Shown: in pieces, positions 1 to 46,183 of the stretch
How the letters are laid out: every line of letters begins with the position of its first letter
Numbering within the stretch: position 1 is the first letter of the stretch
NCBI GenBank assembly: GCA_046318155.1
Contig: JBKCUU010000029.1
Coordinates: forward strand, 1-46,183
Length of the DNA: 46,183 nucleotides
Source of the DNA: Bdellovibrio sp.
GTDB taxonomy: Bacteria; Bdellovibrionota; Bdellovibrionia; Bdellovibrionales; Bdellovibrionaceae
Direction of reading: 5' to 3'
Program-made: the position numbers and the translations under genes
The notes under the pieces: generated by a model
Told to the model about the DNA's origin: nothing
Databases searched by the model: none
The model's input: the letters and a program-made list of their open reading frames with translations, nothing else

Positions 1-118
1 CTTCGGAAATGCTTCGAAATATCGTGAAATACTGATCCACTCGATTTTCTAAATGAAATTAAGCCGCTACCGCGACTTTACTAAGTTTTTTTTGGGTCTA
101 AATTTTTGGAAGGAAAAT

Positions 119-194
119 TGGATGGGGTGGGAGGACTCGAACCTCCGAATGGCAGAATCAAAATCTGCAGACTTACCAACTTGTCGACACCCCA
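119..194 (-). tRNA. tRNA-Gln (anticodon UUG), CCA encoded
   Basis: Reverse complement folds as a cloverleaf: acceptor TGGGGTG/CACCCCA, anticodon arm GCAGA-TTTTGAT-TCTGC, T arm GGAGG-TTCGAGT-CCTCC, 3' TCCA. Confidence 0.96.
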
Positions 195-213
195 ACCGAG
201 CGGACGAGTTCAC

Positions 214-242
214 AAATTAGAGAATTCTCGCTCGAGTGGCAA
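214..242 (-). promoter_or_regulatory. Sigma70-like promoter for tRNA-Gln
   Basis: TTGCCA-17 bp-TAATTT about 20 bp upstream of the tRNA 5' end. Confidence 0.6.
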
Positions 243-312
243 GATTCCAGGGTCCATGGCGCAACGCAAAAGCCATCAATTGCGGAGGAATACGGCAGTT
301 TAGGTGAGACCG

Positions 313-1371
313 TCAGTAGCGAATTTCGGTGGCGTAGAGAAGATTGATGTTTCGGGAGTTAATGGCTCCCGGCGAATTGTCGTAAATGACCTGGTAAGAG
401 GGGCCAAAACCCCAGTCAAAGTTCTCGGATTTGGAGACCAGGCCAGCGGTGAAGGCCAAATCCGTCCGTCCTTTAAAGTTTTGATACGACGACGACAAGG
501 CCCAGAGGGCCCACTCGCCGCGGTACTCCCAACCGATCGTGGGTTTGTGCGAACCCGCGGTCGAGTAAGAATCCGAGAAAAAAACGGCGCTCCCGGCTCG
601 GCCAATACGCATCCCCGCATTGATCAGCCAATCTTGGTTGCGGTCTAAGAGATAATTCACCTTGTTCTGCGTGTACTCATCACCGATTGTTGTCAGTTGT
701 TGGGTGCTGTTCTCGCCACCTTCACTGATCAGCTGCTGGGGCGATGAAAGAGTCAGACCTAAACGCAGGTTGGGGTACTCCATGATCGCGCCCATCGAAA
801 GGGCGTAATTCAAGCCCTGGTAAGACCCTTGCTGAACCGAGAGCGTTTTGTCAGCCCCGATGGTGGATGTTGAAATCACCATCGCCTCGGCTTGAGTTTG
901 AATGAGTCGGGTGCCCCAACCCAGTGACCAGTGCTCCGAAATGCGAAGTCCCGCCGCAAGCGTCGCGTTCAATCTTGAAACCTTTGCGCGAACGTCGGCG
1001 TCGGTCGAAGTTCCCCCAGTGTTGGCACTTGCTTGTGAGCGAAAATCAACGTCGACATTTTCGAGATGCAGCACCCATCCGCCCCAGGGTTGGCCGTGCC
1101 CGGTGGCGACGTACAGCGGTTTGATCGCGAGCGGAGAGTCTTGGTTTTGAAAACTAGAATCTTGAACCTCGTAGTAGGTCTTACTCAAAGCGGAGGCCGT
1201 CGCTGAAAAGTTCCATTTGCTGGGAACCCATGCCAACCCTGCAGGTTGATCGGCAATTGAAATTGTTCCAATGGGAGTGACCTTGTCACCTTCAAAGAGA
1301 TGCTCGATCGCGATGCTTGGTAATGAAAAGAGCAGAAAAAAATGAGCAAGCAAAAGTTTTCGAGCGCGCAT
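313..1371 (-). CDS. Outer-membrane beta-barrel protein, FadL/OmpP1-like
   Basis: Signal peptide, PAGLA motif (cf. NPAGL of the FadL family), amphipathic beta-strands, C-terminal aromatic residue (YATEIRY). Confidence 0.6.
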   Translation of the reverse strand: MRARKLLLAHFFLLFSLPSIAIEHLFEGDKVTPIGTISIADQPAGLAWVPSKWNFSATASALSKTYYEVQDSSFQNQDSPLAIKPLYVATGHGQPWGGWVLHLENVDVDFRSQASANTGGTSTDADVRAKVSRLNATLAAGLRISEHWSLGWGTRLIQTQAEAMVISTSTIGADKTLSVQQGSYQGLNYALSMGAIMEYPNLRLGLTLSSPQQLISEGGENSTQQLTTIGDEYTQNKVNYLLDRNQDWLINAGMRIGRAGSAVFFSDSYSTAGSHKPTIGWEYRGEWALWALSSSYQNFKGRTDLAFTAGLVSKSENFDWGFGPSYQVIYDNSPGAINSRNINLLYATEIRY

Positions 1372-1455
1372 GACGCCAAGTTCAGCTTAACGGGACCAAG
1401 CTTGTCGAGTCTTTGTGGCGGGCGTTATTTGATCGGTCAGTTGAAGAAACAGAGC

Positions 1456-1782
1456 TTAGTAATCGTCGCTGCCATCAAAGCTACTGGGCGTCTTTTGGCG
1501 CTTGAGATTCTCGAGTGAAACGCCCATGGCTCTGAGCTCTTTTTCGAACTCGGCAAAGATCGCATCTTCAATCATCGCGCGGGTTTCTTGATTCAGTGGG
1601 TGAGCAATATCGCGAAATTGACCGTCTTTGCGCTTCTTGCTGGGCATCGCCACAAACAAGCCGCTAGTTCCTTGAATCACTTTGAGATCTCGCACAACAA
1701 AGCAATCGTCGAGGGTGATCGAGACATAGGCCTTGAGACGTTCCTCGTTAACCGGAAAGACCTTAACTTCGGTGACCTTCAT
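1456..1782 (-). CDS. spoVG: SpoVG family nucleic-acid-binding protein
   Basis: [11 protein letters not shown]...[21 protein letters not shown]...[25 protein letters not shown] at 1782 preceded by GAGG. Confidence 0.95.
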
Positions 1783-1824
1783 AGCGTCCTCACTTGATGA
1801 AACCTGATGGTGCTGACACTCATT

Positions 1825-1851
1825 GTATCGGCATGGCGCAGCCAGACTGAA
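1825..1851 (-). promoter_or_regulatory. Candidate sigma28 (FliA)-type promoter upstream of spoVG
   Basis: TTCA-N15-GCCGATAC; near-consensus -10, weak -35. Confidence 0.45.
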
Positions 1852-1905
1852 GTCAGGTCGGGTCACTTCTCAAAATGAGACAAGTTTTTGCTTTGAAGTT
1901 ACTTG

Positions 1906-1948
1906 AAAACAACAAGAGGACTCTTGTCGTGAAACATAAGTCCTCTTG
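1906..1948 (-). terminator. Intrinsic terminator after the Do protease gene
   Basis: CAAGAGGACT...AGTCCTCTTG 10-bp stem followed by TTGTTTT on the minus strand. Confidence 0.6.
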
Positions 1949-1989
1949 AGGTTGGTTTATAGCTAATGACAAAATTGTTTAGATCAAGG

Positions 1990-3417
1990 CTAGAGAACCA
2001 AAAAGAGCACGCTGCCTTGGCGGGCCACGCGCAGGGTGTTCTTTCCTTTTTTGAGTTCTTTCGTCACATCGCTGGGTTTTTTTACTTCTTTGCGGTTCAC
2101 GTCCAAAATCACGTCGCCAGGAAGCAGGCCCGCGCGCGCTGATTTCGACCCTGGAGTGACTTCAACGACGACGGGTCTGGTGACATCACTGTCGAGTTCG
2201 AAATTGCGGCGGATTTGATCATTGGGCTCGGCCAAAGAAAACCCCAAATCAGAATCGCTCAAGACTCCGGCGGCTTTGTCGAGTTTGGGCGTGGGTGGGA
2301 GGCGCACCTGCTCGGGCCGCTCACCAATTTTAACTGTGAGGGTGCGCTCTTTGCCGTCGCGGATAATTTTTACTTTCACATCGCGGCCAATCTCGGCATC
2401 GGCCACTTGGTCCATCAGCTCGCTGATGCCGCGAACTTTTCGTCCACCAAATTCAGTGACGACGTCATAGGGACGAAAGCCGGCTTTGTTTGCTGGACCT
2501 TTGGGATCGACTTGCGCGATCACCGCGCCGTCGAGATCGTCTTTGCCCAGTTCCATCGCAATTTGGGGATTTAAGGGAGCAAGTCCCGCACCCAAGTAGC
2601 CTTTGCGGATACGGCCAATTTTTTCGAGCTGAGGTAAAATGGATTTCACCTCATCAATCGGGATCGCAAATCCAATTCCTTGCGCGCGGGCATCAATTGC
2701 CGAGTTCACACCGATAACTTGACCGCGCAAATTGACCAGCGGCCCGCCCGAGTTGCCGGGGTTGATCGGAGCATCGGTTTGAATGAGAGGAAATTTGTTG
2801 ATCTCGCCAATGTCGCGGCCTTTGGCTGAGATGATCCCTTTTGTCATCGTGTGACCTTGGCCGAAGGGGTTTCCGAAAGCGGCAACCCATTCGCCGACTT
2901 CACTGTCTTTGGAGTTACCCATTTGCACGGTCGGAAAATTTTTGCCTTCAATTTTGATCAGAGCGATATCCGTGCGGTCATCACTGCCGATGAGAGTTGC
3001 CTCGTACATCTTGTCGCCTTTTTCATCGAACTGAACTTGGATCTTGTCGGCACTGGCGATGACGTGATTGTTGGTGATGATCAAGCCGTCTTCACGAATG
3101 ACAAAGCCTGTGCCGAGCGCCGTCTGCGGGCGCTGTTGCTGCGGCATCATACGAAAGCCATAAAATTGCTCGAGCATGTCAAAAAACGGATCGCGCTGTT
3201 GCCCGCGGTTCATCTTGCGGGGAGCAAAGGATGTCGAAATATTGACGACGGCGGGGTTGACCAACTTTGCAAGTTCAACAAAAGCGTTAGCCGATAGGGG
3301 CTCGCCGGCCTTGATGATCGGCGGCTTTTGCGCATAGGCAAAACCTTGAAACAAAAATGTGAAGGCGGCAATGATCAGAAGTAAATGTGGTCTGTTGTAT
3401 TTCACGACATCTTTCAT
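1990..3417 (-). CDS. Do/DegP/DegQ family periplasmic serine endoprotease with two PDZ domains
   Basis: TNNHV, DIALIK and GNSGGPL catalytic triad motifs; signal peptide; two PDZ-like C-terminal domains. Confidence 0.95.
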   Translation of the reverse strand: MKDVVKYNRPHLLLIIAAFTFLFQGFAYAQKPPIIKAGEPLSANAFVELAKLVNPAVVNISTSFAPRKMNRGQQRDPFFDMLEQFYGFRMMPQQQRPQTALGTGFVIREDGLIITNNHVIASADKIQVQFDEKGDKMYEATLIGSDDRTDIALIKIEGKNFPTVQMGNSKDSEVGEWVAAFGNPFGQGHTMTKGIISAKGRDIGEINKFPLIQTDAPINPGNSGGPLVNLRGQVIGVNSAIDARAQGIGFAIPIDEVKSILPQLEKIGRIRKGYLGAGLAPLNPQIAMELGKDDLDGAVIAQVDPKGPANKAGFRPYDVVTEFGGRKVRGISELMDQVADAEIGRDVKVKIIRDGKERTLTVKIGERPEQVRLPPTPKLDKAAGVLSDSDLGFSLAEPNDQIRRNFELDSDVTRPVVVEVTPGSKSARAGLLPGDVILDVNRKEVKKPSDVTKELKKGKNTLRVARQGSVLFLVL

Positions 3418-3431
3418 GTATATCCCCTTTC

Positions 3432-3707
3432 TTAGTCTTTCAATTGAACGAATTTCATTTGCAAATCCGAGAGGAGTGCATCTAAAAAACCCGCCTCGTC
3501 TGCGCCCAAATTGCCCTTTGTTTTTTCTTTAAGAACCATGAGCAGGTCAATGTTAAAACGGGCCATCGGCTTGTCGATTTGAGTCTGACCAGTCGCCGGA
3601 TCAGGCGCCAGTCCCATGGACATCACCGCGCTCGAGGCCAGGCTCGTGAGCAAGACAGAGAAGTTGGCTTGGAAATTGGCAGGATTGTTGGATTCGGTTT
3701 GAGTCAT
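3432..3707 (-). CDS. DUF1844-like small protein
   Basis: FS.LL.SLA..A...MG...DP.TG...ARFNIDLL.VLKEKTKGNL pattern. Confidence 0.8.
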   Translation of the reverse strand: MTQTESNNPANFQANFSVLLTSLASSAVMSMGLAPDPATGQTQIDKPMARFNIDLLMVLKEKTKGNLGADEAGFLDALLSDLQMKFVQLKD

Positions 3708-3731
3708 TTCAGCTCCTTGGTCAGTTAAATA

Positions 3732-4577
3732 TTATACAGAGTCAGTTCCGATCAGGCGGCGAATGCGCACTTCGATACCGGGGTGGCTTTCGAGCCACCG
3801 GCTGCGAGACATTTTGCTTTGTGGGTTCACGACAAAGTAATGGCTCGTGCACGGGGGCAATTGATAGGGCTGCGTGCGCGAAAGCCCATCAAGCTTCCAA
3901 AGTGCTTCGGCTAAAACTTTTTTATTTCGCACCAATCGGACAGCCAAATCATCGTTTTTAAAACAAGATTTGTCGTTGACCGAAAATCTTAAGATCAACC
4001 AAGCCAGGGGAGAAAGCGCGCCTAAGAAAGGCTCTTGTTTTTGCTTGAGCCAAAAATTGGGAACCCAAAGGTAATCCAAAAAGTGGGCAAAACCCAAGAC
4101 GAGTCTGGCGCAGCCGGCAATGGCACCAAAGCGAAAGCTGTCCATGTGATTCAGATGTCCGAGCTGGTGCGCAAGCACGGCTTCGATCTCGGGGCCGCTC
4201 AGTTTTTGCAACAAACCAGTTGAGAGAACCACGCGTCCACGTCGCCAAGGTTGTCCGACCGAGAACGCCAGTGCCGAGGGCGAATCAACCAATGACAACT
4301 CTGGGGAGTGCAAACCAATGCGGAAGCTGAGGTCGGCGAGTTTTTCGTTGAGATCCCATGGATCTTGACCTTTCACAGGAGAGGCCTGAATGGTTCTCAT
4401 CAACCGAGAGTCGCCAAAGACAAATAAAAACACGTGCAGGCAAAGGGTCGTGAGTAAACCAAGGAACAGACCGAACCGGTCGCCCAGTTGATAACCGGTC
4501 ACCAGACACAACAATGAAACGATAATTAGAAAAAGCCAGACTTGCGTCGAGGCCGACAGTATTCTCATGTCGATCAT
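3732..4577 (-). CDS. HtpX-like M48 family membrane protein with degenerate active site
   Basis: HtpX layout (two N-terminal TMs, STGLLQKL..EIEAVLAH, C-terminal SHP...RI.RL) but HEXXH reads HQLGH. Confidence 0.8.
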   Translation of the reverse strand: MIDMRILSASTQVWLFLIIVSLLCLVTGYQLGDRFGLFLGLLTTLCLHVFLFVFGDSRLMRTIQASPVKGQDPWDLNEKLADLSFRIGLHSPELSLVDSPSALAFSVGQPWRRGRVVLSTGLLQKLSGPEIEAVLAHQLGHLNHMDSFRFGAIAGCARLVLGFAHFLDYLWVPNFWLKQKQEPFLGALSPLAWLILRFSVNDKSCFKNDDLAVRLVRNKKVLAEALWKLDGLSRTQPYQLPPCTSHYFVVNPQSKMSRSRWLESHPGIEVRIRRLIGTDSV

Positions 4578-4737
4578 TGTCTGTCAGAAGAGGCGCAGCA
4601 TTCAACTTTGATTTTGCGCGGCATTAAATCGTTCTCATCAAGGGTGCTTCGGCTTGCCCCCTCCGGGCCCTCAATGTGAAATAGGAGAACCTCGTGAAAT
4701 GAAACCGCCAAGTTTTAAGCGTCTGGGAGGACTGGGT

Positions 4738-5727
4738 ATGGAAACGGATATCATGGCTTTGAATGCTGCGATCAAGCAAGAGTCGCAATTTGTCGATCGG
4801 ATGCTGGCTGAGGTTGGTAAAGTCGTCGTGGGTCAAAAAGACATGGTTGAGGGCATTCTGATGGGCCTTTTGACCGGAGGCCACGTTTTACTTGAAGGGG
4901 TGCCAGGTTTGGCGAAAACCCTGACGATCTCAACGGTTTCAAAAACGATCTCGCTTAATTTTAACCGCATTCAGTTCACGCCCGATTTGCTCCCAACCGA
5001 TTTGATCGGAACCATGATTTTTAATCCCAAATCCGGTGAGTTCACGGCAAAAAAGGGTCCCATCTTTACCAACATCGTTTTGGCTGATGAGATCAACCGT
5101 GCGCCCGCCAAAGTTCAGTCGGCACTTCTTGAGGCCATGGCCGAGAAGCAAGTCACGATCGGTGAGGCTTCGTACAAACTCGAAAGTCCATTTTTGGTCT
5201 TGGCCACGCAGAATCCTTTGGAGCAAGAGGGAACCTATCCACTCCCCGAGGCCCAGATGGATCGCTTCATGTTCAAGATCAACGTGGGTTACCCGACAAA
5301 AGGCGATGAGCTTGAAATCGTCAACCGCATGGGGGTCAGTGAGCGCCCCGAGCTTCAATCCGTGATCACACAAGAAGATTTGATGCGAGCCGCAAGTCGT
5401 GTCGATCAAATCTACGTTGATAGCAAAGTCAAAAACTACATCGTTGATATCGTGATGGCTTCACGCAAACCCAAAGATTACGGACTGGCTTCAATCGCCA
5501 ATCTTTTGCAAGTCGGTGGGTCTCCGCGTGCCAGCATCGCGTTGATCCGTTCGGCAAAAGCGAACGCGTTTTTGCGCGGACGCGGCTACGTCACCGCCGA
5601 AGACGTCAAAGCTGTGGCTTACAACGTACTGCGCCACCGATTGATTCTGACTTACGAAGCTGAGGCTGAAAATATCAAATCAGACCAAGTCATCCAGGAG
5701 ATTCTGAGCCACGTCGAGGTGCCATGA
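4738..5727 (+). CDS. moxR: MoxR family AAA+ ATPase
   Basis: GVPGLAKT Walker A, RIQFTPDLLP, LADEINRAPAKVQSALLEAM, ATQNP.EQEGTYPLPEAQ.DRF; GGAGG before ATG 4738. Confidence 0.95.
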   Translation: METDIMALNAAIKQESQFVDRMLAEVGKVVVGQKDMVEGILMGLLTGGHVLLEGVPGLAKTLTISTVSKTISLNFNRIQFTPDLLPTDLIGTMIFNPKSGEFTAKKGPIFTNIVLADEINRAPAKVQSALLEAMAEKQVTIGEASYKLESPFLVLATQNPLEQEGTYPLPEAQMDRFMFKINVGYPTKGDELEIVNRMGVSERPELQSVITQEDLMRAASRVDQIYVDSKVKNYIVDIVMASRKPKDYGLASIANLLQVGGSPRASIALIRSAKANAFLRGRGYVTAEDVKAVAYNVLRHRLILTYEAEAENIKSDQVIQEILSHVEVP

Positions 5728-6605
5728 TGTCGGTTCCAGCTGAGATCCTGAAAAAGGTGAAGCTGCTGGAGATTCGTACGCGGAAAATCGTCAACAACGT
5801 GTTCGCGGGCGAATACCACACGGTCTTTAAAGGCCAGGGGATGACCTTTGCTGAATTTCGTGAATACGTCCCCGGCGATGATGTTCGTTCGATTAGTTGG
5901 ACGCTGACGGCGCGAACAGGCAAACCCTATATCAAAAAGTATGATGAAGAACGTGAGCTCTCGGTGATCTTGGCCGTTGATATCAGTGGCTCGACCGATT
6001 TTGGTTCTGGCGACTATTTTAAGGGCGAAGTCATGACTCACGTGTCGGCACTGCTGGCATTTAGTGCGGTTAAAAACAAGGACCAAGTGGGTCTGCTTTT
6101 GTTTACGGATCAAGTTGAGCATTACGTTCCCCCCGGCAAAGGCCGCGGGCACGTACACCGAGTTTTGCGCGACCTTTACTATCACAAGCCAAAACATCAC
6201 AAAACAGATTTGCGGGCGGCGCTGGCACACCTTCGCGGTGTCATGAAAAAAAAGGCCACCATTTTTGTGATCTCTGATTTTATTGCCGACAACTACGATC
6301 AGCCTTTGCGGCAATTGGGCCGCAAGCACGACGTGATTGCGCTGGTTGTGCGAGACCGGCTTGAGCGAGAACTGCCGGATTTAGGCGTTGTTGATTTTCA
6401 GGATGCCGAATCGGGCGAAATCGTGACCGTCGACACCAGCTCGCCCTCGTTTCGACAAGTGTTTGAGACGGCGACAAAAAAACGCGCTGAAGAGCGAGAC
6501 CGCGCTTTGAAGAATGCGCAAGTCGACCGCGTTGATCTGGATGCCTCGGATTCTTTTGTGGACCCACTCATCGAATATTTTCGCCGACGAAGGACTCGAA
6601 GTTAA
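5724..6605 (+). CDS. DUF58 domain protein (MoxR-associated)
   Basis: G.GMTFAEFREYVPGDDVRSI.W..TAR, DISGS, VISDF. Confidence 0.92.
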   Translation: MMSVPAEILKKVKLLEIRTRKIVNNVFAGEYHTVFKGQGMTFAEFREYVPGDDVRSISWTLTARTGKPYIKKYDEERELSVILAVDISGSTDFGSGDYFKGEVMTHVSALLAFSAVKNKDQVGLLLFTDQVEHYVPPGKGRGHVHRVLRDLYYHKPKHHKTDLRAALAHLRGVMKKKATIFVISDFIADNYDQPLRQLGRKHDVIALVVRDRLERELPDLGVVDFQDAESGEIVTVDTSSPSFRQVFETATKKRAEERDRALKNAQVDRVDLDASDSFVDPLIEYFRRRRTRS

Positions 6606-7480
6606 TGGCAGAACTGCAGTGTACAGTTCAAAAAATTCTTAACCCTGACGATCCGACGGTGACCGTTGGTGAGCGGTTTTTATTGACCTGCTCGGGCGTA
6701 GTTCCTGACTTTGAAGTCAAAACGGCTGAACTTCGTCTGGATGAAAAAGAAAAATACACGCTCAAGCTTTTAAGGCTCGAGAAAAAATCAGCGTCTGAAC
6801 TTCAACTCGAGGTCTTAAGTGATCGCGTCGGCAAACACGAGCTTCAGGCCGTACCACTGGTTGATGCCACGCAGTCGGTTGTTTTGCAAAATCTGCAGTT
6901 TGAAGTTCGCTCCACTCAAGACCCACAAAACCCAGTGCAAGAGCCTTACGGCAGCATGGGGCCCCTGAGCTTGATGGTCCCTTGGTCTTACTGGATGGGT
7001 TTGGTCGCCGTGATTAGTCTCATCTGTATTTTGATCGCTTGGCGCCTTCTTCGCCGGAGCGAGCGCCGCAAACAAATGAATCAAATTCTCGATCGATCTT
7101 CTTCCTCCACTCCTGAGGGTGAGCTTTTTCAAAAAATCCGTCAGGTGCAGCGCCAAGCTGATTTTCTCATGCGGCCTGAGGGGCTCGTGCCTGCGGGCGA
7201 TGCGGCGCAAGCGCTGGGCGAGATTGACCGTGCTTACCGCGTCTTTTTAAGTCGCCTTTACTTAATTCCGGTCGCCAGTTGGAACAGCTCGGTCTCGCTG
7301 AGAGCAATCGATCGTGAGCAGGCCCACTTGAGCGAAAAGAATCGCAAGTTTATCGCCAAAGTTTTACGAGAGCTCGACCGCGCCCAGACGGCGGAGCTTC
7401 GCAGCCGTGATTTGGGACAGTTAATCGAGTGGATTGGTGAGAGCGCTGGGCTCGCCGTGAAAGAGGGGGCCAAGAGCTAA
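6605..7480 (+). CDS. Bat-operon membrane protein (Ig-like domain, TM, helical tail)
   Basis: Coupled between DUF58 and BatA; single TM followed by basic residues. Confidence 0.65.
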   Translation: MAELQCTVQKILNPDDPTVTVGERFLLTCSGVVPDFEVKTAELRLDEKEKYTLKLLRLEKKSASELQLEVLSDRVGKHELQAVPLVDATQSVVLQNLQFEVRSTQDPQNPVQEPYGSMGPLSLMVPWSYWMGLVAVISLICILIAWRLLRRSERRKQMNQILDRSSSSTPEGELFQKIRQVQRQADFLMRPEGLVPAGDAAQALGEIDRAYRVFLSRLYLIPVASWNSSVSLRAIDREQAHLSEKNRKFIAKVLRELDRAQTAELRSRDLGQLIEWIGESAGLAVKEGAKS

Positions 7481-8502
7481 TGGAATCGAGCTTGGTCTTT
7501 GCTTCGCCCGAAGCTTTTTTACTGCTGATCCCCTTGGCGCTCTTGTTTGCATGGGAGTGGTGGTTTGAGCAACAAAAACGCCCAACGCTTCAGTACTCTT
7601 CGCTGAAGCTTTTTGAAGCGCTCACGCCCACCATGCGAGTTCGGCTGATGCGTCTGCCTGATCTTTTAAAATTGGCAGCGCTGACATTTTTGATTCTTTC
7701 GCTGGCGCGGCCGCAAAAAGCCGATACGCAGGTAAAGCGCAACGTCGAGGGGATTGATATCATGATTACTCTTGATATCTCAGATTCGATGTTGATCGAG
7801 GACATGAAGCCGCTCAACCGACTTGAAGCGGCAAAAGAGACCATCGTGTCATTTGTGCGTGGTCGTTCGAGTGATCGCATCGGTGTTGTGATCTTTGCCG
7901 GTGAGTCTTTTACATTGGTTCCGCTCACCTTGGATTATGATTTGATTATCTCGCGCGTGTCTGAAGTGACAACCGCGCAGCAAGCCCGCATTAAAGACGG
8001 GACGGCGCTGGGTGTTTCGCTCGCGAACGCCGCTGGAAGGCTCAAAGATTCGACAGCAAAAACCCGCGTCGTGATTTTTATGACGGATGGTGAAAACAAC
8101 TCAGGCACCATCGATCCCGAGACGGGTCTTTCGATCGCGGCCGGCTACGGTGTCAAAATTTATTCGATCGGGATGGGCCGTAGCGGTCCCACGCGGATTC
8201 CTGTGTACACGCGTGATGTCTTTGGGAATAAAATCAAGACCTACCAGCCTTTTGAGAGCACCGTGAATGATGACCTGCTGAGCCGGATGGCTTCAGAAAC
8301 AGGCGGAAAATATTTTAGGGCCTCAAAAGAAGATTCACTGAAAGGCGTCTTCACGGAGATCGACGGGCTCGAGAAAACTAAAATCGATGTGAACAAGTAT
8401 GTCAGGTACACCGAGCTGTTTCCGCAATTTTTGTTTTGGGCGATCGTGCTTTATTTGGTTGCACTTGGATTTCGTCTGACTTGGTTAAGGAGGCTGCCTT
8501 AA
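7480..8502 (+). CDS. batA: BatA-like VWA domain protein
   Basis: N-terminal F..P..L TM motif, LARPQ, MIDAS DISDS, TDGENN, C-terminal TM. Confidence 0.88.
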   Translation: MESSLVFASPEAFLLLIPLALLFAWEWWFEQQKRPTLQYSSLKLFEALTPTMRVRLMRLPDLLKLAALTFLILSLARPQKADTQVKRNVEGIDIMITLDISDSMLIEDMKPLNRLEAAKETIVSFVRGRSSDRIGVVIFAGESFTLVPLTLDYDLIISRVSEVTTAQQARIKDGTALGVSLANAAGRLKDSTAKTRVVIFMTDGENNSGTIDPETGLSIAAGYGVKIYSIGMGRSGPTRIPVYTRDVFGNKIKTYQPFESTVNDDLLSRMASETGGKYFRASKEDSLKGVFTEIDGLEKTKIDVNKYVRYTELFPQFLFWAIVLYLVALGFRLTWLRRLP

Positions 8503-9567
8503 ATGTTTCGATTTGAAAACCCTTCGGCTTTTGTTTGGCTCTTGAGCATCCTTGCTCTGGTGATTGTCTTTGCGGTGACGACAAGACTCATCCGTCGCCG
8601 GCTTGAGAAACAGCTGGGAGGGCGGGTCACGCCGCTACTGACGGCCTCTATTTCTTGGTCGCGCCGGCGTTGGAAGTTGTTTTTTCAGTGCCTGTGTCTG
8701 CTGTTTTTAGTTCTGGCCTACGCGCGCCCGCAGTCTGGTCAAAGTAAACAAGAGATTCGCTCTGAAGGTGTGGAGCTCATCTTTTTAGCCGATGTCTCTG
8801 ACAGTATGATGGCCGAAGACGTCAAGCCCAACCGATTGGGACAAATGCGCGCTGAGCTCTCGCGGCTGATCGACTTGATGAGTGGCAATAAAATAGGACT
8901 CATTGGCTTTGCAGGATCGGCCACGGTCATGTCGCCGCTGACGACAGATCCAGCCGCTCTTAAAATGTATGTCGACTCACTCTCGCCCTTGTCGGTCTCG
9001 TCGCAAGGGACCAATTTTCAGGCGGCTTTAATGGCTGCCGATGAAGCTTTCGATCGCGGCGGCGTTGGCCAAGATGAAACGACGCGAGTCACGCGCGTGA
9101 TCGTCGTGGCTTCAGATGGTGAAGACCACGAGCCCGGCGCTTTGGAACTTGCGCGCAAATTGACCGACAAAGGGATTCGAATTTTTGGACTGGTTTACGG
9201 GACCGAAAAGGGTGGGACGATCCCGGAACGTGACAGCCTCGGGTTTCTAAAAGGTTACAAAAAAGACAACAGCAATCAAACCGTAACCACCAAAGTAAAC
9301 GGCGAGGCCATTCAGGCCTTGGCCGAAGCGGGCAAGGGTGAATCTTTTTTTGCCACAGCTGGCGGCAATCATTTGCCCCGGTTGGTGAACGCCGTTGATC
9401 GGCTTGAAAAAACGCAATTCGAGTCCCAGGTGGCCACGCAGTACGATGAAAAGTTTCAGGTCCTGCTCCTCGTGGCCCTGTTGCTGGCCATGGCCGAAAT
9501 TCTTCTCGGGGAGCGCAAACGGTCTTATCGCTTGTGGCGCGGCCGCTTTGAGGTTCCACCCGCATGA
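8503..9567 (+). CDS. batB: BatB-like VWA domain protein
   Basis: MFRFENP, ARPQ.G, DVSDSMMAEDVKPNRL, SDGEDHE. Confidence 0.88.
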   Translation: MFRFENPSAFVWLLSILALVIVFAVTTRLIRRRLEKQLGGRVTPLLTASISWSRRRWKLFFQCLCLLFLVLAYARPQSGQSKQEIRSEGVELIFLADVSDSMMAEDVKPNRLGQMRAELSRLIDLMSGNKIGLIGFAGSATVMSPLTTDPAALKMYVDSLSPLSVSSQGTNFQAALMAADEAFDRGGVGQDETTRVTRVIVVASDGEDHEPGALELARKLTDKGIRIFGLVYGTEKGGTIPERDSLGFLKGYKKDNSNQTVTTKVNGEAIQALAEAGKGESFFATAGGNHLPRLVNAVDRLEKTQFESQVATQYDEKFQVLLLVALLLAMAEILLGERKRSYRLWRGRFEVPPA

Positions 9568-10289
9568 AAATTCTATTTGCGCTGAGTCTATTTTTGCTGA
9601 CCACAATGCCCGCCCAGGGGGCGGGTCATTTGCGAGCGCTTTGGCTCAACCGCCAGGGCGTTGAGCTTTTAAAAGCGCAAAAGCCGCAAGAAGCGATCGC
9701 GAAGTTTTCAGAGGCGCTCGTTGCTGATGCCCAAGCGGCCGAAGTTCATTTGAACATGGGCTTGGCGTTTGAGGCTCTCGGGGACGCCGAGCGTGCGATG
9801 ATGGCCTACCGCACAGCCGACCGCTTTGCTGGTAATTTTGAAACACAATTTGTTTCACGCTTTAATCAAGGCGCTTTGATGCAAAAAGCGAAGAAAACAG
9901 ACGAGGCGCTGGAGGCTTATCATAAAGCTCTTGAGGTGAACCCCGAGTCGAAAGAAACCAAAATTAACATTGAACTCTTGATTCAAGATCAACAGCAGCA
10001 GCAGCAAAAAGGCGGGCAAGGTCAGCAAAATCAGCCCAAGCCTCAAGACGATAAGGGCGATAACAAAGATCAACAACAAGACCCCCAAGACGATCAGGGC
10101 GATCAAAAAGAAGAGAAACCGAAAGAGTATTCAAAAAACAAGCCCCAGCCGAAGCCTTTCAAGAGCGAAGAGCTCACGCAAGGGGATGTGAATAAAATTT
10201 TAGGTGAGCTGCGAAATCAAGAGCAGCGGATTCGCTCGGAGTACAACAAGCGTGAAGTGAAGGAGAAGTCCCGTGACAAGGATTGGTAA
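9564..10289 (+). CDS. batC: BatC-like TPR protein
   Basis: Signal peptide, TPR repeats, Q/D/K-rich linker, C-terminal KDW. Confidence 0.85.
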   Translation: MKILFALSLFLLTTMPAQGAGHLRALWLNRQGVELLKAQKPQEAIAKFSEALVADAQAAEVHLNMGLAFEALGDAERAMMAYRTADRFAGNFETQFVSRFNQGALMQKAKKTDEALEAYHKALEVNPESKETKINIELLIQDQQQQQQKGGQGQQNQPKPQDDKGDNKDQQQDPQDDQGDQKEEKPKEYSKNKPQPKPFKSEELTQGDVNKILGELRNQEQRIRSEYNKREVKEKSRDKDW

Positions 10290-12189
10290 AATTGCCGCAA
10301 GCCTCGTTGCCGGGATCACTCTGTGCTCGGTACAAGCATTGGCCGAGGTCAAAGTTAGATCTTTTGCCGACCGCAAAGACATGGGCCAAGGCGACACGAT
10401 CGACGTGGCGGTTCAAATTACTTCGACCGAAGCGGTTGAGGTCGGAGAGCCTCAGGTTCCTGATTTTCCGGATTTTGATTTGGTCAATTCGTGGACGACA
10501 AGTTCAACCAGTAGCAAACTCGTCGCGGGTGCGAATGGGATGGAGTTTCAAACGCTCAAGCAAGTTGAGTTTCATTATATGTTGGCTCCGCAAAAACAGG
10601 GTCTCTTAATGATTCCGGCTTTTGAAATCAATGTCGACGGTAAATCGTATAAGACAACGCCCTTTTCAATTCGTGTTTCGGGTCAAGGGTCTGGTGCGAA
10701 TCAAGTCCCCGGCCGCCGCGGCGGCGGGGGACTTGGCAGCGAAGACGAAATTGATGAGGCCGAAGCTATCTTTAACCAGCTGCTTCAGCGTCAAGGTGCG
10801 GCACGTGGTCCCGAAATGAAGATCCCGCCCAAGAATCCCAACGAAGCTTTTTTTATCCATCTTGATTTAGACAAAACAGAAGTTTTTGAAGGCGAGCAGA
10901 TTACGGCCAACTGGTACCTTTATTCTCGAGGTAACTTGCTGGCGCTTGATCGACTCAAGTTTCCGGACCTGAAAGGGTTCTGGAAGGAAATCATCGAAGA
11001 GGTTCCCGCTTTAAATTTTACGCAAGAAGTGATCAATGGCGTTTCATACCGCCGGGCTTTGCTGGCAAGCCATGCCTTATTTCCGATTAAACCCGGGCTA
11101 GCGGTTATTGATGAGTACAAAGTAAAAGCGACCGTGCAGCTCCCCTCTTCTAATCTGGGCTCGTTTGGTTTTGGACAGCCGTACTCGTACTCCCGTTCGA
11201 GTGACCGGGTTAAAATCACGGTCAAACCGCTCCCGGCGGAAGGTAAGCCGCAAGATTTTTCGGGTGCCGTGGGGCAGTTTGATGTGCAGGCGCTTGTTGA
11301 GCACAATGACGTTCCCCTCAATCAACCCTTTGCTCTGAAGCTTCGTTTTGAGGGTGAAGGCAATGCAAAGCTCATTGAGCTTCCACCCCTAAGCTTGCCT
11401 GCCGGCATGGAATCGTACGACACGAAGTCAGATGCTAAATTTTTTAAAAATGGACGCAGCTTTAAAGAATTTGAAATCTTGTTGATTCCGCGTGAGCCCG
11501 GAACGGTGACAATCCCGGCGATCTCGGTCAGCCTCTTTGATCCGAAGACGGCAAAATATTATACAAAAAAAACGGAACCCATCGTACTTCGGGTGACTGG
11601 CGAAAAGTCGTTGGCTGACAACCCAGAAAAGGCAGACGGCGCGGGCCCGCAAAACAAGGCAAAAGTCGCCAAGACGGGACCCGTCTTTCCGTCAATCCTG
11701 ACTGAAATGCAAGGGCCGCCGCCGCCTCCCCATTTGCCATGGGTGGCACTGGGCGTGGCGTCGCTGATGAGCACCGTGGCCCTGGGGTGGAAGGCGCGCC
11801 GCGAACTCGGTGTGCGCAAGCGAAAAGCGACGCTACGAGAACTCTTGCAAACACGAATGAAAAAAGTTTGGAAGGCGCAAAAGACTGGCCAGTGGCGTGA
11901 GGCTTCAGCGCAAATGACGAATGTGATTTACTCGGTGCTCGGCGGCATTGCGGGAGAGGGCGGTGCTTCAAAAGAGCTGCGAATTTTACTGGAGAAATCG
12001 CCGCCAAGCTTACGCCGCGATTTAGGTGAAAGCTTTGAGAAGACCTTGGAGCTGTTTTTGTTTTTAAGCTTTGCACCCGAAGACTCAATTGGTGATCGTA
12101 AAGAGCCGGCAAATTTGGCTCAAGAGATCGCCGCGGCCGAAAAAACGCTGAGCCAAGCGATCAACCACGTCGATGAGACAGAAGCTTAA
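10273..12189 (+). CDS. batD: BatD family protein
   Basis: Repeated Ig-like BatD domains, VKPLP...FSGAVGQF motif, C-terminal TM. Confidence 0.88.
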   Translation: MTRIGKIAASLVAGITLCSVQALAEVKVRSFADRKDMGQGDTIDVAVQITSTEAVEVGEPQVPDFPDFDLVNSWTTSSTSSKLVAGANGMEFQTLKQVEFHYMLAPQKQGLLMIPAFEINVDGKSYKTTPFSIRVSGQGSGANQVPGRRGGGGLGSEDEIDEAEAIFNQLLQRQGAARGPEMKIPPKNPNEAFFIHLDLDKTEVFEGEQITANWYLYSRGNLLALDRLKFPDLKGFWKEIIEEVPALNFTQEVINGVSYRRALLASHALFPIKPGLAVIDEYKVKATVQLPSSNLGSFGFGQPYSYSRSSDRVKITVKPLPAEGKPQDFSGAVGQFDVQALVEHNDVPLNQPFALKLRFEGEGNAKLIELPPLSLPAGMESYDTKSDAKFFKNGRSFKEFEILLIPREPGTVTIPAISVSLFDPKTAKYYTKKTEPIVLRVTGEKSLADNPEKADGAGPQNKAKVAKTGPVFPSILTEMQGPPPPPHLPWVALGVASLMSTVALGWKARRELGVRKRKATLRELLQTRMKKVWKAQKTGQWREASAQMTNVIYSVLGGIAGEGGASKELRILLEKSPPSLRRDLGESFEKTLELFLFLSFAPEDSIGDRKEPANLAQEIAAAEKTLSQAINHVDETEA

Positions 12190-12190
12190 G

Positions 12191-12865
12191 TTAGCGCCAC
12201 AAATCCCAAGGGCTCATGCGTGACGGCGCATGGTCCAAACACTGCACATCCAGAGATCTGACTTCAACCGCACCCTTGCGTGCAGCCAAAATCAGACCGG
12301 GCGTGTAGAACCAACGTCGTAACTTGATGGGTTGAAGTTCCTCCCACGTCTCTTTCTTGAGCATAAAAAACGGGCAAGTGGGATCAGGGATTTGGAGTGC
12401 CGCAGCCTTTTCGTGTTCGATCTCTTCAAACACTTTTCTTAACCTTGATTGGCGCCCGCGCCGTTTCTTTTTGGAACTGCGACGGTTGCCGACGACAATA
12501 AAATCTTGATTGCGGTGCATGATAAACTCTTGCAGACCCGAGAACACGTCGCCAAGAGGAATTGACAGATCAAAAGAGAGAGCTCCCAGGATCTCACCGG
12601 TCGCGAGGCTGAGACCTCGCTGAATAGAGCCCCCGCGGCCAAGTTTGCGTTCATTTTGTTCAAGGCGGAACTGGTGTTGGGCTGGCGGCTTTAAGCTTTG
12701 AATCAGCTCGCGCCACGCCTCGCCAGTGTCGTATTCTGAGGGCTCTTGCACGAGCAGAATTTCTAGATCCACAGGAAAGCGCTGCCAAAAGCTGATGACA
12801 TCACGCAGTTTATCCGTTGCCCGCTCGAGCTCGTGCGAGACGGGAATGATCAGAGACAGCTTCAA
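12191..12865 (-). CDS. GT2 family glycosyltransferase-like protein (polyprenol-phosphate glycosyltransferase type), degenerate motifs
   Basis: LSLIIPV, N...GRGG..RG..A.G, IVVG.R, IPD..C.F; likely TTG start at 12865 after GGGGAG; DxD reads SFD. Confidence 0.7.
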   Translation of the reverse strand: MKLSLIIPVSHELERATDKLRDVISFWQRFPVDLEILLVQEPSEYDTGEAWRELIQSLKPPAQHQFRLEQNERKLGRGGSIQRGLSLATGEILGALSFDLSIPLGDVFSGLQEFIMHRNQDFIVVGNRRSSKKKRRGRQSRLRKVFEEIEHEKAAALQIPDPTCPFFMLKKETWEELQPIKLRRWFYTPGLILAARKGAVEVRSLDVQCLDHAPSRMSPWDLWR

Positions 12866-12888
12866 AATTTCTCCCCGCCTAGGCTGTT

Positions 12889-12938
12889 TCGGCTTCGCCG
12901 CTTTCGTTTGCACAGAAATCGGCTTCGCCGCTTTCGTT
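12889..12938. repeat. Two 20-bp direct repeats (period 30), each with a mini-hairpin
   Basis: TCGGCTTCGCCGCTTTCGTT at 12889-12908 and 12919-12938; internal CGGC-TTC-GCCG. Confidence 0.9.
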
Positions 12939-12979
12939 GTTGTTGAGAAACTCGGGGCAGTTTGCTTTGATCTGGGGAG

Positions 12980-14407
12980 ATGTTCAATCTTCTGTTTTTT
13001 GCTTTGATGCTGACGCGTTTTTGGGACTTGGGTTTAAAGCCTGTGCACCATGACGAGTCGATTAATGGCTGGTTCACAACGCAGACCTGGATTCAGGGCG
13101 CCTTTACCTATGACCCGACGAATTATCATGGCCCTCTTTTGTTTTATCTTTATCAGCTGGCCGAGCTTTTTGGCGGTTCGGGTGTGGGCACCTTACGCTT
13201 TGTGACAGTTTTTTTCTCGGTGCTCACGATGATCTGGATGTGGAAGTGGTCAAGACGCCGGTTTTCTTTATCTGGTTGGTGGGCGTTGGCGCTCGCGCTG
13301 AGTCCGGGGTATTTGTTTTTTGCTCGTTCGGGGATTCATGAGTCGGTTTTCGTTTTTTTTACTGTAATGGCTGCCACCGGTTGGATTGATTTTTGGTGTT
13401 TGCGCCGCCACAGCGGCCTGGCTGTTTTCTTGTACGGCTTGCTGGGAGCTTTGCTTCTGAAAGAAACCTTTATCTTGGCCTTGGCAGCGGGAGTTGTGGT
13501 CACAATTCCGTTGATGCTCAAGAAAGACCGATGGCAAATGATCCGGGAGCAGCTTTTGTCACTGCTGTTTCATCTGGGAGTTTGCGTTGTCGTCTGGGCG
13601 CTTTTCTTCTCGGGCTTTGGCCGAAACCCGCAAGGCGTGCTTGATTTTTTTATCGCCTTTATGCCTTGGATGAAAACCGGCGTGGCCGGAAATGGTCATC
13701 AAAAAGAATTTCTCTATTTCTTGCGTCTGATTTGGGATCACGAGCCCGCGACGATTTTGGCATTAGCGCTTGTGGTTTGGGGGCTCTTGAGATCGGGTTG
13801 GCAACGGGGTCTTTGCGCCTGGGCCCTGTTGATACTTTTAGCTTATTCGCTCATTGCCTATAAAACACCGTGGTGTTTGATTTCGATTCAAATTCCGATT
13901 TGGCTCGCCGCCATAGTCGTTTTGGCTAAGCAACATTTTTTGTTACGAAGAATGACCCAGGCCGCGCTTGTTGTTTTGGGACTTTTCTCAGCCAAATCGT
14001 ACGCCGACTTGAATTTTGCAAGAGTCGACACCAGTCACGATTACATTTACGTGCAGGGTGATTACGAAGCTAAAGATTTTGTTGAATCAATCAGTGAACA
14101 AGCCCGCCTTCGTCCTGAAATCAGACTCGCTAAAGTACAGTGGGGCACCCGCGAACCGTGGCCGTTTCCGTGGTGGCTTCAGATTTTTCAAAACCAATCT
14201 TCGTTGGTGGCTGAGCGGGGCCTGTTGCCACACATGGATTTGTATATCGTTGAACTTGAGGATCAAGAAAAGACCGAAGCAAAGATCGAGGGGCTTTTTT
14301 GGAAAGTTCAATTTTTAGTTCGCGATGCCCGCGGTCCTGCGGTCGCGTATTTGCGCAAAACGTTGTTTAATTGCCCGCTCAAAACATGCACTGAGGTTGG
14401 AAAGTGA
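12980..14407 (+). CDS. GT-C fold membrane glycosyltransferase-like protein (TIGR03663/Agl23-like, ArnT/PMT superfamily)
   Basis: RFWDLG.KP.HHDE, Y.YDP..YHGP, KET, YKTPW, WPFPWWL motifs; many TMs. Confidence 0.8.
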   Translation: MFNLLFFALMLTRFWDLGLKPVHHDESINGWFTTQTWIQGAFTYDPTNYHGPLLFYLYQLAELFGGSGVGTLRFVTVFFSVLTMIWMWKWSRRRFSLSGWWALALALSPGYLFFARSGIHESVFVFFTVMAATGWIDFWCLRRHSGLAVFLYGLLGALLLKETFILALAAGVVVTIPLMLKKDRWQMIREQLLSLLFHLGVCVVVWALFFSGFGRNPQGVLDFFIAFMPWMKTGVAGNGHQKEFLYFLRLIWDHEPATILALALVVWGLLRSGWQRGLCAWALLILLAYSLIAYKTPWCLISIQIPIWLAAIVVLAKQHFLLRRMTQAALVVLGLFSAKSYADLNFARVDTSHDYIYVQGDYEAKDFVESISEQARLRPEIRLAKVQWGTREPWPFPWWLQIFQNQSSLVAERGLLPHMDLYIVELEDQEKTEAKIEGLFWKVQFLVRDARGPAVAYLRKTLFNCPLKTCTEVGK

Positions 14408-16059
14408 CAAAGGCTTGGTTGTTGTTCATTTCAATTTCAGTGGTGAGCGCCGCGGTGCTGTCCTCTCTTCATACCTGGATGAGTGGGTCCGGGATGACGA
14501 TGGGGATCGCGGCCGCCTCGCTTATGCTTGGCGCGCTTTTGTCGGGATGTCTGTCCTTGCGTTCTTGGCAAAGATGGTTTGCCAGTTTTTGGCAACGGGC
14601 CGATCTTTCGAGCCGCGGTCTTTTTTTAGTTGTCATGACGGGCGGTCTTTTTTGTTTTTTGAATTTGTTCTCGTTAGCCAATGGCTCTTTGGGAACTGCG
14701 AACCCAAACAATTTAGGCGATTTGCCGTTTCATTTGCACCTGATCGAATTTTTTAAACGCGGCGCCGAGTTTCCGCCCATGGACCCCACGTTCGCGGGAC
14801 AGCGTCTGCATTATGCTTACGGCCTTGATTTGTGGGATGCGCTTTTAGTCAAGTTGGGTGTGCCCGTGACGGCAAGCCTTTTTCTAACGGGCGCGATTTG
14901 TCTTTTGGTGACTTGGATGGCGCTGTGGCGGCTTGGCGGCATTCTGCTTGTCTGCGCCTTTTTCTTTAGTGGCGGTATGGTGCTCGCTTTTGACTGGAAT
15001 CAGAGCTTAGGACCGAGTTCAACGATGGCCTGGAAAAATTTGTTTTTCGCCGTTTTTTTGACTCAGCGGGGAATGATGTTTGCCCTTCCCGCGGGACTTT
15101 ATTTGATTCGTAAGTGGAACCGCTATTTAAACGAAGATGATTTTAGATTAGGTCTGACGTTTGGTTGGTTCTGGGGCGTGCTGCCGCTGTTTCATTTGCA
15201 CACGTTTGCAGTTTTAAGTCTCTGGATGTTTGTGACGTTCTTGTTTCGCCGGCAGATTCGTTGGCCTTTGATTTTTGGTGCGGCCCTGGCTTTATTTTTT
15301 GTGTTGCGATCGGTGAGCTTTGGCAAAGTCAGCTCTGCCATCGGCTGGGAGCCATTTTGGGTTTTAAAAACACCGCAACTTTGGCTGCTGAGTTTTACGG
15401 CGTGGTTGCTGCTGCCTTTTTGGGTCAGCTGGCGATGGATTCAAAAGCGCAATTGGCGCGACCTTGCGGGTGCATGGGTGATCACTCTCTTTGCTTTGAG
15501 TGTACGACTGGCTCCTTGGGCCTGGGATCAAATCAAGGTGATTCTATGGGTGTACTTGCTGTGGACTTTTTGGACTTACCGTGAATTTCGGTGGAAGGGT
15601 GCTGGGGCTTTGGCGCTGTCGATGCTTTTGTTTTGGCCCGGTGCTCTGCAATGGCTCAGTGGAATGCCCTCTTTTACGGGACGTTTTGATGTTCAAAATT
15701 TGACAGATCGATTGATGGTTGAAAAATTGCTCGACGGTCTTGCTCCCGGCGAAGTTGTCGCAGCGAAAGTGGATCATCAAAATCCTTTGTTAGGTCTTGG
15801 CCAAAGTCTTGTGCTTGGCTATCCCGGTCATGCCTGGTCTCATGGGCTTCCTATCGAATTACAGTCACCCAAGCTGGACGCGATCCTGTCGTCTCGTCCA
15901 GAGGGCAAGCGCTTTGCGCAGGAATTGGGTGTCAAATGGATCGTTTGGAAGGACAATTCCCTTTTGCGGCCGGGGCCGGCAACTGATGGTTGGCAAAGTT
16001 TAGGTTGGTCCGAAGAACGCGTCATCGGCCCTTGGCATCTATGGAGAGTATCACCATGA
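14404..16059 (+). CDS. Polytopic membrane protein, probable GT-C glycosyltransferase
   Basis: GDLPFH...FPP.DP.FAG..L.Y first loop, LPLFH.H, WD..K, GY.GH.WSHG; many TMs. Confidence 0.6.
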   Translation: MTKAWLLFISISVVSAAVLSSLHTWMSGSGMTMGIAAASLMLGALLSGCLSLRSWQRWFASFWQRADLSSRGLFLVVMTGGLFCFLNLFSLANGSLGTANPNNLGDLPFHLHLIEFFKRGAEFPPMDPTFAGQRLHYAYGLDLWDALLVKLGVPVTASLFLTGAICLLVTWMALWRLGGILLVCAFFFSGGMVLAFDWNQSLGPSSTMAWKNLFFAVFLTQRGMMFALPAGLYLIRKWNRYLNEDDFRLGLTFGWFWGVLPLFHLHTFAVLSLWMFVTFLFRRQIRWPLIFGAALALFFVLRSVSFGKVSSAIGWEPFWVLKTPQLWLLSFTAWLLLPFWVSWRWIQKRNWRDLAGAWVITLFALSVRLAPWAWDQIKVILWVYLLWTFWTYREFRWKGAGALALSMLLFWPGALQWLSGMPSFTGRFDVQNLTDRLMVEKLLDGLAPGEVVAAKVDHQNPLLGLGQSLVLGYPGHAWSHGLPIELQSPKLDAILSSRPEGKRFAQELGVKWIVWKDNSLLRPGPATDGWQSLGWSEERVIGPWHLWRVSP

Positions 16060-18326
16060 TTCATATATCAAAAATGCTTTTAGCTCTATTGGCGATTCCA
16101 GTTTTGGTTTCGTCCGCATTTGCTAAGGTGGCAACGGTCTCGTTACCAAGCCCGACAAAAAAAACGACGTCCAAGCTCTCGCAACTCAAGGCCGCTGAAG
16201 ATTTAGAAAAATGGGCTGAGTGTTCACGGTTGGGCTCGCAGGTTTTTGCACAAAAATCGAGCGTCAACGGTTGGGTCTTGACCACGTGGCTTCGCTGTTC
16301 GCGTAAAGCCGAAGCGAAGACGGCAGGAACAGCACTTGCAAAAGCGGCACTCGCCGCTTTTGATACCTCTGCTATGTTACGAACGGGGACCGGTAGTTGG
16401 CAAAAATCTTTGCAGCAAGAAGCGATTAAAGCCCGCCTTCAAGTTCTGGAGCGTGAGGTTCAAAAACCAAATGCCACGACGGGAAATGAAATTACAAAAT
16501 TGCTCGAAAGTTTAACGGTTCCCGAAGATCGCGACGTCAAAGCCAAAGCCCTGGCCTTGTATGGTGACTGGGCCAATGCCATTCGTGATGCCGAGGGCGC
16601 AAAGACCTTTTACGAGCAGTCGCTGGCGCACCGAGAGAGTCGTGCGGTCCGCGACAAATTTGCGGCAGCACTTCTGGCCCTCAATGTTAAAAAAGAAACG
16701 ACGACGACTGCCGCCGTTGAAGAATTTGTCTCTGAAAGCGAGCGTAAATTTGACGAACGGTTTGTGAGCTCTCAAAAAAATAACGATCTGCTCGCACTCG
16801 TTGAAGATTGTGTTTCTTATTTGAATCGGTTTCCGCATGGGCGCTCGGCGAAATGGGCGCACGATAAAGTTTTAGATGTTTATTTTTTGTTTTACGAGCA
16901 GGCCCAAAACGGAGATGAAAAGTGGGTCGCGCTGCGCGACCGAACGCTCCGTGTGATCGAGCGTGCCGAATGGTCGCGTTTAGGTGATTGGTCACGGCTG
17001 TTGCATAAGCGCGGCGATTTTGCGGGCAGCTTGCGCTTGGCCGAGAAGGCTTTAGACAAGACCGGGACAAGTGCTTGGGGCGCTCTTTTGCATTACGTTG
17101 CGGGGCGCTCAGCGCAGTTCTTAGGTGATGACAGGCGCGCACAAAAACATTTTGAAACTTATGCCGAGCAACACTCGTCTGGCGATGACATCGGCGAAGT
17201 TTTGTTTCGATTGGGACTTGTGCACCTGCGCCAAAATCAGGCCCCCAGTGCGGTTGCCATCTTTGAGCGGTTACTTTCACTTAAAGGCCAAGATCGGTAT
17301 GAATTGTCGGCGCGTTACTGGATGATTCGGGCTTTGGAGAGTGTAAAGAGTCCCCGCGCCACAAAAGAATCCGAAGTCTTGATGGCGAAGTTTCCGTTTT
17401 CTTATTTTGGTCTCAAGCTTCGTGCTGAATTTTCTCGGGGACAACTTGAATGGCCCTACCCCTTAGAGACGGCCGAGACTCTTAAAGCCAATTACAAGAT
17501 GACAGGCCCGCAAAAAAAATCCTGGGACCGCCTCAAGACTTTGGCCGCCGCGGGTTGGCGCTCAGAGGCTTTGCAAGAGGCTTCTGAATTCCCGCTGCCT
17601 GAAGATGGGCGCCTAAAAGCATTGCTTGCGCAGAGCTTCACGGACGCGCAGGCCTATCCACTAGTGATTCGTTTGATGAATCAGGCGAGTGATCAGTCGA
17701 TTGATTTTCGAACCAAAGATTTGATGTCACTTGGCTTGCCAAAAGATTTTCAACCGGTGGTTGAGGCTGAAGCCAAGAAATTTAATCTGCAACCGATTTT
17801 GGTTTGGTCGTTGATCCGCCAAGAGAGTGCCTTTAACATCAAAGCGGTGAGCACTTCAAATGCGATGGGTTTGATGCAGCTGATCCCTCCGACCGCGCGC
17901 GAAGTGGCGCAAACCCTTAAAATCGGACCTCTCGAGCTGCCGGATGATGCATTTCAAGTCGACCGCAATATTCCTATGGGGACGAGTTACTTGGCGCAAA
18001 TGATCAGGCAGTTTCAAGGCTCGGTACCATTAGGACTCGCGGCGTACAACGCGGGGCCCACAAGGATGGGGCAGTTCGTAAAAATGCGCGCAGAGCATAA
18101 AGACACAATCTTTAATCCACCGCAGACGGCGATGGATGAGTTGTGGATCGATGAGCTTCCTTGGTTTGAGACGAGCTTTTACGTGAAAGCGATCTTGAGA
18201 AATACGATGATGTATCGACTCCTCGATCAACGTCGAGTTGCTGTCGAAATGAGCGTCTGGAACGACCTCGTCCTCGGTCCCAAAGGAGAGGGCGCAAGTA
18301 CCGGATCTGTGACAACAACGCGCTAG
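16056..18326 (+). CDS. Soluble lytic murein transglycosylase (Slt70-like, TPR plus SLT domain)
   Basis: IRQESAF, GLMQL, AAYNAG, ET..YV motifs; ATG 16056 overlaps the upstream stop (ATGA). Confidence 0.92.
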   Translation: MIHISKMLLALLAIPVLVSSAFAKVATVSLPSPTKKTTSKLSQLKAAEDLEKWAECSRLGSQVFAQKSSVNGWVLTTWLRCSRKAEAKTAGTALAKAALAAFDTSAMLRTGTGSWQKSLQQEAIKARLQVLEREVQKPNATTGNEITKLLESLTVPEDRDVKAKALALYGDWANAIRDAEGAKTFYEQSLAHRESRAVRDKFAAALLALNVKKETTTTAAVEEFVSESERKFDERFVSSQKNNDLLALVEDCVSYLNRFPHGRSAKWAHDKVLDVYFLFYEQAQNGDEKWVALRDRTLRVIERAEWSRLGDWSRLLHKRGDFAGSLRLAEKALDKTGTSAWGALLHYVAGRSAQFLGDDRRAQKHFETYAEQHSSGDDIGEVLFRLGLVHLRQNQAPSAVAIFERLLSLKGQDRYELSARYWMIRALESVKSPRATKESEVLMAKFPFSYFGLKLRAEFSRGQLEWPYPLETAETLKANYKMTGPQKKSWDRLKTLAAAGWRSEALQEASEFPLPEDGRLKALLAQSFTDAQAYPLVIRLMNQASDQSIDFRTKDLMSLGLPKDFQPVVEAEAKKFNLQPILVWSLIRQESAFNIKAVSTSNAMGLMQLIPPTAREVAQTLKIGPLELPDDAFQVDRNIPMGTSYLAQMIRQFQGSVPLGLAAYNAGPTRMGQFVKMRAEHKDTIFNPPQTAMDELWIDELPWFETSFYVKAILRNTMMYRLLDQRRVAVEMSVWNDLVLGPKGEGASTGSVTTTR

Positions 18327-18382
18327 ATTGTTTGCCTGGACCGCCCATTCTGACCTAAACTATTCCTTAACGGAGGACTTGG

Positions 18383-20389
18383 ATGAACCAAACAGGACGT
18401 ATTGGCCTTTCGCTTTTTCTTGTGCTTCTGACAAGTTGTGCGCACAAGAGAACGAGCAACGAAACACCGCTTCCTGTTGGCGCCGTGCAGGACGTTGAAT
18501 CCTTCCGGCTCAGCGATCCCGAACCTCCCGCGGTTGTCGATCAGGAGCTTGATAATACCCCCAGTGAGATGAACGCTCTGGTGCAACAATGGGTGAACTA
18601 CTTTCAAGGCCGCGGACGTCCTCATATGGAACGGTACTTGGCGCGCAGTTCGCGCTACAGTGCGCTCATGAAGCGAATCTTAAAGCAAAATGGTTTGCCT
18701 GAGGATTTGATCTACATCGCCTTGATTGAATCTGGTTTTAGTTCGCGGGCCACTTCACGAGCTGCGGCCGTTGGTTACTGGCAGTTCATTAAAGGGACCG
18801 GCAAGCGCTATGGTCTTGAGATCAGTGGTTTGGTCGATGAGCGCCGCGATCCTGTCTTGTCCACTCAAGCGGCGGCCGAGTATTACAAAGGTCTTTACAG
18901 TATGTTTGGTTCTTGGTACCTGGCGATGGCCTCGTACAATGTCGGTGAAAACCGTGTGAAGCGCGAAGTGATGAACCACTACACGCGCGACTTTTGGGAG
19001 CTTGCTCGCAAAAAACGCCTGCCTAAAGAGACAATCAATTACGTTCCTAAGTTTATTGCAGCGAAAATGATTGGTAATAATCCAGCAAAGTTTGGCTTCA
19101 CGGATATTGATTACGAACAACCAATTGAATTCGATACAGTTAAAGTGAGCCATCCCGTGAACTTGCGGCTCATGGCGAGCAAAATCGGTCTGGAGTACGA
19201 AAACTTTAAACAGCTCAATCCGAAGTTCAAAGGCGAAATCGCACCTGCCAAAAGAAATGGTGCACTTGAGCTCCGGATTCCCGTGGGTCAGTCGGAAATT
19301 GCGATGAACGCGGCTCGCGAGTCGGCCGTCGATAAAGTCCAAATGATTGCGGATGCGGGAGATACCCAAACTTACAAAATCAAATCGGGCGATAGCCTTT
19401 ACACGATCGCTCGTAAGTACCGGACGACTGTGGCTTTCTTGCGTGATTCAAATGACTTAAAGCCGGGTCGTAAATTACGCATCGGTCAGCGGATCCAAGT
19501 TCCTGACCGGACGGCTCGTAAAGCTGCAACCAAAGTGGCCGTCGTGAAGCCAATACCTGAAAAAGTAGGGAAACCTTCGGATCAAGAAAAAGCGACGACG
19601 AATCCCGAAGTTGTTCGTGGCGGCGTTGTTTATTACATCGTTCAACCGGGTGATACGCTCTCGGCGATTGCTGATGACTATGATTCATCAATCTCTGAGC
19701 TTCGCAAAATGAACCGTTTGAGTAAAGGCGGCGTTCTTAAAGTTGGAATGCGTTTGAAGGTTCCCAAAGACGATGGACTCCCGCAAGATCCCAATGAGGC
19801 AAAAACAAATGTGGCCGCTCAAACTTCGGGTCCCACCGAGACCGCTTCAGAGTCTGCGACTGCAGAGCCTGAAACAGCGGCAGCAGCCCATGTGGTTCGT
19901 CCCGGTGAAAATCTGACGACGATTGCAAAAAAATACGGTGTGACGATCCAGGCTCTGCGAAAAGCGAACAAACTCAACAACCGATCGATGTTAAAGGTCG
20001 GCGCACGCTTGGTCATTCCATCTGAAATTCAGGACAAGGGGATTGATCCCACTGGTATTGACGGTGGGGCTCGCCGGCCCGCCTCGACAAATCATAAAGT
20101 GACGCTCAAGCGGAGCCCTGCGAAGGTCGCCAAGAGTCCGCTTCGACGACCCAACAAAAAAATGACGAATAGCAGTCCTTCGGTCAACGCGAAGGCCCCG
20201 GCTAAATACGCGGCAAAAAAAAAGTCCAGTAAAGTGCACGTCGTTCGGCCCGGAGAGAACCTCACTTGGATTGCACAAAAATATGGTGTGAGCTTGAATA
20301 CTTTAAAAAAGAAAAACCAGATGAACTCTGGTTCTAAGGTTCTCGTTGGCGCTCGACTTTTGATCCCTACCGCTGACGCCGGCCAGTAA
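18383..20389 (+). CDS. mltD: MltD-like lipoprotein lytic transglycosylase with four LysM domains
   Basis: Lipobox LTSC, IESGF, GYWQF, DERRDP, SYNVG, LPKETINYVPK; four LysM repeats. Confidence 0.9.
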   Translation: MNQTGRIGLSLFLVLLTSCAHKRTSNETPLPVGAVQDVESFRLSDPEPPAVVDQELDNTPSEMNALVQQWVNYFQGRGRPHMERYLARSSRYSALMKRILKQNGLPEDLIYIALIESGFSSRATSRAAAVGYWQFIKGTGKRYGLEISGLVDERRDPVLSTQAAAEYYKGLYSMFGSWYLAMASYNVGENRVKREVMNHYTRDFWELARKKRLPKETINYVPKFIAAKMIGNNPAKFGFTDIDYEQPIEFDTVKVSHPVNLRLMASKIGLEYENFKQLNPKFKGEIAPAKRNGALELRIPVGQSEIAMNAARESAVDKVQMIADAGDTQTYKIKSGDSLYTIARKYRTTVAFLRDSNDLKPGRKLRIGQRIQVPDRTARKAATKVAVVKPIPEKVGKPSDQEKATTNPEVVRGGVVYYIVQPGDTLSAIADDYDSSISELRKMNRLSKGGVLKVGMRLKVPKDDGLPQDPNEAKTNVAAQTSGPTETASESATAEPETAAAAHVVRPGENLTTIAKKYGVTIQALRKANKLNNRSMLKVGARLVIPSEIQDKGIDPTGIDGGARRPASTNHKVTLKRSPAKVAKSPLRRPNKKMTNSSPSVNAKAPAKYAAKKKSSKVHVVRPGENLTWIAQKYGVSLNTLKKKNQMNSGSKVLVGARLLIPTADAGQ

Positions 20390-20430
20390 AAAGAAAGCCC
20401 GTAAATTAAGTTCCTCTTAATTCACGGGCT
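20388..20430 (-). terminator. Intrinsic terminator for a minus-strand transcript convergent with mltD
   Basis: AGCCCGTGAATTAAG-AGGAA-CTTAATTTACGGGCT followed by TTCTTTTT; the single mismatch is a G-U pair only on the minus strand. Confidence 0.85.
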
Positions 20431-20472
20431 AAGGGGAATGAAACCTGTATTTTTGAAATTTGACGTGATCAT
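20422..20472 (-). CDS. Candidate 16-aa peptide MITSNFKNTGFIPLSP downstream of the riboswitch
   Basis: GGAAGGA-5 nt-ATG; the only ORF noticed with an SD between aptamer and terminator. Confidence 0.35.
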   Translation of the reverse strand: MITSNFKNTGFIPLSP

Positions 20473-20548
20473 AACTGTCCTTCCAGTCCGACTAAGTGCC
20501 GCTTACAGCGTCACTCGTGCCTATGCGGTCTGAAGAGTTTAACTCTTA

Positions 20549-20655
20549 TCCCTCTGGCAGTCTGGCTGGCATTCGGAATGTAAAAATCTTGATTCCGAGA
20601 AGCCCCTTTAGCTTTGCGCCCCACGGTTTCCCGAGGTTTGCCTTTGGCAAAGGAA
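20549..20655 (-). promoter_or_regulatory. c-di-GMP-I (GEMM-I) riboswitch aptamer
   Basis: GGCAAACC-TCGG-GAAA-CCGTGG-GGCGCAAAGCTAAAGGG...CAGCCAGACTGCC; P1 UUCCUUUG/CAGAGGGA; G20, A47 and C92 equivalents present. Confidence 0.92.
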
Positions 20656-20772
20656 GGAATCAGCACTCTTAAGTCTTCGCTAGGCCTCCTTCGTCTATCG
20701 GTTAGTTTACTTTGGTTGATGTTAAGACACTTTTTGCTGTGGTTGAAGCTTTCTCGCTTTTAGGACCGCTTC

Positions 20773-20829
20773 CTACTGGTAGGAGGGGTCGGCAAGAACT
20801 CTGACTCTTCCTGCTTTGCTCTTTTTCAC
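20773..20829 (-). CDS. Candidate 18-aa basic peptide MKKSKAGRVRVLADPSYQ
   Basis: AGAAAGGTGG upstream of GTG; stop lies within the TCCTAC/GTAGGA hairpin. Confidence 0.2.
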   Translation of the reverse strand: MKKSKAGRVRVLADPSYQ

Positions 20830-21075
20830 CGAGACCACCTTTCTGACGTGGAATCAGAATACCTCGACCAAGGACCGGGCGAAACTAAAAGGCGCCGCTC
20901 GTCTCAAATCAAATCGTTTTCCGTTTCAAAATCAGAGAAGATAAATGCCAAGGAACCTTGCCGTGTCTCAAAATTTTTACTCAAAACTTAGGGTCTTCAG
21001 CGACCTCTAGGGACTCGTTCGGTATGAAAGCACAGAAGCTTTTTCCTTAAAAGCAATTGCGATAAAAATTTCAGC

Positions 21076-23058
21076 TTAAAAACCCAATCTTTTCTTAAGT
21101 TCTTCGGCGGCTTTTTTGGCTTCGTTTTCGATGCCTTTTTTAGCTTTGTTTTCTTCGTCTTTTTTGGCCACGTTCATTTTGCCTTCAGCTTCTTTCTTTT
21201 TGGAGTCGAGCTGGGATTGGAGCTTTTTAATTTCGCCGTCGACTTGGCCTTTTACTTTATTAAAATTGCCCTCGAGCTTGGCCTTTTCTTTGCCCACTTG
21301 CTCGTTGATAAAGTTTTGAACTTTGAGTTTGGCTTCGTCAATTTTGGCTTTGACGGCATTTTCAAAACCGCGCTGCAGTTCGGGTCCCAAGTTTGAATTG
21401 ATGGCAAGCCCCAGGCCCGGCAAGCGGCCTTCACCTTGAACATCGATGGTGAGAACGGGGAGTGACTTAAAGACATTTTTGAGAATGCTATCGACGATCT
21501 CATTTTTTGCCTGAATTTGGTAATCCACTTGCTTCAAGTCGTTATTCAGCGTGAATTCAAAATCTCGCAAGCCCACCAATTGACCTTTGGACTGGATCGA
21601 GGCTTGTGCTTTTTCGAAGGCGATGGTCACGTCTGCCGATTGCACAATTGAGCGCCCAACGATGGGGTAGTCGGCCACATTCATGTCGTAAGAAATTTTG
21701 CTGTCGGCTTTGAGGTTGTCGAAAGTTCCTTTGAACTCAAAACCTTGGATCGACATCGTTGGAAAATCACCCTTGAGGCTTGCGGTCGTGGGTTTGCCAA
21801 TCAGGACTTGATTCGACGTCACGTCGGTGATGAGACCTGCAAGGTTACCTGTACCAAGTGTGGGACTGGCTTTTGAACTGATGCTGATTTTACGAACCCA
21901 AAAAATCGGGTACGATTTCGGCTTTCCAAATTCGTAGGTGGTCCCATCGGCGCGAGGGCGGGGCTGCATCTGAATATCGACTTCGTCGGGTTTGCCTTTT
22001 TTCATTAAATTGGGAGGCATGTATTTTTCGGCCATGCCTCGGTACTGACTCAAGCGCTGCAAGGAAGGATCGATGTAAGGGCGAAACAAAGACTGCGCTA
22101 AATTTTTAGCATCGAGCTTGGGAATTTTAAAACGATTCTCAAGCTCAGCGATGTCTTTTTGGACAAGGGCATCAAGTTCGTTGAGGCCTTGTTCGAACTG
22201 TTTAAGATCCGTGTTGATCGTGCTGCCGGTCTCAGCTAAATTTTTGTACTTTTGATCCGCTTCTTCGGCCACGGCTTTGAGTTGGTTGACGGATTCGACC
22301 AGTTCTTGGGGAGATTTGAAATTGCTGGTTTTGATTTTTTTGACTTTCTCGCCGAGGGCATCAATCTCTTTGGGCTTAGGCAGGGCCGCGATTTTTTGCT
22401 GCCACACTTTTGATTTTTCGTTGTAAGCCTGAGTGAGTTCATTCAAACGTTTTTTTGAAGTCAGAGTTCCTTCGATTTTAGCCAGTTGGTCGTCACCCGA
22501 GGCGCCGCCCAAAAGACCAGCGAGATCTCCGAGGACGTTGTCATTGTATTTGGCTTCGGTTTGATCAAGCGCGCGGTCCTTGAGTTTATTTGCTTCTTTT
22601 TCGAGTTTGCTGGGGCCTTTGTCTCCGGGCTTGATGGGCACTGGGGGCTTGACGCGGCCCGGAGATTTGCGAGGCACGTCGATTTGGATTTGCTCAACCG
22701 CCATCTCATCCACGACGAAGCGGGCGCGCAAAAGGCCGTCCCACAAAACATCAAAGCGAATGTCACCAATCGCGACCATGTTGCTGGTGGGCTTTTGCGC
22801 ATTGGTGATCTGCAGACCCTGCAGGCGAAAGCTACCCTTCCAGAAGCTGGTCTCGAGGCTAGCGATGTCAACTTGCGCGCCAATGACCTGGTAGCCTAAG
22901 TACTCGAGTGCACTTTTTAAATTGCGATCAAATAAGAAGTGAAAATAACCCCAAGTCAAAACGATCACGATCAAAAGAGGAACCGCAGCTTCGGTTCGGA
23001 TCGGGCCTTTTTTCTTGGGCTTTTTTACGCTTGGGGGAGTTTGATGGGGAGTTGTCAT
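21076..23058 (-). CDS. TIGR03545 family protein
   Basis: GPIR..A N-terminus with TM, AsmA-like N-terminal segment, coiled coils; coupled (ATGA) to a TIGR03546-like gene. Confidence 0.82.
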   Translation of the reverse strand: MTTPHQTPPSVKKPKKKGPIRTEAAVPLLIVIVLTWGYFHFLFDRNLKSALEYLGYQVIGAQVDIASLETSFWKGSFRLQGLQITNAQKPTSNMVAIGDIRFDVLWDGLLRARFVVDEMAVEQIQIDVPRKSPGRVKPPVPIKPGDKGPSKLEKEANKLKDRALDQTEAKYNDNVLGDLAGLLGGASGDDQLAKIEGTLTSKKRLNELTQAYNEKSKVWQQKIAALPKPKEIDALGEKVKKIKTSNFKSPQELVESVNQLKAVAEEADQKYKNLAETGSTINTDLKQFEQGLNELDALVQKDIAELENRFKIPKLDAKNLAQSLFRPYIDPSLQRLSQYRGMAEKYMPPNLMKKGKPDEVDIQMQPRPRADGTTYEFGKPKSYPIFWVRKISISSKASPTLGTGNLAGLITDVTSNQVLIGKPTTASLKGDFPTMSIQGFEFKGTFDNLKADSKISYDMNVADYPIVGRSIVQSADVTIAFEKAQASIQSKGQLVGLRDFEFTLNNDLKQVDYQIQAKNEIVDSILKNVFKSLPVLTIDVQGEGRLPGLGLAINSNLGPELQRGFENAVKAKIDEAKLKVQNFINEQVGKEKAKLEGNFNKVKGQVDGEIKKLQSQLDSKKKEAEGKMNVAKKDEENKAKKGIENEAKKAAEELKKRLGF

Positions 23059-23579
23059 CCGTAGAGCTCCTGATATTTCGTGTACCATTTGTAAAGCGAA
23101 GTGGCCGTAAACGCCTTCCAGAATTTGGTGTTCTTGTAACGGGCGACGACGGTGGCTCGGTACTGCACGATCAATTTTTTAAAGATAAAAAAAGCCGGTA
23201 TGGCGAGCAAGAATCCCAGCAAGCCACTTCCCATGACAACCGAGTTGTTAAAGCGCGTGAGCGGGACGATCGGCATATTGTAGAGTTCGACAAAAGCGGG
23301 GCGAAGGGCTTCGCTTTCAAGAACGATGCGGCCCAGAGCGTCCGTCACGGGGTCGAGTAAAAAGGCGACAAACTTAAAGAAGAAGGCCGAGAGAAAAGCG
23401 GCCCCCATTTGGACTCGTAAAAAAATGCAAATCGTCAGCACCAAAAAAGTTTGCAGCGATAAGAACGGTGAGAAACCAAGAACTAATCCCAGGGCTAAGC
23501 CCCAGGCGAGTTGGTTGGTGCCCGTTTCGCTGTTGAGCATGCGAAAGAAAGCAAAAATTTGCTTGAGTAGCAGGGTCAT
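23055..23579 (-). CDS. TIGR03546 family membrane protein
   Basis: LNSET..NQLA.G..LG...GF.P and LYN.P.VP.TRFNN.VVMGS. Confidence 0.88.
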   Translation of the reverse strand: MTLLLKQIFAFFRMLNSETGTNQLAWGLALGLVLGFSPFLSLQTFLVLTICIFLRVQMGAAFLSAFFFKFVAFLLDPVTDALGRIVLESEALRPAFVELYNMPIVPLTRFNNSVVMGSGLLGFLLAIPAFFIFKKLIVQYRATVVARYKNTKFWKAFTATSLYKWYTKYQELYG

Positions 23580-23719
23580 AGATCCTCCAAGAAGACCGTT
23601 TGAGTGCGGGAACCTCTCATTATTCTAAGGCGAAAGGGATTTGGTAAACCACTTTTGCGCTGTCACATTGCAATATTGATAAAAGAACCCCGCCGGTTAT
23701 CTACCACACGGGCGACACG

Positions 23720-23885
23720 TATCAGCGGCCGAAGTGGCTTGCCCTTGACCGGAATGAAGGATTACTTAGGGGCCTACAAAAAGGCAATCCCGCGCGAAGC
23801 TTGGTGCGCGGTCTTTTCTGAAAATGCCATCAAGGTCTTTCGCTTGAAAGAGCTCGAAGGCAAATACAAGTGCAGTGTTAAGTAG
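23720..23885 (+). pseudogene. Possible C-terminal relic of an amidohydrolase
   Basis: ...PLTGMKDYL...AVFSENAIKVFRL resembles an amidohydrolase C-terminus; no N-terminal part; left boundary approximate. Confidence 0.45.
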
Positions 23886-24033
23886 TGCTGTATTGACACA
23901 AGTTATGCGCAAGAGTTTTGGCAGACAGTCAAAAGTCTAGCTCCAGTGTGGCAAAACCATATTGACAGTTTTCTGATTGAGCTCGAAAACAAGCAAAGTT
24001 GCCAAACGCTGGCCTCCAGAATAGTTTAATAGT

Positions 24034-24496
24034 ATGAAGTCCAAGATCCTACTTTTCGTCGGCTGTCTTTTTTCGAGTTTAGCATTTGCGGACTGTAAGA
24101 GTTGGTTCGACAAGGCTAAAATAGAAAAGGGTGCAGGTTGTGTAGTTAGTTGCGTGGCCTTGAAGGTCGACATGGGTACTTTTTCGTGCCACGAAAAATG
24201 CGATTCCTTTTGTGAAGAGAATGGCAAAAGTATGACTGCCGTCACTTTGTTTGGGCAGCGTTCTTGACTGAGATGTTTGGTCGTGAAAGAGCAGAAGAAA
24301 TCCTGAATGCTCACGAAAATAATCCGATGCAGCCTGAGGAGGAGAAGTCGATGGATCTTGCTAACAATCGACGTGGAGTCTCAGTAGCTGAAATAATGTT
24401 GCAGAATAAAAAATGTCCGAGAAGAATCTGATCAAAGAGTTCCAGACAGAAATTAAAAAGGGAAATCTAATCATTCTAAAAAAGAGGCCTTTGTGA
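24034..24496 (+). pseudogene. Disrupted secreted Cys-rich protein with DUF6973-like domain
   Basis: Signal peptide and Cys-rich start; a second frame gives CRHFVWAAFL...AHE...MDLANNRRG; a third frame after the A-tract near 24420 gives the C-terminus. Confidence 0.65.
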
Positions 24497-24786
24497 TCAA
24501 ATTTCTATTGGTTTCTCTTCTCATGGCCTGTGCCGCGCCACTGTTATTGCCAAGTGATACGCTCAGCCCGAAGAAAGTCGAAAATCGGTGGGGAAAAAGT
24601 CAATTTTCGATTGAGGCGTTTAAAAATGGAACGATTGATGACCGTGCAAAAATGGCTGCAGATTTGATTTCAAAAAAGGAGCTGTTTTTAAAAAAAGATG
24701 CCTTCTTTTTCTCATCGATCGAAAGAACCAAGTTCAAGATATCGTTGTTCACAAGAATTGCTGTCGCAACTAAATCAAAATCTTAG
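24493..24786 (+). pseudogene. Exported protein coupled to the DUF6973-like gene, probably 3' truncated
   Basis: GTGA overlap, signal-like N-terminus; the 3' end runs into an antisense ORF. Confidence 0.4.
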
Positions 24787-24874
24787 CATAGTCTTTTCTG
24801 ATTTCGGGTGCTGGTGGCATCGGAAACAAAGTCCAAAATTCTTCGAGAAAATCGAGATATTGATCAAGTGTCAT
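24770..24874 (-). CDS. 34-aa protein MTLDQYLDFLEEFWTLFPMPPAPEIRKDYAKILI, candidate antitoxin
   Basis: ATGA overlap with the NTase stop; shares LDFL..F with the 30080-30322 protein; below the ORF-track cutoff. Confidence 0.65.
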   Translation of the reverse strand: MTLDQYLDFLEEFWTLFPMPPAPEIRKDYAKILI

Positions 24875-25383
24875 GCTTCGGCCTTTAGTCGTTCGAGCTC
24901 TGTTGTTTGATCAAACAAGGCCGCGTATTCAAGGACTCTGACCCAATCGAGATGGGGTGTCGATCGAATCAAACTTTGAATATCGACCTTATCTTGGCCA
25001 GCTCGCTTTTTGTCGTTGATGTAGGATTGAATTTTAAGTCCGATAATATCTTCGGCCCGTAAAACGTAAATGGAGTTCCAAATTTTTGTTTGGGCATCTT
25101 TGAGCATTTTCTGGCTCAACGGGCGATTTGCTAGAAGAATATCGAGCGAGCCTGCCCCCTGAAACTGCAAAACCTCGGCGGATTCATGATAAAGCTGAAA
25201 CCCCACTTTGGTGAGGCTGTCACGGATCAAATCTCGCTTACTTCCATCTGCTAGAAAATCAATATCTTGAGTGGCGCGAGCGATTCCGTGAGCCGCCAGT
25301 GCGAAGCCACCAATCAGTGCGTGAGCAACATTTGCTTTCTGTAGAGCTTGAGTGGCTAGATCAAAGGTTCGTCGTAATCCCAT
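24871..25383 (-). CDS. Nucleotidyltransferase, AbiEii/MenT-like superfamily
   Basis: LIGGFALAAHG..RATQDIDF; LK...D..D C-terminal motif. Confidence 0.85.
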   Translation of the reverse strand: MGLRRTFDLATQALQKANVAHALIGGFALAAHGIARATQDIDFLADGSKRDLIRDSLTKVGFQLYHESAEVLQFQGAGSLDILLANRPLSQKMLKDAQTKIWNSIYVLRAEDIIGLKIQSYINDKKRAGQDKVDIQSLIRSTPHLDWVRVLEYAALFDQTTELERLKAEA

Positions 25384-25389
25384 AGTAAA

Positions 25390-25418
25390 ATAGTATGATG
25401 AGTGGGTTTCAAAAACAA
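25390..25418 (-). promoter_or_regulatory. Candidate sigma70 promoter giving a leaderless NTase mRNA
   Basis: TTGTTT-17 bp-TACTAT-6 nt-ATG; no SD. Confidence 0.5.
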
Positions 25419-25449
25419 GAGGCCGTTGGCCCTGTTTAACCCATTCAGG

Positions 25450-29069
<3,620 letters not shown>

Positions 29070-29073
<4 letters not shown>

Positions 29074-30017
29074 TTTTTAAGTTTCTTGACGACGTCGACA
29101 ACATGATCTGAATCATTCAAGACGTAGAAGTGCAAACCGGGAACCCCCCTGTTTAACAGCTCTTCGCATTGTTTGAAGGACCACGCTTTGCCAATTTCGG
29201 CGGCGTGCTTGCCGTTTTCGTGAATTTCGTCGACCAGTTGGTCGGGAAGATCGATGTGAAAGGCTTTGGGTAAAGTTTTGAGCTGAGCACCCGAGCGCAG
29301 GATCTTAAGCCCGGGGACGATTGGCACGGTGATCCCAGCCGCGCGGCAGAGCTCGACGTAGCGAAAGTATTTTTCGTTATCAAAAAACATTTGAGTGACG
29401 ATGTACTGCGCGCCCGCTTCGACTTTTTTCTTCAGGTTTTGAATGTCGACCTTGAGCGAAGCGGCTTCGAAGTGCTTTTCGGGGTAGCCGGCGATGCCCA
29501 CGCAGTAATCGAGCGGCTGCGAACCCTCGAGATCCTCAAGAAATTTGCCGCCCTTCATATCCGTGATCTGTTGAACCAGATCAGAGGCATAGATATTTTC
29601 GGTACGGTCGGAGCGCTGAGGCTTTTGAAAGTTCGGCGCATCTCCACGTAAGGCGAGCGCGTTGTGAATACCTAAGAAATTCATTTCGATGAGCGCGTCT
29701 TCAGTTTCTTCGCGCGAGAACCCGAGGCACAAAATATGCGCAACCGTGTCGATGCGAAAACGGTTTTGAATGATGCCGCAAATACCAAGAGTGCCCGGGC
29801 GTTTGCGAAATGTTTTGCGCTCGATCGTGCCGTCGTTCTTTTCGCGGTAATGAACGCTGGAGGAGTGCGAGGTGACGTCGATCCACGGCGGCTCTAAGGG
29901 CTGCAATTTTTCAACGACATCGATGATATCTTTGATGCTGCGGCCACGGGGAGGGGGGACGATTTCAAAACTGTAGAGAGGGTTTTTAGCCCGGTCCAAA
30001 TGCTCGGTGACATGCAT
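29070..30017 (-). CDS. metF: 5,10-methylenetetrahydrofolate reductase
   Basis: [47 protein letters not shown]. Confidence 0.95.
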
Positions 30018-30079
30018 GGCCGCAACTTAAGGCAAAACCTTTGTGGGGGCAAGGGAGATCAAGGCTTGGAGCTGTTGCT

Positions 30080-30322
30080 CTAGCGGGGATTTCGCGATCG
30101 CTCGAGGTACTCACGCAAGGCTTGGATCATCATGCGCTGATAGGGCCGATCTTGTGCCTTGGCAAGAGTCTTAAAGCTTCTCAAAATGTTTGCGGGCACT
30201 CGGAGGCTGATGGCTGTCGAGGGCTCATCCTGATCTGCGAGCATCTTTTGGAAGGCGTCTAGAAAATCGAGCGCCTCGTCTGGAGAAATCTCTTTGGTTT
30301 TGCGAGTCTGCGAAGTCTTCAC
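30080..30322 (-). CDS. CopG/BrnA-like ribbon-helix-helix protein, candidate antitoxin
   Basis: AISLRVP..IL..FK..A....RPYQ.M....LREY; GTGA overlap with the NTase. Confidence 0.8.
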   Translation of the reverse strand: MKTSQTRKTKEISPDEALDFLDAFQKMLADQDEPSTAISLRVPANILRSFKTLAKAQDRPYQRMMIQALREYLERSRNPR

Positions 30323-30795
30323 TTTTGAGCCTTTTTGAGAGCTTCTTTGAGATTCTTCACATCGATAAGATCCATGGGCCGTCCGGCCTCGGTTTTCAGT
30401 TCAATGAGGCAAGCTTTTGTCGCAACTCGCAAGCTTTGGCCTCTAATCTTGATGCGTTCGTAATCAAGTTTTGCAACATCCAGATGAATCAGAAGGTCAA
30501 CTTCGCGCGAAGGTTGTTTAAAGTCGACGAAGGACCAAGCCAGCAAATTGCGTTTCGCAACATACTCTTGGTGAAACTCGGCAACATCGGCGGCTCTGAG
30601 GGGGAGCCTGGACGTCAGCCCGAGTTCCTTCAGAATGTTTTCTGCTTTAAGTAAGTGAGCGGCTTTTAGGCTAATGACGAGGTCGACATCGACAGTTGCC
30701 CGAACGAGCCCCTGAAAAGCCATGGCGTAGCCGCCCACGAGGACGTAGGGGACTTTTTCAGCTTCCAGTTTTTGACAAACTTCGAGAACAAGCAT
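30319..30795 (-). CDS. Nucleotidyltransferase, AbiEii/MenT-like superfamily
   Basis: LVGGYAMAFQG..RATVDVDL; LK..AGRP.D..D. Confidence 0.85.
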   Translation of the reverse strand: MLVLEVCQKLEAEKVPYVLVGGYAMAFQGLVRATVDVDLVISLKAAHLLKAENILKELGLTSRLPLRAADVAEFHQEYVAKRNLLAWSFVDFKQPSREVDLLIHLDVAKLDYERIKIRGQSLRVATKACLIELKTEAGRPMDLIDVKNLKEALKKAQK

Positions 30796-30803
30796 GCCTT
30801 GAG

Positions 30804-30835
30804 GATACTTGTATATTCATGTATATACAAGTATC
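30804..30835. promoter_or_regulatory. Perfect 13-bp inverted repeat, probable autoregulatory operator
   Basis: GATACTTGTATAT-N6-ATATACAAGTATC just upstream of the NTase ATG, overlapping a TTGATA -35. Confidence 0.75.
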
Positions 30836-30889
30836 AATTTTGGTGTTTTACGGATGGTCTTCTAAGTCTTTAGGGTCATTGGCTTTTTT

Positions 30890-31876
30890 TCAGCCCTCGT
30901 CGAGATTGAGCTTGGGGTTTTGACGTTTGAGCAGAACAAAGAACACGGCGCCGATCAGGCCAAAGCAAAGTTGAAAGGATTGAAAGGCCGTGATGCCTAA
31001 AACACCCAAGTCGGAGTCGGCGCCGAGTGCTTTGCTAAACAGGTAAAAGAATGCGGCTTGGCCGATGCCGATCCCTGCTGGGGCAATCGGCACAGCTGTG
31101 ACCATGAAGCCCACGGGGACGGCAAACAAAAACACACTTAATGGCGGGATCTCGGGAGATCTCGCGTAAGCGACGACCATGAAGAGCAAGATTTGCGTGA
31201 GTTGAGCGCCAAAGCTAAGAAGTGCGAGTCCGAACAACTGCTTCCAAGTCAGGCGGTAGGTCTGCGCAAAGGTCCAGAGCTTGTGTAAGCGGGGGATTTT
31301 GCGGGTGAGGCGTTCAACTAAATCCCGCAGCTTGCCGGCCTGCTTTGAGAGCAGAAGCCAGAAGGCGAAAAAAAAACCCGCGGTGATGATCACGAGGCCG
31401 ACAAAGATAATCTGAAAGCTGTGCTCGCGAGTGAGCAACTCGGGCTCAAAGCTAAATGAGACCAGGGCGAGCAGGGTCATGGTAAAAAGACCCAAGATGC
31501 GGTCCGCAAGAACGGTCAGAACCGCTTTGCCGCGCTGTTCAGGGTGGTCTTTGGCAATCATGATGGCTTTCACCACATCGCCGCCGACGCCGCCCGGAAC
31601 AAAAAAGTTAAAGAACTGACCAATGAGAGTGAGGCGGTACGCTTGCCCGCGTGTACACGGCAAACCTTGTTGTTTGAGCAGCAGGCGCCAGCGTTCGGAT
31701 GCAAAATAAAGCACCACGCCGACGGTCAAAAGTCCGACAACGAGCACGGGCAGGGTCAAGAGTGTTTTCAATGATTCGACATTGATGCGGCCCGAAGAAA
31801 ACAAGTAGTACAAAAGTCCCGCCGCGAGGCCGATTTTGAGGGTCTGGGTGATGAAACTTTTGATCTGGGGCTTCAT
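30890..31876 (-). CDS. Lysylphosphatidylglycerol synthase TM-domain (UPF0104 flippase-like) protein
   Basis: RW..LL, IGQFFN.F.PG.VGGDVVK, DR..GL, P..P.G.G. Confidence 0.88.
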   Translation of the reverse strand: MKPQIKSFITQTLKIGLAAGLLYYLFSSGRINVESLKTLLTLPVLVVGLLTVGVVLYFASERWRLLLKQQGLPCTRGQAYRLTLIGQFFNFFVPGGVGGDVVKAIMIAKDHPEQRGKAVLTVLADRILGLFTMTLLALVSFSFEPELLTREHSFQIIFVGLVIITAGFFFAFWLLLSKQAGKLRDLVERLTRKIPRLHKLWTFAQTYRLTWKQLFGLALLSFGAQLTQILLFMVVAYARSPEIPPLSVFLFAVPVGFMVTAVPIAPAGIGIGQAAFFYLFSKALGADSDLGVLGITAFQSFQLCFGLIGAVFFVLLKRQNPKLNLDEG

Positions 31877-31962
31877 GGCGAGGCTAAGGTCCCACGTCTG
31901 CTGAAATCAGTCATCATTCTGCTTGTTGTCTTTTTGCGTTATGCAGTAAGTTTTGAGCCAAG

Positions 31963-32790
31963 ATGACAAACAAAACGAGCCTTGCCGACGGCTACATTCA
32001 TGGGTTTTCAAAAGTCGAACAGGACCGCTTGCTTCATCAAGCCCGTGTTCATGAAGAGGTCATCTTTTCGAATGTGGATTTCTCGGCGGCCAAACGCGTG
32101 ATCGAAATCGGATCGGGAGTTGGGGCCCAGACGCAGATTTTGCTCGAGCGGTTTCCGGGGGCTCAGTTTGATTGTGTGGATGCCTCAGATAAACAAATTG
32201 CCCGCGCCTCGCAAACTTTAAAAGAGCCGCTCCAAAAAGGACGGGTGCATTTGCACCAAGCCGATGCCCTTCATTTGCCGTTTAAAGACGATGAGTTTGA
32301 GGGCGCATTTATTTGCTGGTTGCTTGAACATGTCCAGAATCCGCTCGATGTTTTGGTTGAGGCTAAACGGGTTTTGAAATCGGGCGGCGTGATTTATTGC
32401 AATGAGGTTTTTAATGCGACCTTTTATTTGCATCCGTACTCGCCCGCAACTTTGAAGTTTTGGTTCGAGTTTAATGATCAGCAGTGGTCACTCAAGGGGG
32501 ATCCATTTGTGGGCGGAAAGCTCGCGAATTACATGCTCAAGGCGGGCTATCATAATATTTCGACCAAAGTTTTGACCCACCAGTACGACAATCGCATGCC
32601 AAAAAAACGGGCAGCTTTTATCGATTACTGGACAGATCTGATGCTGAGCGGAGCGCCCGAGCTGATCAAGACGGGACGGATCAGTCCCGAACTGGTTGAA
32701 GAGATGAAGGCCGAGTTTGCGGCGGTGAGAAAAGATCCAGATGCGGTCATTTTTTACTCTTGGATTTTGGCCCGCGCCGAGGCCTACTAG
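31963..32790 (+). CDS. Class I SAM-dependent methyltransferase
   Basis: YIHG...EQ.RL..QA, EIGSGVG motif I, DA..LPF, LEHV. Confidence 0.9.
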   Translation: MTNKTSLADGYIHGFSKVEQDRLLHQARVHEEVIFSNVDFSAAKRVIEIGSGVGAQTQILLERFPGAQFDCVDASDKQIARASQTLKEPLQKGRVHLHQADALHLPFKDDEFEGAFICWLLEHVQNPLDVLVEAKRVLKSGGVIYCNEVFNATFYLHPYSPATLKFWFEFNDQQWSLKGDPFVGGKLANYMLKAGYHNISTKVLTHQYDNRMPKKRAAFIDYWTDLMLSGAPELIKTGRISPELVEEMKAEFAAVRKDPDAVIFYSWILARAEAY

Positions 32791-32829
32791 TTTTTAATTT
32801 TTGAACACCAATAATGAAAAGGAGTTCCC

Positions 32830-33072
32830 ATGTCTGATGATATGAAAGCCGAGTTGGAGCGATTGCGAGCCGAGAATGCGGCACTTAAAAATAAACCTGC
32901 GCGCGGCACGATCTCGATGAAGGTCAGCGAAAAAGGCGCCTTGTCGGTTTACGGTATGGGCCGGTTCCCTGTGACGCTTTACAAAGAGCAGTGGACCAAG
33001 TTGATGGAGATGAAAGAAGAGATTCTAAAATTCATCGCGGATAACAATGATCGGTTGAAGACCAAAGAATAG
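32830..33072 (+). CDS. Small conserved hypothetical protein (coiled coil plus KVSEKGALSVYG.GRFPVTLY.EQW)
   Basis: Strong AAGGAG SD; protein-like composition and recognisable motif. Confidence 0.8.
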   Translation: MSDDMKAELERLRAENAALKNKPARGTISMKVSEKGALSVYGMGRFPVTLYKEQWTKLMEMKEEILKFIADNNDRLKTKE

Positions 33073-33089
33073 TTTTGCCGGGCCCTAAA

Positions 33090-34487
33090 TCACTGCCGAC
33101 GCCTCCAATTGTGAAACTCGCTTGGACGAATTTTGAACCGGGCGATGTTTCCCTCGTGAAGGCTCGAGATTTCTGTTTCGATTAACTTGAAGAGTTCTGC
33201 CGAATCAGCCGCAGGAAGCTGTTTTGCTTTCATAAGAGCTTGAATTTTGTGTACGACCTCGGAGCCCTCGACCCTCTCAAGAATGATCCCGCGAATGATG
33301 TCTTGGATTTCGGTACGGTACTTCAGCTTGAGAAGATTGGGTTCCCCCATCCCCTGCTGAATTGCCGAGTAGCGTTGGCAGGAGCGCCTGTAAGCCCATA
33401 GATATAAATCTCGAAATAGGTTGATGTTGTTGTTCTCATAAACTCCAAGAAGAGACTTGATGTAAGTTTCTTGATCCACATCCACAAATGAAAGTGGGTT
33501 TAAATTTTTTTTGATCAGGGGAATGTTGGCGGCAATACGTGCCGTTCGCTTATTCACATCCTCGAAGGCCTGCAGATAAGAGAGATGGACCAGAGAAAAA
33601 AAAGACTGCTCAAATGGATCTTTGATGAGGCTGAGCTTTTCGATAAAGATCTGAAACAAATCTTTTAAGACGTGAGGGTTTTCGAGCGGCATGTAGGTTG
33701 TACCGCTAATGCCGACCGCAATTTGCCGAATTCGGCCAGAGGCGCTTGGATCTCCCAAAAGGTTTTCTGACAGCAGAGCATGAATGCTGCACACTTCATG
33801 TGAACTGATAGTCGGTTCGGCAGCAGCTTCGATAATGTACTCGATGGCCTCCTTATGGTTCAGAATCATTTGAGCTTCCGACGCATTTTTGCCAGCGGCG
33901 TTTTCTCCAAGCTCGATGAGTCGCTTGGTTTCGAGCAGAGAATACGTATTCCCCTCGAGCCGGCTTGAGTTCCAAGACAGGTCGATCAACAGGCGATTCA
34001 AAATGTGGCGAGCGTAGGTTCCCGCGGGTTGGAGCCGGTCTAGGGCGGTGCCGACTTTCAGAAGCTCCGCGCGTTGGTCGGCGGTCAGATAAAACGTTTG
34101 ATTCGGCTCATAAGACTGCAAAAAACTCTGATTGTAACCGACCGGTGTTCGAGCCTGAAGCGATTGAGAAACGTGCTCCAATAGAATTTGGCTCTCGGGA
34201 GAGAGTGGAATATCTTTGAATAGCCCATTGGCCTTGCTTGGCGAGGCGGGTGTTTTGGCCGAGGATGTTTGGGTGGGCACATAGACACGGGCACGCGCTG
34301 CTCCTTTGGGCTGAAGCAGGCCGCGCTCAACCAAGTTCGTCAGTGCCCGGCGGATGGCTTTACGATCACCTTCATTTGATTTTGAGAGCCCAGCCGCTTG
34401 AGCAACATCGTGGATACGAATCTCTGCTTTTTCTTGAGATAACTTGAGAACAAGCCTCTCGAGATCCGCCTTTTTCTTAGCAACCAG
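33090..34487 (-). CDS. Fic family protein with N-terminal winged HTH; non-canonical Fic motif
   Basis: SSRLEGNT motif, YLQAFEDVNKRTAR Fic loop; frame stays open 51 codons upstream of the TTG at 34334 to a CTG at 34487 behind AGGAGGAG. Confidence 0.85.
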   Translation of the reverse strand: MVAKKKADLERLVLKLSQEKAEIRIHDVAQAAGLSKSNEGDRKAIRRALTNLVERGLLQPKGAARARVYVPTQTSSAKTPASPSKANGLFKDIPLSPESQILLEHVSQSLQARTPVGYNQSFLQSYEPNQTFYLTADQRAELLKVGTALDRLQPAGTYARHILNRLLIDLSWNSSRLEGNTYSLLETKRLIELGENAAGKNASEAQMILNHKEAIEYIIEAAAEPTISSHEVCSIHALLSENLLGDPSASGRIRQIAVGISGTTYMPLENPHVLKDLFQIFIEKLSLIKDPFEQSFFSLVHLSYLQAFEDVNKRTARIAANIPLIKKNLNPLSFVDVDQETYIKSLLGVYENNNINLFRDLYLWAYRRSCQRYSAIQQGMGEPNLLKLKYRTEIQDIIRGIILERVEGSEVVHKIQALMKAKQLPAADSAELFKLIETEISSLHEGNIARFKIRPSEFHNWRRRQ

Positions 34488-34505
34488 AGGCTCCTCCTGG
34501 GTCTC

Positions 34506-34602
34506 CTATTGGGACAAAAAATGTCCCAATAGCTTCATCCTCACTACAATAGCTTTAGTTTGTCCCAATTGCAAGTATTGGGACATAATTCAGTCTCAAT
34601 AG
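34506..34602 (-). promoter_or_regulatory. Promoter with an array of ATTGGGACA half-sites
   Basis: TTGCAA(34574-34569)-17-TATTGT(34551-34546); perfect IR CTATTGGGACA-N5-TGTCCCAATAG; further half-sites at 34561, 34577 and 34592. Confidence 0.78.
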
Positions 34603-34651
34603 CTTGGTTCGGCAAGAACTGTGTCAACCGCAAAGATTTGATCGACATTGT

Positions 34652-35421
34652 TTATTGAAACAAGTTTTTGAGAGCTGTTTTCCACGGAAGGCGAGACACA
34701 CCGAGAATCGTTTTTTCTTGGGGATCTTGGGACCAGACTTGGGATTCGGCCGCCTGGTCCCAATCTTTTGATACTGCAGAGATGGACTTCACATCTTGCT
34801 CTTGCATAAACGTCCCTGACTTGATTTCAACCAGCAAGTCAGGCTGCCCTGGTCTCTCAAAGACAAGATCAATTTCGACGTCGGACTGTGTACGCAAGTA
34901 CGAGAGTCGAAAGTCTTTTTTGAAGTATTCGTTCAGACGAAAGCACTCTTGTACAATCCAAGTCTCAAAGGCTTCGCCGTAGGCAAAGGTCTTGGGTGAC
35001 AGCTCAGTTGACAAGGTTCTGGCTAAAGCTCGTTGAATGCCCAAATCAAAAAATAAAACTTGGGCGCTTCTCTTTGGCGTTTGCGGATCGAGCGGTGAAA
35101 CGACGCAAGAAAAAAACCAACGTAAGTATCTTGCAGTATCGAAAAATAATTTTTTACCGTTTTGTCGTCGACGCCAATATCTCGAGATATTTTTGAATAA
35201 CTTAGTATCTTTGCATTCGACTGCGCCGCCACCTCAAGAAAATCTTGAAAAGGCTCGATGTTTCGAATGAGCTGCTCCTGCAAAATTTCTTCTTTAAGAT
35301 AGGTTCGTGAGTAGGCACGCAAATACTCAAGCTTGTCGACATCTGCCTGAAGATGTAAAAGTTTTGGTAGGCTCCCTCATCGTAAGACGCTTTCAAGGCT
35401 GAAATGTGGGCCGAGCTCCAC
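34652..35421 (-). pseudogene. AAA_14/DUF4143 ATPase relic
   Basis: ELG..F.L..VLR*GSLP (TGA where Trp is expected), PKFYF frameshift in the T-tract near 35050, GEAFE, EIDL..E, VEIKS; Walker A region absent. Confidence 0.85.
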
Positions 35422-35804
35422 GCAAGACCGTCAAAAATTTTTTCCAAACGTCATCGAACGGTTCTTCGCCAGTTGATAGCTCAACAGAACCCCAGGCTTT
35501 TCTCAAAACGGCCAATTCAAACTCTTGAGCGGTTGCCAAAAACGATTCAGGGATTGGAGTCTTGCGGTTTTCAAAAGTTTTTTGAATGGCCTTGCGAAGC
35601 AATTTCTTGTCTTTGATTCTTTCAAAAATGAGCTGCATATCGTAGATGTCTTTTGATCGAGAATTATTGCTGCCACGAGAAAACAAGGCTTCCATTTTTT
35701 CGGCGAAGATAAACTCAAATGGATAGACCGACCACGTGACTTGCAGCTTTAGCAAGTTTGTTGAGGTCCAGTTGAATTGTTTCGGGAGAAGTCGCCTTTC
35801 TCAT
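35393..35804 (-). pseudogene. AbiEii toxin relic with internal deletion
   Basis: ATG 35804 gives MRKATSPETIQLDLNKLAKAAS, joined out of frame to YP.E...AEK.EA...NSR.KD.YD; catalytic GG/DxD region missing. Confidence 0.8.
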
Positions 35805-36291
35805 TCCATTGCCTCTAAGTACGGGAGTATACGATGAACGACTCCGATTTTTTTGCCAAATCCAAAACTTTAGAAGACGTCGTTAGTTTTTTTCTGACGG
35901 CTTCTCGCAGCACTTCAATAGGGACGGTGCTGCCGATCATATTTTTATAGCAGAATGATTCAACGAGAGTGCGTTCAATGGACGTGATCGCGTAACCATC
36001 TTTTTTTTCTATCCCGATGTTCCATTGCGGATCGCTTTGGCGCAAAACCTTAAGACTTGAAATTTGAGTTCGTTTTTTTGCTGGCACTGTGATCCACGTC
36101 TTGCGTGGAATAACGTCGGTAAGTCCATACACTGAAAGTGCGGAAACCAAACAAATTGCCGAAGGCTGGCCCACAACAAGAGTTGCCACTTTAAATTGAT
36201 TTACTTCATCATATTCAAGGCTCGTAGGCATATAGACGCCTTTAGCGACTGTGTAGCACTTTCCGGCGGCGACATGTATTTGTATCAGCAA
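35801..36291 (-). pseudogene. AbiEi-like antitoxin, 5' truncated and frameshifted
   Basis: GVY, AICL.SAL..YGLTD.IP, ITS.ERT; one extra A in the A7 tract (35848-35854) would restore IGVVHRILPYLEAME* with ATGA coupling. Confidence 0.78.
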
Positions 36292-36301
36292 AAGCAGACT
36301 T

Positions 36302-37381
36302 TTATTTATCGATAAGGCTTTGGCGACGTACGAGGTCCTCGACAGCCAATGAAACTGTTAGCGGCGACAAATCTTTCATGCATTTATGAAAATTCCAACA
36401 TGAAGGAAAATCCCCATCGTCTTTGTAGCAGGGGCGACAGATTAATGGATCGATAAAAAGGCGCGAAGAGCTTGGTTTTAACAGACCCCATGAAATTGGG
36501 CTTGTTGGTCCATAAATTCCGACCGAAGCAATATCCATCATGTCTGCGATATGCAAGGGGCCTGAGTCTGGTCCAACAAAAATTGAGCACGTAGAAATCT
36601 CGGCAGCTAGCGACACCAGGTCTGTTTTTCCGACTAGATTATGGACGCGGCTCTTGAGGTGATGAGGAATCATCTCCAAAATTTGAAGAGCCTCACCGAT
36701 CTCATCGGGCGCACCGATTATTTTGATTTCATGATTCGTTTTTTCTAGCAGGAGTGGAAGGAGCTGGCCAAAGTAAGGCCATTTTTTCAAAACAAACTCA
36801 TGAGCCACGTTCTTGCCACCACCAATGTGAAGGCCTATGAAGCGGGGAGTTTGTCCTTTCTGTCTAAGGTATCCGAGCTCAGCCTGCCAATATAACGAGA
36901 GCTCGATTTTTGAATCGCGGCGATGAATGCCAGCTTCAAGGACCCGTTTAATATTTAAGCTCTCATGGCGCACGAGTGGTGGACATGAAACAAATTGAAC
37001 GCCGGCCATGTTAAAGTCATTTTTAGAGCGAGAAACCATTGAGATAGGCCCTTTGCCATAAAGAGCAGCAAGATAGCCTATGGACCTATGAAGCAAAAAA
37101 ATGTGGTCAAATTTTTGATTTAATCGACTACGGAATTTGCTTACAGCTTTCGCTTTGTCGAAGCTCGAGCCATTGAAAAGGTCTTTTTCATTAAGTGTAT
37201 AGACATTTGTGATTTCTGGATGTCCCCGCAGAAGAGGAGCGAATGACTCCGAGGTGAGCCAATCAATTTTGCAACCTGGAAAGTGCTGCCTCAGGTAGGA
37301 AACTGCGGGGAGTGCAAAAAAGAGATCACCCAAGGCTCCGATTTTGACGATGAGAAAGCGGAGCTGTGGTTGTTGAGTCAT
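36302..37381 (-). CDS. GT9 family (heptosyltransferase-like) glycosyltransferase
   Basis: GALGD...LP....LR..FP...I, KKWP, G.DSGPLH.A, GPT, C.PC. Confidence 0.9.
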   Translation of the reverse strand: MTQQPQLRFLIVKIGALGDLFFALPAVSYLRQHFPGCKIDWLTSESFAPLLRGHPEITNVYTLNEKDLFNGSSFDKAKAVSKFRSRLNQKFDHIFLLHRSIGYLAALYGKGPISMVSRSKNDFNMAGVQFVSCPPLVRHESLNIKRVLEAGIHRRDSKIELSLYWQAELGYLRQKGQTPRFIGLHIGGGKNVAHEFVLKKWPYFGQLLPLLLEKTNHEIKIIGAPDEIGEALQILEMIPHHLKSRVHNLVGKTDLVSLAAEISTCSIFVGPDSGPLHIADMMDIASVGIYGPTSPISWGLLKPSSSRLFIDPLICRPCYKDDGDFPSCWNFHKCMKDLSPLTVSLAVEDLVRRQSLIDK

Positions 37382-37393
37382 TGCGCTTTCAAC

Positions 37394-37939
37394 CTAAAAT
37401 CGAGGTGCGGTGACATAGTTGGCAAACGGAGGGGCTTGTTCATCTTTAGGGCTGAGAATGGGCTTGGTGATTGGCCATTTAATGGCCAGTTCCGGATCAG
37501 CCCAGTGCAAACTACCTTCGCCCTTGGCGTTGTAATACTGATCCACTTTATAGTAAGCCACGGTTTGATCCTCAAGTGCGCAAAAGCCGTGGGCAAATCC
37601 CGGCGGCACCCAAAACCATTGCGGGTTTTTGCTCTCCAGAGTTACGGAAAGAGATTGCCCAAAGGTAGGTGAGTCTTTTCGAATATCGACAATGACGTCA
37701 AAGAGGGAGCCTTGCATACAAGTCACAAGTTTGCCTTGTGGGCGATCAAACTGAAAATGCAGACCGCGAAGCACATTTTGTTGGGATAAAGAAAAGTTAT
37801 CTTGAATGAAGTTGATGTCGAGGCCGGCTTCTTTAAAAGAATCTTGGCGGTAACGCTCAACAAAAAATCCTCGCTCATCCGCAAACTTTTTAAGAGTCAG
37901 AAGTTTTGGCCCCATAATCGAAAAATCATGGATTTGCAT
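37394..37939 (-). CDS. rfbC: dTDP-4-dehydrorhamnose 3,5-epimerase
   Basis: DERGFF, QDN.S.S..NVLRGLHFQ, QGKLV, VP.GFAHGF, LS.KD. Confidence 0.95.
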   Translation of the reverse strand: MQIHDFSIMGPKLLTLKKFADERGFFVERYRQDSFKEAGLDINFIQDNFSLSQQNVLRGLHFQFDRPQGKLVTCMQGSLFDVIVDIRKDSPTFGQSLSVTLESKNPQWFWVPPGFAHGFCALEDQTVAYYKVDQYYNAKGEGSLHWADPELAIKWPITKPILSPKDEQAPPFANYVTAPRF

Positions 37940-38798
37940 AAATCTCCTTTAAGCAGGACTGGAGCGAGAATTTCCAGTCAGGGACTTTTTGACCAAAGAC
38001 CCGCTCGAATTTAGTCGTGTCCAGGCGGGAATTGGCAGGTCGCTTGGCTGCAGTTGGAAAATCCACTGTTCGAATTTCGACGACACGTTTATTCGAAAGC
38101 CCGTCGTCCCACTTTTGCGCCTGAAACAAAATTTCAGCGGCAAAAGAACTCCACGAACACCAGGGGCGTCCCTGGTAATGGTAAGCCCCCCAGTTTTGGA
38201 ACTGGGACAGCTGAGGCAAAAAGCTTAGTACAGATTGAGCAATGTCATCTGCGGAGGTCGGGCCTCCGATTTGGTCGCTGACAATTCGGAGTTCGTCATG
38301 GTTTTGAGCAAGACGCAAAATCGTTTTAACAAAGTTGCTTCCCGTCGAGGAGTAAACCCAAGACACGCGCAAAATGAGAATTTTTGCATTGAGGCTAAGA
38401 AGTGCTCGATCCGCTTCGGCTTTGGTGGCCCCGTACCAATTGACCGGAGCGAACGGAGACTCTTCTTTGTAGGGTGTTTCGCCTTTACCATCAAAAACGT
38501 AGTCTGATGAAAAGTGGATGAAAGGTGTTTCGTTTTTTTTGCACCAATCGCCGATCTGAATGGGCGTGATTGCATTCAGTTGGCGGCAAAGATCGCGCTC
38601 GGTCTCCGCACGGTCAACAGCGGTGTAAGCGGCAGCATTAATCACGAGCCGAGGGCGAACTCGATCAAGGACGGTCAGGCATTGTTGCGGATTGGAAAAG
38701 TCAGCGTCTTGGCGGCCTACGAACATAACGTCGTGAGGTGCTAGATGAGTCTTCAATGCTTGTGCTACTTGTCCGGAGCGACCAAAGACAAGAATCAT
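37926..38798 (-). CDS. rfbD: dTDP-4-dehydrorhamnose reductase
   Basis: [39 protein letters not shown]. Confidence 0.95.
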
Positions 38799-39679
38799 TT
38801 CTTTTCCTGGAGGTGATACTTCAGAAGTTGTCGAAGATAGTTGCCATAGGTACTTGCAGGGTAGGCTTCGGCTAATTTTGCAAACTGGTCACGAGTGATA
38901 AAGCCTTTTGCATGCGCAATTTCTTCCAGGCAGGCGATTTTTAACCCCTGGCGTTGCTCAATGGTTTGAACAAATTGGGCCGAATCCAGAAGGGATTCAT
39001 GAGTCCCGGTATCAAGCCACGCCACCCCGCGTCCAAAAACCTCTACGTTGAGTTGATTTTGCTCGAGATAAATCCGATTCAAATCCGAGATCTCAATTTC
39101 GCCGCGTTTGGATGGCTTTAGGGATTTTGAATGGGTGACCACATTCTTGTCATAAAAGTAAAGACCAGTCACCGCCCAGTTCGACTTCGGAGCGAGAGGC
39201 TTTTCTTCGATTGAGATTGCCCTTCCCTGACTGTCAAACTCGATGACTCCATACCTTTGTGGATCTGGGACATGGTAGGCAAAAACGGTAGCCCCAGTCG
39301 GGCGAGCCGCCGCTTTGGACACTAATTGGGGGACATCATGACCAAAGAAAATGTTATCACCAAGGATGAGCGAGCAAGCTGAGTCGCCGATGAACTTTTC
39401 GCCAATTAAAAATGCTTGAGCAATGCCTTCGGGCTTGGGTTGCTCGGCATACTGAATGTTAAGTCCGAGTGTCGAGCCATCACCCAGTAAATCCTCAATC
39501 ATGGGCAGATCGCGGGGTGTACTGATGATGAGAAACTCCCTCATCCCTCCGAGCATCATAACCGAGAGTGGATAGTAAATCGTCGGTTTATCGTAGACTG
39601 GTAGGAGTTGTTTGCTGATGGATTTTGTCGCGGGATAGAGCCGTGTTCCGCTCCCGCCAGCGAGGAGAATTGATTTCAT
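38795..39679 (-). CDS. rfbA: Glucose-1-phosphate thymidylyltransferase
   Basis: [17 protein letters not shown]...[26 protein letters not shown]; true start ATG 39679. Confidence 0.96.
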
Positions 39680-39837
39680 AACTTTGCTTGTACCATGGCC
39701 CTTTCGGCGCCGAAAGAGCGGAATTTTGAAAAAGCCATCTGTCGCGCCGAGCAAACCGGGTTTCAGAGACAAATTGTCTGGACTAACAAGAGTGTAAAAA
39801 CCTAAATTTCGGGGACTAAAATGAGGAGACATCAGTC

Positions 39838-40605
39838 GTGAAAGTCGTGATTCTTGCCGGCGGTCTAGGTACCCGATTGAGTGAGGAAACTTCAATCAAA
39901 CCCAAGCCCATGGTTGAAATTGGTGGATTCCCCATGCTTTGGCATATCATGAAAATATACTCGGCCCATGGCTTTAACGATTTTGTCGTTTGCCTCGGAT
40001 ATCGCGGCTACCAAGTGAAAGAGTATTTTTCGAACTACTTTCTACACAACTCGAATGTGACCTTCGATTTAAAAAATAATAAAATGGAAGTGCATTCGCA
40101 TAAGGGTGACCCTTGGTGCGTGACCCTTGTGGATACTGGCGATAACACGATGACTGGTGGCCGGGTGAAGCGGATCGCGAGCTACATCGATACTGAAGAC
40201 TTTTGCCTGACTTATGGTGATGGGGTTGGAAACGTCGATATCTCGAAGCTGGTCGAATTTCACAAAGCTCATGGTAAGCAAGCGACCGTCACTGCGGTGC
40301 TGCCACCTGGGCGATTCGGTGCGCTTGATCTGTCCGGCTCTCAAGTTGATGGCTTCGTTGAAAAACCGGTCGGCGATGGCGGGTGGATCAACGGTGGATT
40401 TTTTGTCTTGAATAAAAAAGTTTGTGAGCTCATTGAAGATGACCAAACGGTCTGGGAGCAAGGTCCCTTAAGAAGTTTGGCTGAATCCAAGCAATTGATG
40501 GCATTCAAGCACGAAGGCTTTTGGCAGCCCATGGATACGTTGCGCGAGAAAAACTATTTAGATCAACTCTGGAATTCGAGCAAAGCACCTTGGAAGATTT
40601 GGTGA
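39838..40605 (+). CDS. rfbF: Glucose-1-phosphate cytidylyltransferase
   Basis: [57 protein letters not shown]. Confidence 0.96.
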
Positions 40606-40607
40606 GC

Positions 40608-41696
40608 ATGAGTTTCTGGAGGGACAAAAAGGTATTTCTGACAGGGCATACCGGCTTTAAAGGTGCATGGTTAGCCAAAATGCTTCTTCACCAGGGGGCA
40701 AGAGTTTTTGGCTATTCTCTTTATCCTGCCACAGAGCCGAGTCTGTACGCTTCGAGTCCTATTTTAAGATCAATTCCACAGGTTATTGGTGACATTCGCT
40801 CCTCGCTTGAACTTCATCAGGCCTGCCGTAGTTTTGAGCCCGACATTGTTTTGCATTTAGCGGCACAAGCCTTAGTTCGAGACTCCTATGCAAATCCAAC
40901 CGAAACCTTTGAAACAAATGTGATGGGGACGCTGCATCTTTTCGAAGCTGTTCGTAAAACTAAATCGGTAAAAAGTCTCGTCAATGTGACTTCAGATAAG
41001 TGCTACGAAAATCGCGAGTGGCTTTGGGGTTACCGAGAGAATGAACCCATGGGTGGTAAGGATCCTTACAGTGCTTCGAAGGGCTGCTCTGAACTTCTGA
41101 CGCAATCTTATCGCGCCAGCTTTTTTTCCGAGGCCAACTCCGCCAGACTTTCTTCCGCACGCGCTGGAAACGTTTTTGGTGGAGGAGACTGGGCCAAGGA
41201 TCGATTGATTCCGGACCTGATTCGCGCGTGGGGTCATGGCCAGCCAGCACAGATTCGTCATCCTGCCGCCCTTAGGCCCTGGCAGCATGTTCTCGAGCCC
41301 GTTTTTGGGTACTCCATGCTCGCGAAAGCGAATTTCGAAAAAGCGGGTTTCGACTCTGGTTGGAATTTTGGTCCAAACGAAATGGACGCTCAAAATGTTG
41401 GCTCCGTGGTTGAAGCAATGGCAAAGCTCTGGGGAGAGACTGCACAAGTTCAGATTGAGCCCGCTGCAAGTAATCTAAAAGAAGCCCATCTGCTTCGCCT
41501 TGATAGCTCAAAAGCAAAATCAGAGCTCGGCTGGGTCCCAGTGCTTGGTCTGAGCCAGGGCCTCAAGTGGACCGTTCAATGGTACAAAAATTATAACTCG
41601 AAACCGTCATCAGCCGATCAAATGGTCGATGAGCAAATCGAAACTTATCTTCAGCGACAGAAGGAATCTGGGAATGGCTCATTGCAGGTATTGTAA
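40608..41696 (+). CDS. rfbG: CDP-glucose 4,6-dehydratase
   Basis: FW..K.VF.TGHTGFKG.W, TSDKCY, DPYSASK, RAGNV.GGGDW, RPWQHVLEP; start at ATG 40608 or GTG 40602. Confidence 0.95.
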   Translation: MSFWRDKKVFLTGHTGFKGAWLAKMLLHQGARVFGYSLYPATEPSLYASSPILRSIPQVIGDIRSSLELHQACRSFEPDIVLHLAAQALVRDSYANPTETFETNVMGTLHLFEAVRKTKSVKSLVNVTSDKCYENREWLWGYRENEPMGGKDPYSASKGCSELLTQSYRASFFSEANSARLSSARAGNVFGGGDWAKDRLIPDLIRAWGHGQPAQIRHPAALRPWQHVLEPVFGYSMLAKANFEKAGFDSGWNFGPNEMDAQNVGSVVEAMAKLWGETAQVQIEPAASNLKEAHLLRLDSSKAKSELGWVPVLGLSQGLKWTVQWYKNYNSKPSSADQMVDEQIETYLQRQKESGNGSLQVL

Positions 41697-42906
41697 ATCT
41701 GAATTATCCGAGAGCTTTGTTGATCTTGGGGTTTCGCCAGTTTCAAACGCTTTTCTTGATGAAACCACCCGGTGGAAGCCCGAAGTTTTTTATCCATTGG
41801 CAACTTTTGTCTGTTCAAGTTGTTATCTCGTTCAAGCCTTAGATATTGAATCCGCAGAGCACCACTTCAACGATAACTACATCTACTTCTCTTCATTCTC
41901 CGAAGAGTGGGTCGCGCATGCCAAACGTTTTGCCGATGCCATGGTGGACAGCCGTCGTTTAGATTCAAAGAGTCAAGTGGTTGAAATCGCCAGCAACGAT
42001 GGTTATCTTTTGCAACATTTTGCGAAATCCCAAATTCCCGTCTTGGGAGTTGAGCCGTCTGCCAATGTGGCCCGCGTCGCTGAAGAAAAAGGAATTCCGA
42101 GCTTAGTTCGTTTTTTTAGTCAGGACACGGCCCGGTTCTTGGTCGACCAGGGCAAGGCCGCCGATTTGATCGTCGCAAACAATGTTCTTGCGCACGTTCC
42201 AGATATTGGTGATTTCGTGATGGGCTTCAAGACATTGCTAAAGCCAGAAGGGGCCGTCTCGATTGAGTTCCCGTGGCTACTTAATTTAATCGAAAAGCGT
42301 CAGTTCGATACTATCTACCACGAGCACTACTCTTACCTTTCTTTGATTTTTCTTAAAAAAATTGTCGCAAAATCTGGGCTCGAAATATTTCACGTCGAAG
42401 AACATCCAACGCATGGTGGGTCACTACGAGTATTTTTAAAGCACGCGGGACAAGCCTCAGATCCAGTTCGTGGGACAGTCGCCGAGTTTGTTGATCGAGA
42501 AATCCGTGCAGGTCTTGATAAGATCCAAACCTACCGTAAATTTACGAGCCAGGTCGCGAAGGTGAAGTTCGACCTTCTGGAATTTTTAATCCAGGCAAAG
42601 CGAGAAGGTAAAACAGTTGTTGGCTACGGAGCTCCCGCCAAAGGTAATACGCTCTTAAATTTTTGTGGAGTTGGTCGAGAGTTTTTGGATTTCACTGTTG
42701 ATCGTAGTCCCCATAAGCAAGGCAAGCTCCTGCCCGGGTCTCGCATTCCAGTTTTTGCGGTCGAAAAAATTGCCGAAACCAAACCGGATTATATTCTCAT
42801 TTTACCTTGGAATCTTAAGAATGAAATTATGGGCCAACTCAAAGAGGCGCGCTTGTGGGGGGCTCGGTTTGTCGTTCCGATACCTCACCTTGAGGTCCTC
42901 GATTGA
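41674..42906 (+). CDS. NDP-hexose C-methyltransferase
   Basis: Zn ligands CRYC...CSSC, EIASNDG, NNVLAHV, FDTIYHEH, HGGSLR, YGAPAKG. Confidence 0.92.
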   Translation: MAHCRYCKSELSESFVDLGVSPVSNAFLDETTRWKPEVFYPLATFVCSSCYLVQALDIESAEHHFNDNYIYFSSFSEEWVAHAKRFADAMVDSRRLDSKSQVVEIASNDGYLLQHFAKSQIPVLGVEPSANVARVAEEKGIPSLVRFFSQDTARFLVDQGKAADLIVANNVLAHVPDIGDFVMGFKTLLKPEGAVSIEFPWLLNLIEKRQFDTIYHEHYSYLSLIFLKKIVAKSGLEIFHVEEHPTHGGSLRVFLKHAGQASDPVRGTVAEFVDREIRAGLDKIQTYRKFTSQVAKVKFDLLEFLIQAKREGKTVVGYGAPAKGNTLLNFCGVGREFLDFTVDRSPHKQGKLLPGSRIPVFAVEKIAETKPDYILILPWNLKNEIMGQLKEARLWGARFVVPIPHLEVLD

Positions 42907-43430
42907 AGTTTGAAGAGCTGCCATTAAAAGGCGCCTTTGTTGTATCGCTGGAGCCAAGATCGGACGAGCGGGGGTCATTTGCGCGGACATTTTGCGTTGA
43001 TGAGTTTTCCCGAATGGGCCTCGAGGCCGAATTTCCTCAGCACAGTCTTTCTGTTAATCTTAAGTCCGGAACCTTTCGCGGAATGCACTTTCAAAAAGAC
43101 CCGCGTGCGGAGGTCAAGCTCGTCCGTTGCCTGCGCGGCCGGGCCTGGGATATCTTATTGGATTTGCGCAAGGGAAGTCCTACTTTTAAACAATGGCAAA
43201 CGGTTGAACTTTCTGCAGAGAACAGGCGAGCCGTGTATATTCCAAAAGGTTTTGCCCACGGCTTTTTAACTCTCGAAGATAACACCGAGCTTTCTTATCT
43301 CATTAGCGAACGTTACCATCCCGACTTAGCCGCGGGAGTAAGGTGGAACGATCCCAGCTTTTCTATTCGTCTTCCTGAAAATCCAAAAGTAATTTCGCCG
43401 AAAGATCTTGAGTATCCCGACTATGAGTAA
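42903..43430 (+). CDS. RmlC-family NDP-4-keto-6-deoxyhexose 3,5-epimerase (second paralogue)
   Basis: DERG.FAR.FC, RGMHFQ, E.KLVRC, IP.GFAHGF.TL. Confidence 0.9.
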   Translation: MKFEELPLKGAFVVSLEPRSDERGSFARTFCVDEFSRMGLEAEFPQHSLSVNLKSGTFRGMHFQKDPRAEVKLVRCLRGRAWDILLDLRKGSPTFKQWQTVELSAENRRAVYIPKGFAHGFLTLEDNTELSYLISERYHPDLAAGVRWNDPSFSIRLPENPKVISPKDLEYPDYE

Positions 43431-44319
43431 TGTGCGTCTTCTGATCACCGGGGCGAGCGGGTTTTTAGGAAAAACTGTTTTGCGAACTGCGGCTTCGCAA
43501 GGAGTAACTGTCCTTGGCGTGGGCCGACGGAAGCTCCCGGATTTTCAAGGTCTCTATCAAGCGATGGATCTCGAAAACTCCGAGGCGCGGCAAAAGTTGC
43601 TCCAAGATTTTTTACCGACTCATGTCTTACATCTTGCCTGGTTTGTGGAGCACGGTGATTTCTGGGAGAGTTCCTCCAACATCGATTCAATGCAAATGTC
43701 TCTCGGTTTTTTTGAGGAATTCGCGACAACTAAAGGCGTGCGTTTTATTGGGGTTGGAACCTGTGCCGAGTATGACTGGTGTCAGCCTGGCCCGTTTTCG
43801 GAAACTGCAGCTCTCAAGCCCGATTCACTGTATGGACTGACCAAAAAGGCTCTCTTCGAAATCTTGTCTCACCGAGCAATTCGTCAGAGTGTATCCTTTG
43901 CCTGGGCACGAATATTTTATCCATTTGGTCCAGGTGAATCCCCCAAAAAATTGATTCCTTTGCTGATCAAGCACGCTCAAGCAGGCCAGCCTTTGCGCCT
44001 GGGTCCAGGTACTCAGAAAAAAGATTTTATATATGTTGAGGATGCAGCCACAGCGCTTTTGGCTCTCGTTCAAAGTGATGTTAAAGGTGCGATAAATGTC
44101 GGTACAGGCCGAGGTACAAGCATTCGTGAAATCTCGGCGGTTGTTGATGAACTTTGCAGTGTGAATGGACTTTGGCAGTGGGGCGCGCAGGGCGCGGGGC
44201 GAGCCGAGCCCGATTTCCTCGTGGCAGAGACTCAGCGTCTGCGAGAAGAGGTTATGTGGGTGCCTCGATACGACCTTAAGCAGTCCCTTGCCGCGTACCT
44301 TCAGCAGGGTGGAGACTAA
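43423..44319 (+). CDS. NAD-dependent epimerase/dehydratase (probable 4-ketoreductase)
   Basis: TGASGFLG, HLAW, GTCAEY, YG..K. Confidence 0.88.
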   Translation: MSNVRLLITGASGFLGKTVLRTAASQGVTVLGVGRRKLPDFQGLYQAMDLENSEARQKLLQDFLPTHVLHLAWFVEHGDFWESSSNIDSMQMSLGFFEEFATTKGVRFIGVGTCAEYDWCQPGPFSETAALKPDSLYGLTKKALFEILSHRAIRQSVSFAWARIFYPFGPGESPKKLIPLLIKHAQAGQPLRLGPGTQKKDFIYVEDAATALLALVQSDVKGAINVGTGRGTSIREISAVVDELCSVNGLWQWGAQGAGRAEPDFLVAETQRLREEVMWVPRYDLKQSLAAYLQQGGD

Positions 44320-45530
44320 TGGCGATTCGTTTTTCAGTGTTACTTCCGACTCGGAACCGTCTGGATTTGCTAAAATTCGCGATTGAATCAGTCTTGCGAC
44401 AAGACTATGAAAACTGGGAGATCATCGTCTCTGACAATGATTCAACAGAGAACATCAAAGATTATATCGCTTCACTCAACGACCCACGTGTGCGCTACTT
44501 TCGAACGGCTTCTTTTCTTCCAGTAACAGAAAATTGGAACAATGCTCTTCGGCAAGCAGTGGGTGATTACGTCATCATGCTGGGTGACGACGACTGTCTA
44601 ATGCCAAGATATTTCTCAAGCCTTGCTCCTAAAATCGAAAAGGCTGGCGAGCCCGATTTTGTCTACACAAGCGCCTACCTGTTTGCGTACCCCGGAGTAA
44701 TGCCCGGAGTCCCCGAGGGGTTTCTACTTTCATATTCGAGCAAGCCCATTTTCCAACATTCTAATCGCGAGCATCTTTTGGAGATTGCCGAGGCTCGTGA
44801 GCTGGCTCGGCGCTCGCTCGATTTTAGAATGGGTTTTGACTACAATATGCAGTTTCCGCTTGTTAAGCGGTCCTTCATTCAAGAGCTTGCACCGCAAGGC
44901 GAATTCTATCAGTCTCCTTATCCAGATTATTACGCTTCAAATGTTTTAATGCTCAAAGCGCGAAAGATCTTGGTGGACCCTCGTCCGTTAGTGACGATTG
45001 GAATTAGTCCTAAGTCTTTCGGATTTTTCTACTTTAATAATGCAGAAGCTCAAGGAAATGAGTTTTTAAAAAACCTGGCAGATAAAGACATTGCGGAGCG
45101 GATTGCGCCACATGTGCTACCAGGTACGAATATGAACACCTCGTGGCTCGCGTCCATGGAAACCATTCAAAAAAACTATGGGACAACGGAATCTCTGCAG
45201 GTCAATTATTCGCGCTACCGAATGCTCCAAATTTGTTCAGTTTTGGCGACAGCCTTCGCTGGGGCAGAGGGGTACAAAGATGGATTGAGAATGCTCAAGC
45301 CTCAACTCAAGAAGAAAGAAATGATCACCCTCTATCTTCCACTTTTGGCAATTGCGTTTCTTGTTCGTAATTTTTCGGGTCGATTTAGGCCCCGGTTTGC
45401 AAGCAAACTGATGACATTGACTGGATCACACCCGAGATTTGCTCCGCCTATGTTGAAGGGCGAATACAAGTCTATCCTTAACGTTTACAAGGACGCCGAA
45501 AATAAAGGGAGAGCGCTTGTCGAACCCTGA
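44319..45530 (+). CDS. GT2 family glycosyltransferase
   Basis: SVLLPT.NR, SDN.S, NWN.A, LGDDD. Confidence 0.9.
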   Translation: MAIRFSVLLPTRNRLDLLKFAIESVLRQDYENWEIIVSDNDSTENIKDYIASLNDPRVRYFRTASFLPVTENWNNALRQAVGDYVIMLGDDDCLMPRYFSSLAPKIEKAGEPDFVYTSAYLFAYPGVMPGVPEGFLLSYSSKPIFQHSNREHLLEIAEARELARRSLDFRMGFDYNMQFPLVKRSFIQELAPQGEFYQSPYPDYYASNVLMLKARKILVDPRPLVTIGISPKSFGFFYFNNAEAQGNEFLKNLADKDIAERIAPHVLPGTNMNTSWLASMETIQKNYGTTESLQVNYSRYRMLQICSVLATAFAGAEGYKDGLRMLKPQLKKKEMITLYLPLLAIAFLVRNFSGRFRPRFASKLMTLTGSHPRFAPPMLKGEYKSILNVYKDAENKGRALVEP

Positions 45531-46183
45531 ACTATCGAAAGTCCGAGCTGGCATTCTTGCGCATTTTGATCGACACGATGTGGTCGATCCCTATGTTTTT
45601 TTCTTTGCTCGCGAACTCAAGAAAGTTTGTAACGACTTAATTTTCGTTTCGACTTCCAAAATCTCGCCCGAACAACGCGCACAGCTTGAACAATTCTGCA
45701 CTAAAGTCGTTGAACGTCCGGATGAAGGATACGATTTCATGAGTTGGAGCATTGCCATCCGCTCACTAGAGCTTGAGAAGTATGACGAATTAGTTATTTG
45801 CAATGACAGTTGTTACGGGCCCATGTGGCCCCTGCAAGAATATTTCGATAAAATGGCAGATGTCGATTGTGACTTTTGGGGCTTTACAGAAGGCACTTTG
45901 GGGCACAGGCATCTTCAGCCTTATTTCGCCGTTTTCAGAAAGCCACTGCTACAATCGGATGCCTTTAAAGAGTTTTGGTTTTCAATCAAAGTGCTGCATC
46001 GCAAATGGGATATTATAAGAAGTTATGAAGTCCGAATGACTCCATTTTTTGAATCGCATGGATTTAAATCAGCAACCTATTTTAAAGTAGGCTTTGGAAC
46101 AATGGACAAAGTCATTGTTCTTTATTATGTGCGCCTTGGAATCATGATGGTGTCGATGGTGATTTTTCTTCCATTCACATTTT
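45517..46183 (+). CDS. RgpF (rhamnan synthesis F) family protein, runs off the window end
   Basis: Manual translation from TTG 45517: AHFD....VDPYV, R..EGYDF..W, YDELVICNDS.YGP, DFWG.T, HLQ.YF; absent from the ORF track because there is no stop in the window. Confidence 0.85.
   Translation, partial: MSNPELSKVRAGILAHFDRHDVVDPYVFFFARELKKVCNDLIFVSTSKISPEQRAQLEQFCTKVVERPDEGYDFMSWSIAIRSLELEKYDELVICNDSCYGPMWPLQEYFDKMADVDCDFWGFTEGTLGHRHLQPYFAVFRKPLLQSDAFKEFWFSIKVLHRKWDIIRSYEVRMTPFFESHGFKSATYFKVGFGTMDKVIVLYYVRLGIMMVSMVIFLPFTF

Follow-up and report, generated by a model that had tools for sequence, protein, structure and literature searches.

The window, by which we mean the whole stretch of DNA analysed (46,183 nt), belongs to a Bdellovibrionaceae MAG. 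It carries on the plus strand (18383-20389) a gene for an MltD-like protein with an SLT domain and four LysM domains, and, convergent with this gene on the minus strand, a c-di-GMP-I aptamer with conserved flanks. The features of this locus, in the direction of the RNA, are as follows.

20856..20909, minus strand: promoter-like block, proposed from relatives
20388..20849, minus strand: whole predicted merRNA-type transcript, 5' end at about 20849-20840, 3' end in the U-tract 20395-20388
20773..20829, minus strand: candidate 5' micro-ORF with a GTG start and 18 codons, VKKSKAGRVRVLADPSYQ followed by a stop, proposed from relatives and weak for the window
20685..20691, minus strand: M1, AAGGAGG, a perfect Shine-Dalgarno-like box with no start codon behind it, from comparison with relatives
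20652..20658, minus strand: M2, UCCUUCC, immediately ahead of the aptamer and predicted to form the 5' side of helix P0 (RNAalifold, pair counts)
20553..20652, minus strand: c-di-GMP-I (GEMM-I) aptamer (RF01051, 56.4 bits, full length)
20494..20547, minus strand: linker with two hairpins (20547-20533 and 20516-20494), read from the sequence
20478..20484, minus strand: M3, GGAAGGA, predicted to form the 3' side of P0 and to serve the 3' micro-ORF as Shine-Dalgarno (relatives, RNAalifold)
20422..20472, minus strand: candidate 3' micro-ORF of 16 codons, MITSNFKNTGFIPLSP, from ATG 20472-20470 to TGA 20424-20422
20429..20445, minus strand: M4, GGUUUCAUUCCCCUUAG, near-invariant 17-mer among relatives, ending at the terminator foot
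20388..20430, minus strand: intrinsic terminator, stem-loop 20430-20396 plus U-tract 20395-20388 (terminator scan)

The Rfam c-di-GMP-I covariance model (RF01051) matched the aptamer at 20652-20553 over its full length (model positions 1-87) with 56.4 bits (E 1.7e-8), well above the gathering score of 35, and this was the sole match in the 2.75-Mb genome. The conserved letters of the model (GGC...GCAAAG...GCC) are retained, and the variant model c-di-GMP-I-GGC scored 49.8, below its cut-off of 59, which indicates canonical binding-site letters. Strong covariation was present in the inner helices across 50 relatives. The first-pass annotation took G20 and C92 as signs of c-di-GMP rather than cGAMP specificity. 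Judged from the conserved aptamer letters, the RNA is a putative c-di-GMP binder; B. bacteriovorus is described as also producing cGAMP (PMC9140294).

The hairpin that begins 122 nt past the aptamer comprises 15 pairs including one G-U, is followed by UUCUUUUU, and was called by the terminator scan on the minus strand only. Its U-tract ends where the convergent MltD-like gene ends, and the terminator abuts the stop codon of that gene. No co-directional protein-coding gene lies behind the aptamer and only the 16-codon frame precedes the terminator, which leaves no ordinary cis target. These results uphold the first-pass annotation in its complete minus-strand GEMM-I aptamer, its minus-strand-only terminator about 120 nt downstream, its convergent mltD and its statement that no annotated gene could be controlled in cis. 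The same annotation had described the transcript as having no long ORF; no ORF of at least 60 aa was found on the RNA strand, where the longest is a 51-aa GTG frame spanning the aptamer, but the short conserved frames discussed below had been overlooked.

Four RNA contigs (413, 413, 408 and 386 nt), each from a different freshwater metatranscriptome study, matched the window with 0 differences and spanned 20428-20840, 20422-20834, 20428-20835 and 20444-20829. They are stand-alone, one per run, and agree within 12-22 nt at both ends, which lie at the hairpin foot and near 20840; none of these four full-identity records has loose ends. Contigs of this kind do not show strand, exact ends or expression level; we assigned the strand from the aptamer and the terminator, and regard the contig ends as a weak hint of the transcript ends. 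Homology to the published 445-nt merRNA coordinates on the genome G101 places the 5' end near 20840-20849. Among sampled words of the interval 20330-20900, a fraction of 0.60-0.71 was present in 13 RNA runs (9 studies) and 1.00 in two DNA runs. Parts of both neighbouring genes within 20100-21200 were without an RNA contig, an absence that carries no weight.

Since the contigs reach 20829-20840 and the locus is homologous to merRNA, the transcript is probably about 450 nt long, from about 20840/20849 to about 20388, rather than 20388..20720 as first proposed, and the sigma28-like box that had been taken for its promoter would be internal. The letters of this box (ACCGATAG at 20702-20695) are as described, but RNA contigs pass through it and it is missing in both the same-genus relative L009 and the G101 copy; it is therefore not the main promoter. 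The promoter scan returned no sigma-70 match on the RNA strand. Comparison with relatives instead suggests that the promoter of the RNA lies at 20856..20909, where the window has ATTTGAGAC (20909-20901), a -35-like TTTCGC (20884-20879), a 17-nt spacer and a -10-like TATTCT (20861-20856). A strict pattern for a GGTCGAG.TAT(T/C)CT block with TTTGAGA before it matched 19 of 68 non-redundant relatives, TTGAAA is located 18 nt ahead of TAT(C/T)CT in most relatives carrying the promoter-like block, and in G101 the block lies 17 nt upstream of the published merRNA 5' end.

In B. bacteriovorus HD100, merRNA is reported as a discrete, massively expressed RNA of 445 nt, with attack-phase reads about equal to those of all protein-coding genes together (Karunker et al. 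2013, PMC3627812). The G101 aptamer falls inside the merRNA coordinates given in that paper, and both of its flanks are homologous to those of the window, sharing AAGGAGG, UCCUUCC, GGAAGG, the 17-mer, the terminator position and the promoter block TAT(C/T)CT. The aptamer was present in all 24 sampled genomes of the same family and in 7 of 16 genomes from other families of the order. In a wider survey within the family, 143 of 150 further genomes, representing 40 of 41 genera, carried one such aptamer. A search anchored on the MltD-like protein, many of whose matches were other SLT proteins, found the aptamer within 1.5 kb at only 8 of 80 loci. Flank homology, the family-wide single copy and contigs of merRNA-like length thus sustain the proposal of a merRNA-like stand-alone RNA, and by sequence comparison the assignment of the locus as a merRNA orthologue, a self-contained minus-strand RNA of about 450 nt around one c-di-GMP-I aptamer, holds. 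The statements in PMC3627812 that merRNA has no conserved ORF and is not conserved outside Bdellovibrio are revised by this comparative evidence, as detailed below for the frames.

For the 3' micro-ORF, the comparison covered 57 non-redundant RNAs with the 17-mer, and in 47 of these an ATG frame translates the motif as ...F(H/Y)SP, compared with 13 and 9 for the other two frames; with one RNA per genus the usual frame was found in 25 of 30, against 7 and 6. In most relatives and genera the family reading is ...(D/E)(W/R)F(H/Y)SP-stop, with frame lengths from 7 to 37 codons. The ATG is located inside AUGGAAGG (38) or 3-11 nt after GGAAGGA (21) in a total of 59 of 68 relatives, and where the first ATG is lost a substitute is present at Shine-Dalgarno distance. 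The stop codon begins 1-6 nt ahead of the terminator stem in 35 of 57 RNAs; elsewhere in the order, outside the family, frame and hairpin overlap, the frame either running past the hairpin (G025, G037) or ending in its loop (G028, G040). Synonymous changes are absent from the last four codons, and W and R replace each other, so the 17-mer is constrained as RNA. The frame preference might arise only from the need to halt ribosomes before the hairpin. The window itself departs from the family pattern, as do the other relatives (10 of 57) in which the usual frame is absent. Its frame, with letters confirmed by all four RNA contigs (0 differences), is one base off the usual one and ends 6 nt inside the terminator stem, and it therefore yields no conserved 3' peptide.

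At the 5' end, 16 non-redundant relatives have a 14-codon ATG frame with a strong Shine-Dalgarno sequence, M.xRI(H/F/Y)DH(H/R)D(E/K)xPK, in which third codon positions are the most variable and synonymous variation is seen. The candidate at the same position in the window has AGGUGG 5 nt upstream and is conserved in the same-genus relative L009 (VKSKRAGHARVLADPTYQ and a stop); as a coding frame of the window it is a weak candidate on these sequence grounds.

Of the 68 non-redundant relatives, 67 have AGGAGG beyond the limits of the aptamer, 54 have GGAAGG, and 57 have the 17-mer motif TTTCATTCCCCT with at most 2 mismatches, its TTT and TCC codons being without synonymous variation. RNAalifold predicted the helix P0/P1 in two alignments, one of 68 and one of 50 relatives. 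Here 91% of cells were paired, compared with 28-78% when the strands were slid, 3 pairs and 6 cells were altered on both sides, and the observed pairing and covariation score was matched by 2 of 500 shuffles. The covariation is modest with mostly invariant letters, and the score after a +1 slide is alike (0.158 vs 0.157). The last CC of M2 together with UUUG (20653-20648) makes up the 5' strand of P1, and the best M2 site of the 3' region overlaps an ATG in 40 of 68 relatives and is located at most 12 nt before one in 26 of 68. M1 and M2 can likewise pair (93% of cells vs 58-83% in slid controls), and the energy of this competitor duplex, AAGGAGG with UCCUUCCU, is -11.8 kcal/mol in the window vs -11.7 for P0. 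In L009 the second linker hairpin has other letters that still pair.

Folding without constraints placed P0 in the minimum-energy structure of two of the four RNAs tried. In the window, forcing P0 gave a state that lay 11 kcal/mol above the minimum-energy fold and was less stable than the competitor by 3 kcal/mol, and such forced-state energies give no choice between the P0 and competitor states. The single-sequence fold of the 453-nt RNA was unremarkable (z -1.84; 3 of 100 shuffles fold equally well) and failed to reproduce the aptamer. Two pairings of the 17-mer were discarded: that of M3 with M4 (GGAAGGAA with UUCAUUCC), paired in 76% of cells vs 78% when slid by -1 and containing a conserved G-A mismatch, and that of M1 with M4 (AGGAGG with CCCCU, from RNAalifold), for which the comparison is uninformative because the letters are invariant and a +1 slide does equally well. 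The best mean duplex of the 17-mer was formed with the aptamer strand GCUANAGGGG (-11.9 kcal/mol; the other two named sites gave -7.5, and the background had a median of -5.2), which was its top site in 26 of 57 RNAs. Correlated changes are ambiguous there, the duplex would mask just 2-4 nt of the terminator stem, and the pairing is kept as an idea only.

Together these features suggest to us, with some confidence though far from certainty, that the merRNA orthologue acts as a riboswitch-gated putative micro-mRNA and not only as a passive store of c-di-GMP. The closing helix P1 of the aptamer (CCUUUG:CAGAGG) would extend into P0 (UCCUUCC 20658-20652 with GGAAGGA 20484-20478), which would mask the ribosome-binding site of the 3' micro-ORF (20472-20422), a frame that terminates at the terminator stem and, in the window, 6 nt within it. 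With c-di-GMP bound, P1 and P0 would be shut, the micro-ORF silent, and a compact terminated RNA would persist. In the absence of ligand, AAGGAGG (20691-20685) would pair with UCCUUCCU instead and release the start site, whereupon ribosomes could reach the foot of the 3' hairpin, disturb it, thereby affecting the stability of the RNA or its termination, and synthesise a short peptide. The switch would accordingly be OFF with ligand, a direction that we infer. For the P0/competitor gating taken on its own we see the balance tilting slightly in favour. A fuller version is possible but distinctly more tentative: a c-di-GMP-gated micro-mRNA with two tiny frames, in which opening of the helix lets ribosomes advance to a proline-stop codon next to the 3' hairpin and so sets the lifetime or termination of the RNA, the release of bound c-di-GMP and perhaps ribosome loading, and in which the 17-mer is a hub of coding, pairing and terminator functions.

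Bulk binding of c-di-GMP is compatible with such gating and may operate too. As a complete account, a non-coding store or sponge that only takes up c-di-GMP in bulk and sets it free when degraded, with accidental frames (Karunker et al. 2013), appears unlikely to us. This published proposal draws on the great abundance of the RNA in attack-phase cells of B. bacteriovorus (PMC3627812) and has been described as 'never directly tested' (bioRxiv 10.1101/617340). It would fit with the conservation of the 17-mer and the GGAAGG box as nucleotides, wobble positions included, and with a window frame unlike that of the family. However, accidental frames do not predict a preference of 47 vs 13 and 9 that is maintained across many frame lengths, substitute ATGs at Shine-Dalgarno distance or a second, 5' frame with coding-like variation, and a sponge does not require the conserved flanks, P0 or the AAGGAGG box. 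Of the two alternatives offered by the first-pass annotation, the short-peptide mRNA has thus gained comparative support while the store has gained none.

We give rather little credence to a ribosome-mediated attenuator, in which a ribosome at the stop codon would block the terminator and cause read-through antisense to the MltD-like gene or beyond. In most relatives the stop codon lies against or within the terminator stem, genomes of other families, named above, have a frame that overlaps the hairpin, and a convergent MltD-like gene follows the RNA in 32 of 90 loci, from many genera. Against this, downstream content is not conserved, with co-directional genes behind the RNA in few genomes only and no MltD-like match within 320 nt after the G101 copy. 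In addition, none of the four RNA contigs extends beyond the terminator, although contigs can also break at hairpins, and the published merRNA is a discrete 445-nt species (PMC3627812).

Similarly low is the probability we assign to merRNA being chiefly an abundant mRNA for one or two functional tiny peptides. In its favour, most genera share a C-terminus that reads (D/E)(W/R)F(H/Y)SP, the 5' frame shows synonymous variation, and there is a precedent in C. difficile, where class-I c-di-GMP riboswitches control small-protein genes (PMC13724677). On the other hand, the usual 3' peptide is missing from the window and 10 of 57 relatives, the W/R alternation and lack of synonymous change suggest that selection on the 3' frame acts on the RNA rather than on a peptide, and 7-residue frames are very short for a stable product. 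Least probable is a CsrA (Rsm) sponge whose GGA/AGGA motifs would bind CsrA with an exposure altered by c-di-GMP. In its favour, CsrA is encoded in the genome, about 9.4 GGA occur per RNA outside the aptamer where base composition predicts 5.5, AGG shows the strongest enrichment of any trinucleotide (1.45 times), and the terminator loop contains GGA in 28 of 66 relatives including the window. Against it, GGA is just 1.22 times the dinucleotide expectation, the terminator-loop GGA is absent from G101's genus, the GGA boxes with the best conservation are predicted to lie in helices rather than loops, and the antagonist FliW is encoded about 250 bp downstream of csrA.

Far from being peculiar to one species, merRNA is present as a single-copy gene throughout the family (143 of 150 genomes), and RNA of this type is seen as a discrete species in freshwater metatranscriptomes from several studies. 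About 90 relatives show a conserved architecture in which a competitor box and the predicted helix P0 are combined with micro-ORFs and with the 17-mer, which adjoins the foot of the terminator. The annotation is corrected to an RNA gene of about 450 nt (about 20849-20388, minus strand), which replaces a 330-nt unit with a sigma28 promoter. The conserved frames and the putative start-hiding helix provide testable ideas on the job of merRNA in a cultivable relative. If the gated reading is true, c-di-GMP gating would decide the lifetime or termination of one of the most abundant attack-phase RNAs.

Among known systems, the protein-sponge RNAs CsrB and RsmZ are abundant, stand-alone and GGA-rich. 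The window RNA resembles them as a stand-alone RNA with many GGA-containing boxes, but its GGA enrichment is weak, the boxes are mostly predicted to be paired, and FliW is present. In leader-peptide attenuators (trp, pyrBI) the ribosome on a short frame reaches the foot of an intrinsic terminator, and the window and its relatives share this geometry of short frame and terminator; in contrast to these attenuators, merRNA loci are without a conserved downstream operon, and ribosome entry would depend on a ligand-binding aptamer and not on charged tRNA or UTP. The class-I c-di-GMP riboswitches of Clostridioides difficile include orphan-looking elements that control very small frames repressed by c-di-GMP, where the proteins are membrane-associated members of one family and regulation is by premature termination before the gene (PMC13724677). 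The merRNA frames, by comparison, have 7 to about 37 codons and lie ahead of the terminator, and control would be by masking of the start.

Vibrio cholerae Vc2, reported by Sudarsan et al. in 2008, is one of the canonical c-di-GMP-I riboswitches. It shares the aptamer class with the window, which scores above the Rfam cut-off, and is reported to influence the stability of an sRNA ending in the aptamer (bioRxiv 10.1101/617340). Unlike Vc2, the window RNA has no conventional downstream gene, its aptamer is located in the middle of the RNA, and its predicted expression platform, made up of P0 and the AAGGAGG competitor, is divided between the sequences on either side of the aptamer. The closest counterpart is merRNA of B. 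bacteriovorus HD100, likewise a stand-alone RNA of about 445-450 nt with one c-di-GMP-I aptamer, its own terminator, no co-directional gene, a single copy per genome and homologous flank and promoter blocks. The window belongs to another genus of the family, its 5' domain is poorly similar, its linker has two hairpins vs one, and its 3' micro-ORF uses GGAAGGA as Shine-Dalgarno and is one base out of the usual frame; it reads MITSNFKNTGFIPLSP, and the G101 copy reads MEGTNTYKDWFHSP.

The window carries a c-di-GMP-I aptamer at 20652-20553 (minus strand) that gave a full-length match to the Rfam model (E 1.7e-8; 56.4 bits against a cut-off of 35), bearing out the complete minus-strand GEMM-I aptamer of the first-pass annotation, and this was the sole match in an Rfam model search of the 2.75-Mb, 130-contig genome. 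A looser Rfam search of 20350-20950 otherwise gave only sub-threshold hits. The variant model c-di-GMP-I-GGC scored 49.8, below its cut-off of 59, and the aptamer is therefore of the canonical type; the residue numbers G20 and C92 are presumed for it. The terminator-like hairpin at 20430-20396 (minus strand), with 15 pairs including one G-U followed by UUCUUUUU, lies 122 nt past the aptamer, close to the ~120 nt annotated before, and the terminator scan called it on the minus strand only. Likewise in agreement with the earlier mltD assignment, the next gene (18383-20389, plus strand) encodes one SLT and four LysM domains (MltD-like) and is convergent with the RNA, its stop codon touching the U-tract of the RNA terminator. 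The MAGs containing relatives of the MltD-like protein carry the labels Bdellovibrionaceae, Bdellovibrio sp. or Pseudobdellovibrionaceae, and the nearest of these proteins is 78% identical. This gene, abutting the terminator, is the second of two tandem lytic-transglycosylase genes, the first being 15990-18326 (plus strand; TPR and SLT). The upstream same-strand gene (21076-23088, minus strand, 670 aa) yielded no family in a Pfam search and was matched, among 90 loci, only in the same-genus relative L009. A tRNA gene is located at 122-194 (minus strand; Rfam tRNA, 56.2 bits).

The merRNA of B. bacteriovorus HD100 spans 1,073,741-1,074,185 (minus strand, 445 nt; PMC3627812), and the available part of that paper, which does not mark the RNA as FliA-dependent, states that neither a conserved ORF nor conservation outside Bdellovibrio was found. 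In G101, the genome whose coordinates fit published merRNA, the aptamer (1,073,868-1,073,951, minus strand) falls within these limits, with the published 5' end 234 nt before it and the 3' end 127 nt beyond it, within the U-tract. This copy and the window RNA have sequence blocks in common, M1 to M4 among them.

Features of the window RNA (all on the minus strand)
20909-20901, 20884-20879 and 20861-20856: promoter-like block read from the sequence, ATTTGAGAC, TTTCGC (poor -35) and, after a 17-nt spacer, TATTCT
20691-20685: M1, AAGGAGG, shared word
20658-20652: M2, UCCUUCC, 5' strand of the predicted helix P0
20652-20553: aptamer, Rfam c-di-GMP-I
20547-20494: linker with two hairpins
20484-20478: M3, GGAAGGA, 3' strand of P0
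ATG 20472 to TGA 20424-20422: candidate 3' micro-ORF, predicted peptide MITSNFKNTGFIPLSP
20445-20429: M4, the 17-mer GGUUUCAUUCCCCUUAG
20430-20396: terminator

The window locus is very probably the merRNA orthologue and shows every testable defining feature of merRNA, in another genus. The earlier proposal of a merRNA-like RNA gains from the shared flank blocks as well as from contigs of merRNA length in four studies. Among words sampled from 20330-20900, 13 RNA runs (9 studies) contained 0.60-0.71, with 0.73 expected for an RNA spanning 20422-20840, while two DNA runs contained 1.00. RNA runs from four studies, compared with 20100-21200, gave one stand-alone contig each (413, 413, 408 and 386 nt), matching 20428-20840, 20422-20834, 20428-20835 and 20444-20829, respectively, each free of differences and of loose ends. 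Strand and exact ends are not readable from these contigs, which may break at the hairpin, and their agreeing stops across several studies are a weak hint of transcript ends. Contig extents and homology to merRNA place the RNA 5' end at about 20840-20849, at most 16 nt past the conserved TATTCT, and the RNA would therefore measure ~450 nt. A 192-nt RNA contig (run X12, record 2) matched only the aptamer core (20599-20644); its loose ends resemble the merRNA flank of the genus Bdellovibrio, which points to a second merRNA type in the same metatranscriptome.

The sigma28-like box at 20702-20695, earlier noted as a -10 element with a poor -35, lies inside the ~450-nt RNA and is rejected as the main promoter, as the contigs run through it and both L009 and G101 lack it. 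A consensus promoter scan detected no sigma-70 site on the RNA strand. The block TTTGAGA ... (TTGAAA)-N18-TAT(C/T)CT was present in 19 of 68 non-redundant relatives under a strict pattern. According to bioRxiv 10.1101/2025.05.17.654431, P_merRNA serves as the strongest native promoter in B. bacteriovorus plasmids.

The aptamer was found in every one of 24 genomes sampled from the same family and in 7 of 16 from the order's other families (2/2 each in f2, f4 and f5, 1/1 in f12), being absent from the other nine. A wider draw of 150 further genomes from the family recovered it in 143, nearly always as a single copy, and in 40 of 41 genera, the seven genomes lacking a match being 54-97% complete. 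A few relatives have multiple aptamers (three in G134, two in G019, and two in G024 on one strand, ~1.4 kb apart, at C7:80212-80315 and 81681-81778), with one per genome elsewhere. For comparison, 90 oriented loci were reduced to 88 distinct sequences and to 68 below 90% identity, relatives that are not independent of each other.

The commonest shared words outside the aptamer were AGGAGG (67/68), TTCCCC (58/68) and GGAAGG (54/68). RNAalifold predicted P0 (M2:M3) twice, in the 68-sequence alignment and in a separate alignment of 50 diverse sequences, in which the aptamer's own helices showed strong covariation. P0 adjoins P1, the helix closing the aptamer (CCUUUG with CAAAGG; CAGAGG in the window), whose cells were paired in 97.8% of cases versus 26-69% when slid. 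For P0 and P1 together, 91.1% of cells were paired versus 89.7 +/- 0.4 in shuffles (2/500 as high), with two-sided changes at three pairs in six cells (4/500), and a covariation score of 0.157 versus 0.132 (2/500); sliding by +1 lowered pairing to 77.8% and left the covariation score equal. The support therefore consists mainly of complementarity kept across relatives, with a few compensatory changes such as the replacement of C-G by A-U or U-A at one position. For several motifs the proposed partner is based on letters that do not vary. M1 can pair with M2 and the initial U residues of P1 (93% of cells, slid controls 58-83%), with a window duplex of -11.8 kcal/mol versus -11.7 for P0, and this duplex would be a competitor of P1/P0. 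Forced P0 and forced competitor states were within 3-8 kcal/mol of each other in four RNAs, and the free minimum-energy fold contained P0 in two of the four.

An ATG was present within AUGGAAGG or 3-11 nt past GGAAGGA in 59 of 68 RNAs, 38 following the first pattern, where the linker hairpin supplies GAGGUG as Shine-Dalgarno, and 21, including the window, the second with GGAAGGA in this role. The best M2 site in the 3' region overlapped an ATG in 40 of 68 and preceded one by at most 12 nt in 26. An ATG frame read the 17-mer as ...(D/E/K)(W/R/K)F(H/Y)SP-stop in 47 of the 57 RNAs that have it (13 and 9 for the other frames; 25/30 versus 7 and 6 at one RNA per genus), and AUGGAAGG and the 17-mer were separated by a multiple of three in 30, versus 8 and 11 for the other phases. 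These micro-ORFs range from 7 codons (MERFYSP, MDWFHSP) to 37. Of the 57 stop codons, 35 start 1-6 nt ahead of the terminator stem, 7 fall in its 5' arm or the loop, 6 in its 3' arm and 9 beyond it, the last class including some misplaced hairpins. The window frame is one base off the family frame and its end lies 6 nt into the stem; its letters are confirmed by the four RNA contigs, and the departure is therefore not an assembly error. The family frame is intact in the same-genus relative (MNSFFSEKYRFHSP).

The 17-mer is nearly invariant over more than 40 genera, wobble positions included, and resembles a pyrimidine-rich anti-Shine-Dalgarno-like tract. Since the last four codons lack synonymous change while W alternates with R, it is constrained as RNA, regardless of the peptide. 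Its best duplex (mean -11.9 kcal/mol), with ambiguous covariation, is the one formed with GCUANAGGGG of the aptamer, and neither duplex scores nor covariation among relatives gave proof of a pairing partner. In other families of the order (L002 and L008 of f2, L024 and L026 of f5) the 17-mer is missing, yet downstream of the aptamer there is again a short frame behind a strong Shine-Dalgarno. In f2 (MDITPIFRPP...) this frame extends beyond the terminator hairpin, and in f5 (MDTSFPG...) it stops in the hairpin loop.

Sixteen non-redundant relatives have a 14-codon ATG frame with a strong Shine-Dalgarno in the 5' domain (consensus M.xRI(H/F/Y)DH(H/R)D(E/K)xPK), ~140-180 nt before the aptamer in L013, L022, L131 and others, with third codon positions most variable (entropy 1.08 versus 0.84 and 0.77). 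The 5'-domain region of the window and its congener has no ATG; a GTG frame common to both (20829-20773, minus strand, in the window) occupies the same position.

Aptamer, terminator, conserved flanks and an RNA of merRNA length are observed. On this base, c-di-GMP-stabilised P1/P0 would mask the 3'-frame start site (OFF with ligand), while without ligand the AAGGAGG box would compete with P1/P0, ribosomes could then advance to the base of the 3' hairpin, and their arrival may both affect its integrity (stability or termination) and make the peptide. We lean slightly towards such gating of the 3' micro-ORF. Alternatively, merRNA may be a pure c-di-GMP store. It could also be an attenuator, as in the leader-peptide examples used for comparison, with read-through into antisense of the MltD-like gene, which lies convergently behind the RNA at 32 of the 90 loci, across many genera. 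The peptides themselves might be the real product of the RNA. A CsrA sponge, judged by the CsrA consensus, is a weak candidate, as GGA reached only 1.22 times dinucleotide expectation, terminator-loop GGA occurred in 28 of 66 and was missing from the genus that includes G101, and a FliW gene lies ~250 bp downstream of the CsrA gene. The two genes (G000:C50:28053-28208 and 28463-28822) share a strand, an arrangement known from flagellated Gram-positives.

In the paper library searched, work on merRNA, Bdellovibrio and c-di-GMP riboswitches gave no description of micro-ORFs or P0 of merRNA, the only statement in the available parts being that a conserved ORF had not been found (PMC3627812). Ordinary riboswitches control a downstream gene, a feature that the window RNA does not show at this locus. 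Related precedents, as far as the available parts of the sources go, are the class-I c-di-GMP riboswitches of C. difficile with small-protein genes behind them (PMC13724677) and Vc2, which stabilises an sRNA (bioRxiv 10.1101/617340).

Follow-up and report, generated by a model that had tools for sequence, protein, structure and literature searches.

The massively expressed riboswitch RNA (merRNA) of Bdellovibrio is described as specific to the attack phase and is reportedly as abundant as all mRNAs together, and to our knowledge it has been without an established function since 2013. It was described in Bdellovibrio bacteriovorus HD100 as a transcript of 445 nt (Karunker et al, 2013; PMC3627812). 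That paper, with one other strain for comparison, reports no conserved open reading frame (ORF) and proposes a c-di-GMP sponge (PMC3627812). In Clostridioides difficile, c-di-GMP-I riboswitches without an obvious gene behind them precede small protein genes, whose membrane-associated products are reported to be controlled by premature termination and repressed by c-di-GMP (PMC13724677).

The locus examined here lies in a window of 46,183 nt, the whole stretch of DNA analysed, from a Bdellovibrionaceae bacterium. Judged by its sequence, its RNA is a stand-alone c-di-GMP-I RNA of the merRNA, Bdellovibrio type. It resembles merRNA in having no downstream gene, and it belongs to the same lineage, in which named B. 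bacteriovorus strains carry the platform found in the window. Its predicted length, from about 20834 to the terminator (ends that contigs cannot prove), would be ~445 nt. It departs from merRNA as published in that the family shows a frame-conserved micro-ORF and a covarying mask helix, with the frame shifted in the species of the window. Compared with the C. difficile system, the frame is far shorter, unconstrained in its middle and located upstream of the terminator, and the control that we propose acts at initiation.

A stand-alone aptamer and its transcript

The aptamer was called by consensus; in a covariance-model search it matched the full RF01051 model with 56.4 bits against a gathering score of 35 (E = 1.7e-08), and it is the only copy in the source genome (Table 1). 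Matches were found in 59 of 61 family genomes, mostly in single copy. A permissive Rfam scan of positions 20370-20850 returned the aptamer alone, with Moco-II (22.1 bits, E = 0.14) and SdsR_RyeB (20.8 bits, E = 0.27) below the cut-offs. As described for merRNA, the RNA has its own terminator and the next gene is convergent, ending at 20389; there is no same-strand gene downstream of the RNA. Among relatives, the nearest downstream ORF (at least 90 aa) is convergent in 42 of 53 loci, as counted by hand from mechanically called ORFs. In a complete genome of the genus Bdellovibrio, the aptamer (1,073,868-1,073,951, minus strand) falls inside the merRNA interval given in the 2013 paper, and the T-run ends ~5 nt from the published 3′ end (PMC3627812). 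The same platform is present in 76 species genomes titled Bdellovibrio, Pseudobdellovibrio, Bdellovibrionaceae or Bdellovibrionales, plus three differently labelled MAGs.

RNA-library contigs from two studies matched positions 20422-20834 and 20445-20834 with 0 differences. Both stop at 20834, whereas DNA contigs continue past this position; contigs cannot prove ends, and the shared stop is a weak hint at the 5′ end of the RNA. The 3′ end was set from the predicted terminator, and the contig stops at 20422 and 20445 were discarded as 3′ ends because contigs cannot show them. The stretch is present in 13 RNA runs from nine studies, some of only 17-53 million letters, with a base-by-base comparison for two; contig depth is no measure of expression rank. 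A Sigma-70 promoter scan of 20000-21200 returned 0 sites. The whole RNA folds with -131.5 kcal/mol (z = -2.76).

Table 1. Features of the locus in window coordinates, with elements a, b and e as named in the text.
Feature	Position	Strand	Details
Whole stand-alone transcript (merRNA type), predicted extent	20386..20834	-	~445 nt; order: 5′ leader, aptamer, platform with short ORF, terminator
Element a	20685..20691	-	AAGGAGG; SD-like heptamer (perfect) of the 5′ leader; no ORF follows
Element b (anti-SD)	20652..20664	-	UCCUUCC 20658-20652, extended by GCUG 20664-20661
P1 5′ strand	20648..20655	-	UUCCUUUG; core CCUUUG 20653-20648; minimum-energy folds
c-di-GMP-I aptamer	20553..20652	-	RF01051, 56.4 bits, model 1-87 of 87
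P1 3′ strand	20549..20556	-	CAGAGGGA; minimum-energy folds
Alternative local hairpin	20473..20488	-	GACUG/CAGUU with GAAGGA in the loop; minimum-energy fold
Element e	20478..20484	-	GGAAGGA; Shine-Dalgarno of the ORF in the window, codons 2-3 (GAA-GGA) in most relatives
Short ORF	20422..20472	-	16 codons + TGA; MITSNFKNTGFIPLSP; conserved block read in the minority 'GFIPL' frame
Invariant 18-nt block	20428..20445	-	GGUUUCAUUCCCCUUAGC; encodes (W/R)-F-H-S-P-stop in most relatives
Intrinsic terminator	20386..20430	-	15-bp stem 20430-20396, apical loop AGGAA, then T-run; adjoins the stop of the convergent gene
Convergent gene	18383..20389	+	668 aa; SLT lytic transglycosylase with four LysM domains

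A covarying helix between the aptamer flank and the initiation region

An earlier note on this DNA had read GGAAGGA (20484-20478) as the Shine-Dalgarno sequence (SD) of a 16-codon frame, 5 nt before its ATG, and UCCUUCC (20658-20652) at the aptamer as an exact complement that could mask it while overlapping the 5′ strand of P1. All of these features are in place: the 5-nt spacer is CAGTT, the frame runs from ATG at 20472 to TGA at 20422 and translates to MITSNFKNTGFIPLSP, the overlap with P1 is 4 nt, and the proposed exposure of the SD in the loop of a GACUG/CAGUU hairpin (20488-20473) is seen in the minimum-energy fold. The sequence of this hairpin is identical in a relative of the same genus (L009) and, by eye, is not kept in other genera. 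In the window, the pairing between elements b and e (b-e) reaches 11 bp, joining GCUG..UCCUUCC (20664-20652) to GGAAGGACAGU (20484-20474) with -14.5 kcal/mol.

Across the family, (A)UCCUUCC is kept directly 5′ of the aptamer. UCCUUCC on the 5′ side and GGAAGGA on the 3′ side of the aptamer recur in nearly all of the 59 aptamer-bearing family genomes, with compensatory changes, and the duplex was found in almost all of 49 loci examined. Compensatory variants comprise UACUUCC/GGAAGUA, GUUCUUCC/GGGAGAAC, UCCUUUC/GAGAGGA and ACCUUCC/GGAAGGU. An uncurated MAFFT alignment has 88.3% of its cells paired in the b-e helix, against 46-72% in slid controls, and five of the seven pairs change on both sides. 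The signal is modest on the raw alignment, in which several rows are one column out of register: 12-37 of 500 shuffles attain the observed values. Own partners beat permuted ones in stability, with only 12 of 5000 permutations doing as well when phylogeny is ignored. The search for anti-SD covariation suggested in the earlier note thus returned a conserved SD/anti-SD helix with compensatory changes, and the comparison of sequences supports b-e as a conserved, covarying pairing.

A short frame of fixed phase before the terminator

The frame was followed in two sets of relatives. The first comprises 60 loci, 53 of which carry the invariant block (at most one change over its first 13 nt), from 36 genera; the second was picked regardless of ATG or frame and holds 70 distinct sequences from 76 further species genomes. 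In the first set, a short ATG frame begins at or just behind GGAAGGA in 50 of 53 loci, and all 50 open into the invariant block before the terminator. The usual product ends in [W/R/K]FHSP-stop. When the first ATG at or after position e-2 is taken, 39 of the 53 loci use this FHSP frame and 11 another, while the rule misses 3; in the second set the division is 63 to 7, with nine different distances, all multiples of three, and 50 distinct peptides. Within the ATGGAAGG class, 23 of 27 loci are in frame at distances of 30, 33, 36, 39, 42 or 54 nt. From e to the block, one or more stop codons interrupt the FHSP frame in only 6 loci of the first set; for the two other frames the numbers are 19 and 17. 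The frame is 7-23 codons long. The CCU of the block is followed by TAG in 24 of the 53 loci and by TAA in 15, while the remaining 14 have no stop there.

In 43 of 50 loci, an SD of -4.4 kcal/mol or lower stands before the ATG; in the ATGGAAGG class it sits in the 3′ strand of a hairpin between P1 and e. The role that the earlier note assigned to GGAAGGA holds for the window itself but not for 30 of the 50 ATG-bearing loci, where the heptamer supplies codons 2-3 (ATG-GAA-GGA) and another SD is found further upstream. Start codon, SD and frame are conserved among the relatives; the window has both ATG and SD, but its frame is a minority one. Conservation of the ORF, the other comparison that the note had proposed, was borne out for the ATG frame and, mostly, for its phase, but not in two sister-family loci (L139 and L146), which have no ATG frame behind e and nevertheless keep elements b and e. 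We found no mention of this ORF in the freely readable literature.

The amino-acid sequence is a different matter. In the variable middle of the ORF, substitutions fall on codon positions 1, 2 and 3 in numbers of 37, 50 and 38, and of the changes that separate close pairs, 29 are non-synonymous and 2 synonymous. This middle thus shows no purifying selection at the amino-acid level; only the ends are kept, at the nucleotide level. The block is unchanged even at wobble positions and is intact also in loci that read it in other frames, which argues for a role at the RNA level. Fixed frame, unconstrained middle and wobble-invariant block together suggest that selection acts both on translation in one set frame and on a function of the RNA itself. 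Of the earlier idea of a regulated small-protein mRNA, the conserved short ORF with its period-3 lengths survives and a constrained peptide body does not; what the 'small-protein mRNA' carries may be a regulatory frame of the leader type and not the code for a working peptide.

In the species of the window, the ORF is 1 nt off in length, which places the ATG in another frame with the predicted product MITSNFKNTGFIPLSP, and the stop codon falls within the terminator stem, in its 5′ strand. This ORF is unchanged in an independent DNA run and in two RNA runs, so the minority frame is no assembly error. Since the window's ATG is in the minority frame, the 16-aa peptide, which the earlier note had taken as the product, is not the conserved one; the usual family product ends in FHSP-stop. 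This species would be a natural case of a slipped frame in an RNA still expressed in the environment.

A proposed ligand-gated frame and competing explanations

In translational riboswitches that sequester the SD, such as the thiM TPP and add adenine riboswitches, a segment common to the closing helix and the anti-SD helix decides access to the initiation region. The present platform is alike in that its initiation region is complementary to a segment also used by P1, the two pairings being mutually exclusive in the models; it differs in placing a frame of 7-23 codons inside a terminated stand-alone RNA and in masking mostly codons 2-3 rather than an SD. The P1 5′ strand overlaps element b by 4 nt in the window and by 2 nt in most relatives, a sharing of 2-4 nt that would be compatible with an ON switch. 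P1 itself (CCUUUG/CARAGG) is paired in 93.5% of cells and hardly varies; on the raw MAFFT alignment it shows no covariation, with 163 of 500 shuffles reaching the observed score. Enforcing P1 in folding models lowered the mean b-e pair probability to 0.01, compared with 0.24 when P1 was blocked (a decrease in 22 and an increase in 1 of 44 loci). Two model results speak against a switch of this kind: the unconstrained fold of the window already prefers P1, with a cost of 5.8 kcal/mol for forcing b-e, and accessibility of the initiation region was 0.40 with P1 enforced and 0.38 with P1 blocked (a rise in 16 and a fall in 7 of 44 loci), a gain too small for thermodynamic models to decide the sign. 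Given the nucleotides that the helix and P1 share, the initiation region may reasonably be read as switched by the ligand.

We favour, at a probability of roughly 55%, a bistable platform behind the merRNA aptamer that gates a micro-ORF of fixed frame and is turned ON by c-di-GMP. UCCUUCC 5′ of the aptamer would have two options: to lend its 3′ end to P1 or to pair with GGAAGGA ~170 nt downstream. Without c-di-GMP, P1 would be weak and UCCUUCC would mask the initiation region; with c-di-GMP, P1 would be locked, the mask withdrawn and the frame translated by ribosomes. Translation would then run into the invariant block at the foot of the terminator, and in the species of the window it would end inside the terminator stem. 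The analysis demonstrates the elements with their conservation, covariation and frame statistics, and the occurrence of the RNA in RNA libraries; translation, its dependence on the ligand, the direction of that dependence and any effect of the peptide or the ribosome are inferred. As no long peptide sequence is preserved, the frame would most likely be a regulatory ORF of the leader or arrest type, or the source of a very small peptide with a C-terminal motif. If this holds, an 'orphan' riboswitch would control a frame too small for gene callers, and a conserved, frame-locked micro-ORF with a covarying mask makes the function of merRNA testable.

Leader and arrest peptides such as TnaC, and the slow termination that follows a C-terminal proline, offer a parallel: a very short frame in which only the last residues (Pro-stop) are kept, a stop at the foot of a terminator and a body that is not conserved. 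The resemblance is one of sequence, and here most loci have no downstream gene to regulate; we know of no description of [W/R/K]FHSP as an arrest motif. Dual-function small RNAs such as SgrS/SgrT and RNAIII/delta-haemolysin are likewise abundant regulatory RNAs carrying a small frame, its translation being only presumed here; in contrast to them, the present RNA combines a ligand-binding aptamer with a peptide body free of constraint. One could speculate further, and doubtfully, that merRNA is a ligand-gated messenger of a minimal arrest-type frame and not a passive sponge. Ribosomes might pause at ...FHSP-stop by the terminator hairpin, coupling c-di-GMP to the pool of free ribosomes or to the stability or 3′-end structure of merRNA, and so help to drive the switch from attack to growth phase. 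No ribosome profiling data for Bdellovibrio were found in the freely readable literature.

The platform might instead work purely at the RNA level. In a sponge RNA that codes for nothing, b-e would serve as a closing or an alternative helix and the block would act as an RNA motif (such as a C-rich seed, or a strand that pairs with GGGG in the aptamer), while the ATG frame would be tolerated or incidental and have no function. The 2013 paper, with its sponge proposal and no conserved ORF, is in keeping with this (PMC3627812), as are the b-e helix in the sister-family loci that lack an ATG frame, the wobble-invariance of a block kept in all three reading frames and the unconstrained ORF middle. 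In 32 of 52 loci, moreover, the block finds its best partner in GCUAnAGGGG, the 5′ strand of P3 in the aptamer (hand count, no shuffle control). Pairing of the block with P3 is a possibility only: neither side varies, no compensating change is visible by eye where the aptamer has GGGA, and the TAG to TAA replacement breaks a pair. RNA structure alone, however, predicts none of the period-3 spacers (23/27 and 63/70 in frame, with 6 and 9 distinct in-frame lengths), the depletion of stops in the used frame only (50/50 frames open), the upstream SD in 43/50 loci or the restriction of the stop position to TAG or TAA in 39/53. These regularities count against a purely RNA-level platform, which we consider rather unlikely.

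The sign of the switch could also be the opposite. In that event c-di-GMP would stabilise a three-way junction of P1, the variable hairpin and a shortened b-e, closing the initiation region as an OFF switch. The overlap of only 2 nt between P1 (CCUUUG/CAAAGG) and b-e in most relatives would let 5 bp of b-e coexist with P1, the hairpin between P1 and e has the SD of the ATGGAAGG class in its 3′ strand, and the published C. difficile class-I examples are repressed by c-di-GMP (PMC13724677). Yet b-e vanishes under enforced P1 in the folding models and the overlap in the window is 4 nt. Elsewhere in the phylum, other families have a similar complementarity between a downstream segment and the P1 5′ strand with its 5′ flank (CCCCCUUUGAAA with UUUCAAAGGGGG; -20 to -23 kcal/mol), which also speaks for a switch, and this analogous alternative helix takes in the whole P1 5′ strand. 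We regard an OFF switch as improbable.

A sponge for CsrA seems similarly improbable as the account of the conservation. It would treat the GGA elements AAGGAGG, GGAAGGA, AUGGAUUGG and the terminator loop as putative CsrA sites on an abundant RNA, conserved for reasons unrelated to translation of a small frame. A csrA gene is present in the source genome (90.3 bits), and GGA occupies the apex of the terminator hairpin in 32 of 51 loci, compared with 8.6 expected from composition-matched shuffles. Element a, which no ORF follows, is kept too: 56 of 59 loci have GGAGG at 28-66 nt before the aptamer, and an ATG comes 4-12 nt later in only 4. These are putative sites, compared with shuffles at the terminator apex, and period-3 lengths and b-e covariation would be left unexplained. 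Binding of CsrA is compatible with the ligand-gated frame, and the two could coexist. By RNAalifold, the GGAGG of element a can also pair with the CUUCC of element b; a pairing of AAGGAGG with UUCCCCUU was dropped on inspection, having a central A-C mismatch though both sides are invariant.

Chance, which the earlier note had allowed for, would make the 7-nt complement and the 16-codon frame meaningless; the motif 'GGAAGGA, 4-9 nt, ATG' is not rare in the window (2 matches against 0.69 expected, and at least 2 in 14 of 100 shuffles), so it is not the window alone but the recurrence of the elements, their pairing and the ATG frame across the 36 genera of the first set and 76 further species genomes that refutes this explanation and leaves it a negligible probability.

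Conserved elements and setting of the RNA

Placement of 60 loci in one orientation gave five conserved elements around the aptamer: an SD-like leader motif (a), an anti-SD strand (b), its complement (e), an 18-nt block (g) and the terminator. Block g was present in 53 of the 60 loci, allowing at most one change across its first 13 nt. The RF01051 aptamer occurs as a single copy in the 2.75-Mb assembly and was matched in 59 of 61 same-family genomes, nearly always once. The next ORF past the RNA is the convergent SLT/LysM gene, with no gene behind the RNA, and the nearest downstream ORF was likewise convergent in 42 of 53 loci (mechanical ORFs, counted by hand). Scanning the genomes that represent species for the pattern gave 76 loci, whose titles read Bdellovibrio, Pseudobdellovibrio, Bdellovibrionaceae or Bdellovibrionales, except for three MAGs labelled otherwise.

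Features of the RNA locus and its downstream neighbor
Feature	Position	Strand	Remarks
Element a, AAGGAGG	20685-20691	minus	Perfect SD-like motif in the 5' leader; 28-66 nt upstream of the aptamer across the loci
Element b, (A)UCCUUCC	20658-20652	minus	Abuts the aptamer
Class-I c-di-GMP aptamer	20652-20553	minus	RF01051, 56.4 bits vs gathering score 35
Element e, GGAAGGA	20484-20478	minus	Behind the variable hairpin
ORF	ATG 20472 to TGA 20422	minus	Reads MITSNFKNTGFIPLSP*
Element g, GGUUUCAUUCCCCUUAGC	20428-20445	minus	18-nt block
Terminator	20430-20396	minus	15-bp hairpin and T-run
SLT/LysM lytic transglycosylase	ends 20389		668 aa, convergent to the RNA, against its T-run

The locus is organized like merRNA of B. 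bacteriovorus HD100, which is 445 nt long, carries a c-di-GMP riboswitch and is massively expressed in attack phase (Karunker et al, 2013; PMC3627812). In a complete genome of the same genus as HD100 (G190), the aptamer at 1,073,868-1,073,951 (-) falls within the HD100 merRNA interval given there, and the T-run end lies ~5 nt off the published 3' end. The window's stretch with the RNA was present in 13 RNA runs from nine fresh-water studies. In the two runs examined, contigs of 413 and 390 nt covered 20422-20834 and 20445-20834 with zero differences; both end at 20834, past which the DNA contigs continue. These contig ends are a weak hint of a 5' end at ~20834, which would make the RNA ~445 nt long, matching the published length. 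A scan for sigma-70-like promoters gave none ahead of this apparent end (20834-20900 (-)), a stretch ~75% identical to that of the same-genus relative. A plus-strand terminator-like hairpin with a T-run (20778-20815 (+)) lies antisense to the 5' leader, with no plus-strand gene ending nearby. Elsewhere in the window, the same-strand ORF that precedes the RNA (670 aa, 21076-23088 (-)) gave no Pfam match at E ≤ 0.001, and a tRNA gene scored 56.2 bits (122-194 (-)).

Reading frame behind the aptamer

An earlier note had proposed that the riboswitch may control translation of a 16-aa peptide. Its sequence description (ATG-TGA frame, SD, 7-nt complement, P1 overlap, GACUG/CAGUU loop and terminator) was correct in every detail, and its caution about chance holds in the window alone, where GGAAGGA followed after 4-9 nt by ATG occurs 2 times vs 0.69 expected, with at least 2 in 14 of 100 shuffles. 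Among the 53 loci with block g, the ATG stands at e-2 (ATG-GAA-GGA) in 30 and 11-17 nt past the start of e in 20, giving 50 of 53; the remaining three carry an ATG 3-4 nt upstream of e. Each of the 50 frames runs open into block g, which is read as (W/R/K)-F-H-S-P, the usual FHSP frame, in 39 of the 53 loci and in the other two frames in 11. In the FHSP frame, 6 loci have a stop between e and the block, vs 19 and 17 for the other frames, and those 6 loci all use another frame. The codon behind CCU is TAG in 24, TAA in 15 and another in 14 of the 53. Loci of the ATGGAAGG class are in frame in 23 of 27 cases across six different distances; of 36 genera, 25 keep the frame in all their loci, 10 do not and the window's own is split. 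Of 50 loci, 43 have an SD ahead of the ATG; in the ATGGAAGG class it is usually GAGGUG and lies within the variable hairpin, in its 3' strand.

A second set, picked by a pattern that took no account of ATG or frame, and overlapping the first in part, had 63 of 70 distinct sequences in frame, with nine distances, every one a multiple of three, and 50 distinct peptides, such as MEGTNTYKDWFHSP from named B. bacteriovorus strains. To our knowledge, nothing in RNA structure would account for period-3 spacing, for the depletion of stops in one specific frame and for a position restricted to TAG/TAA; from these sequence patterns together we infer that the family translates the frame.

The window's ORF is unchanged in an independent DNA run (X7) and in both RNA runs, so its reading frame is not an assembly error. 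Here GGAAGGA ends 5 nt before the ATG, e being predicted to act as the SD, and translation would stop at a TGA within the terminator stem, in its 5' arm. The ATG is in the minority GFIPL frame, and same-genus relative L009 (also L100) reads MNSFFSEKYRFHSP* in the usual one; thus, although ATG, SD and open frame are in place, the 16-aa peptide is not the conserved product. The comparison of relatives suggested in the earlier note brought out a conserved ATG frame and compensatory b-e pairs, but not conservation of the window's own frame.

The middle of the frame is without constraint as protein: codon positions 1, 2 and 3 hold 37, 50 and 38 variable sites, and close pairs differ by 29 non-synonymous vs 2 synonymous changes. 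Block g is invariant at wobble positions too and intact where read in another frame, so RNA-level constraint acts on it as well. Between a tenth and a quarter of species are out of frame, and sister-family loci L139 and L146 keep b and e, with the ATG frame behind e absent. This pattern fits a leader-type or arrest-type frame, for which what counts would be translation as such, the frame, and either the final residues or where the stop lies, rather than a folded peptide. In the accessible portions of literature naming merRNA there is no mention of a reading frame in it; other published merRNA work, as far as seen in those portions, uses its promoter or reports its level. A literature search found no Bdellovibrio ribosome profiling.

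Block g (CCCCUUAGC) is also complementary, with one bulged base, to the aptamer P3 5' strand GCUAAAGGGG (20602-20613 (-)). In a count of 52 loci, run without a shuffle control, this strand ranked first among partners of g in 32; the two do not covary. Of 51 loci, 32 have GGA in the apical part of their terminator hairpin, vs 8.6 expected from shuffles, and the window's genome carries a csrA gene (contig C50, 28053-28208); a CsrA-binding role of the GGA elements is possible.

The b-e helix and the sign of the proposed switch

Complementarity between b and e, exact over 7 nt, reaches 11 bp in the window (GCUG..UCCUUCC with GGAAGGACAGU, -14.5 kcal/mol), and the pairing was found in almost every locus. 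Compensatory pairs include UACUUCC/GGAAGUA (L029, L035), GUUCUUCC/GGGAGAAC (L030), UCCUUUC/GAGAGGA (L051, L052) and ACCUUCC/GGAAGGU (L027), and the helix is lengthened in L016. In the uncurated MAFFT alignment A1, b-e was paired in 88.3% of cells and 5 of 7 pairs varied on both sides; 12-37 of 500 shuffles reached the observed values, and slid partners gave 46-72%. Several A1 rows are one column out of register, so these values understate the signal. The own partner beat permuted ones in stability, with 12 of 5000 permutations equalling it (relatedness uncorrected). P1 (CCUUUG/CARAGG) was paired in 93.5% of cells, barely varying.

In the minimum-energy fold, P1 of the window forms from UUCCUUUG (20655-20648) and CAGAGGGA (20556-20549), using 4 nt of the anti-SD, and the GACUG/CAGUU hairpin holds the SD in its loop. 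P1 and e both draw on b, whose overlap with P1 is 4 nt in the window and 2 nt in most relatives. Partition-function models gave a mean b-e pair probability of 0.01 with P1 enforced vs 0.24 with P1 blocked; of 44 loci, enforced P1 lowered it in 22 and raised it in 1. The cost of forcing b-e was 5.8 kcal/mol in the window, compared with 0-5 kcal/mol for the majority of loci, and the two states are modelled as close in energy. In loci from other families of the phylum (L138, L140, L141, L144, L145, L147, L148, L151, L160, L161), the c-di-GMP-I aptamers are set in another conserved framework: a 5' CCCCCUUUGAAA, of which the P1 strand is part, can pair with UUUCAAAGGGGG downstream (-20 to -23 kcal/mol), and a terminator and an outer helix, GAAGAGG/CCUCUUC, are present as well. 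A bistable P1 5' strand is thus general in the group. Several of these loci have an ATG past the terminator, a possible gene start (MAFEGLL...).

Under the proposed mechanism, c-di-GMP would lock P1, withdrawing the mask and permitting initiation. The sharing of b by P1 and e, their exclusion in the models and the likeness to other families favor this ON sign, as in the earlier note. The modelled change in accessibility of the initiation region is small, however (0.40 vs 0.38), and leader element a, which RNAalifold pairs with CUUCC of b, could be a third competitor for that strand; its GGAGG is kept in 56 of 59 loci, with an ATG 4-12 nt behind in only 4. In C. difficile, class-I c-di-GMP riboswitches are reported to precede small-protein genes, which are repressed through termination (2026; PMC13724677).

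UUUGCC directly 5' of the aptamer-core GGCAAA (20641-20651 (-)) could pair with it into a 6-bp hairpin incompatible with the aptamer fold. UUUGYC-N3-4-GGCAAA is kept in most loci; those with GGCUAA had, by eye, no compensating change in the UUUGYC partner. One relative's genome (G023, contig C7) carries two aptamer loci, L019 and L048, 1.4 kb apart on the same strand, the first with a divergent block and a 32-codon frame running through its own terminator.
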